Origin: Diadema antillarum
Taxonomy: Eukaryota
Direction: 5' to 3'
NCBI RefSeq assembly: GCF_040938485.1
Contig: NW_027271032.1
Location: forward strand, 3,286,001-3,350,000
DNA: 64,000 nt
The translations under genes and the position numbers were made by a program. Of the stretch, positions 1 through 64,000 are shown one piece after another. The notes beneath the pieces are model-generated. The model saw nothing but the letters and a program-made list of their open reading frames with translations. It did no database searches and had not been told where the DNA came from. The first letter of the stretch is position 1; every line of letters starts with the position of its first letter.

Positions 1-975
1 CAGACCAGTACCTAACTTTCCAATCACATCAACCCTTGATTCACAAACTAGCTGTCATCAGGACCCTCTTCCACAGAGCAGACACCATAGTTCATTGTCC
101 TTTGGAGGGTCACAAAAGAGAAGACAAACATTGAAAAAAAATGCCTTGCCTGGATGTGAGTACCCTGACTGCACGTTCTCGAAAGCTGACACTCTGAAGC
201 AGTCAAGCAAGAACAAAATAAATGTAATACACGCGGTGTGCAGAGACGAAAAGCCATCATTACCATCCCATACTTGTATGATCTCTCAGACGAGATCAAC
301 AGATTAAACCAGAAACAGGACATCACCACTGCCTTCAAACCTCACATCACTTGAGACAGAAATTGGTACAAGTCAAGGACCGAGTCCCAAAAGAAAAGCA
401 CAGGGATTTGGTCTATGACATTCAATGTTCCAAGGAGGACTGCAACAATTTCTCTGTGGGGGAGACTCAACAATCACTAAGAGCTCGCATGAACAAGCAT
501 CAAAGGCTAAGCAGCTCTGAGAGTATCCCAGACTCAGGAGTCTACATACACATTAACTGAAGCAGTCACTCCTTCAACACTAAGGAGGGGATAAGCTTGG
601 ATGGAGAATCCAAATGGTTTAAAATAGTGTGTCAACCCATTGAGGACGAGTCCCGAGTATACTTGGGCAGGTGTCAATGGGATATGCATGTTACATGTAG
701 CAAATTCAAACCGTCCTCAATGGGTTAAGGAAGCCATCTGGCAATGAGTGGAGAGACCTGCACCCAACCAGAAAGGAGGCCTCTGTTTTAATTTGTCGCA
801 CACGTAGGACCGGGCCATTAACAAGATTCCAGGCTGTCTTTTGGGTGCTGGACAAGGTCCAGTGCGTGCTAGCTCTGCACAATCTTGTACTATATTAGAG
901 CTGTTCCATCAACGGAAGTGTTATTCCTCTGAAGAGGCCACTTGATAATTGGTGAAATGTCGCAACAAGTGAGTT
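1..975 (+). mobile_element. Penelope-like retroelement 3' remnant (RT C-terminal extension + GIY-YIG endonuclease), decayed
   Basis: Manual translation gives DQYLTFQSHQPLIHKLAVIRTLFHRA (2-79), then TIPYLYDLSDEINRL..FKP, ORF 351-560 VYDIQC..C..FSVGETQQSLRARMNKHQR (degenerate GIY-YIG) and KEAIW..ERP..NQKGG. It contains stops and frameshifts and is interrupted by a MITE at 636-724. Confidence 0.85.
636..724. mobile_element. ~85-bp piggyBac-like MITE, copy 1 (inside the Penelope remnant)
   Basis: Termini CCCATTGAGGACG...CGTCCTCAATGGG followed by TTAA; the same family occurs at 9429, 21724, 32561 and 43860. Confidence 0.75.
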
Positions 976-1555
976 ATTTTTGTGGGTTTTTTTTTCAAAT
1001 GATTATACAATTTCTACCAATTCTTGACTGGTTCAAGGACTTATATTTCACTTTGAATATCACTAACTAGTTTTCTAACTATTTTGGGTGAAAAGGTAGA
1101 AAGAAACAAAAAAAAAAGAGACAACTATCATCAGAAGATATGAAAACATCAGAAATATAATTTCAATCTAGACATAAGACTAACTTAATCTTGAAGGATG
1201 GGCATTGCAAAAGAATAGAAACTTCACCATGTAGAGGGAGCATTATAATGAACATATCTCATTAATATTGCATGACATGAATTAAGTAGCTAACCACCTT
1301 TAAACAATGTGCTGTTAGAATCATTTCCCCCCCTTGACACCCTCATTATGGACTCGACATCAATTCAACAGAGCCCATGCAGAAATTACTGGACTTTTGA
1401 ATTGAGCTTTGTGCTCATTTTGTGAAGTCCATCTATAATTCTTTTCAAGTTAAAAACAGGAATGACTTTTTTTTTTCCCCATTGCAAGTACAACATTTCA
1501 CCTAGACTTCAAGATTAAGCATTTTATGAGTCCCTCATAAGATTTTATGACATAT

Positions 1556-1766
1556 TACTGTAAAACATGATATATTCGCGGCATGAATTTTTCGCGAATT
1601 GGAGCCGACGGCCTTTTTTGCGGCATGAAATTTTCGCGAACTGCCACTGGCATTCAATGCATATAGTGTAGACAAAAACTTTCGCGTGCATTTTAATTTC
1701 GCGAATCTTGGCGCTCGCGAAATTCGCAAAATTAAAATGCACGCGAAAATTCCTTGTTTTACAGTA
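1556..1766. mobile_element. TACTGTA-ended MITE with TTTCGCG-rich interior
   Basis: TIR TACTGTAAAAC/GTTTTACAGTA and internal palindromic TTCGCGAA repeats; related elements at 42990, 46179 and 57033. Confidence 0.7.
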
Positions 1767-4700
1767 TATTGCAAAGGAAGCCACACTAAGTTTTACCAGA
1801 CTGGAGGCCAAAACACTCTGAAAGGAGGTTTTGTAAAATAGTTTCTGACTGTTATATCACTCCTCCAGCATTGAAAGACCAATGGTTTCTAGCTGCAAGC
1901 GTATTTGGGGGACCTTGTAAATTTATCAGTTTAAGTCTATAATATGTCTCTTCTGATATCACTGAGCAATCCATTCATTTCAGGACACTTTCAACACAAC
2001 TTGATAGCAAATGGTCACTTGGGTAGCGGAGATCCACACACACACCTTCATGTGTATCAGTACACCTCAGCTGCCTCCGTTTACATTGCAGGCATTCTCA
2101 GAAGATATTTCAGGAAGACACTTCCAGAGGGGAAGACACTTCCAGAGGGCAATTCAAGAGGACAATTTGAACAGAAGACTCAACTAGACATCTCTTCCAG
2201 AAAATTACTACATGTACCAGGTAATTTCTACGACAGCATTCAGCCACTTTTCTCTTTTATCAGGGATATGCCCAGATCTTCCAAGTTTTACTTTTGTGCA
2301 GGTTACCTGCCCTTGCATTATTGTATGCTATGCATTCAAAGACCAGTGTTTTGCCAATATCTATTCCTGCCAACCAAAGCCACACAAAGGGCTGGACCTG
2401 GCATACCAAACACCCTTAGGAAAACAAGAAGCACTGATGAATGACTCAATCTAAATTCAAAGGTGAGGCAGCATGCAACCTGTGTGCGGTGAATTTTCTT
2501 CCGCAACCACACTATTTTTTTATTTTTCTCTATGGCCACTTGCTCCTGATATCCAATTTGAGGACATCAAAGCCAAATAATTTTTGCTGGTGTGCACCTA
2601 AAAGGTTTGTTCATGCTCAAGTGCATCCAGAAAAAAAGCAGCTTCACCTATTGAGATTTGGGTTCACCATTGAAAGGGCCGCTCCCCCATTGGTGCTATC
2701 ACCCACAACATCTCTCTCATTTCTTTCTTTTTTTCCTCCATTTTTTTTTTCTACATTCCAGGTCAAGGTGAACAACAAGATTGGGGCCTACAGGTGTAGT
2801 CTCTTTCAAGAATCCATTCATCTTCACAAAGTTCTATGGAATGAAGATGGCATGAATTATCGAGACCAAAGGCTGTCTGCCCAGGATGCCACGATTTCAT
2901 ATGACAAATTGCAGCCAAGTCCGAAAAGCCACACAGATAGGCATACCCACACACATACTAAAACCATAATCAGACCTGACTTGTTTGAATACCAGTTTGT
3001 GTACACATGTATATACGGCAGAGTGTGGAACAGTTCTCACATCGCACACTCCATGTGCTCTACCAACATTGTGCACTCACACGTTAGATTGGAGTCAGAG
3101 TTAAACAGAGGTTAAAGGGTGAGTAGGGTGGACTTCTTGAAAGTGTGAAATAAAATACAGTGATTCATCTCTGCTCAAGATTTGAAGTATGGACTATGGA
3201 TAAAATTTCCCAGGGTCATGTTCTGTTCAGGAAATGGGATGTACCTACTTTCTCTTTGGGGTAGACCTACCAGTACTTGGCTGGATAAAAAAGAGAGGTG
3301 TGTCTAAATGGTCAGATGTGTAATTTCTCAACAATAAAGAATCCTTCCTAGTTTCTCTTATTTTGCAAACAGTAAGACAGACACATAGACTGACAGACAA
3401 ACAAACAAACAAACAAACCAATGCCAATTAAAGCATACACTTCTTTCAAGGTAGTGTTTGCATTAAACATCTCTTGTTTCTTACATACGGTGATTAGGGA
3501 GTTTTCGCTACACGACGGGAAGACCGAGAGTAAGTGGAAGCAATCAGCCTAGCCGTGACAGTCCCCCGCACTCAAACTCCTGTCCCCATGTCTACGCAGT
3601 TTCGCTTACAGAATAATAATAATAATAATCTTCAGAATAATGAACATTGAGAATAATGCTGCGAATATTTGGATTAACAAGCCCTCTTTCATTTTCAGAT
3701 CATCTCACATCTAGGTACATGTATACATAATTTGTGCATTTTGGAGTAATGAACATCACTCTGGTTCCGACTCTACTCTAGAAGCAGCAATTGTGCCCTT
3801 GCATGAAGCATTTAATCTCCTTGCCCAGTCCTACAGAGGGAACTTGGAGCTGGTATCTTGCTAGTTTGAGCATCTAGATACTTCATCTGAAGCCATGTTA
3901 TATAAATCCAAGCACAAAACTTTCATTTCAAAGACTCAGGTGAACTCAATGTTTGCGAGCTACAATGCAGGCCCAGAGACTGAGAAACATTAGCCACAGA
4001 AAGGTCACATAAATTCCCCACAACAACCTTCCTCTGATGGTGGGCAAATAAAATGCAAAGGCCCCAGCAGGAGGGTGTAAGGTTAAGAAAATCTCTTCCA
4101 TGTTCTTTCTTCTTTAATCTCTGTTCCCTGCACTTATCAATCTGTTTGATCATGATGGGAAATGGTTTGCTCAAATAGGGACATTCCTTAGCCAAGCATA
4201 CATTCTAATGAACTCATTTTGCAGATGGAAATCTAACCCTCTTCATCATAATGACAGACTGATTACAAAAGATTATACAAGCATGATAACTGTAATGAAA
4301 ATAAACTAACAGGTTTGATATCACATGCCTTCAGCTGAATAGGTAATATATTTATATTTTTATAATCTGTGTATAAACAGTAAAAGAAAAAAAAGAAAGG
4401 AGGAGGAAAAGATGGTTTCCACAATGAAAAGAATTCCTGTGAGTGACAGACAGTGTATGCACAGCCACACCTTGCTAGGAAAGTTGTAGATAAATACAGG
4501 TCACTGCGGCTGTGATCCACCGAGACCAATTCAGACCCATACCACTTGTTGAATAAAAGGACTATTGAAATGCAGGGGCCGTGCACAAGGGGAGGGGTGT
4601 GTGCATGCGAGGTCTGTACGGGGTACAATCACATGTCTTTGTGCCCCCCTCTGAGCTGGCTTTTCTATGGTTCTGGTGATGAAAGAGTTCAATATTTGCC

Positions 4701-7700
4701 TTGTCGCACCTTAATATTTTGTGAATGCCTTGCAATAATTTTCCTCATCCCTCTCAGATGACACATCCGAACCCTTTGTACACCTAGATTCAAATTTCAT
4801 ACACATTAAAGACTAAATCCAGAGTAAACCTTCAACAAGGGAATATGTAATGTACCTCCCTTTATTAGTCACCCCACAATATTAACATCAATTCATTCTC
4901 TTACTGTGACAAGATAGTAAAAGATAATATATACAAAATAACTACTGAAATAACATTACAGCTGTACCTCCGAACTTACATTTGCAATTACTGTATTAAA
5001 TACTGTATTACATCGTACATACCATCAAAAAATTGTACGTATTGATTTGCTCAAATCTGATTGGTACAACGAGGCTAGGCACACTTTATTCTTGTCGACT
5101 AGTCAGAAAGCTACAAGTAATACTGTACCAAGGGAAATGTCAAACTGACAATAAATTTTTGAAGGCTTTCATTTGCCACACTTCAATATTTTGCAAACCA
5201 CTGTAGAGCCATTCCTGCTGCACAAACTCACAAAACATATCTTAACTATTTCAAATAAATATGACAGCAGATTCAGTCAATGTAAGGTTGGATTTATGCT
5301 ATTTGTGTCCATGTCCTACAGTGCATATTCTTAAAGGGGATGGCTAGTAACTGATCAGTGGGAATCAGTAGGAATGCTGGGGGATGATTGTTCCAATCAT
5401 TGTGGGATTCATTTAGAGTGCATTATATATCTATTGTTGTGTGAAAATTATTTGCTTCAGAATGGTCTCATATATATTCAAGTAATGTGCAGTTTAATGT
5501 TTCCAGGTTAGCATGCCTGCACAGTGACAGGGCGATCGTTAACGGCCTGTTTCTTTGTTTGAAAAGTACACATATTTTCATCACAAATTAAAACCTCTGG
5601 GTCTCTGAAATGTACAAATTTCAACAAAAGAACTAATATCAAACTACATCACTCCCTCCCACCCCCAACACACACAGATTCAGCTCTGAAATTTGTCTAA
5701 ATGATTAATTAACAGACTTATCATTGTATCCCACTCTAGCTCTTTAACTATATGTGCTCATGTATACATCAACTTTGCTGAGACAAGGTAAAAGCATTGC
5801 ACAAACCTTGATGGTATAATTAGAAGATCAATGTCAAGAGCATTTCCCATACATTTGCGCTGCACTGTGCTCTTTCTCATTTAAATCAACATAGACAGTA
5901 GCAAAAAAAAAAAAAAAAAATAGAAAGTCACAATGTCAATAAAAGTTATCATGGCCATGCTATCTTTTTTTCATTTTGTCAAGCTCAAAAGGTCCATGGT
6001 GAGAAGTCCACACACAATCCTTGCTAGCAGCTCTATCCAAACCAGGATCTTTATTTTTCTCCAAATCTCCATTTGATATCCTGCCAAGGCACATGAACAT
6101 AAACGCACATACAATGGTTTACAGTGTACATGTGATGTGGAATGCATGAGTTGGATGTGTACATTTGAGACTGAGTGTAACTGCTTTCATAATGGAACAA
6201 AAATCAAAATTAGAATTTGGGAGAGCTTCTTTTAGATTGTTTGCTGTACTATATTTGATTTTCTGCCTAGGTCTTGGTGATGATAAACTTTAGATGAATT
6301 ATGGAAACCCCAAAATACAGGTAGATTGCGTGAATGCAGCAATATTGCAAGAACACATCAGAGAAAGTTTGAGGAAAATTGGACAATCTGTTCAGAAGTT
6401 ATGAATTTTTAATGTTTTGGTGCTGCCATCACTGGATGAAAAGACTACATCCAGGTCACGGCGTGTCATATGAAGAACGATAAAAAGAAAATTTGAAGAA
6501 AATTCCACAAATTTCATTTTTTATGAAAACTACACATTCCTTTGACTTGTTACTGACATATAATGGTAATACTAATAATGTTATTCCTACTTCTTGAAAA
6601 AGGAACGTCAAGTGCTCTTTCAGTGTGGTAGAAAAGTGAAAGTTTGTTGATTTTTCTTTATATTTTTTAAAAATGTTTTCTGAGATATATGAGACATCAA
6701 GAACTGTAGTCTTCTCATCCAGCAATGGCAGCACCAAACCCTTAAAAAGCCAAACTTTTGAACTGATCATCCGATTTTCTTCGAACTTTCAGTGAGTTCT
6801 ACTCATCTTGCTAAGATTTACTCAATCCACACTGATATTTGGGGAAAGTTCCCCTTTCACAGCTAGATCTTGGTAATTGCACTATTACCCTCCTCCCAAA
6901 CTTTAGAATTGAGTGGATGAACAACTAAAACTTGTTCCATCCAGGAATTTATATCCACTCTCTTTAGTAAATAAATTTATATAACAAAATTTTTTAAAAA
7001 TAAAATTTTACAGTTTTCAGCTTTATTTTTACTACAGTATAAACACAATTATCTTTAAGCTAGGCTAATATAGGGGGCTTCACCTAGCTTATAAAATTGC
7101 AAAATGGAAGTGTCATGGGAAGTAAAATGGAAAAGTAAACTTGGGCTATCCCCTTGATGAATCGTCCGTGCAGAAAATTATCCAATCCAAGGAGAGTATT
7201 AGAAAAAGAATCTAACATTCATTATAAAACCGAAACAGAAAAAAAAAGTTATGAAACGGGAGTTACAAAACTGCTATGTTGCACAACTCCAAACTTATAA
7301 AACTTCTCTGACTCATTGTCACACTCCACTGACTCACAGCATTTATACAATTTTGCTGTGGCCTTCTTTAGGATTGTAACATCTACAGCAAGTTTGAGGG
7401 TAATTACAGGTGCCATGGAAATTACCATTCTGACCTGTGACATTTCAGGGGCTAAAATTTAATGGGTGGGTCTCATTATTGGATGGATTTGGTCATGAAA
7501 AACAAGCTGCCGCCAATGTCAATTACTCAGTGACCTGACAAGCTGTACAAGAAACTGTACCTTCTTTTTCTTTTTTTGTATGCATGTTCTTTTAATTCTC
7601 AGTATCGTCAATACCTAGGTGCCGCGTGCAGAGCAGCATTTCAGATGCATTATGGGATGGCTCACAGGACAAACTTGGCTCAGGTTTGGCTGCACACGCA

Positions 7701-9428
7701 CTCGGGTCACATTCTGTCTTTATCCAGGGGTATTTTTTGTAGAAGATTTCTTCGCTTTTTGTCATGTGACCAGTACATTGTTTTCAGCCTTGCTGTAGTG
7801 AACAATGACCTGTGACCGCAAATCAGTAAAATTCTGAAATTTTAAACTCTTTTTAGATGAATTCTAAGTGAAGAAAAAAGCAGCAATGAAAGAAAAGCAG
7901 ATGAAAATTGCACTGAATTGCATGGGAACTCAGACATGCGCAAGACAACTGGAAGCAACAATGGCACCGAGTGCATCCGTGACAGGGCTTTTTAGCATGC
8001 GCAAAAGATGTTTGCACACTGGTGATACAGAGAATTAAGACACTGGTCTACTGCACAACAGGCTGCTAGACATAGGAGACAAATACTGAGTACTAGTACC
8101 TATAAAAGTTGCAGCTTGTCAGTAATGTTGTGGCAACTTCATCACAAGCAAGTGTAAGCACAAACTGCTGTGAGGGTTAAGCTGGCTGTGTTTGCACACT
8201 GCTCAGCAGCCTTTGTAGAGAGGAATTTTGAGATGCATTCTCTCTCAGTCCCATATGTATGCTGACTTTCACTGTTGTGTCACATTATCTACATTAACAA
8301 CAGGGATATATGTATGGAAAGGTGGACAGGTGATAGGGAGTGCAGTAGCTTTTGAACTGATAGTCTGCGGGTAATTCTTTATTATTATCTTTTCTGGTGC
8401 CAATTAGTTGCATGTAAGTTTGACAATGAAAACAATATGGAATGACACCAAAACATATACTTGCAGTCTTCTTACCCAGTGATGGCAATACAGAAACTTA
8501 ACAAAAAATCCTAACTTTTCAATAAATTGTCTGATTTTCCCTCTACTTCACCGATGACTTCCACTATAAATACTTCTGCATTCTTTCAAACCACATTTAT
8601 ATTTGGGTTTCATTCTTCTTCAAGGGAAAAAGAAAGAGAGAGAGAGTGAGTAACAAGCAACTTCAGAAATCATCAGTAAGAGATAAGTTGTGTGGCAGTG
8701 TCAAATCATACATGTCCACCTGAAGGAAATATCTGATTCGCTGTGTACAACAAAAGGATCCGAAAGTCGGGGGAGAACAAGATTCTGAAAAATGGCATGA
8801 CATTACTCCCTTACTCTTCTACTTTAATTTCATATAGAGCTCAACTCATAAAAGTACTTGGTTGCGGAGATATATCAATGATTTTATCAGCGTATGTCAA
8901 GTGGTTGAGGAAATCAGAGTTTCGAGAAAAACGCCTTCAAAGTTTTCCTTCCGACGCTATCATGGTCAAGGGGAGGCGAGACAGTTTTCGCTGCTTAACA
9001 ATACAAGGTATGCTCCTAGCGACCTCCGCAATGATCATTCAAGCTTAACACCAGCAGTCTACGCACGACCAATCAGTAATCAGGATGCTATGCACTGACC
9101 AATAAGATTACTCCCTCGTTGCTAGGGGTGGAGTCTAGCTGCGGCACTAAATCCAAATCTTCGGACATGTTTCTGTTACATTGAAAGTCGAAAATCATGA
9201 CCCAGAAAAACGCTGATTTCTTGCCTTTCCTTTGATCATTTAGCTTCAAAATTTCGGCAGATGATAGACAAAACATTAGACTTCAAAATTCTGCCAAAAA
9301 CAGAAATCCGACTGTTTTGACCAATTTTGATGTTGTGACCTCAAACTCGATTTTCTCAGCCCAGCCGTCAGCGACTTTAGGATCCTTTTATTGTAGCGGG
9401 TCACATATCATCACCTTTTTACAATTAA

Positions 9429-9513
9429 CCCATTGAGGATGAGTCCCGAGTATACTTGGGCAAGTGTCTATGGGAAACATGTGTTGTAGTAAAATCAAAC
9501 CGTCCTCAACGGG
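9429..9513. mobile_element. 85-bp piggyBac-like MITE, copy 2
   Basis: TTAA|CCCATTGAGGATG...CGTCCTCAACGGG|TTAA. Confidence 0.8.
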
Positions 9514-9918
9514 TTAATTAAAAGGTACTTGTGCTGCCAACAGGGACCTCCAGCCAATCAAAGAAAAAAAAAAACTAAATAAAATACTGATGGTTATAAT
9601 GACGATGCTGGTGATGCTGGTAATGACATCACAGATGGGGTGATTATTTCAGTCATTTATTATTTCATCAGCTTACAAATACTCAGACAATAATTTCCCT
9701 TTGGATATATAATTGAAAGAGATGAAACTCATGATGTCCTATATACTCATTATTGAATTGTTCTGCAGTTCTAATGACATGGCATTTTTTTAAATGCAAT
9801 TGATAGCCGCTGCTAAATGAGTATCGCAAAATGGATTGACATCAGTACCTTTACTGTACAAACAAATGGGACAGGTCTGAAGGGACTATGTCTGTGTGTA
9901 CCAATTGCATGGGTCTAG

Positions 9919-10078
9919 GGCAATTACCCCCTAGGCAATTACCCTGGACCCTTCCCCTGACCCTAACCCAAATGCCAGACCCTAAACCTAACCCATACCC
10001 TAATCTTTACTCTAACCTTATCACTAACCAGTATTTAGCCAAGGGGTAATTGCCCTCGGGGGTAATGGCTCTGATACA
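9919..10078. repeat. Short repeat element with degenerate (CCCTAA)-like core
   Basis: GGCAATTACCCC ... GGGGTAATTGCC inverted motifs flank ccctaa/cctaac variants. Confidence 0.5.
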
Positions 10079-11168
10079 CAATTGCATGCATGATCATGAC
10101 CCAGATCAATTTCCTAGTGAAAACAGTGTAACTAAAATTCAAAAACTTCCAGCAACTTTCTCTGTTGTGCTTGATCAACCTCTACTCATCACAACAAATG
10201 GTAGCATATTCTGGCTTCATCTTTGAAGAGGTACATGTAAATACTACCTTACAGCCCCTTACGACAAAACAAAACAAAACAAAACAAAACAACAAAAAAA
10301 GCTGTAGTTGGCACTCTTGAAAGTGAGCCTAGCCTATTTCTAAGAGATCTTGGCAGAAAATGACATCATCATCTTCAAAGTACATCTTCAATTTAATTTC
10401 AAAGTACTATTTCTCTCGAGAAGACAGAAATGCTCAGAGTCATATTTGTTTCTCTCTTTCTTCCCTTTTCTTTGATTCTTTTGTCACTCTGCTGAGACTT
10501 CAAGTTAAAGGCACACATTTTTTTTTTTTTTTTTTAACACCGGACCTTCACATCCAGAGTAGATGTCGAATTGAAACAAAACTGTTGCTTTTAAATACAT
10601 AGAGGTATTAAACCAATTCAGCACTAGGGTGAAATGATGACATTGACTAGTAATGTACCATCAGATGGTATAGAGTGACTTAGACTATTCAAAAACAGTA
10701 GGTCAATGCTGATGGCCTCATTTTAATGTTCTCCATCCCACCACCATCAAGAGCCATTAACATTGTATACACGTACGTTGTTAATGGCAGTGAGAGACTT
10801 TGGGGACAGTGAGCAAAATTTGGAAGTGTATCATAACTCTCTTGAACAACCATCTGAAACACACACACACACGCGCACAGAAATGTTGTGGATATCAGAG
10901 ATATTCAAATGAGCCATTTCTCTGTACTAATAATTGATATCACACCCAAGCAAGTTGTCAAGGGAATTAATTGATAACGTATTATTAAGGCGAGTTGTAA
11001 TGGTAATACCATCACACTCATTTGGGCTGTGAAGATAACACTTGCTGTCCATATACAGGCCACTTGTCAAATGGATTGACAAAGTAAAGCCTAAGTGAAT
11101 TCTTTTTTCTTTCTTTTTTTTTATATATTAAGAACTCTCCAAATTGTTTTATACTGCAGGTGATTTCA

Positions 11169-11296
11169 GGGCTGCCAACCTTGAGTGAGAGTTTGGCGTG
11201 AGACACTGCGAGCGAGCGGATTAGAGTGAGACAGTCAAAATTGGTGGAATTTTGTGAGTCTCACGCTCAATGCGTGAGAGTTAAATTGGCAGGCCT
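11169..11296. mobile_element. Small hAT-like MITE
   Basis: Termini CAGGGCTGCCAA...TTGGCAGGCCTG; a target-site duplication is not clear. Confidence 0.45.
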
Positions 11297-11345
11297 GCGA
11301 TTTAAAAGACGTAATGGATGGTGCTTTCCTTCTGATGTGGTCTAT

Positions 11346-11517
11346 CAGCTTGACACTAGGCAAATAAGGCCCATGATGAGTCCAACACTGGGCAAAAAAA
11401 AAAAAAAGCCCATGAGACCAACACTGGGTACATTAAGCCCTGTGATGTAATGTTGGTCTCATGGGCCTTTTTTGCCTCATGTCGGACTTCTGAACCTTGT
11501 CTGCCTAGTGTCAAGCT
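11346..11517. mobile_element. Foldback MITE
   Basis: 16-bp perfect TIR AGCTTGACACTAGGCA/TGCCTAGTGTCAAGCT; an internal GCCCATGAGACCAAC motif is also inverted. Confidence 0.6.
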
Positions 11518-12289
11518 CATAGGCTTTATCACTCGTGGACCTTTTCTTTTGGTAATACAATGTTGAGCTACAAACCTCTCATTTTTCATGACAGAAGTTT
11601 AATACTTAAATGTCAAACAGAACAACTCTATCTGTAGTCTAAAGATTTTGTATAATTTCCCTAAAGAGGCTTACCAGGTATCAAGCCTGCAACAAAAATG
11701 TGGGAGCGACAGAGACCTTAAAGGCATTATTTACCATTTGCAGATGAAACAAAAACCCAGCTTTAGTGCTTCAAAATATCTCTAAAATGTGAGTTAGGCA
11801 TAAAAACAACCATTGTAAAAATTTTAATCAGGATAATCAGTGTTACTTATTGTTAACTATGCAAAATGTGAATAATAGTTATAATAACATTGTTTCTAGA
11901 CTAAACCATCTACAGTAAAATATATGGTTTGATGACAAAAACAGTGATATCTCAGTGTATCTTAGATTTTATTGCAAAATGTTTATATGTTTTGTGATAC
12001 AACTGACCTCCAAATATACATCAAATGTGATAACTCGAAAACTTTTAAAATCACTGCTCCCAAAGGTAAACTGTCCCTTCAACTACAGTGGGAGTGCACA
12101 TACTGCAACAACATTTGCAAATCAGAAACAAACTGGTCAATATTGAGGTTACTGACACTGGACTGAAAGGCCTTGGACGCAGGCTCTTAAAGGGACACAG
12201 TCCTCACGAAATTTAAAAAAATATGTTGTTGTTGGTACCTCCAATGAACATGAGGATCAGGCGTGATCCTCTTATCTACGAGGTACATC

Positions 12290-12451
12290 GACCACCTATC
12301 TGTTATAGTATGCTATTATCCCGATAATTGCCCTAACATCGAACAAAGAAACTTTTACACAGTAAGCCTACCTTACACCGCCCGTGTCCCCCAGGCCGCA
12401 CGCACGTCCGCCCGTACGCACGTAACCAGTCACCCGCCATGACTCTTCCTC
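12290..12451. repeat. DIRS inverted terminal repeat (element 3' end)
   Basis: Reverse complement of 19082-19243; identical by eye, and both give the same peptide in the ORF track (MAGDWLRAYGRTCVRPGGHGRCKVGLLCKSFFVRC). Confidence 0.95.
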
Positions 12452-12531
12452 CAGTTCCACACAACCAGGTCACCCGCAAACGGGACACACAGTCAAGTCG
12501 CGCCGCGAGGCGAGGGGAAGGAGGGGGGGAC

Positions 12532-12630
12532 ACAGATAGGTGGTCGATGTACCTCGTAGATAAGAGGATCACGCCTGATCCTCATGATCTACATCAGTAC
12601 ATCTGACCACCTATCTGTTATAGTATGCTA
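12532..12630. other. DIRS internal complementary region (ICR)
   Basis: 12532-12586 is the reverse complement of the left terminus 12249-12303, and 12587-12630 is the reverse complement of the right terminus 19218-19261. Confidence 0.95.
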
Positions 12631-12676
12631 GACCGACACGGACTAACAAGGGAGGCTTGGCTGTAAGGCGGTGTAA

Positions 12677-15604
12677 TCAACGGGACTTCGCCGCTGACAA
12701 AAGGGCAGCCCTAGAGAAGGAGGGCACAGCAGCGGGAACGTCCCGCAGATAGAAAGAAATGAAAGAATTGGGAGAACGCCAATAGGCTGCTCTTTGGATC
12801 TCCTCAACCGACACTCCTGCGAATAAGGCCCAGGAGGCGCTGATCCCGCGAGTGTCATGAGCGCGAGGCGCTACCCCCGGGGAGAGAGCCTCTGAGCCAG
12901 CCGCTTTGATAGCGGCAACAATCCACTTCGATATGGTGTCTTTAGAGGCAGCAGAGAAGGGCTCCTTAGTCACTACAAAGAGTTGATCCCCGGAGCGTCG
13001 GTCCTTGGTACGGGCGCAGTAATATTTCAGGGCCCGTACCGGACACCAGACTTTGTCCTCTGCGACAGAGGAATGAGCGGCCAGAGGTTGGATGAAGATC
13101 TCAACCGGACTGGAGGCTGCTGTCTGATTTTTGGCCACATACGAAGGGCTAGGGATTAGCCTCACACCAGCCCGTTCCCACCGTATGTGGCCCTGCAGGG
13201 TAGACAAAGCATGCAGCGCACTACGGCGCTGCCCAGATGCGATAGCCAAGAGAAAAACCGTTTTGATGGTTAAATCCCTAAGGGAGGCTTCGGCCAAGGG
13301 TTCGAAAGGCGACCTGGCAAGCGCCTCTAGCACACGGGGAAGGCTCCAGGAAGGGAGCAATCTCCTCGTCGGGGGGCGTTCCAAGAAAAAGACGCGAAGT
13401 AAGCCTGAGAGGGCGGGGGCAGTGGATATAGTGGACCCATCCTCGAAGCCAGTATGCACTGCCGCGATGGCGGAGCGATACCCCCTAATGGTAGAGATGG
13501 TTAAGCCTCTGTCAAAGAGGGAAACCAAAAAGTCCGCCACATCTCTTAGAGGGGCTGAACGGGGATCCACCCCGTGAGATTGGCACCAGGAATAGTATCC
13601 AGCCAAACGGGAATTGTAAGCCTCCCGGGTGGATTCTCTCCGGCTGCGGGCAACGAGTGAAGCAACTCGTTCTGACAAGCCCGCCTGAGTACCGGATTCC
13701 CTGATAAGGGCCAGGCAATCAGGTGGAGAGAGCTCGGTCGGGGATGTAGAGCTCCCGACACCGGCTGCGCTATTAGATCTGGGCGAGCTGGAAGGAGCCT
13801 TGGGCTCCCCACCAGTAGGTTTGTGAGCTCTAGGAACCAAGACCTCCTTGGCCACCAGGGGGCTATAAGGAGGATGGTAGCCTGGTCCCGCCTGATCTTG
13901 CGCAGGACGCGGGGAATGAGGGGGAAGGGTGGGAACGCATAGCCTCTGAATCCCTTCCACTGGAAGGAGAAGGCGTCCAGCCGCCAGGCTGCGGGGTCCT
14001 GCACTCTCGTGCAGTACCTGGGTAGCTGAGCATTCAGCTCCGAGGCGAAGAGATCCACCTCCAGTGGTGGCATCTGATTCACCAGTCGGCTCATGATATG
14101 CGGGTCGAGTCTCCACTCGGAGGGGAGGACCCGGCCTCGGGACAGGAAGTCCGCAATGAGGTTGTCCCTGCCCGGTATATACGAGGCCATGGGAAAAATC
14201 CCCCTGCGCCTGCACCATCTCCACAGTGTGGCAGCGAGGGCGTTCAAGCGTGGGGAATGCGTGCCGCCCTGCTTGTTGATGTATGCCGCCACTGTGACAT
14301 TGTCTGTGCGGATCAACACAGTCTGGTTTTGGAGTAGAGGTAAGAAGTGGTGGAGGCTCAGGATAACCGCTTGAAACTCCAGCACATTGATGTGGGGGAG
14401 GGTAGCCGAAAGGCACCAGTCCCCATAGGCATGGAGCCCCTGACAGTGACCGCCCCAACCCTTGTGGGATGCATCGGTAGTCACTGTGAGCGAGGGATGG
14501 GGGGGCTGCAGAGGGCTGCCCCTGCTCAGAAACTCCGGGCAACACCATCGCCTGAATAACAGGCGGGTGGCCGGGGGCAGGGGAACCATTTTCGTCAAGG
14601 GGTCCCGAGACGGATGGAAATGACTGAGCAGATGGATCTGCAGGGGGCGCATGTGCAGTCGACAGTCCGGCAGCACATCGACCAGGCTCGCCAGATATCC
14701 TAGGAACTGAAGGAAGGATCTGGCAGGGACTCGTCGCTGCCGTCTGAAACGGCGGGCGGCGGATATGATCGTAGACACCCGAGCTGGGCTGGGGCGCGCC
14801 AGCTGACGGGGGATGTCTATCACTGCACCCAGGAAGGTTGGGCGTTGTGTGGGCACGAGCTCCGACTTCTCCCAATTTATGAGAAACCCGAGAGACTGTA
14901 CTGTTCTCAGCAGAAAAGACAACTGGTGAGAGAGCAGGGTCTGGGAGCTGGCTGCTAACAGCCAATCGTCGAGGTAGCAAAATATCCTCAGACCCTGTTG
15001 CCTGAGGAAGGCTGCTACACACGCGACGAGCCTGGTGAATAGGCGTGGTGCGGGTTTCAGGCCGAAAGGCAGGGCGCGGAAGCGGAACATGTTCCCCTCG
15101 AAGAAGAAACCCAGCAGGTCCCTGGATGCTGGTGCTATCGGGACGTGGAGGTAAGCATCCCTGAGATCTATGGACACTGTCCAATCTCCCGGTCTGAGGC
15201 AAGGGAGTATGGACGCCAATGTCTCCATTCGAAAATGTTCCGTACGGATGTGCCTGTTTATTCTCTTGAGGTTGAGAATGAGGCGAAAGCTCCCCGAGCG
15301 CTTGGGAACCAGAAAGGTAGGGGAAAGGGATAACCGCGGGTGGTCGCGGATCCGTTCCACTGCCCCCTTCGCTAAGAGGGCGGCGATCTCGGCCGCCATG
15401 CCTCTGTGTCTGAGGGGAGGCAAGCGAGGGGGGGAAAGACGGATGACGCCTCCGGGTAAGGGAGTGGCGAGCTCGATGGAGAAGCCACCGCCTACAACGG
15501 AGAGCACGAAGGCGTCGTCCGTAATGGCCGCCCAGGCCGGCTGGAAGGCCTGAAGGCGGCCGCCCACCCCGGCTGGGGGGGCCTGAAGCGCTCGGGGCAA
15601 GGAG
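12677..15604 (-). CDS. DIRS ORF3: tyrosine recombinase (YR) with long N-terminal region overlapping RT
   Basis: C-terminal YR motifs GQRRSALHAL, KNQT, AHDTR, YWRS and FISFY (Tyr at 12749-12751). The track ORF 12677-15202 starts at TTG; manual translation shows the frame is open up to the gag stop (15604). First ATG is at 14548. Confidence 0.9.
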   Translation of the reverse strand, partial: LLAPSASGPPSRGGRPPSGLPAGLGGHYGRRLRALRCRRWLLHRARHSLTRRRHPSFPPSLASPQTQRHGGRDRRPLSEGGSGTDPRPPAVIPFPYLSGSQALGELSPHSQPQENKQAHPYGTFSNGDIGVHTPLPQTGRLDSVHRSQGCLPPRPDSTSIQGPAGFLLRGEHVPLPRPAFRPETRTTPIHQARRVCSSLPQATGSEDILLPRRLAVSSQLPDPALSPVVFSAENSTVSRVSHKLGEVGARAHTTPNLPGCSDRHPPSAGAPQPSSGVYDHIRRPPFQTAATSPCQILPSVPRISGEPGRCAAGLSTAHAPPADPSAQSFPSVSGPLDENGSPAPGHPPVIQAMVLPGVSEQGQPSAAPPSLAHSDYRCIPQGLGRSLSGAPCLWGLVPFGYPPPHQCAGVSSGYPEPPPLLTSTPKPDCVDPHRQCHSGGIHQQAGRHAFPTLERPRCHTVEMVQAQGDFSHGLVYTGQGQPHCGLPVPRPGPPLRVETRPAYHEPTGESDATTGGGSLRLGAECSATQVLHESAGPRSLAAGRLLLPVEGIQRLCVPTLPPHSPRPAQDQAGPGYHPPYSPLVAKEVLVPRAHKPTGGEPKAPSSSPRSNSAAGVGSSTSPTELSPPDCLALIRESGTQAGLSERVASLVARSRRESTREAYNSRLAGYYSWCQSHGVDPRSAPLRDVADFLVSLFDRGLTISTIRGYRSAIAAVHTGFEDGSTISTAPALSGLLRVFFLERPPTRRLLPSWSLPRVLEALARSPFEPLAEASLRDLTIKTVFLLAIASGQRRSALHALSTLQGHIRWERAGVRLIPSPSYVAKNQTAASSPVEIFIQPLAAHSSVAEDKVWCPVRALKYYCARTKDRRSGDQLFVVTKEPFSAASKDTISKWIVAAIKAAGSEALSPGVAPRAHDTRGISASWALFAGVSVEEIQRAAYWRSPNSFISFYLRDVPAAVPSFSRAALLSAAKSR

Positions 15605-15606
15605 TC
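13546..15606 (-). CDS. DIRS ORF2: reverse transcriptase + RNase H + DNA N6-adenine-methyltransferase-like domain
   Basis: VGGRL..F..AW, DLRDAYLHVPI, LPFGL, YLDD (14965-14976), TDAS/HINVLE/RTDN/IADFLSR (RNase H) and DLFAS...YAFPPF (MT). The start is uncertain: the track uses TTG at 15600, the first ATG is at 15399, and the frame is open from 15726. Confidence 0.95.
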   Translation of the reverse strand, partial: DSLPRALQAPPAGVGGRLQAFQPAWAAITDDAFVLSVVGGGFSIELATPLPGGVIRLSPPRLPPLRHRGMAAEIAALLAKGAVERIRDHPRLSLSPTFLVPKRSGSFRLILNLKRINRHIRTEHFRMETLASILPCLRPGDWTVSIDLRDAYLHVPIAPASRDLLGFFFEGNMFRFRALPFGLKPAPRLFTRLVACVAAFLRQQGLRIFCYLDDWLLAASSQTLLSHQLSFLLRTVQSLGFLINWEKSELVPTQRPTFLGAVIDIPRQLARPSPARVSTIISAARRFRRQRRVPARSFLQFLGYLASLVDVLPDCRLHMRPLQIHLLSHFHPSRDPLTKMVPLPPATRLLFRRWCCPEFLSRGSPLQPPHPSLTVTTDASHKGWGGHCQGLHAYGDWCLSATLPHINVLEFQAVILSLHHFLPLLQNQTVLIRTDNVTVAAYINKQGGTHSPRLNALAATLWRWCRRRGIFPMASYIPGRDNLIADFLSRGRVLPSEWRLDPHIMSRLVNQMPPLEVDLFASELNAQLPRYCTRVQDPAAWRLDAFSFQWKGFRGYAFPPFPLIPRVLRKIRRDQATILLIAPWWPRRSWFLELTNLLVGSPRLLPARPDLIAQPVSGALHPRPSSLHLIAWPLSGNPVLRRACQNELLHSLPAAGENPPGRLTIPVWLDTIPGANLTGWIPVQPL

Positions 15607-18010
15607 AAAAGCCGCCGCGGCCCCTGGCGGCCGGGCGGGTTGATCCTCGCTGTCTGTCTCTACCCCTGTGACTGCGGCGCCCGCGGCCTGAGCGGCGGGG
15701 CGGCTTAGGGGGAGGCAAGGTGACCGTTACGCGGGGGGGTCCCGCCGAGGGGCGAGCGGCCCCGCGGGGTCGGGGGGCTCGTGGTTGGACGGATCTGAGC
15801 TGCGTGGCCAATTCACGGGCCTGTTGGCACCTAGCTAACTCATCCCTGATCCGAGGTGCAAACTGACCTGAGAACAGAAAGGGGCCCTCGCAGGGCATGT
15901 CAGCGGTCAGCTGAACCCGCTGTCTAGCTGAAAAACCCAGTGCTTCTAGAGCCAGGTTCCTGCGACGACGAGTCGTGTACAAGGCTGCACGGGTAGACTG
16001 TTTCCACAGTTGTTCCGAGATAGACATAAGCAGTGCGTCGAGCAACTGCCTGTCTTCTGGAGAGACCCGCAGGTCGTCTGCTTGTACGGCCAAATTGGTC
16101 AGAGCACCCGCGTACGCTGCCAGACGCATCGTGGATCTGGCCAAGATGGACATATGCGTCCACCTCTTGTCTTCCTCAAGAAAGGAGCGTCTGCGTAGGG
16201 GGTTGACCTTCCCCACGTAATCGCCTAGAGCAAGCAGCTCGGGGGATAGCGTCTCTGGGGACAGAAAACGGGCCATGTCGCCCGGTTGAAAAGTGAACGC
16301 TCTTCTCAAACCAGGAGGGCCACCCCTGGGGGACGGTTCACGAGCGATGCGCCCGTACTCATCCTTGAAGTCGGCTGTGAGTGGAATGCCGGGATGAGTA
16401 CCCGATCCCCCCCGGAAGAGTCGGGACGCCTGGGGCTGTTGCTCCGCAGGGTCCGGGCGGACCGTATAAAACTCTTCCAGGTAGCGGAGGAGCAAAGCTT
16501 CCGCCTCCTCACTGAGGTGTTTCAAACCAGGCGGGGCCTCGGTCCCAATCAGGGAGGGCGCCGCCGATGAGGTGGACATAGACTCCCACTCTGAAGAGGG
16601 GTCAGACTCTGAGGCAGGTACCCCGAGTTGATCAGAGAGGGGTGGGAAAGGGGGAGGCGCTAGTGCTGGGGAGAAAGTCTCCGCTGGCAGTGCGCTATCG
16701 TCCAACAAGGAACGGGCCGTCAGGCCCGAGGCAGAGCGTGGGATAGGGGGCGGTAAGAGCAGACCACCAGTAGAGGTAGCTACCGCAGCCTGACTGACAG
16801 CGGCCGGGGCCGGGCGATGCAGTCGAAGGCTCTCTGCCTGAGAGGGGAAAGTTTCCTCCCCGGGCGGAGCCCCTAGTGCCGCGGGAGCACGGCTCGTGCC
16901 GGCTATGAGCTCCCCGCGTGGCGGCAGTGGGGCCAAGGGCACTGAAGAAGCAGCGGTCGATTCGGCCGGAAGGCCGGAGAGCGACCAGCCTCGGCTCTCT
17001 GCGAAGCGGCTGAACACCTCAAAGAGTTCAGCTTCACTAGGCTGAGCCCTAGGAGCCTTCTTCTTCTTTTTGCCCGAGGTTTTGGACTTCTTGGAAGAGG
17101 GAGAGGCAGAAGGGGCCGTGGAAGGCCTTTTCTTAGCCTTCTTCTTCCTCTTCAGAGTCCCAAGGGACGAGCTTAAGGGCTGTCCGGCCGGTGGGGTGCC
17201 GGTCGAGGACGCCGCCGAAAGCTGCCAGTCCCGAGCGGGAGGCTCAACCGGCGCCGCCCGAGCGGACGGGCCGGGGAGGGTCCCAGTGGTGGTAGGTGCC
17301 GGCTTGCTAGGAGCGCGGGCAGTTACCAACCTAGGGCCATGCACCCTGGGGTGCTGGCCGAGTCGGAGGGAGGAGGGGGCCCGCGTGGTGGGCAGCCGGG
17401 GCGGACCCGCAGCTGGCGCACCACCGCTCCCGAACCCCGCCGCCGCCGGCCTGGGAGAGCCGGGTGGTGGGGAACGGGCGGGGCCGAGGCTGGACGCCGC
17501 TGCAGCCGCAGGGCTGCGAGCAGGCGGGGTGGGGGCGGCTCGCATGAGCGAAGGCGCTCGTGGCGGCACCCCACCGCTCTCTGTCACCATGGGCCGGCTA
17601 GGGCCGGGGGACGAGAGGCCAGCCAAACTCCGGTCAGGTCGCCAAGGACGACCACCCTCCTCCCCCGAATCACTTCCCTCAGAAGCGAGAATCTCAAGGG
17701 GCGGATCGGCGGAGCCGGATCCGAGCCCCTCCGGTTCAGGGACCGGCAAAGAGACTCCCTCCGCGAGGGAGTTCCGAGCAGAAAGCTCTGAGTCCGTCGG
17801 CCGTGCGGCCCCGGACGGAACCAGGGCCGGAGCCCTAAGTATGGGGGGGTGGGAGGATAGCCAAGCCTCCAACGTGGCCCACAAGGGGTCTGACCAAGTG
17901 GAGCACGTGGGACAGGGACTAGATCGGGTGCACGTGCGATGCAAAGCGCAAACTGGATGTGCGTCCCAATCTGGAATGGCCCGGCGACAAGAAGTGCATC
18001 TAAGAGTCAT
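15605..18010 (-). CDS. DIRS ORF1 gag-like protein (801 aa from ATG 18010)
   Basis: N-terminal Cys/His cluster CTSC..H..C..H..C..C..C, Pro/Ser/Ala-rich middle, K-rich patch, and DIRS-gag/LAP2alpha-like C-terminal helical region (RRRRNLAL..PCEGPFLFSG). The track ORF starts at 18076, but 18012-18076 looks intronic. Confidence 0.88.
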   Translation of the reverse strand: MTLRCTSCRRAIPDWDAHPVCALHRTCTRSSPCPTCSTWSDPLWATLEAWLSSHPPILRAPALVPSGAARPTDSELSARNSLAEGVSLPVPEPEGLGSGSADPPLEILASEGSDSGEEGGRPWRPDRSLAGLSSPGPSRPMVTESGGVPPRAPSLMRAAPTPPARSPAAAAASSLGPARSPPPGSPRPAAAGFGSGGAPAAGPPRLPTTRAPSSLRLGQHPRVHGPRLVTARAPSKPAPTTTGTLPGPSARAAPVEPPARDWQLSAASSTGTPPAGQPLSSSLGTLKRKKKAKKRPSTAPSASPSSKKSKTSGKKKKKAPRAQPSEAELFEVFSRFAESRGWSLSGLPAESTAASSVPLAPLPPRGELIAGTSRAPAALGAPPGEETFPSQAESLRLHRPAPAAVSQAAVATSTGGLLLPPPIPRSASGLTARSLLDDSALPAETFSPALAPPPFPPLSDQLGVPASESDPSSEWESMSTSSAAPSLIGTEAPPGLKHLSEEAEALLLRYLEEFYTVRPDPAEQQPQASRLFRGGSGTHPGIPLTADFKDEYGRIAREPSPRGGPPGLRRAFTFQPGDMARFLSPETLSPELLALGDYVGKVNPLRRRSFLEEDKRWTHMSILARSTMRLAAYAGALTNLAVQADDLRVSPEDRQLLDALLMSISEQLWKQSTRAALYTTRRRRNLALEALGFSARQRVQLTADMPCEGPFLFSGQFAPRIRDELARCQQARELATQLRSVQPRAPRPRGAARPSAGPPRVTVTLPPPKPPRRSGRGRRSHRGRDRQRGSTRPAARGRGGF

Positions 18011-18011
18011 C

Positions 18012-18628
18012 CTGTATAAAAGAGAAGAGGACTCAGTTAGCAACAACATAAAGAAAATGTAGACATGAATAAACATACAAGTATCTTTACAAGAAAGTGT
18101 ATGTTAAAACAAGGGACTCAAAAACCAAGTCAAAGTAGGCTTAAAAGCGTACAAGACAAGGGGCGGGAATTGGGCCGAGCTGGGCCGACAAAATTATCGT
18201 TGAAGGCTCAGCATAAAATACCCAAGAGACAGTAAACAAACATGAAACATGTGCGAAAAGGGTGAGAAAAACACCCAAACGAAATATAAAAGAAGCCCCA
18301 GAGGCGCGCCATAGGCGTGGGCCACCTCAATAAAGGCCTAAGGGGGGCACGACCCACATGAAACATGCACGGAACCGAGTCTGGGGACGGAAACCCAAAG
18401 ACAAGGTGCAATTAAGTCCCAAAGGGCTAGCCATAAGGTCTACAAACCATAATAAGGACCCTAATGGCGTGCCATACGACTACAAGTTGAGTAAATATGG
18501 CCAAAGGGCTTGCCATAGGTCAACGATCGGTAATAATGACGCTAATGGCGTGCCATAGCCCAAGCATGGCGAAGATGGCCACCCACGGCCAGCCATAGGC
18601 TAACTACGGTAACGAGATACTAACTCAC
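18012..18628 (-). other. Putative spliceosomal intron in the DIRS 5' leader
   Basis: Donor CC|GTGAGT at 18628, branch CTAAC (A at 18037), pyrimidine tract TCCTCTTCTCTTTTATACAG|G ATG directly before the gag ATG. Confidence 0.55.
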
Positions 18629-19081
18629 GGCGTAGAGCCTACGAAGAAACCTCGATGTTTCTAACACCTTCAAAAAGGTCAAAAAACACCAAAAAACTCC
18701 CGAGAAGGTATAAAAGCATGAACGGGAGGAGGAAAAAACATAAAAGGAACGACAAAAAGCCGAACCGTGGTAGGCTAAGACGAGAAAGGGGGAAAAAACC
18801 CGCCAGTGCGTGGCGAGAAGCGAGGCACGGTGCACACACCATACAAACGTATGGGGCAGCGCGAAACAAAACCGCGGAGGTTTGGATCGAAATAAAATTC
18901 ACGATTTCGCCCCTTTCTCGGTAACAAATGATGACAAAAACGATCTACAAATGTGATACAACAATCAAGGAGCAAAAATAAGGAAAGATATTGCCTGATT
19001 GCTGGGGGATCCCGCTGATGCAGTCGGGTTATCACGAGAGATCGAAAACACGTCTAAACGCGATGGAGGGCGAACAGGGAA

Positions 19082-19243
19082 GAGGAAGAGTCATGGCGGG
19101 TGACTGGTTACGTGCGTACGGGCGGACGTGCGTGCGGCCTGGGGGACACGGGCGGTGTAAGGTAGGCTTACTGTGTAAAAGTTTCTTTGTTCGATGTTAG
19201 GGCAATTATCGGGATAATAGCATACTATAACAGATAGGTGGTC
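19082..19243. repeat. DIRS inverted terminal repeat (element 5' end)
   Basis: Reverse complement of 12290-12451. Confidence 0.95.
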
Positions 19244-19498
19244 AGATGTACTGATGTAGATCTACTTTCACCAAAAACAAACTTTAAAATCACCAAATAA
19301 GCTCGTACATTTTGGTTGAAAAAGTGTGACTCTGCATGGTGAATATGCTAATGAGCAAGTCTTGGCGGAGAGTCATACGTCGTCGATGCACAACTCTTCC
19401 CAGCCGTGTTCTGCTCGTTATCCGTACGCTCCCTAGTTTACCCGGATGCATGAAGACGTCGGTGGCTACTCCGACTTGTATTTGACATTGTTTCTACG

Positions 19499-19499
<1 letters not shown>

Positions 19500-19536
<37 letters not shown>
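19500..19536. repeat. (GT)n microsatellite
   Basis: Direct reading; similar tracts at 33527-33560, 36599-36628 and 44020-44066. Confidence 0.95.
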
Positions 19537-19540
<4 letters not shown>

Positions 19541-19849
19541 ATTGTGTATTATATTCGCACGTGTGGACGGTACAACTAGATGATAGATCTACGGTAGATA
19601 CGCGTACGCACCCCGTACGCGGTTTGCCCTTCGCACTTTTCCAGTCTCAAGCGCAGCTGCAGCCCTACCTGTCGCCGCTCATGCATGTTCTATAGTACGT
19701 ACAGAGTGTACATATTTGTAGGTAGAAACGATTCTACACAGGCCTGCTAGTACACTACAGGGGCGACCGCATTCAGCGTCGTCTGGTCAGGCTATCTTAC
19801 ATCAGTAGTTTTGCTCGAATCATGCAGAAAATTTCCCAGGAAAATCCTT

Positions 19850-20160
19850 TTTTCCGTCCCAGTCCAACAAAAGTATCGTGAAAGGTGAGCTGTATGGCTG
19901 GGAAATATCGGTACAACGATGCCGAACATAAGAAACTTAGGGCCTACAAAATCTCGAAATCGTGTTGTGACCTACCTGTGCGTGGACAATTTGTGAAGCG
20001 ATGTTTCTACGTGGACCGGCAGGCTGTGGCCCTCGGTTATAAACCGAGAAAACTCCTGAAACCAGATGCAATCCTGACCATTTGCTCACATGAGTTGTAA
20101 AACAGAAACACCTCGAGCATCGACTTCGAAGAGAACCGAGGGAAAAAAGCGTAGAGAGGT
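19850..20160 (+). pseudogene. Degenerate THAP zinc-finger domain remnant of the Kolobok-like element
   Basis: FSVP..KYRER*AVWLGNIG ... YLCVDN(frameshift)F.KRCF ... LGYKPRKLLKPDAILTI resembles the THAP FP..W...CxxHF...LK.DA.PTIF pattern; it ends at a GAG|GTAAG donor. Confidence 0.7.
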
Positions 20161-21723
20161 AAGGAAAGTGGCTAGCTATGTTTAATTTACCGTGGGCCTG
20201 CAGCCGGGGTTGGACTGCAGTACAGTGCCACTGAGCTAGCTGCTGCCAGTGCCGACTGGACATGCATGGCAAAGTGGAGCGAAATCATATCCCTACGACC
20301 CCCTGTGTTTACCCTTCCCGGCTCACGTCATATTTTTTTTTTCCGAGGAAAGGCGATTATCTGACTACTTACAGAAATATTGAGATACAAACAATATTTT
20401 CTTTGAAGAATTCGACTCTCTCATGCACAGGTTATCTTCGGTTTGAATGCCAAAATTGACTGGACGGAGTCGAGTGTATACTGTGTATGTATACATTGGT
20501 ATGGTAAGGATTTGCGCGCGAGAGTGGTTTCTACGCTATGAAGTATGCAACACGGACGGAAGCTGGAAAACGACCGTGCCTATTTGATGTCAAGTTCATG
20601 GTATATTTGGTTTAAAAATACATATAAATTTATGTTTACAATATTAATTTTTCGTAAATTATATATATCTAAGCTTGAAATATTTTGTTTGAAATTATAA
20701 AACCACAAACTTTCACATTATATGATAAAATTGCAACTAATCATTTGAACACTTAAATTGGTTTTTAGAGGCACGGCTGTCAACTTGGTGAGTAGGGCAT
20801 GCACTACGTAGCATCTTTTTGCCGGCTCTTTCACGATCGCTTGCAGGAATTATTTTTCAAAAATCGCGTACGGAGACAATTTTTGATGTCCAAGCATATA
20901 AATTGGTGAAAGTTTATATTTTCTACTCTTCTTAATTATCAGTACAGTGAAAATCTCAGGACTGCTTCCCTTTAAGAGAACCTGTCTCCCCCCCCCCCCA
21001 TAATACCAAAGAATATTAAATAAAAATAATTTTCTCTCTCAAATCCACTTTTAAGGCCCTTTAGATCTATTTCCCCCTGGAGTAATGTACAACTCATTCA
21101 TAGTGAATAAAGAGGGGAGAGAGAGAAAAAGACAGACAGACAGAGAGAGACATACAGAGAAACAAAGAATGAACGTGGGAGGAGGACTTTAGTAGGGCAA
21201 GGAGAATTCAGACAATAATACTGACACATTCCTTGATCCATTTTGGGCTATGCAGCCTTCTCACCAAAGCAATGATCAAGGATAAAAGCCTTTCTTGATC
21301 AAGCACACAGTGCAAACACAATGGAATCTGGGGGTCCGAAGAAAATTCTCTAGCGTCATTTCTACCAAATACCAATGTCGGCTGTGGCTATAAATGCAAC
21401 AGAGTGTGGCAAAGGAAGTGGTGTAATGTTGTTCTAAAGAAGCTGAGTAGCAGGAAATGGCCGGTGCTATGACTGTAGAATAAGACAGGTCAAAGTGAGG
21501 TGTTTTTCCTTGACAATTTATTTCAAGTCTTCATCTGCCATTTTTTTACTAGAATTCTACTTCTACAAATTGAGGGTTTTACCAAGTTTTTACACATTTA
21601 CATGTAAATTTTGGCGAAGCAAATCACTTTTAGTTGGTAGAGTAAATGCCATGGTTGGCACAGAAATCACTGACAAAGAAGCTGTATCAATTTTATCAGT
21701 CGCTGTCTTGTTTCAAATGTTAA

Positions 21724-21808
21724 CCCGTTGAGGATAAGTCCCGAATATACTCGGGCAAGCATCTATGGGAAATGCGTGTTGTAGCAAAATCAAACCGTCC
21801 TCAATAGG
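21724..21808. mobile_element. 85-bp piggyBac-like MITE, copy 3
   Basis: TTAA|CCCGTTGAGGAT...CGTCCTCAATAGG. Confidence 0.75.
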
Positions 21809-24800
21809 TTTTAAACAAACTGCTAGCCAACAACTTGATCTGACATGATGGTACCATCCAATGCATCCAGAATTGTAGCTCATTAGTGTCCAGTACATTT
21901 CATGATAATATATTATGTTCAAAACATGGAATGTGTACAGATATAGTGATCATAATACATGTACATATGTACAGTATACATGTGTACACTAATTTTGTGA
22001 ATTATGCAATAGGAGTTCATATTAAAGTTGAGTGGCTTAAGCCTGCCAACCACTACGAAAAACAGAAAATTCACTGGTACAATGTAAGTTTAAGTGTGTG
22101 TGTGTGGGGGGGGGGGGGGGGGCAAGATTCCATCTTAATACCTAGCTCACAACACTGAACTATAATTTTGCACTCTAGGTCATTGTCTCTTTTCACCAAC
22201 CCACACACATTTCATTGATAAAAATGGTTTCAGGAACTCTCAAGACTAAAGCTTTTGGGTCACACGGGTTATAAAAAAACAAAAAAACCACACACACTGT
22301 ACAAAGTGTATTAAAGCAAACATGTGAATTCACAATTTAGTCACTGACTTCAGACATTGAACGTAAACCGCCACGTCACTGCAAAAACGTGAAAAAAATG
22401 AAGGCCAGCATAACAAAAATATATTCACATGACTCTTCAGCTTAAGAAATGTCAAAGTTTGGTCATCATGCCTGAGCGACTTGAGTGTTTGTTTGCATAT
22501 GGTTTGATATTACCTTCTGCAACAGTGCCACATGTGAGCTTCTGTGAAGGACACTAAATATAAACAGTATGCTACAAAGGTAAAGAGACGACAAAAACAT
22601 TTGTGAAAAAAATAGGATGTATACATCTGAACAAACATGTACTTCATGGTACAGCTGATGAAAGAAATTTTATGGCAAAAATCCAGCTTGTTACATAGAT
22701 TTTATCAACTGTTGTGTGATAAAATCTTTGAAACAAGCTGAATTTTTTTCATCCTTTTTTTATTTAATTCAGAAAATTTCCCACAAAAAACCCAAAAAAC
22801 AAATGCAGTTTCATCACTCAGGGGTAATATGGAAAGAGATAAAAAAGACAAAAAGAAATTGCATTCCAGTCACAAATCCTGCTGAAAGTTTCCCAGATGC
22901 ATCTCTGCAGACTTGTTTGTTGCAAAACTTGGCCAAAGGTGTATTGTGTGTTGATGTTATTTTCCGGTGGCTGGCGAGAAAGTCTAAATACTTGTGGAAA
23001 TGTTGCTGGAATCTATCATCTGGAAGGCATGATTTGATTATAAGCTGCAACCATGTATTTCAATTCTGATATGGAAGAAACAAAGAGAGAACAGAAAAGG
23101 TTCTGTGAACTTTCTCAGATTCTCATTGGATGACTACATAGCCTATCCAAGTGAAATTAAGAGTCTAGTTTTTAAGCTGTACAGTGAATGTCAAAATACC
23201 TATGGTGATTTGTGCATTGTGACAGGGCTAAACTGTACTTCATCATCAATGTACAATGAGTTTATTTCTATTCCAGACAACCTATCACCCCCTCCCCCTT
23301 CCTCCTCACGAATTATAAATGAAGTCAAGTACTAGTGCATGTTCATGTTAGGATAGAAGATCAAATGCAATCAAGAAAGATGTTTTTTTCCCCATATTTG
23401 GTCCATATATTCATTAGAATGACTATGTTTTCTGTTATTACGATGCACAATGTTAGGAATCACATAAACATTCCACTAATAAGATTGTAAATATCTCAAA
23501 ATTTTTGACAGTACTTAAATCTTTGTAGCTTGTATATACGTGAACATACAGGTTTCTTTACTGTAGATCTCAAAGACTGCAGTGTGCAATTTTAACTATT
23601 AAACTGTGAAGTAACCAGAAATTTTGCGTGTTATGCACATGTACCTGTTATGCTTTACTGTATACAATTCTTCTTTTTTTAAATTGATAAACCACTTTCA
23701 GTCAATTTGGCAAAGATGTATTTCACATGGCATATAGCAAGACAAGTGTTCAAAAGATACATCCTGTTGTCAAAAGCTGTGAATATGTAGGATAGGCAGT
23801 TCTAGATACCATTTGTATAGGGTTCTGATGAGCTATGTACACTGTACTTATTCGAATGTCATTACGAGCACTTATATCTCCTCTTCCATGTAAATCTGTA
23901 TGTTGTTGTTTTGGGGTTTCCTTTTTCTTTTTGTTTTGTTTTTGTTTTGTTTTTCTTGTTTTTTCTGGGCCTATATCTTACTAGCATTTCAGTAGTTGAT
24001 ATCTTAGTAAAGAACAAGATTGTGATGACAAGGTAAAATCATCTGTATCTTCACAACAAACATTGCCATTCTTTGATGACTCATAAGTCTGCACCTTGTA
24101 CAGTCAGACCTTTTCTTTCTTGCTTTCTTTTTCTCCCTCAAATGCCCCCCCCCCCCCTCCCATCACCACCACTACAAAAACTATGATTCCGGTATTATAA
24201 CATTATTGAAACGTGCTTCCGAGTCCTTATCGCCCTTTTTTAAGTAGTGCATGGTGCACAATTTTGTAACATTCATCACAGAGCTTTTTGTGCAAACATT
24301 TAGCCCCCTGGGCACGACAGCATCAATTCCTGTGTATTCATCATCAATTGCTTTAGGGGCATGTTGTACGTGCCATGTGAACCCATTGCGCCCTTCTTGT
24401 GCCAAAACATAATCATGTGACACATCGGATTATTGAGCACTGATCCGCACGATTTCATTTTCACCGCAGCAAACAATGATTATTGACAATTAGAGAACTA
24501 TAAATGAATAGACTTTTTACGGTGTATCTACGGAGTGCAGTTTATATTGGTTAAGTAGTAGAAGTTCAGATTTTGCTTTTGTGTTTCTCTTCCACAATCC
24601 TGATAGCAAGTTGACACACATCAGATACAGCGATGCAATTCAAGTAGCACAGAAGATTTTGACTTATGTGTAAGAAAATGTTTGACTTATATGGGAGCGA
24701 AACCTGCACTACGAATGACGTCATCACGCGCTCGAAGCCTGAGAAAGGCCAACATTCTGTGTTGTGCAGGTGTGTGCATGCACATCTGTCTAGGTGTACT

Positions 24801-25261
24801 TGTGTGCATGCGTTTGTGTGTGTGTGTGTGCGTACAGGCTGTAGGCTTCTTTTCTGGGGACCTACCCCAACAAGCATCTGCTTTTCTGTAGGTATCCCTA
24901 CACATTGTTTTTGATTCCATATGAACATGATATACAGCACAGATTGATTGACGCACGTCCTATAAATTTACTCATTTTGTATGAGGTCAGGTTCATTTTG
25001 TATGGGATAGATTTTCGTTACCATTGTTATTACTATTCAATCTGTAGATGTATGTCATGAATGTACATATTTTGTGGAAACTTAATAAATGAAATGAAAT
25101 GTACATGAGGATGGTTTGGTAAAGGTGTAGGGCCTTCCTATATGAGAAGAGATGAAAAGAAGAACTCCTCATGTCTGTAAATTTGTTTAGAGTAGCAGAA
25201 AAGATAAGGGTGAGTAAACTGATACACTGTACCCCGTTTTAATACAGTCCCCCAATACGAA

Positions 25262-25308
25262 GAGAACCTCTGGAGAACCTCTGGAGAACCTCTGGAGAAC
25301 CTCTGGAG
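25262..25308. repeat. 11-bp minisatellite (GAGAACCTCTG) x4
   Basis: Direct reading. Confidence 0.9.
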
Positions 25309-25699
25309 GACATGCCACATGAAAACAAGTGATAGAACTTTGGTCTTCAACCAAGCACGGGTGAGAGAAACCCCTGTTTAGAGTTCCTGCTTGTCTAGCA
25401 TGAAGTCGGCATACGTTTCTATGGAAACCTGCAGCCGTGGGTTTCTCTTTGAAAGAAGAGGCCAGTATGAGTGTGCATTATTATGCATACATGTGTCCAC
25501 AGACAGCACAGGCCACTGAAAGAGTGCGTCGTGTCTACCCCATGACCACTGAAAGTTTTCTTGTCTGTGGTATTAAAACACAGAAAGAACTTCCGGAGGC
25601 TACATGTACCTCAAACTTGTGCGAGGCTGTCTAGCACAACATACACTGTATACCTCAGACTCACTCCATGTATCTCCAGACTCCTGCCTTGTGCTTAGT

Positions 25700-25990
25700 G
25701 CCATGTCTGTTTAGAGTCCCACGCATCCGAGGTAAACACGGCACAACCTCTAGGAAGTTGTGCTGTTTTTGGGGGGACTCTACATGGGGTATGAGATGGT
25801 ATGGGCATGTGGTATTAAAGAGAGATGGAAGCCTCTGGATAAGGCGGCTTATAATCCTTCCAGTGTCTGATACAAGACTACCTGGGCAGACCCTCAAAAA
25901 CCTGGCAAGTGACAATGGAATACGATTCAAAAATATCTTGTTTCATTGGGTGGATAGCACAGACCAGGCAGCCTGAAGAAAGGCTAGAAA
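25700..25990 (+). mobile_element. Decayed RTE-like LINE 3' fragment
   Basis: ORF 25668-25976 contains RWYGHVVLKRD..WIRRL...V...RLPGQ, resembling the RTE ORF2 C-terminal LRWxGHVxR...RPxGRP motif. Confidence 0.5.
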
Positions 25991-28900
25991 GGAAATGAAA
26001 CTTCCTATCTTGCGACGATGGAAAATACAATGTAGATGCTACAAATATGACAATAAGGATATTTTCCCAAAGTTTAGCTGCTAGTTGGTGCATCCATTGC
26101 TGTATCTTTGTCATTGATACGAGTGGCATGTTATCAAATGAAGCATCACATGCCATACGTGACAACAGAGAATAAAAAGCTTGAACAGATAGTGGCTACA
26201 CAGTTTGAACAGTCACAGTGCATAACCCATGACACATTCATGCAAGGTGTACGTACCTGTAGATTATGTGTAGCAAATGTCAATACTCCATTATCAATGG
26301 TACTCTAAATTGCACAGAGATCATTTACCGCAACTATTTTGGGAAGCAGAGGACCATAGAGTACTTTTAAGGATATGTGGAATGAGAACAAGGATTTATC
26401 ACTACCATGTCACATAGCTGCAAAGTACATGTTGCATGCCACAATTACACTCTAAAGGCTTTTTTTTTCTGGGTCCATTACACCAAGTATGTTTTTCCAT
26501 TGGCATGAGTCCTCCCACACAATATAGCATGATAAATCATTCTACCTTAGTAAATTGGTAATTTGTTACACCTCAAACTTCTCACTGACTCGATAAATTA
26601 CAACAGTTCATGCACCATTAACCCATATAGAACTGGCTTCATGCACACTACAGTCTGGTGATAGAGAATGATGCGTAGAATACATCAATACAAAATTATC
26701 GTCATTAGGTTTTATGAAGCAAGGTATACACTTATTAATCAGTTTTTCCTGAAAAATATTTTTCTTACTTGTTCTTTCCTTTGATTGTGGCCTCCATTTT
26801 TAATATTTACAATTCTCATGCAGTGTAGCTGAACTGCTTCTAGAATGGCATCCTTTTTCTGTTGAATGGAACATGAAAAGTTGCACAATTTGCTGGTTGC
26901 TAGGCATCAATTGTTCGTGAAAGCCATCAATTGTTCATGAAAGCCATCCATTCCATTATAACACCTGTAGGAATGTGTATTGTAGGTCATGATTTTGCGA
27001 GGTGTCTTAAAGACCCTGTGGTGTGGGAATACCATGGAGAGGGGAGGCTGACCTGGCTTGGGTATATTCGAGAATCCCTGCGACATATTATTTCATACAG
27101 CTTTGCCGCTGATTTCTCTATAAGTACACTTACATTGTACAGCTGAAGAACCTTGACAGGAGTCGACCATTTCCTATGAGCACATGATTCGCTGCATATA
27201 TTTGATATCTGCTAAACCTTCGGAATAACAAACCATCTGAACAACGAACCTTATTTCATTTTCCGATTAAAGAATCTCCAGAATAATGGATCTTGGGAAC
27301 GTCAAACTGTACCCGTAGAAAATCACCACTGCAATTGCAATTATTCAACAGCCATTTTGTCAGTATAGTAAGTATTGTGAGATTTTGTTGGACTCACATG
27401 TTATACATTTTTTTTCAACTTGTTCATGCCATCATTACTTATGATGTAAATAATTTGTTATAAAGGTTATATAGGCATGATACTGTTTTCATTTATTACA
27501 TAGATTTTGTACATAAATTGTATATTGCACACTTCCTGTTGAGCTAATATAAATGCAATGGATGTATAGGAATACACTGTGCTATTATGCACTGCAAAGC
27601 AGAGTTAAAACATCAACTTCATCCAATAATTTGTTTGTGAGTGCATGTGTGTCAACACAGATATTATACAGTTTTTCAAGATACTTAACAAGTGTGAAAT
27701 GCGCAATATAAACACTAAAATTGCATATCATTGCTGTTTCGCTCATCAACGCTCCATTTAACATCTAATGAAAAGGCCATGCATTACGTACATGACAAGC
27801 AGGTCCTTAAATACGAATGTAGTCCACCAGGGATCACAACCTCTATTTAAACTCCATCGTTTTCATTATCAAAATGAGAAAAATACTGCCTGCAGTTGTC
27901 ACACTAGTTCACATCAGGCATCATGACACATACACTGTATAGCACAACAAAGACTCCTTGACTTATGTGTACCTTCCTAAATTCTCATGTATCTTACTCA
28001 TGTATCTCAATGTGAACAGCAATGTGAACATCATGCAAACAGGAACATAACTTCAAAGGCAAAAGTGGCAGGAGACATGTCAAGGTCAGAGATAGTTTGA
28101 TGTGTGTAGATTTGTTTCATAGCACAGAAGGGCACACATTTTGTACTTCTGCTTTGATATTCTCTCCAAACAAATTTACTTGTAGATTGTGCTCTGTAAA
28201 ACCAACCATAGCTACAATTTAAATTGCTAGTTTGTCCCAAAGTACACATACATGTATGTAGTTTTACTACCACTGAAACTACGTATACCCTCAGCATTTC
28301 ACTCAAGCAAGTTCTTCTGAAACTTCTCATCTTTACATGTTTTAGTGAGTATCAATGCAGGAACACTTTTTTTTTTTCTTTCTTTTTTTTTTGTTAAACA
28401 TCTAAAACTTTAATGAAGAAGATTAAAAAAACTGGAAATACTGACTGACAGGTGGTTTTCTTCAGTTTAAGATTACTACTAAAATGCAAGGCAAAATCTT
28501 AATGCCTGTACAACCATTCTAGATAACGATCTTGTTTTCCATTTTCACACATTGTATGACAACATTCTGCTCACATGAACAACCAACAATAAGGGGCATT
28601 AAAGAATAGACAAAAAGTTCTGGAGCCTTCTATGGGGGTGGGGATAATGGAAATGCTTTGAAAATACCAGTGAACAGAAAAAGGGAGTGCCAGGTTTTGT
28701 ATGATGAGCCTTGACAAGGCATTCCTCTTGTAAATATGAAAATAACTGTACAAGGATTAGATTACACCTGTACAGGTACCGTAATAATATTCATCCACCA
28801 TGAAACACACTAAACTACTACTCAAAGAAAACGGGTCATAGAGTTAAACAAAAAGAAAAAAAAAGAAAAAAAAAGTCTGTTAGGCAGAGTTGAAATTTCT

Positions 28901-29008
28901 TACTTTGTAGTAGACAATGAATACTGCCCTCTACTGGCAGGAGGGAAATGACCTCAATTTCAACTTTAACAGGGGATTGAGGCGTTTAGCATCATTTTAA
29001 TACATTAA

Positions 29009-29395
29009 AGGGACTGTACAGTACTGGTTGAGGTGGGGATTCATGTTTTGAACATTGCTAAGTGAGATAATGAGAAACCTCTTATGAAATATGAAAGACC
29101 ATGTAAATTTAAGAAGGATTCAATGTTTATTTGATGAATATTGGTTTTCAAATGGCTGAGATATCCAAAAAAGTGATAATAATAAAAGGCAACAGGCCAC
29201 CCCTTTTATTAGGATCTCTTTGTTTCACCTTGCTTTTGGATATCTCAGCCATTTCAAAACCGATTTTCATGAAATAAACTTTTGATTCCCCTTAAAATTG
29301 CATGCTCGTTGACATCTCTTAATAGAGTGGTTTCTGAATATCTCGCAAAACGTTAAAAGTTAAATCCTTACCTCGACCTGAACTGTACATACCCT
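29009..29395. mobile_element. Kolobok-like MITE, copy A
   Basis: TTAA|AGGGACTGTACAGT...ACTGTACATACCCT|TTAA; the interior aligns with 30179-30561. Confidence 0.8.
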
Positions 29396-29742
29396 TTAAA
29401 CTTATGAATCCCCTCATTTCTCAGAAAATATAGTACTAGGTACAGTTTTTGTTGATTTTGTTGTTGTTGAAACAATGACTTTCTCTGTAATTCATTTCAA
29501 AACAGGCTTCCCCAGGTTGTGTTTGTTTCACTTGTAGCATCACTGCCTCCAGCTTGTAGTGATTTTGTTTTTCATCTTTAGCACTACCATCATCGTTATC
29601 ACTTATTACCAGTCAGAGAAATGCACAGGATCCCCACCCAAGGTGTGGTGCAGGCCACTTGCATGGGGAGGGCTGCTGAGTTCCATGACCAGACATGGCA
29701 CAATCAGTTCTGGTGAACACCACTGATGTGGCTAAAGTTAGG

Positions 29743-30590
29743 TTCACATGCTATTCCTAAACTTCAAGTTTATGTCAAAAACTTAACTCTCGATGATTAG
29801 TTTGTAGTTAAGCACCATGTGGGCGCACTCGAAAGTTAGCAACCTTAAAGTTTAGTCGATGATTAGAACCACGAGACATCTTAGGGTTTACGCTCTTTCC
29901 ACAAGCCAAGGGGGGTCCCCACTTGTAGTTTCGCTCCATGTGGACACAATAATCAACAAGCTTGTGAGTGAGCGTGAACCTTGCGTCTCGTTTGCTGCGC
30001 TATTTTCCATGGGCACAAGGTCATCTATGTGTAGCAAAGACTCTGCACTTCCGTTGTAATCATTAAGTGGGGCTCGCTCGTAAGTTGTTACTTAAAGTTT
30101 AGGTGAGCGTGTGAACCCCCATCTTGAATTCAGGAGTGGAGCTAATCATCGACAGTCAAGTTTTCGATGTAAACTTAAAGGGTGTGTACAGTTCTGGTCG
30201 AGGTGAAGATTCAAGTTTTGAACATTCCTAAGTGAGATAATGACAAGCCTCTTATGAAATATGAAAGAGCATGTAATTTTAAGAAGGATTCAACGTTTAT
30301 TTCTTGAAAATTAGTTTTCAAATGGCTGAGATACCCCACAAAGTGCTAGTAATAAAAGGCGACATGCCACAACTTTATTAGGATTTCTTTGTTTCACCCT
30401 GTTTTTGGATATCTCAGCCATTTCAAAACCGATTTTCATCGAATAAACTTTTGATACCCCTGAGTACTGCATGCTCTTTGACATCTCATAGAGTGGTTTC
30501 TGAATATCTCGCAAAACGTTAAAAGGTAAATCCTCACCTGGACCAGAACTGTACACACCCTTTAAAGTTTAGGAACAATGTGTGAAAATA
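29743..30590. mobile_element. Foldback MITE interrupted by the Kolobok-like copy B
   Basis: Left arm TTCACATGCTATTCCTAAACT-TCAA-GTTTATGTCAAAAACTTAACTCTCGATGATTAG matches the reverse complement of the right arm once 30179-30561 and one TTAA are removed. Confidence 0.65.
30179..30561. mobile_element. Kolobok-like MITE, copy B
   Basis: Perfect 21-bp TIR AGGGTGTGTACAGTTCTGGTC/GACCAGAACTGTACACACCCT with TTAA on both sides. Confidence 0.85.
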
Positions 30591-31536
30591 CATGTGTAAC
30601 TAAAGTGTGCAGAAACAAACCTGACAATGAGGGCAGCCTTGCCGTTTATGTCATCCACTGCCCACAACTAGGCCATGAAAATTCCTCACCCATGTAGTAA
30701 GTATCATGTCATTATATACATTTCTATCACTATGAACATGATAGCAATCACTGCATTCAATTCAAACTACATTATCATCACCAACAGCATAGTAATAATA
30801 CTTTTTTTCTTTCATCATTATCATCATCACTATCATCTTCTTAATCATACCTACCATCATCATATCATCATAATTACTATTTTTATCAATTCCTCCGAGT
30901 TATTATCATCTTCATGTCTTCTACAACTAAAGGTACAATAGCATGTATCCTACTTGTACATAGAAAAATTGGGCACATGGTGAGGTTCGATTTATAAATT
31001 TAGATAAAATGACGGACTATCAGTTTAACCCGATAACAGAGGTCAGCATGAAATGTGCACCACCTAATAACAAATTGTCATGACTGCTGAAGGTAGACAT
31101 TTTTATCAGTGGAAGATTGATTTTACTTCAGTAGCTTTAATAGTGCTCACATATAACGATACACTTCCCTTTCAGATGGAGTCATAATCATACAAATGAT
31201 AAAACTTACAATAATGATAATAATAATAATAATAAAACAAAACAGCTAAATCCAGCATCTAGGGGCAAAATGACTGCCAAAGACAAAGCCGCAAGATCAG
31301 CACAAAACGACAAAAGTCAAATTAGCATTAAGTTTGGAACACATAACCACAAAAACCAAAAATTAAGAGGAAAAAAGCACAGATTATTTTATCAGAGGCC
31401 AGAAAATACATACTTCAAAGCCTCTCTTAAAACTCACAGTTTTCACCTGGCAATCAATTGCTAACTCTCTTGGAGGAGTCCGCGCCTTTGAATGTTTCTA
31501 TAACAGATGTATATGGCACTATAAAAATGCTGTGGA

Positions 31537-31547
31537 TCATCATCATC

Positions 31548-31579
<32 letters not shown>

Positions 31580-31583
31580 CATA
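31537..31583. repeat. (CAT)n microsatellite
   Basis: Direct reading. Confidence 0.95.
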
Positions 31584-32560
31584 TTTTGTGTCAAAATGCT
31601 GATGTATCATAGTGGCTTCCTGCTACCTAAATCTATAATTTGGGAAGGAAATAAAACATCAATATCACTATCAAAGGTGGTATTTTAGCAGCTATTGGTG
31701 ACCTATTTTTCTTGTGTGCAATTTCTTTTTCCTGCTTCCAGGTGAAGAGGTGCATTATTCTGTGAATGCATGTGCATGCGTGCATGATACCCTTCAAAGA
31801 CAGTAACAAAAGACAGTCAAATTAGAATAGCACTGATGCTTTGAAATGACCTTGAATAGAACGTGGTTGATAAGTATGCCAAGTTTCAGGTTGATCCCAT
31901 AATCCCCTCAGAAAGCTTGCAATAGAAATTTAAATCCACAGATGGGAGTGATTCAGAGCACTTCAATAGATTCCAATCTTCATGACTGACTTACCTAAAG
32001 ACTGGATTTACAATCACTTACTTCAGTGGGTGTAAAAAGATTCCAAATCTGCAGACATTTGATTCCACAAATACAAGTGATTCAGCACACTTCAGTAGAC
32101 CTTGGTCTTTAAGGATCTATTTCCTACAGACTGGATTTTTGTATCACTTATTTCAGTCGGATAAAGGCACACATTGGTTGAGTTGGCAGATCATTCAAAA
32201 GCTGTGTACTTCCTCTATAGAGATTTGACTCTACCTCAACAGTGTAACATATATGGTGACTTTTTGATGTTTTGTGGTGCAAGGTCGCATTCCCACAAAA
32301 CGCTTGGGTAACAATATTGTATGTAATTCTTCACAGGAAGTATTGTTTATCTAAATTTGCTGGCAGTGTGTTATGCAAGAGCATCTGTCTAATGTAAAAA
32401 CCTTTTTAACTTGCATTGTCAATTGTTTACATATGTTTGTACGTATACGCATATTGTTTGTTTGTTTGATTCTCTATATGATATTATGCTCTCATGTAAC
32501 ATACCAAATCATTGTTTCCACAGTGCCAAGAGCATCTTTTTAGGTAGAATGAGTGCTTAA

Positions 32561-32645
32561 CCCGTTGAGGACGGACTGATTTTGCTACAACACGCATTTC
32601 CCATAGACATTTGCCCAAGTATACTCGGGACTCGTCCTCAACGGG
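32561..32645. mobile_element. 85-bp piggyBac-like MITE, copy 4 (opposite orientation)
   Basis: TTAA|CCCGTTGAGGACG...CGTCCTCAACGGG|TTAA with a perfect 13-bp TIR. Confidence 0.85.
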
Positions 32646-32670
32646 TTAATAAGAGTCCATTATTACCTAT

Positions 32671-33525
32671 ATTATTACCTCTGCCAAGGGAGGAGGTTAT
32701 GTTTTCATTACCGTTGGTTCGTTACCGTTGGTTTGATAGTTAGTTAATTAGTTTGTCTGTACGCAAAACAACTCAAAAAGTAGTCAACGGATTGGGATGA
32801 AACTTGCACGAAAGGTTGAGAATGACACAAGTAACAAACGATTAACTTTTGGTAGTGATCCGAAAATTTGGGGGGAATTTATGAAGGATTTTTTATATTT
32901 GGGCAGGTAGGGTCAATGAACTTGGGAGTTCAGGCTGCGCGTATTCGAGGTTTGCATGTGCGCACTAAATTGCGTGCTCTAGTTTCTGCTAGGGCAAGGC
33001 GCGCCGTGCAGCTGAGGGTTTATGACGTAACAAAGGCTTCTACAATATATTGGGAAATCGGGCGACTTTCAGCACACAATGCTAGAAGTACGCATGGGTG
33101 GAAATTACTGGGGGACATTTCATGAAGCATTTTGTCCCACAACTTTGTCGGACAAATTTGCTGTCAGCCAATCAGATGCAAGGAATTCTGTAGCTTCTAA
33201 AGGCACTCAATCGTGGCGAGTGATTTGTGCGGCACGGAGACGAACGCAACACGCTGCCTCCCCCATTCTGCATCAAATGTAGTGACCCCGAATGAGAATA
33301 GCGCTGGCTCAATGGGTCAGTGAACAACACACTATTAAACCTACAAGAGCTCTATGCTACAAATCTCCTAACCCAAAATGGCTGTCCGAGCGAGCCACGA
33401 GAGCTTCCGAATGGATGCACACTCTCAGTGCGCATGCGCATGAAGAGAGGCCAAAAGAGCCACGCGTCTTCTGGCCTCTCTCCTCCAATCACCGCAGCTC
33501 GCGGTGACAATGTTTGTGTATGATG

Positions 33526-33563
<38 letters not shown>

Positions 33564-33821
33564 TCTCAGTGGCAGCATTGTCCCACACGTTTATGGATAT
33601 AGCACCGAGTCTGGCATTGCGCAATTGCATGCACAAACTTCGGTCGTTCGGAGTTTACGTACCATAAGGGATGGCGATTGGCTGCCTTTAATCGCTTGTC
33701 AGACATAATATCTGACAAAAAGCTTCTTGAAATGCCCCCCCTGATATCAGCTCTAATGGAAGAACAAGATTAGTGGTGGAAAATGAGCTGCATACTTGGC
33801 GGAGGTCTGCGCTCTCAGAGT
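32671..33821 (+). mobile_element. Helentron-associated non-autonomous element (HINE/DINE-like)
   Basis: Subterminal inverted repeats ACCTCTGCCAAG (32677-32688) and CTTGGCGGAGGT (33795-33806), followed by the start of a 3' hairpin GCGCTCTCAGAGT that is cut by the N gap. Confidence 0.55.
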
Positions 33822-34601
33822 NNNNNNNNNNNNNNNNNNNNNNNNNNNNNNNNNNNNNNNNNNNNNNNNNNNNNNNNNNNNNNNNNNNNNNNNNNNNNNN
33901 NNNNNNNNNNNNNNNNNNNNNNNNNNNNNNNNNNNNNNNNNNNNNNNNNNNNNNNNNNNNNNNNNNNNNNNNNNNNNNNNTAGGTCTGACACCTGCACGC
34001 CTATCATCACTTATACATCATACTGAGGGAAATATCTCATGCGGAGCACGCATGTACATCAATAGGGGCGGGGGAAAGATTCAAAATCAGGGGGGGGGGG
34101 GGCTTTCTTTTTTTAACTGTTTTACTTCTTCTTTTTTTTAGGCATTAAGAGATACTGTATTCAAGTTTTCAGGGAGCCTCCTGCAGAATACAGAGGACTT
34201 GGCAGCTGTGCACTCACAATGTGAGACGGTCCCACACACTTGGAAGGTTTATATCGTGACTGTTCATGTCCCTCTCATCCAACGTTAGCAACGTCACCTA
34301 AGTTTAGAATGCTCCAAAAGTGGAATTTGGTGGGCACTGTACATACAGCTTGTGTGTTAGAGGTTCCCGCACACCCCAAGGTTACAGTGGCAGTTATGCC
34401 CTCTCAGCCACTTTGGGCATGGTCTCAGTGACCAGTAACACCCGACTCAGAGGGACATGAGTCGAAGTGCTTCAGGAGCACACCTTGGGCACTGCTTTGT
34501 GAATAAATTGGGTAGGAAACTCATTAAATCAGCAGGCAAACTCATTGAAATTTGAATTAGTCTGAGAGGAGTGTGGTCTAATGCTTCTGGTCAAAACTCA
34601 C

Positions 34602-34729
34602 CCTGGGTAGGGGTCGGCCACATTGAAGCGCTTGCACAGTAGCTTGTCAGGATGCCATTCCAGTGAGTCACGGGTAAGCTGACCAAACATCTTCATTTCG
34701 GCTGCTTTGCTTTGGTCGTTTTCATCACC
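34602..34729 (-). CDS. GPATCH1: GPATCH1 detected exon 11
   Basis: tacag|[44 protein letters not shown]|gtgag. Confidence 0.95.
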
Positions 34730-36597
34730 CTGTAACAAACCAAGAAGTGAAAACAGGGACTTTGACGAAGTTCGGGTAAAAGGTGTCTATCATTTCACTT
34801 TTTAATGGCTTTGGGGACATTTTTACCAAGGATACTTCACTAACAGTTTCAATTTGATGTAAGTCCATTCATAGATCTTTCTTTACTCAGAAATGAGGAC
34901 TACGTTTGTAGCTTTGCAATCTTCAAATTAGTCAAGAAGAAAATATCAATTCAGTGATACTCACCCCTGACCTTTCCAATAGCCCCCCCCCCCCAAAAAA
35001 AAAAACCAACAACAACAAAGAGAGAGTCCTCTTTTGCAGGCAGCCGCACAATTTTCAGGCTTATATGATATTTGATAAAAACAGTTAAAATCTCCCCACA
35101 CTACCTAGAATGATTCATTACACTTGTTACAAACCATGAAGAACTAGCATGGGACACAGTATATCCCAACTTGATGATAGTTTAAATCTCTTCCCACAAA
35201 CTCATGCTTTGCAATCCACAACCCATTCCTTAAAAATCAGTACTTATCAGGCTTCGAACCTATGACCTCCTGATCACCGGACAGGTGTCATCTCTACCAG
35301 ACCACCAAGCTTTGTCCGACAGCAAGTGCTGGTTCTAATCCTTATAGCATGTAGCAGGTACTGCGTAATTATTCAAATTCATGAAATTCTTCCGTCAAGA
35401 TGTTTTCATTGCAACTGATTGATAAATTGCCCTACATCATGCCCTAATAAGCACTGAATTGATCAGTGTTTTAGTAGTAGCCATGATAAAAAATCATGGA
35501 CGTACGTACTCAAGCAAGATTGGAACCTACAACCTCCTGATCACCAGACAGGCGTCATCTCCACTAGACCACCGAGCTTTCGCCCAACAGCAAGTGTAGG
35601 TTCTAATCCTTATGGTATACGGATTATACGTACGCCCATGATTTCTTTATCATGGCTACTACTTAAACGCTGATCAATTCAGTGCTTATTTACATCAATG
35701 TAGGGTAATTTGTCAATCAGTTGCAATGAAAACACCTCGACAGAAGAATTTAATGAATTTGAATAATCAGGCTTGCAGGGGAAAAAAAAAGAACAGCACA
35801 ATAAGACTCACCCCAGTCTCTGCCTGCACCTCTACCGTGTCATCCGCATCGCTGTGCTTGGCGCTCACAAAGCGGGATGCCATCATGCCCGACATGGGGC
35901 GGTACAGGGCCGCTGCCCTAGCAAACTCCTCCTGCTCCTGCTGCCGTTCCCACTCCGTCCTGGAGTCTCCTGGAACCGATCCTGGAGGAATAAAACAGCT
36001 AGTGGTAAATCATAAGAGGACACTCCGACTGCCTCCAGTGAAGTTCTGTGAAATCACACCACACTAAGCACTTATAAAGTGCTGTGATGTGGTAGAAAAG
36101 TGTTATACGTATAGACTATATAAAACAACAACTAAATGAATTTCAGCTATCCAATTAGTCGATTGCTCATCACATGACGCGCAATTAACAGTACTGCTGT
36201 TGAGCCTGCAATTCTTTTCTTCCTTAGGATGAGAAAAAAACAAAAACATATTATTGAAATACTGATTATTAAAACATACTAGCTTCTAGCTCTGCTTGTG
36301 TATGTTCCACATTTTAAATCCCATATTTTGATTATCTTTCAGCAGCAGCTGAATACTGTTTGATACACAAAAGATTTAATATTTTATTGACTGTATCAAG
36401 AAACTACTGTAGAATGTTTTTCTTTTTTATCCTCACTAGCCTAATTGGTGCCTAACCTCAACTCCAAGCATTCAAAGCATATCCAAGAACTATCTTACTT
36501 TGGGTTTTGAAAAGCTTTTCAAATGAAGATACATGTTTAACATAACACAGTTTCATACAAAAAATAAAGAGAGAATAAGGGGATTAACATGAATAAA

Positions 36598-36630
<33 letters not shown>

Positions 36631-39600
36631 GCAAAGCAAAGCAAACTGACCTCGCTGCTGATACTTGAGGAAGGCCTCATACCGCTGCTGCTTCTCTGGA
36701 TTCTTCTCAAAGGGCTTGAAGCTGGAGCCACTCCACCCCCCAGCTGATGCAATGGGAGCTCGAGGTGCTGACTCAACAGGAGCCTGCGGGGCTCCTCGGT
36801 CCCATCTGGACCCCCGCTTCTCTTCAGGTTTGGGTGACACCTTGGCAGGCGGCGCAGACTGATCCCTGAATGCCCTGATGCGGGCTAGGTCTTCACTGGG
36901 CAGTGCTTTATCCACTGGGGAATACCCTGGGATGACATAATTTTTTGAAAACAAAAAGGCATCACAATTTAATGATAGAACTATCAGCATGGCTTGGTTA
37001 ATTCTGAGAGCTCTGGTTGATCTTTTAAAAAATGATTCATGCATGTAATACAGTTGTATCTGACATTTGTCAGTTTCATAATAGTGCTAGCCTTTAAAAA
37101 TACATCAGGTGGTTTTCAGCTGTTTTGTTTTCCAAACAACATTCCACAACAGAGTTTCTGTAAATGTTTTCCAGTTACATAATCCTTGAATCTGTCTACA
37201 GCTGTGGCCTAACACTGACTTACGATGTCTGAAAATGGGATATGTTTGTCACACAAGGCCTAGCAACTGGGATACAGGCAAGAAGAAAATACCTCACTTT
37301 AAAGACATATGAAACAAGTCAGTTTTGAGTACAAAAACAACTGTGCAATAATCATTATATAATATTAGAGTCCCATGATTGAGATGGCCATCTCCAAAGT
37401 GGTATGCAGTGCCAAACTGCACAACGTCATTTAAAAAAAAAAAAGTCCACAATAAATACACACTTGATTCCCAATTCGGATCAATTCCTTTCAATTCTTT
37501 CTATCAAAATCTGTCATTTTGGCTGCACTGATTTCACTGTAATCAATTTCTTTTTTGTTGTTGTTGACAGACTAACTTCCACTTCGGGCGAAGAAAAAAC
37601 TTGCACAGACCTACTTGTTTTTTAACACCTCTTAAAAGTAAAACATAGATCCCATATGCCTGCAGAAACCATTGATATTTGGTATTAAAATGGGGATAAA
37701 TGCATGACAATTGTGCGAAATAATGCATGAAAATTGTGCGAAATAATGCAGTGATAACACTATTTCAGTTCGGTAGCAACAAGAATGTGAAATATCAGCA
37801 AAAAAACATTGCAATCTCAGAGCATACCCAATCGTGTGTGCTTCGTAATGTCGTATAATTGATAACAAATTGGGCCACTGCAGTATCTACCAAACTTCTG
37901 CATGAGAGTGAATAGTGAGCAGCTTGGTACGTGTAAGTAATACTGTAGGGCACGATCAGTAACACATAATGTTCTACCTACCCACTACTGAACAGGGAGG
38001 TTCCTTCAGGAAGAAGAACTTGAGTACCTCAATTGTAATTGTTTTACAATTTCAATCTCAAAATATTCCAAAGCGACTCATTGTCTTGGCAAAGAGTTAC
38101 AGCCAGATAAGTTTCTTGGTGGACTCTTTAAATGTATAGCAAGAAAGTTCTAATGGTAAACGATGAATTTTGAGCCCTAATGACAATCGTTTTAGCTTTA
38201 AAGGAGACCTCCGGATGATTTTTAGATCTCTTACATTCGATCGACTATAAAATAGTTATATCGAGGACAGAGTTTCAGAATTTATGATGATTGGGAAGAA
38301 GAGTAAGAATATTTTCAAAATTTATAACGAATTGCAATGAACAAGGATGATGACATGGCAGGGTCACCATAAGAATGCATGAGTTTGGGCTCAAGGAAGC
38401 AGAACAAAAGTAGAAGGCATGTGTAGATTATACACAGGTGAGCTCTTAAGCAAGCAGTATTGTAATGGAATTACTCAGCTCCATTTCTGAAATATGTGAG
38501 CCTCCTATGTCCTCATCCTTGTTCAGTGTAATTTGTTTAAGGTTTTTCAAAGTATTGTTTCTCTTCTTAAGAACCACAATAAATTGCACAAATCTATACA
38601 TGGAGCTGTCGATCTATGTACAACATGATGTGAATTTATGAAAATCGTCTGGAATGTCCCATTAATCGATGCTTTGGACAGATGCAACAAAATTACAGAG
38701 GAAATCTTGACCATCACAGAGAGAGAGAAAGTCTCTCTGCCTCCTACCTGGTAATCTCTCCTCCCCCAGCATTGCTGCCCTCTGCTCAGCACTCAGGGTG
38801 AATCGACTGCTGCCGGACTGGGCACCCATCGCTGGACCAGGCACAGCGGGCGCGGTGGACCTGAACTGGTGGAAGGGGCGGAAGTCCCTCGGCAGAGCGG
38901 GGGGATGAAACACCTTCCAAGGAGGAGATATGGATATAATAATGAATGAATGACAACTTAATCACAACTTAGCTGGTAGCATGCGAGAATATTGGGTGTA
39001 GTCATATTGATAATTGCAATCAAAGAAGGATCAAAGATTATTGCAATCACTGAAATACAAGTTGGAAAATATCCCTTCTGGGTGGAAAAGATCCCTCCTA
39101 AATCATTTGCGTGTGTTTTAATAATCGACAAACGGGGCCTGAGCCTTGACCGTGGCAGAATCTTTGTCAGAGGCAAGTAGCTCGCCACTAGTGGGTATGC
39201 AGTTTTTGGCAGCCTTCTTTTTTTTTTGTGGCTATTTAGTTTATAGGTAGAAAGAGCATGCTAAAGATCAACAACATAATGCTATGACAAGCATGATATT
39301 AAAGTAAGTATTGGATTAGGAATCTGACAAAATTCATAGATTATACATGTTACAAATCAGTAGTCATAAGTATTCTCTTTGGTCCAAGGAATGAAATTAT
39401 CCCAGGAATTTAATTATCATGACACAAAAAAATGCAGCGTACATTGTAGTACTGACAACAATGTGAGTGAAATAACACCAACTAAAAGATGAAATGAAAT
39501 GCAAGTAAGTCCCACTGCTATTTCTACATTCACATTGGTAATCATACCACTAGGGTACTTTTGAGACTGACAATTACAGAGAAACATATTCCTCTTCCCC

Positions 39601-42600
39601 ATGACATTCTAAGTACTAAATTACTGTAATAGCTGACAAAGCACATGCTGGTACAAAACCTTAAAATGGAAACTAGTGAACAAGACTTACCTTTGGTGTG
39701 AGCTTCTTTTTTGAAGCTGCCTTGAAGCCATCCAGAACATCATCACTCCCTAGAAAATTTGGAAGAATTCAAACATTAAGCAAGCACATAGATATTTCTT
39801 GTAATGCTAGCGTCTACACACTGAAGGATGCAGCATCCATGGAGATAGACAAGGACGACAATGGAACTGTGATACCCATGTCTTGCCCGTGCTCCACAGG
39901 TGAGTCAAAAATGGGCCCTTAATCTCCCCCCCCCCCCTCAAAAAAAAAAAAATGAATGAATTAAAAGCAGCAGGGTTCCCAAGAGGGAACTGCTGGATTC
40001 ACACTGAACAAACTTAGAAACTTAAAACTTCAGTTTTTAATAACTTATTCAGAGCACTAACTTAGTTCTATCACTTCTGGTTCTAGAGAAAAAGATTGTT
40101 AGAAGTACTTCATTTGGGGGGTTAGGGGTCCCAGGGGGAATGGCTGCAATACATGTATCTCACTTGAGCCTTTCGCTGAAACAATGTTTCATTTTCTGTC
40201 AAGCTATAATGACAATTTTACTGCAGCGGATGTTCCGCTTTGCATCATTCCTTGATGTCGACTAGAACAAGGAGATGTTAATGTTAAACTTAAAGAAAGA
40301 GGGATGTGATAGAGTATTATATCACCTGTGTGATGTGTGGGAGACCCTGTCCAGCCATACAGCTGTCTGCTAGCCTCCTCCTCTCCCCCCAAGACGCGGT
40401 CGTAATTTGACAGCCGATCAGAGGAGTAGATTTCATCATCTTCCTCTTCAAATGCTCCGATGCCAAACGCCTGGTGAGAAGAAAAAATTGGAAAATTGCA
40501 GACATCTTTAATACTAGAATGTCTTGTGAACAAACGTTACGGCACTATGTGGAGCCAAAGAGCAGAAAAGGTGTATATTACGCAATCTAAACTTACCTGG
40601 AATACTTCAGTCACTTCAACTAAATACCTCATTCCAGAAATGTTCAAGACATGAGGACATAGGTTTTGGAGTGAAAACATAGTTCTGGTCAGGATTTGAG
40701 AACCTGTCTGGCACCATTTCATATTTGCTTGCAATATATCGAAAGAGTCTACCAAGAAACTTACCTGGCTGATAAGATTTGCCGGTATAAGTTGTTTTGG
40801 AGTATTTTGAGATCAAAAGTGTGGTCGGTATACCGACTTTTCTTCCAGAAGGATTCAGGTTAACTCAGTCTCAGGTAAAACTCATCCCTATTCCAAATAA
40901 TTTACACGCAGTTCACGACTGCCATATTCTATACATAGGCGCTTCATAGGCGCACATCAATTTTGCCTCCACACCAAATGGGTTCTTTGATGTGTATGTG
41001 CAAAGTCAATTTTGTAAAAATTGTATCAACTCAGCCAATAACTGCCACCAGCCAGAACGCGGAAGCACTCCCATAGTACAACACTCTACAATCCAGAGGG
41101 ACAACTCAGCCCCGCCGTCAAAGTGAGGCCGAGTTGTCCCCAAGTCTGAGCTAGCATGACCCTGATCGGGTAAGTTCTGAGATTGCGACTCCCGCAAACC
41201 TTTTTGGTTAATATTTCACATTTTCGTTGTGACCCAATGAATATCTTGTTATTATTCAGCATTATTCCACACATTTTCAAGGCATACTTGTACATTTGGA
41301 GCGTAATTTGACAATTTTTGCAGGCGTACCAGGACTATGTTTTGGTTTTAAAGACAGTGTTTACATACTGTATATGTCACCTTGTCACCTGCATCAACCC
41401 TGTCATGACTACATATTGTAATTGCAATTATTTTTTTCACCATTGCCATCACCATCATAGTTTTTTCATCATCATAGTGATCAATATTGACATCCTAACC
41501 ATTCTTCTTATGATGATTATCTCTTATGATGATTATCATCATAACCGCTACTATTACTACATTAATGATATTACTACCATTTCAACTTCTACTAGTTAGA
41601 AAGCTTGGCCATAGAGAAAGGTGACAATCATTTCGGTGTAAAAATTCTACAGTTCTTGATATATTGTACATATTACGTCACTGATACACAAGGCATGTGA
41701 AGGAAAAATGTAATTTCTAACATACATGTAAATCATTATAATCGGGGCATCTGTGCTTATTGTTCTGATGGGTGAGGATATCAGCCCATCAGCAACCTAG
41801 TAAGAGTAAATAGTTACAGGATAGACATCTAAGAGGCAAGACATTCAGAATTATATGGTTGGTATTCAAAGGTGAATTACTGTTTTTCTGCCACTTGTCT
41901 TCCATTATTTGGAATCTACTTGCAATATATCTAAATGCTCTACCAAAAGACAAGTCTGACTGACTTGACTTGACAGGATAATGCATTGTTTGGGAGTAAT
42001 TTGTGATCAAATGTATACAATAATTGCGGTTGTAGTACACAACTTATATTCCCGGAGTGCCCTCCTCTTATAACAGTGGCTTGGTAGAACACTATTAGTA
42101 TGTAATGATCAAATAATGTTCAAGCAGTGGTATTGAATAGCACGCAGTTTAATCTGCACGCAATTCACCCCCATACAATGGATACTGCTATGGCCCAATA
42201 TATTGCTATTGATGTAATCAAATATGAAATATCAGGTAGGCCTACATACGGTATAGCAACCACGTTAAGGTATGCTCGGAGATTCCAACACTTCTGACGT
42301 ACCTTTTTAGATAATATTCTCATTTTTGTATTTTTTAAACTTCCCAAATGACATCGTGCTATCAAAGCATTATTTCACATATGCATATGTCTCCAATTTA
42401 GAATAATATACAACAGTTTCTGCAGACGAATGAGAATTATGCTTTGCCTTTAAGACAATAGTTTGACTCACATGGCCCTTGATTCCCTGCCTCCTGTTCC
42501 GAGACGTCACAGTTCGTCGAACAGTGTCACATGACCACCGAGGACGGACTTGGAGGAGTCCATGCCATGGTAACCGATGCCGTGCACATCATCCTTGAGG

Positions 42601-44014
42601 GCAAAGATGAAGTCCTGGATGTCATCAGGCGCAAACAGGAACCCCCTCATGAAGTCTTCCTCATCCTCATCTTCATCTTCATCATCTTCACTGCCACTTG
42701 GACCATCGCTGTCTCCAGCTTTGTTGCCGCTGTCATCATCCTCCTCCTCACCTGTGACTGGTGGTCGAGCACAGCCATATACCTTGCCCTTTCCTGTAAG
42801 GTTTTATAAAATATTTGTGTATCACTACAAGTTTCTACTGATCATGATTCTTAGGATCTTTGCTTTATAAGATGGAACTTAGTCTAAATCTTAAACCAAC
42901 TCAAGAACCTGCAGTAAAACAATTACAGGTACCCTGTACATATACTGACTTCTAAGGAGTGCATATAAGGAGTTCTACACCTGAATGCCTACTGTATAAG
43001 CTGTTATATTTGTGTACAGATATTCTCATAAACTAGAAGGTCACAGACATTTTCGCGAGATGTTGTTTACGCGAGTTGACACCAACGCTATCTTACGGTA
43101 CATGCATTGTAACCCTAGTGTACATGTATGGCGACACTTTCTCATGTTGTTAAATTCACGATCCAACTGTGATTCGCGAAATTTGCAAAAATTAAACCCT
43201 CACGAAAATAACCGCTTATACAGTATATCACCAGTAAGTGCCATGAACCAGAATACACATATAATGCATGTCATGCCTCACCTTTCTTCTTCCTCTTCTT
43301 TCTTCTCTCAATTTTTGGTCCGATCCCTTGTCCTGGTTTCCAGCCCATTTTGCGTAGTAGCTTCATCCCGATGGTGTCACTGCATGACCAAAAGAACATG
43401 AAACATTAACTTATTGTGTTTTCTTCCACTGCATTATGTTGTGATGATGTGATCAGCAATCAGGATCTATGGGAAAGGACAAGCCAGCAGCCCACAGAAC
43501 AGGAAATATGATGAGATGATGTGGTGATGACTAGGTTACGAGTAAACCCTCCAAAAACCAACTCAAAATATCATCAGGGCAGCACTCAGCTAAAACCCAC
43601 AGGGCAAAAGGAAAGTTTTTTTTTGAATTTTTATTATCATTATTTTTATTATCATTATTATTATTATTATTTTCATGTGGAGAGCAGTGCAGAGACTGGC
43701 ATAGGTCCTGCCAGGCAGTAGAAATCTTGGTGGTGGACCGTGTCTCAAGAGGGATAACAGAAGCCTTATAGAGAGCTATATGTAGCTCAATATCACTGAT
43801 AATCATATCAAAGAATTGATATTATCTGTAAGAATCGATATTTACTGTACTACTTATAACCCACTGAGGATGGACTGATTTTACTACAAGATGCATTTCC
43901 CATAGACACTTGACCGAGTATACTTGGGACTAGTCTTCAACAGGTTAACAGTTAGAATCTAAAGTTGTTTGTAGAAACATTTGTGTGAGTGCACGGGTGC
44001 ATAGGTGTGGTTGA

Positions 44015-44069
<55 letters not shown>

Positions 44070-46801
44070 TGAAACAGCTCATCCTGATATTCATAAAAAC
44101 ACAGGGTTGCACACTAACCCATTTTCTCTACTGGTCCAACCTGTCCGTCAGACCAGTACAAGTAGGTACCCAGTTTTTCCATTTTTTCACTGGTCCATTC
44201 CTGATAAAGTTACTAGTCTGACAGTAATTTTTACTGGTCAGGGACCGTCAGACCAGTGCCAGTGTGCAGCCTTGCATAGAGATTGTGTGTAAGCATACCA
44301 TCCCCTCTAGCAAGAGGCAAAACACTCTGTCCCTCGGATAGGACATAAAATGGAGGTCCCGTGTGGGAGAGAGTAAGAACTCATGCACGTAAAAGATCCC
44401 GCTTCATTCATTCATCGCAAAGAGCAGGGTTTTTAACCCAGTGAAGTGGTCCCAACTCACATCCAACTGGACCCCATGGTCCCATAGCTGAATATGGGCT
44501 ATCCAGCCNNNNNNNNNNNNNNNNNNNNNNNNNNNNNNNNNNNNNNNNNNNNNNNNNNNNNNNNNNNNNNNNNNNNNNNNNNNNNNNNNNNNNNNNNNNN
44601 NNNNNNNNNNNNNNNNNNNNNNNNNNNNNNNNNNNNNNNNNNNNNNNNNNNNNNNNNNNNTCTGCAGGTTTGATGAGGTCCTGGATCCTGCCGTCATCTG
44701 GGATGATGGTGGAGCCAGGCGAGGGGCCAGGTCTCTTCCTCGCTCCACTCTCATCTCCTGCAAACTTAGCAGTGGTCACTACCTTGCGAGGAGCTATCCC
44801 AAACTCCCCCATGTCCTGTGAAAACATATATGAGAGTTTGATACATTATGAAATGTTTCATTAATCATTCCATGATAAAGATTATTGTAATGTGCAAACA
44901 AAAAGGGATGTACATCAAAGAAAGCATCAATAGCTGACCTATCATTAGTCAACCCCTACTTTGTATTGCTTTTATTTGAGTATCAATATTACTGTTGGGT
45001 ATCAAATGCCAGAATTGATATCAAAGACTGCTTATAATTTCTTCAAGATTCATTTGCAATGAATTAGAATATCACAGTCTACAACCAGTGCCCCATTTCA
45101 TAAAAGATGTTAGGATGGCAACTCTTGCTGGAATGACAATTTCCAATAGCAACAGCCAATCAGGAAGCTGGATTCTTGTCATTACCATGACAATTGCCAT
45201 TTCAGCAAGAGTTGCTATCATATCAAGTTTTTATGAAATGGGGCCCAGATTGACCTGTCGATGCCCATGAGCAACAAGAAATATGGCATCGCTTCTTTGA
45301 GCCAGAATTCACTGAAACTTTTGAAGAAGAGAAGACACACATTCTGCATTTGTACTAATACCATGGGGATGAAATCATAATTAGTCCACGATGCACACTA
45401 TAGTTCATGATACTTTAGCAAAAATGCTAAAAAAAGCAAAAAGTTAATACAGGTTTTCAATCAATATCTTGTCCAACTCACATCTACATCCATGAAATCC
45501 TCTGCACGCTGGGCCTGCTTCTCTGCTCGTTTCTCTCGAGTTGACACAAATGTCAATGGAGTGAAACCTGCAGCATGAAAACAATGATTAAACTCTTATG
45601 CTGTAAAGAAATGATAGAGCTTCTACACTGTCTATTCCATATATTTACATTTCCAGCAAGCATATGGTAATGATCTACTTTTAAAGTGCAGTTACCAAAT
45701 ACGGTGACACCACATTTGCTCCGGCGAAAATTACTCTGGACTTATTTCCTCCATGGACTTAGGGTTAAGATTAGGGCTGTGATAGGGTTTTACCATAGAT
45801 TTAATTTAATGTAAGCATTAGGATTAGGGTTAGATTTATGTTTTTGGGTAGAATTTATGTTTGGTTTAGCACACAGATACTTCATAGGAGCAACTGTCGC
45901 AGAAGCACATGTCATGGAACCACCAAATACTACTTCTTAATAAGGTGCATTTAAACAGACTACAAGAAATAACAACATTGTAATTCTTCTAAGACAGGAA
46001 CCAACTTGCTGTATGAAATTCCCTATTTCATGCATGCCTGAATGGAACAGGAAGCTACATGAATTAATCCCTTGTGTGCCAATGAGTCGAATGGGAACAA
46101 ATTTCACACACGAACCAATGGAGAGGAAATGGAGATGGCACACAGAGGGTTAAACAAGTATGAAAAGAAGTCATCAAATACTGTATACGCCGAATATTTC
46201 ACAAGGTTTTTATTTTCGCGAATTTCGCGAGTCAGGTGCTATTCGCGAAATTAAAGACACACGAAAATATCGACTCTGATCCCGATGTGAATGTGACGTA
46301 AGCGTGTACACTTCTCCGTTCAATACAGGCATCCATGATCACGAATTTCACCACTTCCAAAATTGTCGGGAAGTCCTGATTCGCGAAAATTTAGACTCGC
46401 GAAATATATGGCGTATACAGTACTACCTATTGTAAATCAATCACAAAATTGTGCACTGTATTGCATTGTGCAAAAACCCAGCCCCACACTTCCACACATA
46501 TTTGACAAGTGGTAGGGACAGTGTGCATCCATGATTACGTTAACAAGGGTAGGGTAGTGTAGAGCTGTCTGGCAAAAAGAAGTGGGGGCAGTCATGAAAA
46601 ACAATTTCCCAATGTACCAATACTTGCACAATGAAACGTGTTCAAGCAGAAAAGCCACCACAAACTCACCTTCTTTGGACCCAACAGTGTTGAAGAAGCC
46701 AGCTGAGAAGCCCCCTGTGAAGGCGCCATGGAACCGCTGACGACCCTGCCGGTCTCGCACCACCTGGTCCTTGACTGCAATGGGCTTTGGGAGAGGCTCA
46801 T
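34602..46801 (-). CDS. GPATCH1: G-patch domain-containing protein 1, partial multi-exon gene (11 coding exons traced)
   Basis: Exons translate to hallmark GPATCH1 motifs [43 protein letters not shown] (G-patch), [29 protein letters not shown] and [19 protein letters not shown]. Splice sites are GT-AG and phases chain consistently, except for one frameshift. Confidence 0.95.
35247..35311 (-). repeat. tRNA-derived (SINE-head-like) sequence, copy 1
   Basis: A-box-like TGGTCTGGTAGAG, B box GGTTCGAAGCC, anticodon-arm-like CCTG-TCCGGTGAT-CAGG. Confidence 0.6.
35368..35767. repeat. 141-bp inverted repeat pair (35368-35508 / 35627-35767) enclosing a second tRNA-like copy (35510-35578)
   Basis: The arms are reverse complements with scattered mismatches; the centre is a direct repeat of 35247-35345. 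Confidence 0.8.
35812..35981 (-). CDS. GPATCH1: GPATCH1 detected exon 10
   Basis: tccag|[58 protein letters not shown]|gtgag. Confidence 0.92.
36651..36926 (-). CDS. GPATCH1: GPATCH1 detected exon 9
   Basis: cccag|[21 protein letters not shown]...SRWD...[24 protein letters not shown]|gtcag. Confidence 0.9.
38748..38913 (-). CDS. GPATCH1: GPATCH1 detected exon 8
   Basis: ggaag|[17 protein letters not shown]...[12 protein letters not shown]|gtagg. Confidence 0.88.
39691..39749 (-). CDS. GPATCH1: GPATCH1 detected exon 7
   Basis: tctag|[21 protein letters not shown]|gtaag. Confidence 0.85.
40326..40470 (-). CDS. GPATCH1: GPATCH1 detected exon 6
   Basis: accag|[49 protein letters not shown]|gtgat. 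Confidence 0.92.
42472..42793 (-). CDS. GPATCH1: GPATCH1 detected exon 5 (apparent 1-nt frameshift)
   Basis: [11 protein letters not shown]..acidic tract..[27 protein letters not shown] (TGA 42507-42509), while [13 protein letters not shown]|gtgag lies in another frame. Confidence 0.88.
42990..43225. mobile_element. TACTGTA-ended MITE
   Basis: TACTGTATAAGC/GCTTATACAGTA termini and a TTCGCGA-rich interior. Confidence 0.65.
43282..43379 (-). CDS. GPATCH1: GPATCH1 detected exon 4 (G-patch)
   Basis: tgcag|[34 protein letters not shown]|gtgag. Confidence 0.95.
43860..43944. mobile_element. 85-bp piggyBac-like MITE, copy 5 (diverged)
   Basis: Aligns with 32561-32645; followed by TTAA. Confidence 0.7.
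44102..44274. mobile_element. hAT-like MITE (CAGGGTTGCACACT...AGTGTGCAGCCTTG)
   Basis: 14-bp imperfect TIR; a truncated relative lies at about 63690-63799 on the minus strand. Confidence 0.6.
44661..44815 (-). CDS. GPATCH1: GPATCH1 detected exon 3 (donor hidden in N gap)
   Basis: cacag|[18 protein letters not shown]...IQDLIKPA; runs into the gap at 44660. Confidence 0.9.
45482..45567 (-). CDS. GPATCH1: GPATCH1 detected exon 2
   Basis: tgcag|GT TTC..; (G)[28 protein letters not shown]|gtgag. Confidence 0.92.
46179..46422. mobile_element. TACTGTA-ended MITE
   Basis: Perfect 13-bp TIR TACTGTATACGCC/GGCGTATACAGTA. Confidence 0.75.
46670..46801 (-). CDS. GPATCH1: GPATCH1 detected exon 1 (homologous to exon 2)
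   Basis: cacag|AT GAG CCT..; (D)[43 protein letters not shown]; G|gtgag. Confidence 0.95.
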
Positions 46802-47959
46802 CTGTGGGTGAAGACAAAGAGACATCAAGGGTAAAAATGTCACAAGTCGGGCATACTGTAATAGGGCCCCATCTTTGCTTTTATGGCTATTTGCATCTAC
46901 TACACTGGTCTACAGATGACTAATGTAAACAAACATGGAGCTTAATCAAGCAACTGTAGAGTTACAGTATACAATTATAGTGCATTAATGATTTGTATCA
47001 CTATGTGTGTAACCAAGTGTAAATTTAATAGTAAACACAGATTCTGGATCATGTCTACTAACCATACTGCATAGTGTTCAAGTAACTGGGGATGTCTGTA
47101 AGTAGGAAAAACATATCAACTAGGAACAGATTTTTTTTTAAAGAAGTATGAAATTCAGGACTTTCAGTCCACTAGTTATGTTGAGAGTCGAATAAAACAC
47201 ATTTTAGAAAAAAACCAACATTTTCAGGCCTTTAAAAGTGGCGATTTTCAGTATGTTACTATATTTGTTCTTTGGGGCTGAGGAGTACAGAATTTTCCCC
47301 AAAGCGTGAGCACCATAGGTTCTGTATACATCTAGGAAGAGTTACACACTGACCATTTTTGCGTGTAGTGCTTCCTTTACCCTTTAGACAGGAGAAGGGA
47401 TGCAGGGTACAGTATATAGGGTAGTCCAAGTTTGTCCAGGTTGTCAGTCCATCTGTCTCTTTGTCTCTTATTTGCCTTTAAAGTGAACTTTCTGTAGGTG
47501 CTACAGTGTAGTCGGTATATGCATGCACGTCTTGGAAGGTGTGCTGCCTGTTCACCTGTGTTGGCGCACATGCCGCTTTAATACCGGATTATGCCACCAA
47601 ATGGCCAAGCATCAATGTCTGCGTGGCAACAGACAGTGCTATGCACCAGTAATATAAACATACGTACCACTGCGCCAGTATTGGCTTTTCTATAGCTGAT
47701 GACAGATACATCATAGCCAACTGAGCAAGCCACACCGAGCGCAGAGCAAAGAATTTGACCTTGGTTTACTATACTCCCACTGGGCCTCTGGATAATCACC
47801 AGTAAGATGACAATCTCTCAAAGAAAAACAGATCTTCATAATTGTCCAAACTTTTGACGCTGCAGTTTGCCAGAGTGCTGAATTCTGGGAATTTCTGGCA
47901 AAACTGTATACCCTTAGAATAGACATGTAGTTAGCATTTTTCAATATCCATGTATTATA

Positions 47960-50900
47960 TTGTCTGGTATTCTGGCTGCTGTAAATTACGCTGTCTGGCA
48001 ACCCCAGTCTTTCTGTCAACATCCACGCGAACTTTCTTTGAGCGCCAACACGACAAGTGCGCACTACATTCTTCGCCTTTGTCATCGTGCCGATGTACGC
48101 GTAACTTGCATTCCAACAGTAGTCGGATTTCCATACACACACCTCTTGTTTTGTTGTCATGGGCACGAACTACCAATTAGTTGCGAGCTGTGCATTTTCA
48201 CCAGCCAATTACAACATTTTAAGCTCCTGTCCATGACGATTTTCTTCCGACCACGCTGTCCCACATTCCATGCTTCCTCACTTCACGATTAGCTTTCACC
48301 CAGAGAACTTCCTAATCGTCGGAGTCACTCCGTCCGTACGTTACATTTCTTCCCACGTCTTGTCTCGCGGACGATACCTCGCGCCGTGGACTGTCATACG
48401 GATTATTATACTCAATACGGATTATACACCTTCTACTTCGCGATCTTTGCTGCCTCTTCGCTGAATCCTACATCGCGATTCATATTACACTTTTATACTA
48501 CATCTGGGGATTTTTCATCGCTACATTTACCGCGATATACGTCTCGTGACATCGCTGCTTTGGTCCTGTTAGCGTGCTGTCGGTGGTGTGCAGACTCTTC
48601 CAGGTACCTCGCAGTTTCTCTACCCAGCACTCCAGCGGTGGACATACTCTCGCTTGTGCTAGCCGCGACACTCGGAGGCTATTCCACGCGGTCGCTGGAT
48701 CTTTTGTATATATTTCTATGGGACACTGTCGTCTTCGGACACCCAGTGCATTTCGGAGTTCGTCCATATTATATCATATTATTTTCGGAAGTGCAATATC
48801 AGGACACTGTCCACCTCATCAGGTGCCCTAGTGATTTCTACTTTTGTCACGGTCGTCTACCACTCCTGCCGGCGGTGCCCTTAGCTCTACGCTCCCGTTA
48901 GCCATTTGGTGACTAGGTATTTCATCTTAGGCCCATACAATTACACCTACAGAAATAACCAAAACACATGGAGGTCAGATGGAGGGAGACAGAGACGCAC
49001 TTTCAGGAAAGTACAGCGACATTGCACATTACGACTCTTGATTCTTCAAGCTGGTGATGTGTATCCTAATCCCGGCCCAGTAACTGGAGATGACCTTGAT
49101 GGAGATGTTAACCAGTCGTTTTTACTATGTGCAAGGGGGAGAATTCAGTTTGATGCAGGTGCCCTCTACAAACTGCAGCCTCCCTTTCTTCATGCTAGTC
49201 ACAATAGACTCCCTTGTCAGGAATGGAAGACCATCTCATCACTTGGTGTTGCTCGGAGGTGACGTACACGACGCGGGAAAAGGGGTAACCGGAGCAGACA
49301 GAGAGGTTGCTATTCGCTGTGTTAAAGCAGTTAGGAGTGATGATTGTTCCCGTGATCAAATTGATTTTCAGATCAGTCAACAAGCTCCCATCCGATTTCA
49401 TCTAAATACTAACGTGAGACTACATGCATATGCGATTTGATACTGGATAAACAACTTGATGTCCTTGTCCTGACCGAATCTTGGTTAACAGGAGACCAGG
49501 GGGATGACTTTGCTATTGGTGATATTAAATCAACATTTCCTAATTATGATTTGCTGCACTGTCCTCGTTTTGGCTCAAAAGGAGGTGGAATCTGCATTGT
49601 GTTTCGTGCTTCAGCTAAGGTGACTCTGAACAGTAAGGCTGAATATGCCACTTTTGAGCTCATGGATGTTACGATCCGGTTCTCCCCAGCTTCAGTCTTG
49701 AGATGCTATGCAGTATACAGACCCCCGCCTTCTGCAAGCAACAAGTTTACATACAGGATGTTCCTGCAGGAGTTTCTTTCTTTTCTTGAGTCTGCGGCAA
49801 TATCGGACAACATGCCCCTCATCCTTGGCGATTTTAACATCCACATTGATCGTGAGCATGACACCCAAACCATGAGCTTCATGAACTCCATCGACTCACT
49901 GGGTTTCTGTCAACATGTGAACGGACCGACCCATCGGGCTGACCACACGTTGGACTTGATCTTGTCAAGAAGAATAGACGATATCATCTCATCTGTTCGC
50001 ATTCTGCCTGGACTTCCATCTGATCATTCGGCTATTGTTGCTGACATCAACCTTGCCGCTCCAACAAACACAAAGAAACTTGTGCAGTACAGGAAACTTC
50101 GGAACATTGACTTTGCATCCTTTACACAAGACATTCGGAATTCTCCTGTAACTACGGCAATGCCAAAGGACTCTACTGAAGCAGTCAATGTGTATAATGA
50201 TACTCTGATTCAGCAACAAACATGCCCCGTTGAAGAGAAAGACTATCACAGTTCGACCGTCCGCTCCCTGGTACACTGAAGAGCTGAGAGAAGCCAAGAG
50301 AGTCAGGCGTCGTGCAGAACGACGGATGTTAAGTTCAGGCCTCTCAATCGACAAACAACTATACCAGGAAGAGTGTCTGTCTTATTACTATACCCTCCAT
50401 GAAGCTAAATCCAAACATTTGACAACTGAGATCGCTGAAGCTGACACCAGAGAGCTTTTTCACATTGTCAAGAGACTTACTTCTCCTTCCAGCCAGGAAA
50501 TTGTCCTCCCTGAACACCGGTCTGATGTAGCATTGGCCAATGAATTTGGAAGCTACTTTAATGATAGGATTGCCAGTATCGTCACGGGATTTCAGACATC
50601 TCAAGCAGTTTTCTTCTGAAGCAAATAGAGTGTCTCAACTGGGTACGGACAAATGTCTTTTAGCATTTGCACCAGTCTCCTTTAGTCAAGTGAAGAAACT
50701 CATTGTCTCTCTCAAGCCTAAATCATGTAGCTTGGATCCGGTACCATCGTGGCTCGTAAAGGATTGCATTGATGACCTTCTGCCTATCATTACATCAACA
50801 ATTAACCTCTCCCTGACGTCTGGTGAGGTTCCTGAAGCGTTTAAGACCTGTCTTATCACGCCCCTTTTGAAGAAGTCATCTCTTGACAGGAACGATTTGA

Positions 50901-52466
50901 AGAACTACAGACACATCGCCAACCTTCCTTTCCTTGGCAAGGTATTGGAGAGGTTCGTTTCTATACAGCTCAGGTCTTATCTGGAGTCCAATGACTTATT
51001 CCCGGTAAACCAGTCTGCATATCGGCACCATCACTCAACTGAGACAGCCTTGTTAAAGGTTGCCAATGACCTTCTACTAGCAGCTGACAATGGAATGGAA
51101 GCCTGCCTAGTCCTGTTAGACTTTTCATCTGCTTTTGACTGCCTGGACCACACGACTCTCTTCAATCGACTCGAACACTGCTACGGCATACAGGGATCTG
51201 CGCTTGCATGGATAAAGTCCGATCTCACTGGTCGTCTTCAGAGAGTTATAGTGAGAGGGTCATTGTCACAATCCTTCCCTCTGCGTTGGGGGGTTCCACA
51301 AGGGTCAGTTGTTGGCCCTCTGCTCTTCACCCTCTACACTGGCCCTCTTTGTCATATAATCAGTTCACATCATGGTATACAGCACGCCATGTACGCGGAT
51401 GACACCCAACTTTACCTCGTTATGAGAACTGATGTCGATGACAGAAGTGATGCCATAAGAAGACTCACAGATTGCTTGAGCGATGTCAAGACCTGGTCCT
51501 CGGTCAACAACCTGAAGCTCAATGAAGCGAATACTAAATTGTTGCATGTATCTTCGAGATTCAGACAGAGGTTTGATGATGTTCCTCCCCTGGACCTATC
51601 TACGGGTTGTGTGCAGAAGTCCGAGTGTGTCCGAGATCTTGGTGCAACCTTTGATAAGCACCTCTCCCTTGCCCAGCACATCCTCAACAAGTGCAGGACA
51701 GCTTCGTGGGGGATAGCTAGGATTAACAGGATCCGGAAGTACAATTGTACCTTGACGCTTCTGCCACAGAAAAGCTTATCCATGCATTCGTGTCATCTCA
51801 CCTTGATTATTGTAACAGTCTCTTAGCCGGTTTACCCCAATCCCATATTGCACCCTTTCAACGCATCCAGAACAACGCCGCCAGAGTAGTCACACGTTCC
51901 AAGAAGTTTGAACACATTACCCCAATCATCCAGTCACTTCATTGGTTGCAAATAAAGGAACTTGTTATCTTCAAAGTACTTCTCCTAGTCTACAAAGCTA
52001 TTCATAACCAAGCCCCATCATACCTACAGAACCTAATCTCTCTCCGATCCTCATCAACTTCTTCTACGTCTAGACGCCTGTGCTCCCATGCTACTGCCCA
52101 TCTTCAACTGTTACCCGGACCTCGCACTAGGACACGCTACGGAGAACGCTCATTCATGGTTATTGCACCCAAGCTTTGGAACAATCTACCCATTCATATA
52201 CGACAAGCCCCATCAGTAGAATCATTTAAGGCACTTCTTAAAACCCATCTTTTCCCATATTGATTGCTTCCCTAAGTTAATGTGCTGAGTGTAATTCAAT
52301 TACTGTATGTGTTTAATGACTGGTACACATTGATTTATGTCATGTTATTCTCACTTGTGTTTTGATATACTGTTTTCCCTAATTTTTCATTTCTCTTTTC
52401 GTCCTTTCCCTATGCGCTTAGAAACATTGTATTAAGCGCATTACAAATGTAATGTATTATCATTAT
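47960..52466 (+). mobile_element. Near-full-length decayed L2-clade LINE (5' end uncertain)
   Basis: APE motifs LTESWL, YRPP, ILGDFNIH, HTLDLI and SDH (49437-50279); RT motifs LLDFSSAFD, GVPQGSVVGPLLF and YADDTQLY (50540-51826); C-terminal LHWL..KLWNNLP..FKALLKTHLF (51745-52263). At least 3 frameshifts; L2-type 3' stem-loop and short TAT-like tail. Confidence 0.88.
49029..49079 (+). other. 2A-like oligopeptide LRLLILQAGDVYPNPGP upstream of the LINE APE domain
   Basis: Translation within ORF 48906-49262; matches DxExNPGP except Y for E. Confidence 0.65.
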
Positions 52467-55460
52467 GCAGCTTTACTTCATGAATATCGTAAACAAAGAA
52501 ATGCTGTCATTAGTGCTATTCGTAAAGCCAAGACTGAAACTCCACCATTTCTGTAAAGTATCGTAATGATCCCAAGAAACTTTGGAGAGAGCTTCATAGA
52601 GCCACTGGGAACTCCAAATTTGTCAATAATGTGCATAATGATTTGACTTCGGATGAGTTTAATGATTATTTTGCTCAAGTAGGGAAGACAATTTCTGATT
52701 CCTTCCAACATGAACCACTGAAGTGGAGAAATCCGCCATGTCTCCACAAATTCAAATTCTCTGAAATTCTTGGGGATGATGTAATTAAACTTTTAAATAA
52801 CCTGCCAAGTCACAGCAATTTAGATATACTTAATATTGATTGCAAATTGCTTAAAATAGCGGCACCATTCATTGTTCATACACTTATTGCAATTTTTAAT
52901 TTCTCGCTTAAATCAGGCTTTGTTTTTGAAGATTGGAAGTATGCACGTGTAACACCCATTTATAAAGGCAAAGGAAATAAAGATGTTCCGTCAAATTATA
53001 GGCCCAGCTCTGTTGTTTCTCACCTTGCTAAGATTCAAGAGATATTGGTTCAAACTCAATTCATTTCTTACTTACCTAGACATGAATTCATAACAATCGA
53101 AAAATCAGCTTTTTTGATGAATCATTCTACTGTAACCTCTCTTCACAGAGTAGTTGATGACTGGCATGCAATTCTGAATGACCATGAAGTAGTTGTGGTG
53201 TGCTTCTTTGATATTTTGAAATGTTTCGATGCAATATCTCATGAGTTATTAATTTTAAAATTACAATATTATGGGGTTCATGATACAGAACTTAACTGGT
53301 TTAAAAGTTATTTGAGTGGAAGACAACAATCTTTTAATTTAAATGGTAAATTATCCAAGTCAAATATGATGACTGTAGGAATACCCCAAGGAGGGGTGCT
53401 TGGACCTATCCTTTTTCTTATATTCATTAATGACATCGTTCAGAGTGTTAATGCAGGAACGTGTAACATTTTTGCAGATGATGTTGCGATATATACTATT
53501 GTAATAACAGTAAAGAAGGGGAACTGAAATTGCAAGTTTGTATCGATGAAATTGGTGATTGGTATAAAAACAATAAACTAAAAATCAATGCTGATAAAAC
53601 AAATGTTATGCTCATATCATCAAGAAAACATGATATTAAATGAGTTAAATGTCAGTCTTAATGGCACTAGCCTTAGGCAAGTTGACTCTGTAAGATATTT
53701 GGGTTTAAACATTGATAGCAGATTAACATGGACTGATCATGTTAAGCAACTTTGTAAAAATTTATCTTATAAAGTGCTTTCATTACGTCGTTTAAGTAAC
53801 ACACTCAGTACCCCCCTCCTAAATACACTTTATAAATCTGCTATACAACCATGTATTGATTACGCTTGCTCAGTCTGGGAAAATTGTTCTTTGAAAACTC
53901 GTGAATTAATACACCGTATTCAAAGACGAGCGACCAGAATTGTTTCTAAGAAGTATGGTGCCCATGACATTAGCTAGTGTCACTGACTTAATCAAGGATT
54001 TAAAATGGCAAACTTTTGAAACTAGGAGAGACTATTTTCTATGTATGTTGATGTATCAATGCATACATGGTACAGCCCCTGTACATTTGTACGACTTTGT
54101 AATGAAATTGAAATGTATTTTGATAGGCACGGTTTTAACACCCGTAATGCTAACTCATTAAATGTGGTACCACCAAAACCTAATACTGAAATGTTTAAAC
54201 AATCCTTTGCATATTCTGGCCCGAAAACGTGGAATCTTTTAGACGATGAAATAAAAAATTCCCATACCCTAACATCTTTTAAAACATTATATAAACTCAA
54301 ACATTTTTTAGTATATCTGTTTTACAGCACCTCCAATTACTATACATTATTGATTACTGTATTATGAATTGCTCCTCCCCATAGTTTGTCTTCCCCAGTC
54401 CCCATAATCACACAATGTACTGATAATCATTGATTTTTTTAAATCTTTTTAAAATTTTTTTAAATCTTTTACCTATAATGTATTATTCATTCTTATGTCG
54501 TTGATTTTATCTGCTACTGTTGATCTGTTGAATATCACTGTAAGCTTTTTCTAATGCAGTGGATTTTCCTTTACAATAACCCGGTCAATTACTTAGTACT
54601 TGTAATTTCCCTACTGTGTTCTTTTTTCCCACCAATTTGCTCATTGGACAAACACGGTGATTTGGTGTGTAGCAATTTTGTACTGTATTTAATTGTAAGC
54701 ATATTTCGGTAATGTGTGTGAGTTTGTGTATTTGATTTCGATGCTGGTGTGCATGGTATTGGGTAGTGTCGGTATATTATGTACATGCCTTTGATTGTGC
54801 GCATGCTTGCATAAATTTGTATAGTGTGTGCTTATGCCTGCTTTGGTTTAGTATACATTTAATGAGTGTTTGGGTTCGGCGATGCAAGTCTTTTCATGAG
54901 TTGACGGATTCTGCATGTCCCATTCAACGTGGCTTAACCCTAGTTGGAAGGGGCACTGGGGATCTGTTGGCAATTGAGAATGCTCGTGCCGCTGAGCTAA
55001 TAAGTAACATTCATTAAATGTATTGTTTGTGCGGCGTCCGGGCAGATCTTTGTCACAGTCGGGTGCGGACCGTGGGGCGGGGCTTGGGTGGGAGCGTATT
55101 GCACGCTGGAATGAAACCGCGTTTCGCGGTGCGTTGGATGGGTTTTGGTGGCACGTGACCAGCGGTCCTCACCCTGGTGACGCTGGTCTGCCTGGACATT
55201 GCATAATTAAACTATTTTTAGTCATTGTTGCTGTTCACCTCATCACCGTATAAGTCTATTTGATAATTTCTATTTTAGTGATTACTTCTACTATAAAATT
55301 ACTAATTTGATATTTCAGTTTGAATAATTCGATTCAATTTATTTATGACATGCATGAAACCCACTGCATTAGAAACTGCATTTGAGACTGTTTATATCTA
55401 TTTTAATACAGGACATTGTTGTAAAACAGCTTTTGCTGAACTTTTTATCCTGAATAAATA
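52467..55460 (+). mobile_element. 5'-truncated decayed CR1/L2-group (Crack/Daphne-like) LINE with ~1.1-kb 3' UTR
   Basis: Linker YRKQRNAV..IRKAK, RT motifs FFDILKCFD, GIPQGGVLGPILFLIFIND and FADD (52631-53527), fragments 53588-54367, and a 3' end ...ATCCTGAATAAATA near 55460. The clade assignment is tentative. Confidence 0.8.
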
Positions 55461-57032
55461 TATTTTAACAAAATTTTAACAACCAGGGGAGGGTGGGGGC
55501 GTGTTGCAAGTGATTAAAAAAAAAAGGCTCCCCTTTGTTTGGCAGTGTGCTTGTCTGCATTCTTCCGAGTGGATTCCCACTACCAAATCATATTTCAGAG
55601 CTTAATCAAGGTGCCCTCGAATTCAGCCTTGGCAAACTTCTCTGGGTTGCAAGAGTTCACGGCCCCTCCAGCAAGATGGATCGGTAACCTCAGCATCCTC
55701 CCAGGGGTCATCGAGTTCGATCCCCAGGGTTTTCTGAGGACCCGATACAAAGCCAATCCACATGGAAGTAGGCATCATGTGCCAGGGGCACTCCCAAGAC
55801 CTAAAACATCTTTAACCCCTACACTTTCCACACACCATGTATTGCCAAGGGCTGGGTGGAGGGCTAAGTTGTTTTGTTGGCTGGCATACCAAGCGACTGA
55901 TGCAGTGCCCTGGTGAGCAAGCTAAGAAGAAAGACCAGGATCCGCCAATGAGTCACAACAGCCAGCACATTTACAGGGGAGATGGAGGGGGCAATCTTGC
56001 CCAGTTTTCATGGGCAATCATAGCGTCCATCTCCATAAACATGTCTGCCACAATGGCTAACATGCCATGCTGCAACAGCATGCTAAGAACTGTTGATAAA
56101 GGTGACTAGGTCCTCTATACCAGTTGGCATTTTAAGCATGAGGGATTAGGCCATAAACCTAAGCCCTTCCACCTGCTGACCTTCCACCTGCTGAGCAACT
56201 GCTTCTGACAACCTTGGACTGAGGTGGTGCTTGTGGGGTCAGAAGTAGTTACATGTAGGTAGGTTGTAGTAGACATGCCACTGCAATTTTTGTGAGACAT
56301 GTCAGAAGGTGCTTTGTGTTGGAGTCTCTGTAGTAGTGCCCGTTGGGCCAGCAAACACCTTCAAAATCAATTCAAAATCAATTCAAAATCACTGTTCATG
56401 CTCTTTGTTACACACGTTTCCATTTACGTATTGTGTGCAGGACACCTGCAGAGTGGCGCTTGCTAGCACCTGAAGTCCCAATGTACTATGTAGACTTCGT
56501 CATGGTATTGAGATTGATCCTAATGAATTGGAAGTTCCCAAATCAATCTTAATTTTAAATCCACATAAGAAAAAAAAAATGCGGTACAGACAATGACAGT
56601 GACAATGGAGTGTAAAAAAATATTGCACTTCTGCAGTAAAATAAAGATATGAAAAATGAGGGTATCATCATCACTTTGCAAGATGGTGGTGTGTGAATGA
56701 ACTCCTAAACATGTTGATGTGGCTATGTACACAGAGGCTTTAGTACACAAATTAAGTCACAATACATACCGCGATATCCAGCGAAGCGTGTGTAAAAAGA
56801 CACAAACTCATGTGACTCATTCCAGCCACTCGGAATATGGTTCAACCACACATACACGGAAGTGGCTGGATGGTAAAGACACACGCCTGTGGTAGTATGG
56901 GGAACCGGTAGTATACACTGCCTTATTAAAATAGGATAGATCAATACACTGCACTCCCGTTATAACGAAATGCTCGGGACCAGCAGTTTTCTTTCGTTAT
57001 AACAAAATTTTGTTATAACCGAACAAATACAT

Positions 57033-57247
57033 TACTGTAAAAGTGGTTTCTTTCGCGGTGGTTTTATTTTCGCACTTTTCGCGCTTTGAGGTTGAACCGC
57101 CAATTTAACATCACGCGAAAATGTTTTGAACTCATCGCTTGTTACAACGCTATCATTACCGACCGCTAATTTAAACACACGCGAAAAAGTCGGCACCGAT
57201 GGAAACCGCGAAAGTTTCTGTACACAAAAGAAACCACTTTTACAGTA
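57033..57247. mobile_element. TACTGTA-ended MITE nested in a CGTTATAAC-rich element
   Basis: Long TIR TACTGTAAAAGTGGTTTCTTT/AAAGAAACCACTTTTACAGTA. Confidence 0.75.
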
Positions 57248-59168
57248 TATATAACAAAAACAAGGAAACAACGAAATATCATATTTTGTTTGTTGAATAC
57301 TCATCATACACTGGAAAGCTTTGTGAAAATGGGATGGTACCTTTTTAATTTTGTTTGAATATTAAATTCAAAAGAGAGCATAAAGTTGTTTGTGTAATAT
57401 ATCAAATGTAGGAGTGTTGTTGCTACAAATCCAAGCTTCAACCACTACAGACTTGAGGGAAAACTCCTTCATTGCTCTTCTCAGTATTTTGTCCAACCCG
57501 ACTGGTCATCACATCCTGTGGTCAGTCTACACACCCTACCTCCCTAGGAGCCTAACCTCTCCCATAAACATTTCTTGATAACCTGTCTCCCCATTGTCTA
57601 CCAGTGCAAGGTTTCTCCCCCATCATCCCCATCATGTACTATGTGAGTCACTGGTGTCAGTGACCCATGGATTGACAGTGGTCATTATTAACCTACACCT
57701 TTGTTTTATTATAATCTGAATCCCTCTATTTTGAATATTTGAATATTATCTAGATTAAGCCCATCCTTCTAGTACACATGTATTATAAAAGTGACCATGT
57801 GCTTTGGTCAAGAGTTCTCTCTTTCACCCTCTTGGGGTAAAGACACAAAGCGTTGGTCTCCCTTGCCATCCCTCTTTAGGGGCAATATATGGCCGTTTGA
57901 TGGGGAGTACCAGTTAATATATATCTCTGCTAAGCGTTATATCCCACTGTGATTAAATAAAGATCCCGTATACTTTGTAATAAGAACTGGTCTCTTGGTC
58001 TCTTCTGTGCGCTGTCGTCGAGTGTCGAGAAACTTTACCAATGTAACACCGCCTATCGTACGCCATCAAAGAATAACATCAACGCTACAGAATAAAGGTG
58101 TTACATTTGTATTGTCATGCATGCATAGAAAATGACGGTTTAGGATTCGGTTACAGTTCGCTATTCCAAAGGTTAGTTTCTTACTAAAGTTTGTCACTCC
58201 GAAGGCTCGTTACTATTTGAGAGAATATTAATAATTTAATTACCAGTACATGAAAGCTTATGATCTTGATACGTCACAGCAGCAGCGCTGACATACAAAC
58301 TACAGCCTCAAGTACCTGCTTTATTTGCCCGCTTTCACTGTCCTGCAAGTTGCGACTGCATACCGTAGTCCCACACATGCATTAACTACACGTAATGCTC
58401 TACGCAATCACGTCTCAGTGCTTGGCCTGGTACTGGTGCAGTGCAGTGCATCGTACTTTGCAGCCTTACCATGCATCATGTTTTAAAATCCATATAATGC
58501 ATCCGGCATCTAGTCAAAGACAAAGTAAATATCAAAAGTAAAGAAACAAGTCACAAATTCCACATGATGACATAAATGGTATCCCGGGGTACCAAATAAA
58601 AATCAGCCATTTTGCTGAGTTATTATTTTTTTTTAAAAGGTTGTACCCTGGGTGCCAAAAAGTGGGAAATTATTTTGGTGCCTGAGCTAGCGCGCTAGCC
58701 ACTGCACTGCACTGCACTGAAGTACACGCTAATATCGCCAGCACAGTATACCATGCATGCATAGTATCACATGCAGTGGCATAGGAATGACTGTAGACGC
58801 ACAAACAGTGCATGCATTTCTCTGCGGCTCTCCTCGAGTGGACGTGAGGTGGCGCTACACAACGTGGTACCCCCGGGGTAACCCGTGATGCATTATATGC
58901 ACCCAAGCCAGTAAGCCAAAAGGCACAGGTAGCCTACTGCACACGAGTTACGCCAGGAGAAGTGACACCATGAGACGTGATGCCCAAAATTGTAATGTTT
59001 TTAAGCAGCAGCTCAATGTGATTGTGGGGCCGGGCTGTGACGCCTTGATATTCGCCTGCACTCGGCGTCACATCCTTCTCATTCACCTAATCGAAAAGTC
59101 CCTAGCTATTGTATTGTGCATGCACGCAGCTGCAGCGCTGTCATGTCTGTACTATTATTAAAAGTATA

Positions 59169-59689
59169 GTGAGGTGCCCGCACCTCGTCAGGGGCCCGAA
59201 TACCGTCACCCCGCTTAAAATTGTTTTAAGCGCACTAAACAAAAATTTACGCCCGGGACTGTGTTCAGTACGCTTGAAATTTGGCAGGACTACCACAACC
59301 AAGCAAATTGTAGTGAAAACCGAACAGTTTTTCGCGAAAATCTGAAATTTAATCGGAATACGTGTTATACGTATCACCACTGTCCCCGCACGCATCTTTT
59401 ACGTGTATGTCTATGGGAGCATCACGGTCACCCGCACACGTATTTTACGTGCTTTGTCTATGGGAGCGCGGGTGACGAGTTGCGGGCCCCTTCCTCAGCG
59501 TGCAACTTTTTCGCATCGTTCGCGTTTGACGACGATAGCAGCAAATTTTCGATATCGATCAGTGAACTTGTGATTTCATTGGAATTTTCAGCATTTTTCC
59601 TGTATGTGAGTTGGATTTCAAAGACTTTCAGTGGCGAAATGTGATTCAAATATGCGCAAACATTAACTATGACGAGGTGCGGGTCACCC
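59169..59689. mobile_element. Putative ~520-bp MITE with 7-bp flanking direct repeat
   Basis: Perfect 14-bp inverted repeat CCCGCACCTCGTCA (59177-59190)/TGACGAGGTGCGGG (59670-59683); AAGTATA at 59162-59168 and 59690-59696. Confidence 0.55.
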
Positions 59690-61419
59690 AAGTATACTAC
59701 TAGTGTCGCCCATGCCCAGTCAGGAGAGACGGCGCGGCCTCCATCATACGACATCGTTTGACACACACATACTTTTTTGGTCTTCACTTTTATTAACCGC
59801 AGCAGCGACCCCATACGGACAAATACGTACCGTAAAGGGGTCGCACAGCAAACCTATACCTGTCACGGAAGCACCTGATATGGCTAAGCATTTACGTGAC
59901 CAGAGACCAAAATACAGGGTTTTATACTGAAATTAGTAGCCTTACTCTTAGATAAGATACTTACAATCACGGCAGGCGAAGTCGATTTACAATATGATCT
60001 GTTTTGAGAGCCCTGTGAAAGAGTTTATCCGAGGTTTTTATAGTCCTACCGCATTTCGTATTGTAGTACGACTTACACAGCGCATGCGCTAATGTGGATA
60101 AAACGTAGCACATACTGTAATATGCAATGTATGCGTGTGGAAAAAAAACGGAAAGCTCGCTGAGAACGGAAATGAATATTCATGAGACGTAACAAATAGA
60201 ATGCATGCTGGGCGATGATTTACTATCGGGCCTACCGGCACTTATTTATTTCGTTTTTTAAGCACATTTCGAATGTGTGGTTCATTATTTATTTGCAATA
60301 AAGGAAGTGCACACATAATGAACATCTGGAGATGTGAAGGATTAAGAAAATAACAGGTGATTTTCATGATAGAGGGTATGTTTTGGTTTTTTTTTTTTGA
60401 TTTTTTTCCCCAGTCTGCAGAGGCAATGCCCCAGAAGTCTCATCTATAGATCAAGTTTCCTTTCACACTGTACATTATAGTTTTAATGTTGTACATTCAC
60501 AATGGGCTCCACTCACAAGCTCTGCTTCTTGGGGACTCATATTCATTTTTGCTTCATGTTTATTTTCTACTGTGATTTGAATTGAATACACTTCTGTTAC
60601 ATACATGTTTTGTTTATTTCCAATAGTTGAGAATTGTTTGATTATTTATTGAGACCTTTTTTTTTTTCCAAAGACTTACTACCGCATGAGAGGAGATCCT
60701 TCCTGTCTTTCTTTTTCTGTCAGGCTTGTCACTTTCTGTTTGATTGTGTGTATGTGTGTGTGTGTGTCCGCGTGCGTGTGTGTTTCATAATTATTGTGTG
60801 TAACAAAATGGAAGAATTGGAAGCTAAATTTCTATGTACTGTGACATACAGATCAATAAAATTGACTCTTGAGTATTCATTCATTTCATTCATTCATTTC
60901 ATTCATTCATTCATTCATAGCAATGGGACAAGAAGTGTCTTCTGAAAATTTTTGAAATTTCAAATGTCATAACTTCCTTATTTTTTATCCGATTTTATCA
61001 TTTTTGCACTGTTCTGCTGGATTTTTTTTATCATTGTCGTGAAATTGATAAAATTTTAGATTGGCTTTCATCTTAAAGGCATAATGGATTGGTTAATGAA
61101 AAACTAGAAAGTAACCCTTTCAGATCCATCCACATGGTCATTGGGATTGTATTCCATTGCTCCCCATGGCTTTTTTTTTTTTTTTTTTGATGTTGTCTTG
61201 CTTGATCAATACCCTTTTAAGCCTTATACATACGTGTATGTACAATACTACTGAAATGCATGCCGGTATTCCCCAACGCGTTTACATCGTTCGTTTGCTT
61301 GCGATCGGCGGTCATGCCATCAGACAAGGAATATGTATTCGTAGAGGCGCACGCATTTCTGTGGTCATTTCACTCATGCCTTTTTTTAACCCATGATCCG
61401 AGCCCGGCTTTGTAGCAGC

Positions 61420-63450
61420 GTGGCAGATGACATGTTAGAACGAGTTTACTTGTGCAGATTTTTAGAAAAATTGAAAAAATTACAGCAGTATAAAGATCTG
61501 ATTGCGTTTGTTTTCATTTCATTCCTTCAGAATGGTCTCATAATGAAGATAGGCACAAAAGGGATAACAAAATTTGTCCTGTTGTGTACCTTTCAAGAAC
61601 GCATGCACAAAATGTGACGAGAAAAAAAAAAAAAAAATCATAAAATCATCGCAGTCCCGTTGAAATTTGCGGAAACAGTAGGCGCGAAAAGGATCTTGAA
61701 TTCGGTCCTGCATGCCATGTTGGTTATCAAAAACGCATGCACAAATGTGAAGAAATTATCGGGAAAAAAAACTACTTTCAATCCTTCTTGTGCGTGCATC
61801 ACAACAGATTACAGCCGAAAGAATTCACGAAATCATCGCAATCCTGCTGATATCTGAGTTATAGAAATAGGCGCAAAAAAAATCGTGATATTCGAATAGT
61901 GCGAAGAGATTATAGGGGGAAAAATAAAAGACACATTTTCAACCCCTTCTGGTGGTGCATCATCAAGATTACAGCCGAATATCAAATCATGGCAATCCCA
62001 TTGAAATTTGAGGAAACGATAGGCGCAAGAAGGATATCGAATTCGGCCCTGAATACTGTCTTTCAAAAAACGCATGAATAATTCCGAAGAGATTTTCGGG
62101 AGAAAAATAAAGAATGTTTTTTGAACCCTTCTGGTGTGTGCATCACAAAAGATTAGAGCCGAAATAATTCATAAAATCACCGCGATGCCGTTAAAGTTTG
62201 AGGAGACAATAGGCGCAAAACGAATCATAAATTCGGCCGTGAATACCTTCTAATCCGAGAAGACACGCATTTACGAAATGTGGGAGAGATTATCTGTAAA
62301 AAGTATAAAAGGACACATTTTCAACCCCTTTTGGTGTGTGCAAAGTAAAAGATTACAGCCGTAGGAATTCATGAAATCATCACAATCCCGCTGATATTAA
62401 ATTGATAGGCGCAAACAGGATCATGAATTCGGCCGTGTTATGATCTTTCAAGAACGCATTTACGAAATTCGAAGATTTTATCGGGGAAAAATAAAGAACA
62501 CATTTTCAACCCCTCTTGGCATGTGAATCATTAAGATTATAGCCGAATAATAATCCATGAAATCATGGCAATCCCGTTGAAATTTGAGGAAACAATAGGC
62601 GCAAAAAGGATCGTGAATTTGGCCCTGCATGCTGTGTATCTTTCAAAAACGCATACCGCATGCACAAATTCGGGAGAAAAATAGGACACATTTTAAACCT
62701 CTTTTGGCGCGTGCATTATAAAAATTACAGCCAAAATGATTCATGAAATCATCACAATCCCGTTGAAGTTTGAGGAGAACAAGAGGTGCAAAAAGAATCA
62801 TGAATTCGGCCGTATCATTTCTTCTAATCCGAGAGGACGCATTTACGAAATGCGAAAATATTATCGGAGCAAAATAAAGGGCGCATTGTCAACCATTCTG
62901 GTGTGTTCATCACAACAGATTACATCCGAACAGTGATCCGAAGTAAAGTTCATGAAATCGTCACAATCCCGCTGATATCACGAGGTAGAAATAAGCGCAA
63001 AAAGGATCGTGAATTCGACCCTGATGCCGTATGCTGCCGTATATACCTTTCAAGAGCGCATGCACAAATGCGAAAAGATTATCGGGAGAAAAATACAGAA
63101 CCCCTTCTGGCACGTGCATCAGAAAATACTATACAGCAAAAATAATTCATGTAATCATTACAATCCAGCTGAGCACCAAAAATGTGAAAAGCGCAGCAAC
63201 TTAAGTAACGCGTGTTACTCTACGTGCGCTGATGTTGACAAAGAGTCACAAACGCATTTGATACAATCTGATTTTGTTCATAATCATTTAACACGTTAAT
63301 TCACAAACATTCAATTCTTTTAAAATGGTTCTATACACGAAGAAGAGATAGGAGTACAAAGCATCACAAATTTGACCCTGCAGTGTACTTTCAAGAACGC
63401 ATACTTGTAAGATACGGGAAGAAATTTTCGGAGGAAAGTTAAAAACCGCA
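61420..63450. repeat. Diverged tandem array, unit ~190 bp, about 10 copies
   Basis: Recurrent GATTACAGCCGAA..CATGAAATCATCGCAATCCCGTTGAAATTTGAGGA..ATAGGCGCAAAA..GAATTCGGCC; TAGGCGC anchors near 61679, 61869, 62019, 62210, 62405, 62596, 62781 and 62989. Confidence 0.9.
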
Positions 63451-63799
63451 TTTCAGTCCCTTCTTTTTTTTTCACTTCCTTTTTGTATCAACAAAACAAT
63501 TCACAAATGATTCCTTTTTGTTCCTTCTCAAGGAAATGATCCATAAACAAGGCACTTGAGTTTACAAAATATTTATTTGCAAAATGTATTTTTTTTTTGG
63601 GGGGGGGGGAGGTAATATTATTGTCGACAAAAACATGAAAATAAATTTGCAAGCCGGTTAATGCTTTTTCAGGTTGTTGTTGACCAGTAAATTTTCTGTT
63701 CCGACCAGTACAAAAATGGGGAGGAAAAATGGATATTTACTGATCCGACAGAGACAGGTTGGACCGGCAGAAAAAAAAATGGGTTAGTGTGCAGCCCTG

Positions 63800-63983
63800 C
63801 TTTATCCAACTTCCAAGATTCGGTGATGAAACCAAAGCAAGCACTCTTGCCAAACTCAGTTGGCAACATTAGGAAGGTGTCATTCTGTTTCACTGCGTTC
63901 TCGATAATTTCTATTTGCTCCACTTTGAACTTAATTCTTTTTGCATCCTCCTCTACTTCACCTAGAGCATTTTTGAACTCCAT
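63800..63983 (-). pseudogene. RecQ-like (SF2) helicase N-terminal fragment
   Basis: K.EQIEIIENAVKQNDTFLMLPTEFGKSACF resembles the RecQ Q-motif + motif I (LPTGxGKSLCF) with G->E; it is cut downstream by a MITE end at 63799. Confidence 0.65.
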
Positions 63984-64000
63984 GATACCTATGGTATTGG

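Follow-up and report, generated by a model that had tools for sequence, protein, structure and literature searches.

The minus strand of the 64,000-nucleotide window that we analysed carries an apparently intact DIRS1-like retrotransposon (Table 1). Its inverted terminal repeats, 12283-12451 and 19251-19082, share 99.4% identity, and two hallmarks of DIRS1-like elements are present, namely an internal complementary region (12532-12630) that matches both termini and a set of gag, RT/RNase H and tyrosine recombinase ORFs. DIRS elements occur widely among animals, fungi and protists; more than 1300 homologues of the DIRS type were found, and the closest protein match to the element is a gene model of the sea urchin Diadema antillarum with 98% identity. 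A Pfam search of the RT frame returned RVT_1 (E = 3e-19) and, weakly, RT_RNaseH, and the C-terminal third of this ORF, a putative methyltransferase region, aligns well with relatives. The recombinase gave matches to PF02899 (Phage_int_SAM_1, E = 3.5e-4) and PF00589 (Phage_integrase, E = 1.3e-3), neither of which reached the gathering score. Gag, which ends in a tail rich in R, G and P, has no Pfam match, and the same search revealed no protease, DDE integrase or further domains in the element.

Table 1. Features of the DIRS1-like element, in positions of the window
Feature	Position	Strand	Remarks
DIRS1-like retrotransposon	12246..19262	minus	~7 kb, apparently intact
gag ORF	15605..18076	minus	823 aa from first ATG; stop TGA 15607-15605
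RT/RNase H/putative methyltransferase frame	13546..15726	minus	+1 relative to gag; 40-codon overlap with gag
Frame-0 continuation of gag	12677..15604	minus	975 sense codons without a stop, to the recombinase stop
Tyrosine recombinase region	12746..13654	minus	SAM-like N-domain residues 651-717, catalytic residues 777-953 of the frame-0 ORF
Candidate recoding site UUU_UGA_C	15604..15610	minus	TTT 15610-15608, TGA 15607-15605, +4 C 15604
Near-invariant 11-nt block CCCCGAGCGCU	15587..15597	minus	7-17 nt 3' of the stop
Hairpin 1	15562..15582	minus	C-run/G-run pairing; in minimum-free-energy fold
Hairpin 2	15526..15561	minus	13 bp, over GGRLQA..AWAA codons; in minimum-free-energy fold
P0001 'intron'	15704..15839	minus	136 nt, joins gag to the RT frame; considered an artefact

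The gag junction reads ggc ggc ttt tga ctc ctt on the minus strand, in agreement with the original prediction, which had placed the end of gag at GGC-TTT-TGA-CTC. The 801 residues that it allotted to Gag correspond to the third in-frame ATG (MTLRC start) and not to the first, which yields the longer product listed in Table 1. Beyond the TGA the same frame continues through a linker of ~650 codons overprinted on RT, here called X, into the tyrosine recombinase; the predicted run of stop-free codons down to 12677, the first Met at residue 352 (position 14548) and the lack of any Met in the recombinase part were all verified. The RT frame is preceded by a TAA (15729-15727), is open from 15726 and reads ..AAAAFDSLPRALQAPPAGVGGRLQAFQPAW; its predicted +1 register relative to gag, and a first ATG (15399) downstream of the conserved motif, likewise held, this ATG lying 56 codons 3' of the VGGRL motif with none before it. 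Because TTT and the T of TGA together form UUUU, tRNA-Phe can re-pair in the +1 frame, which the prediction had also stated and which follows directly from the sequence. The site thereby combines the features of a shifty stop: a UGA in a weak context in the A site, a P-site codon from which the tRNA can re-pair in +1, and a +1 ORF that is open across the site and has no start of its own. The +4 position is occupied by C, but the hexamer is UGA-CUC and not the optimal CUA or CGG of type II readthrough.

The junction was compared with 50 non-identical DIRS1-like junctions from metagenome contigs, among which RT amino acid identity ranges from 33 to 84% with a median of 40%. Each of them has a single gag stop, beyond which a frame-0 ORF either spans at least 600 codons or stays open to the contig end, and the RT frame is +1 relative to gag in all 50. 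Over the overlap with RT (~675 codons), 47 of 48 elements have no stop in frame 0, whereas synonymous-codon shuffling gives a mean of 20.9; none of 300 synonymous shuffles per locus reached a stop-free frame 0, and the third frame has 43 stops. The corresponding values for the element in the window are 0 stops in frame 0, 16.2 expected from synonymous shuffles and 28 in the third frame. As the frame-0 peptide is conserved no better than that of the non-coding third frame (for example, identities of 0.55/0.55, 0.43/0.42 and 0.29/0.31, respectively, at RT identities from 0.83 to 0.42), selection acts on openness alone, for the passage of ribosomes. Twenty-eight of the 50 elements, including all members of this clade, have no RT-frame ATG upstream of VGGRL, and the positions of frame-0 AUGs are not conserved. 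Judged by these comparisons, the layout of one gag stop, a frame-0 ORF and RT in +1 is ancient and beyond chance.

The choice of stop codon is strongly biased at the end of gag, with 42 TGA, 8 TAG and no TAA among the 50 junctions. The RT stops of the same elements comprise 32 TAG, 12 TAA and 5 TGA, and the recombinase stops 21 TAA, 13 TAG and 6 TGA (Fisher's test for the gag bias, P = 2e-17, uncorrected for shared ancestry; as the comparison contigs are related by descent, such P-values are inflated). TGA-C is found at 29 of the 50 junctions, and leaky hexamers recur in the set as TGA-CTN (24, of which 11 are TGA-CTA), TGA-CGG (2) and TAG-GGA (4). Such contexts match the Beier-Grimm type II and III readthrough signals known from alphaviruses, PSIV, CTFV and MoMLV (PMC13517186).

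The codon in front of the stop is TTT at 14 of the 50 junctions compared with a background of 1.7%. All 10 clade relatives keep TTTGA unchanged, and NTT-TGA is invariant in two clades (10/10 and 6/6) while N varies, a distribution that needs at least four state changes on the RT tree. Four junctions each carry TCC_TGA and CCC_TGA/TAG, with the same P-site codons as the antizyme shift sites UCC_UGA and CCC_UGA (PMC5009743). The last codon is unable to re-pair in +1 (for example AGA, CAA, AAG or CAG) at 24 of the 50 junctions, which implies either that several mechanisms are in use or that the shift is independent of slippage. An alignment of junctions had been proposed as the check on TTT-TGA-C, and its outcome is divided: NTT-TGA is kept by all 10 relatives in the clade and recurs elsewhere, but it is absent as a superfamily-wide feature. 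Within the clade, substitutions in the last gag codons fall on gag third positions and those after the stop are synonymous in the RT frame; across clades, the phase-of-substitution test comprised 12 alignable pairs, mostly from one clade, and is only suggestive. The gag/RT overlap within the clade extends from 17 to 158 codons, and the shortest overlap (17 codons) together with the shortest distance from stop to motif (16 nt) confines a shared shift site to the neighborhood of the stop. In 46% of loci the RT frame is open 5' of the gag stop over a longer stretch than expected from codon permutation; this may reflect entry further 5' or the T-poor, R/G/P-rich gag tail, and we favor the tail.

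Downstream of the stop, the CCCCGAGCGCU block shows strong conservation among 10 clade members, 7 of which have an identical sequence there, and it ranks sixth among non-overlapping 12-nt windows over 1.56 kb, level with the RT catalytic motifs. Both GC hairpins that had been predicted further 3' do fold as described. Eight of 10 relatives retain the pairing of hairpin 1, which shows little covariation, whereas hairpin 2 has changes on both sides in 5 of 12 pairs, with 89% of cells paired; their joint covariation score was reached by none of 500 shuffles. The fold of 15613-15500 has an energy of -57.2 kcal/mol, with a z-score of only -2.26 relative to dinucleotide shuffles. The hairpins begin 22 and 43 nt past the stop, equivalent to +26 and +47, and known readthrough stimulators begin at approximately +9 to +16 (PMC13517186); they are therefore too far 3' to act as classical stimulators, the part for which they had been put forward. 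The two hairpins moreover lie over the conserved VGGRL..W coding motif, hairpin 2 overlapping a strongly conserved protein motif. No adjacent stimulator was apparent, in that the minimum-free-energy fold of this element has no structure within 20 nt of the stop. Although part of the minimum-free-energy fold, an outer helix at +15 was rejected as not retained in relatives, and a CCCC/GGGG mini-hairpin at +10 was rejected as missing from this element itself. A search of 15300-15800 against Rfam gave no match. A general downstream RNA structure was also discarded, the GC-corrected folding energy (mean of the 50 junctions) dipping by only 1-4 kcal/mol at the stop and motif; strong hairpins at FxxxW are a property of some clades only.

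The retention of a weak stop across ~50 distant relatives suggests that ribosomes read through it or slip there. We propose that the gag stop of the DIRS1-like element is a programmed recoding site at which termination, readthrough and a +1 shift may all occur, and we assign this reading a probability of about 0.45. Most ribosomes would halt at the UGA and release Gag. Some would decode the weakly terminating UGA-C, remain in frame 0 and traverse the ~650 codons that overlap RT, the sequence of which is unconstrained and kept only stop-free, after which translation of the tyrosine recombinase would complete a Gag-X-YR polyprotein at its C-terminal end. The RT ORF, which lies in +1 and has no AUG before its N-terminal motif, would be entered by a change of frame at the gag stop itself or at most a few codons away. 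For this element and its clade, the likeliest shift is a slip of peptidyl-tRNA-Phe from UUU to the overlapping UUU with UGA in the A site, which would give Gag-RT. These steps differ in strength. Readthrough of the gag stop into Gag-X-YR has good comparative support and is probable; a +1 shift exactly on UUU_UGA has slightly less than an even chance, and the coincidence of readthrough and the +1 shift at one codon is somewhat more doubtful. That a three-way switch at a single leaky stop, producing Gag, Gag-X-YR and Gag-RT, is ancient and common to most DIRS1-like retrotransposons can be put forward only tentatively. That readthrough and frameshifting occur, and in what ratios, we infer from sequence comparison. 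As for the combined switch of the original prediction, the comparison of 50 diverged elements upholds what looks like a conserved node, with mostly leaky contexts and never TAA, but slippage did not prove to be universal.

Splicing offers a different way of joining the frames. A 136-nt intron (3n+1) in the 3' part of gag would lead into RT and an intron of ~62 nt near the RT stop would lead into the recombinase, and NCBI model P0001, which represents a Diadema copy with 98% identity, contains both, running from gag residues 601-745 to the RT ORF from residue 8 and on to frame 0 from GLTISTI. Sites for the first intron are present in the window (GA/GTTAGC at 15840/15839; a pyrimidine tract and AAG/ at 15704), as are those for the second (G/GTGGAT and TTTCCCTCTTTGACAG/), and the excess openness of the RT frame 5' of the gag stop in 46% of loci would also fit. 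However, the GT donor of the first intron is absent at the aligned codons of the closest relatives (L081, L082, L083 and L001), and the aligned (C/A)AG of its acceptor is a Q/K codon within a conserved PPPQ peptide. The wide variation of the gag/RT overlap within the clade also argues against splicing, which moreover would leave 675 stop-free frame-0 codons unexplained, and the second intron would take out residues 651-699, half of the SAM-like N-domain of the recombinase. Searches of sequencing runs yielded none that proved to be RNA carrying the element, and the short multi-copy contigs aligned to the region contained no joint at either intron and no pile-ups of starts or ends; these contigs are probably DNA, so the missing joints carry little weight and are uninformative on splicing. 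Gene predictors often invent short introns to bridge frames, and we rejected the introns of P0001 because they are not conserved and damage the recombinase N-domain. We consider splicing highly improbable. Production of RT and/or the recombinase independently of gag, by non-AUG internal initiation, an IRES, leaky scanning or the termination-reinitiation known in other retroelements, would make the in-frame place of the recombinase ORF a historical accident. Some RT-frame ATG does lie upstream of the motif in 22 of the 50 elements, and a frame-0 AUG that would yield a recombinase of 320-420 aa is present in 25 of 40. In a related clade (L034, L052 and L055) the recombinase ORF is not in the gag frame and begins ~300-400 nt into RT, twice with an ATG; no canonical -1 heptamers were found in these three, where poly-G runs make the frames unreliable. 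Nevertheless, ATG positions are unconserved, RT has no upstream ATG in the other 28 elements, and the nearest serviceable frame-0 AUG would give a product of 513 aa here and 593 aa in L081. Internal initiation would explain neither the stop-free frame 0 that reaches back to the gag stop (47 of 48 elements) nor the avoidance of TAA at that stop, and we regard independent translation as unlikely.

Readthrough might also be real and the +1 change be made elsewhere, either inside the 40-codon overlap or, after readthrough, a few codons past the stop, for example near CCCCGAGCGCU, in which case there would be two separate signals and not one three-way codon. The last gag codon varies across the superfamily, the 11-nt block past the stop is as conserved as the RT catalytic motifs, and in many loci the RT frame is open 5' of the stop for longer than expected, all of which would suit such an arrangement. 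On the other hand, clade substitutions just 5' of the stop are synonymous in gag and replace A with V, G or E in the RT frame, RT-frame-synonymous changes start directly after the stop, NTT-TGA is invariant amid variable neighboring positions, and the CCCCGAGCGCU block has no recognisable +1 site. We give a shift elsewhere little credence.

In the searchable literature we found no earlier description of this gag-stop arrangement, although an earlier remark on the in-frame stop is possible. The searchable DIRS papers contain no account of how the start-less RT and recombinase are made and leave the 2-kb recombinase/RT overlap unexplained. Piednoel et al. (2011) reported a 'long ORF overlap' of the recombinase ORF with RT/RH/MT in half of 28 DIRS1-like elements (PMC3266345); it is the same overlap as here, but that paper describes no single stop in the gag frame, no conservation of openness alone and no translation mechanism. 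The reading offered here is that the overlap is a stop-free corridor in the gag frame, reached via a leaky stop, with RT made by a +1 change there. If true, the three-way switch would explain the long overlap of DIRS elements and would be, as far as we know, the first natural example of readthrough and +1 frameshifting competing at one codon, at which the ratio of three polyproteins would be set. Confirmation would add a new retroelement class to the users of recoding and would supply a rule for DIRS annotation, namely to draw no introns and to treat gag-stop-X-YR as one product.

The proposed switch shares features with several known systems. In MoMLV (gag-UAG-pol) and at the UGA of alphaviruses, PSIV and coltivirus, one in-frame leaky stop likewise leads from a structural ORF to an enzyme ORF, and the hexamers UGA-CUA, UGA-CGG and UAG-GGA are common to those viruses and the DIRS set, with UAA avoided (PMC13517186). 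Unlike products of the MoMLV/alphavirus type, the DIRS product would cross ~650 codons overprinted on another gene before its enzyme domain, and a second enzyme ORF lies in +1 at the same stop; this element also departs from viral types II and III in having UGA-CUC and no conserved structure from +9 to +16. Ty1, Ty3 and a few animal LTR retrotransposons make Gag-Pol by +1 frameshifting, and DIRS RT is related to that of Ty3/gypsy; the Ty1/Ty3 shift sites CUU_AGG_C and GCG_AGU_U, in contrast to DIRS, involve no stop codon and no third product. In a 2003 survey, as cited in PMC5009743, pol was in +1 in only 2 of 51 animal elements. A +1 slip of tRNA-Phe in animal cells is described for the influenza A PA-X site UCC_UUU_CGU (PMC3498833), which resembles the DIRS site in having UUU in the P site and a slow codon in the A site; there the slow codon is a rare sense codon and not a stop, and no competing readthrough is known. 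Shifty-stop +1 frameshifting is known from bacterial prfB (CUU_UGA_C) and eukaryotic antizyme (UCC_UGA, CCC_UGA and, in yeast, GCG_UGA_C), in which a poor-context UGA also occupies the A site and the +1 ORF is open. The DIRS junctions differ from prfB and antizyme in having no Shine-Dalgarno-like element, polyamine-sensing module or adjacent pseudoknot, and in that frame 0, which ends at the stop in prfB and antizyme, continues as a long ORF. One DIRS relative, L008, has exactly the CTT-TGA-C of prfB, and others have TCC-TGA or CCC-TGA/TAG (PMC5009743).

The sequence observations behind the original prediction, that the end of gag in the DIRS1-like element combines termination, readthrough and frameshifting at one stop codon, are confirmed. 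The element has inverted terminal repeats of 99.4% identity and an internal complementary region that matches both ends, and its closest protein match, at 98% identity, comes from the sea urchin Diadema antillarum and is annotated as an "uncharacterized protein". gag ends as described, and frame 0 (the gag frame continued past its stop) runs on for 975 stop-free codons, with weak Pfam matches to Phage_int_SAM_1 and Phage_integrase at residues 651-953 of this ORF. RT lies in the +1 frame, which reads ..AAAAFDSLPRALQAPPAGVGGRLQAFQPAW, and its first ATG is 56 codons past the conserved N-terminal motif VGGRLxxFxxxW.

Features of the window and of the DIRS1-like element
Feature	Position	Strand	Remark
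DIRS1-like retrotransposon	~12246-19262	minus	~7 kb, one copy in window
gag	18076-15605	minus	3' end ggc ggc ttt tga ctc
Opening of RT frame	15726	minus	40 codons ahead of gag stop
Frame 0 past gag stop	up to 12677	minus	recombinase at its end
11-nt block CCCCGAGCGCU	15597-15587	minus	7-17 nt past gag stop
Hairpin 1	15582-15562	minus	
Hairpin 2	15561-15526	minus	
End of RT ORF	13546-13551	minus	last codon and stop
First GT..AG interval of gene model P0001	15839-15704	minus	136 nt
Region of comparison with gene model P0001	13507-15840	minus	
In-frame deletion in organism B	15624-15812	minus	189 nt, non-canonical ends
N runs	33822-33980; 44509-44660		assembly gaps or masked sequence

Relatives were collected as 80 loci from metagenome contigs and 10 more via close protein matches. 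At each locus the RT frame was identified along with its VGGRLxxFxxxW motif and the large ORF upstream, which gave 63 non-identical junctions. In 50 of these, gag ends at a single stop, beyond which frame 0 stays open for 600 codons or more or up to the end of the contig, and RT is in +1; their RT identities range from 33% to 84% (median 40%). Among loci with a +1 RT and a substantial gag there were only two exceptions, one of them differing from another contig in poly-G length. The layout at the gag stop is not an accident of the window copy. A sister clade (L034, L035, L052, L054, L055 and L057) carries gag, RT and recombinase each in its own frame, with TAA as the gag stop, a gag/RT overlap of merely 7-31 nt and a run of 8-12 G immediately upstream of the stop. 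The length of this run, and hence the frame, differs between the near-identical contigs L054 and L055, which could reflect an assembly error or a transcriptional-slippage site.

The identity of the gag stop is strongly skewed. TGA is used in 42 of the 50 junctions, TAG in 8 and TAA in none, as against 5, 32 and 12, respectively, for the RT ORF stops and 6, 13 and 21 for the recombinase ORF stops of the same elements (Fisher's test for TGA enrichment, P = 2e-17, uncorrected for shared ancestry). The next codon is CTN in 24 junctions (CTA in 11), CGG in 2 and CAA in 3, and GGA follows the TAG gag stops in 4. UGA-CUA and UGA-CGG are type II readthrough signals, found in Sindbis, ONNV, PSIV, VEEV and Colorado tick fever virus, and UAG-GGA is the type III signal of MoMLV (PMC13517186). 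The window element, with UGA-CUC, shares the +4 C of the type II signals but not the optimal hexamer. Judged by identity and context, the gag stop looks leaky by design. The RT ORF stop is itself embedded in the recombinase reading frame, mostly after a Leu codon (at 49 loci, last codon CTN in 29 and stop TAG in 32).

Over the ~675 codons that overlap RT/RH/MT, frame 0 contains no stop in 47 of 48 elements, compared with 43 stops in the third frame; synonymous-codon shuffles of the RT frame gave a mean of 20.9 frame-0 stops and never reached zero. When the window copy was compared with relatives at RT identities from 0.83 down to 0.42, the frame-0 peptide proved to be conserved no better than the translated non-coding third frame, their respective identities being 0.55 and 0.55, 0.43 and 0.42, 0.40 and 0.37, and so on to 0.22 and 0.22. 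The frame-0 linker peptide between the gag stop and the recombinase is 43% P+S+G+R, versus 27% in RT, and a Pfam search with it found no domain. The simplest reading is that frame 0 is selected for openness and nothing else, as would be expected if ribosomes must cross it and the product made there is irrelevant. The stop-free stretch extends back to the gag stop itself, including the 16-187 nt between stop and motif, which identifies that stop, not an internal initiation site, as the place where ribosomes would enter. Few AUGs occur in frame 0 and their positions are not conserved, the nearest usable one in the window element giving a 513-aa product.

A different route is implied by the NCBI gene model P0001, drawn on a 98%-identical D. 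antillarum copy, in which splicing of short introns joins the three genes. In this model a first GT..AG interval of suitable length (3n+1; joint 15840|15703) leads from gag residues 601-745 into the RT frame, and a second of ~62 nt (joint 13570|13507) from RT into the recombinase. L081, L082, L083 and L001, however, all lack the first donor at the corresponding codons, members of the clade differ in gag/RT overlap between 17 and 158 codons, and removal of the ~62-nt interval would delete half of the SAM-like recombinase N-domain. Element-bearing run contigs contain no joint at either site and behave like multi-copy DNA, and splicing leaves the stop-free frame 0 unexplained. The short "introns" of P0001 are probably an annotation artefact of the predictor, one that would recur for every DIRS copy. 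We favor readthrough of the gag UGA (probability about 0.65-0.7), by which ribosomes would enter the pass-through linker and then the recombinase across the junction ..RGRGGF-X-LLAPSASGPPSR.

An RT-frame ATG upstream of the conserved motif is absent from 28 of the 50 elements and from every member of the element's own clade, where the initial "M" of predicted proteins proved to be GTG codons in the DNA alignment. The making of RT must therefore involve either a frame change or non-AUG initiation. Among the 50 junctions, gag/RT overlaps are as short as 17 codons and stop-to-motif distances as short as 16 nt, and any shared shift site must therefore lie near the stop. Substitutions within the clade point to the same place: in the last four gag codons they fall at gag third positions and alter the RT-frame residue, whereas directly 3' of the stop they are RT-synonymous (TTG/CTA/CTC/TTA) and alter frame 0. 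This flip in phase around the gag stop suggests that the frame switch sits at the stop.

The expected conservation of TTT-TGA held in part when the junctions were aligned: TTTGA is invariant in the ten-member clade (last codon TTT in 8, ATT in 1 and GTT in 1) but not across the superfamily. NTT-TGA also occurs in a second clade (L008, L012, L019, L020, L024 and L032; N = T, A or C), at least four state changes being needed on the RT tree, and gag closes with TTT in 14 of the 50 junctions (background 1.7%). A P-site slip onto UUU would leave the first base free to vary and hold the TT and stop fixed, as observed, by the same logic as in prfB CUU_UGA_C. Four junctions have TCC-TGA and four others CCC-TGA/TAG, sharing the P-site codons of antizyme shift sites, which are UCC_UGA in the majority and CCC_UGA in a minority (PMC5009743). 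In 24 of the 50 junctions gag ends in AGA, AGG, AAA, CAA, CAG, AAG and similar codons, for which +1 re-pairing is impossible, and these count against a single universal mechanism. Within the element's clade, a +1 shift on UUU_UGA into RT (junction ..RGRGGF-DSLPR) is a tentative proposal at slightly under even odds, and the joint occurrence of readthrough and shift at one codon seems a little more doubtful again. At 46% of loci the stretch of open RT frame ahead of the gag stop exceeds the length expected from codon permutation, probably owing to the R/G/P-rich, T-poor gag tail. In a related species (organism B), contigs of two runs show the in-frame deletion listed in the table, by which gag loses most of its basic tail and retains the last codons and the stop.

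The two hairpins 3' of the stop are both present in the minimum-free-energy fold, as predicted, and the gain in folding over shuffled sequences is modest (z = -2.26). Hairpin 2 is retained in the closest relatives (both-side changes in 5 of 12 pairs, 89% of cells paired), and the joint covariation score of the two was reached by none of 500 shuffles. Their proposed role as stimulators of recoding fared less well: they start at +26 and +47 relative to the stop, where known stimulators begin at about +9 to +16 (PMC13517186), hairpin 2 is composed of conserved GGRL..W motif codons, and comparable hairpins are confined to some clades. Hairpins 1 and 2 are real folds, poorly placed as stimulators. 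In several unrelated clades (L017, L040, L070, L046, L007, L015 and L032; motif +0 to +50), strong 8-12-bp hairpins cover or directly follow the FxxxW codons of the RT N-terminal motif, in registers unlike that of the window hairpin.

As for the three-product switch as a whole, the interpretation is supported in part: layout and conservation speak for a leaky stop, more tentatively for a UUU slip within the clade, and less for hairpin stimulation and universality; whatever goes beyond layout and conservation we infer. The long recombinase/RT overlap was already known in half of 28 DIRS elements (PMC3266345). The DIRS literature searched makes no mention of an in-frame stop, readthrough or frameshifting, an earlier remark in two key older papers being possible, and DIRS elements are absent from a 2016 review of frameshifting. 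The proposed mechanism, if true, would be a variant of retroelement gag-pol recoding and would answer an open question on DIRS gene expression.

An Rfam search around the gag stop gave no match. The 11-nt block is nearly invariant in ten relatives with just 58-83% RT identity, a conservation equal to that of the RT catalytic motifs, and translates as PRAL (RT frame) and PSA (frame 0).
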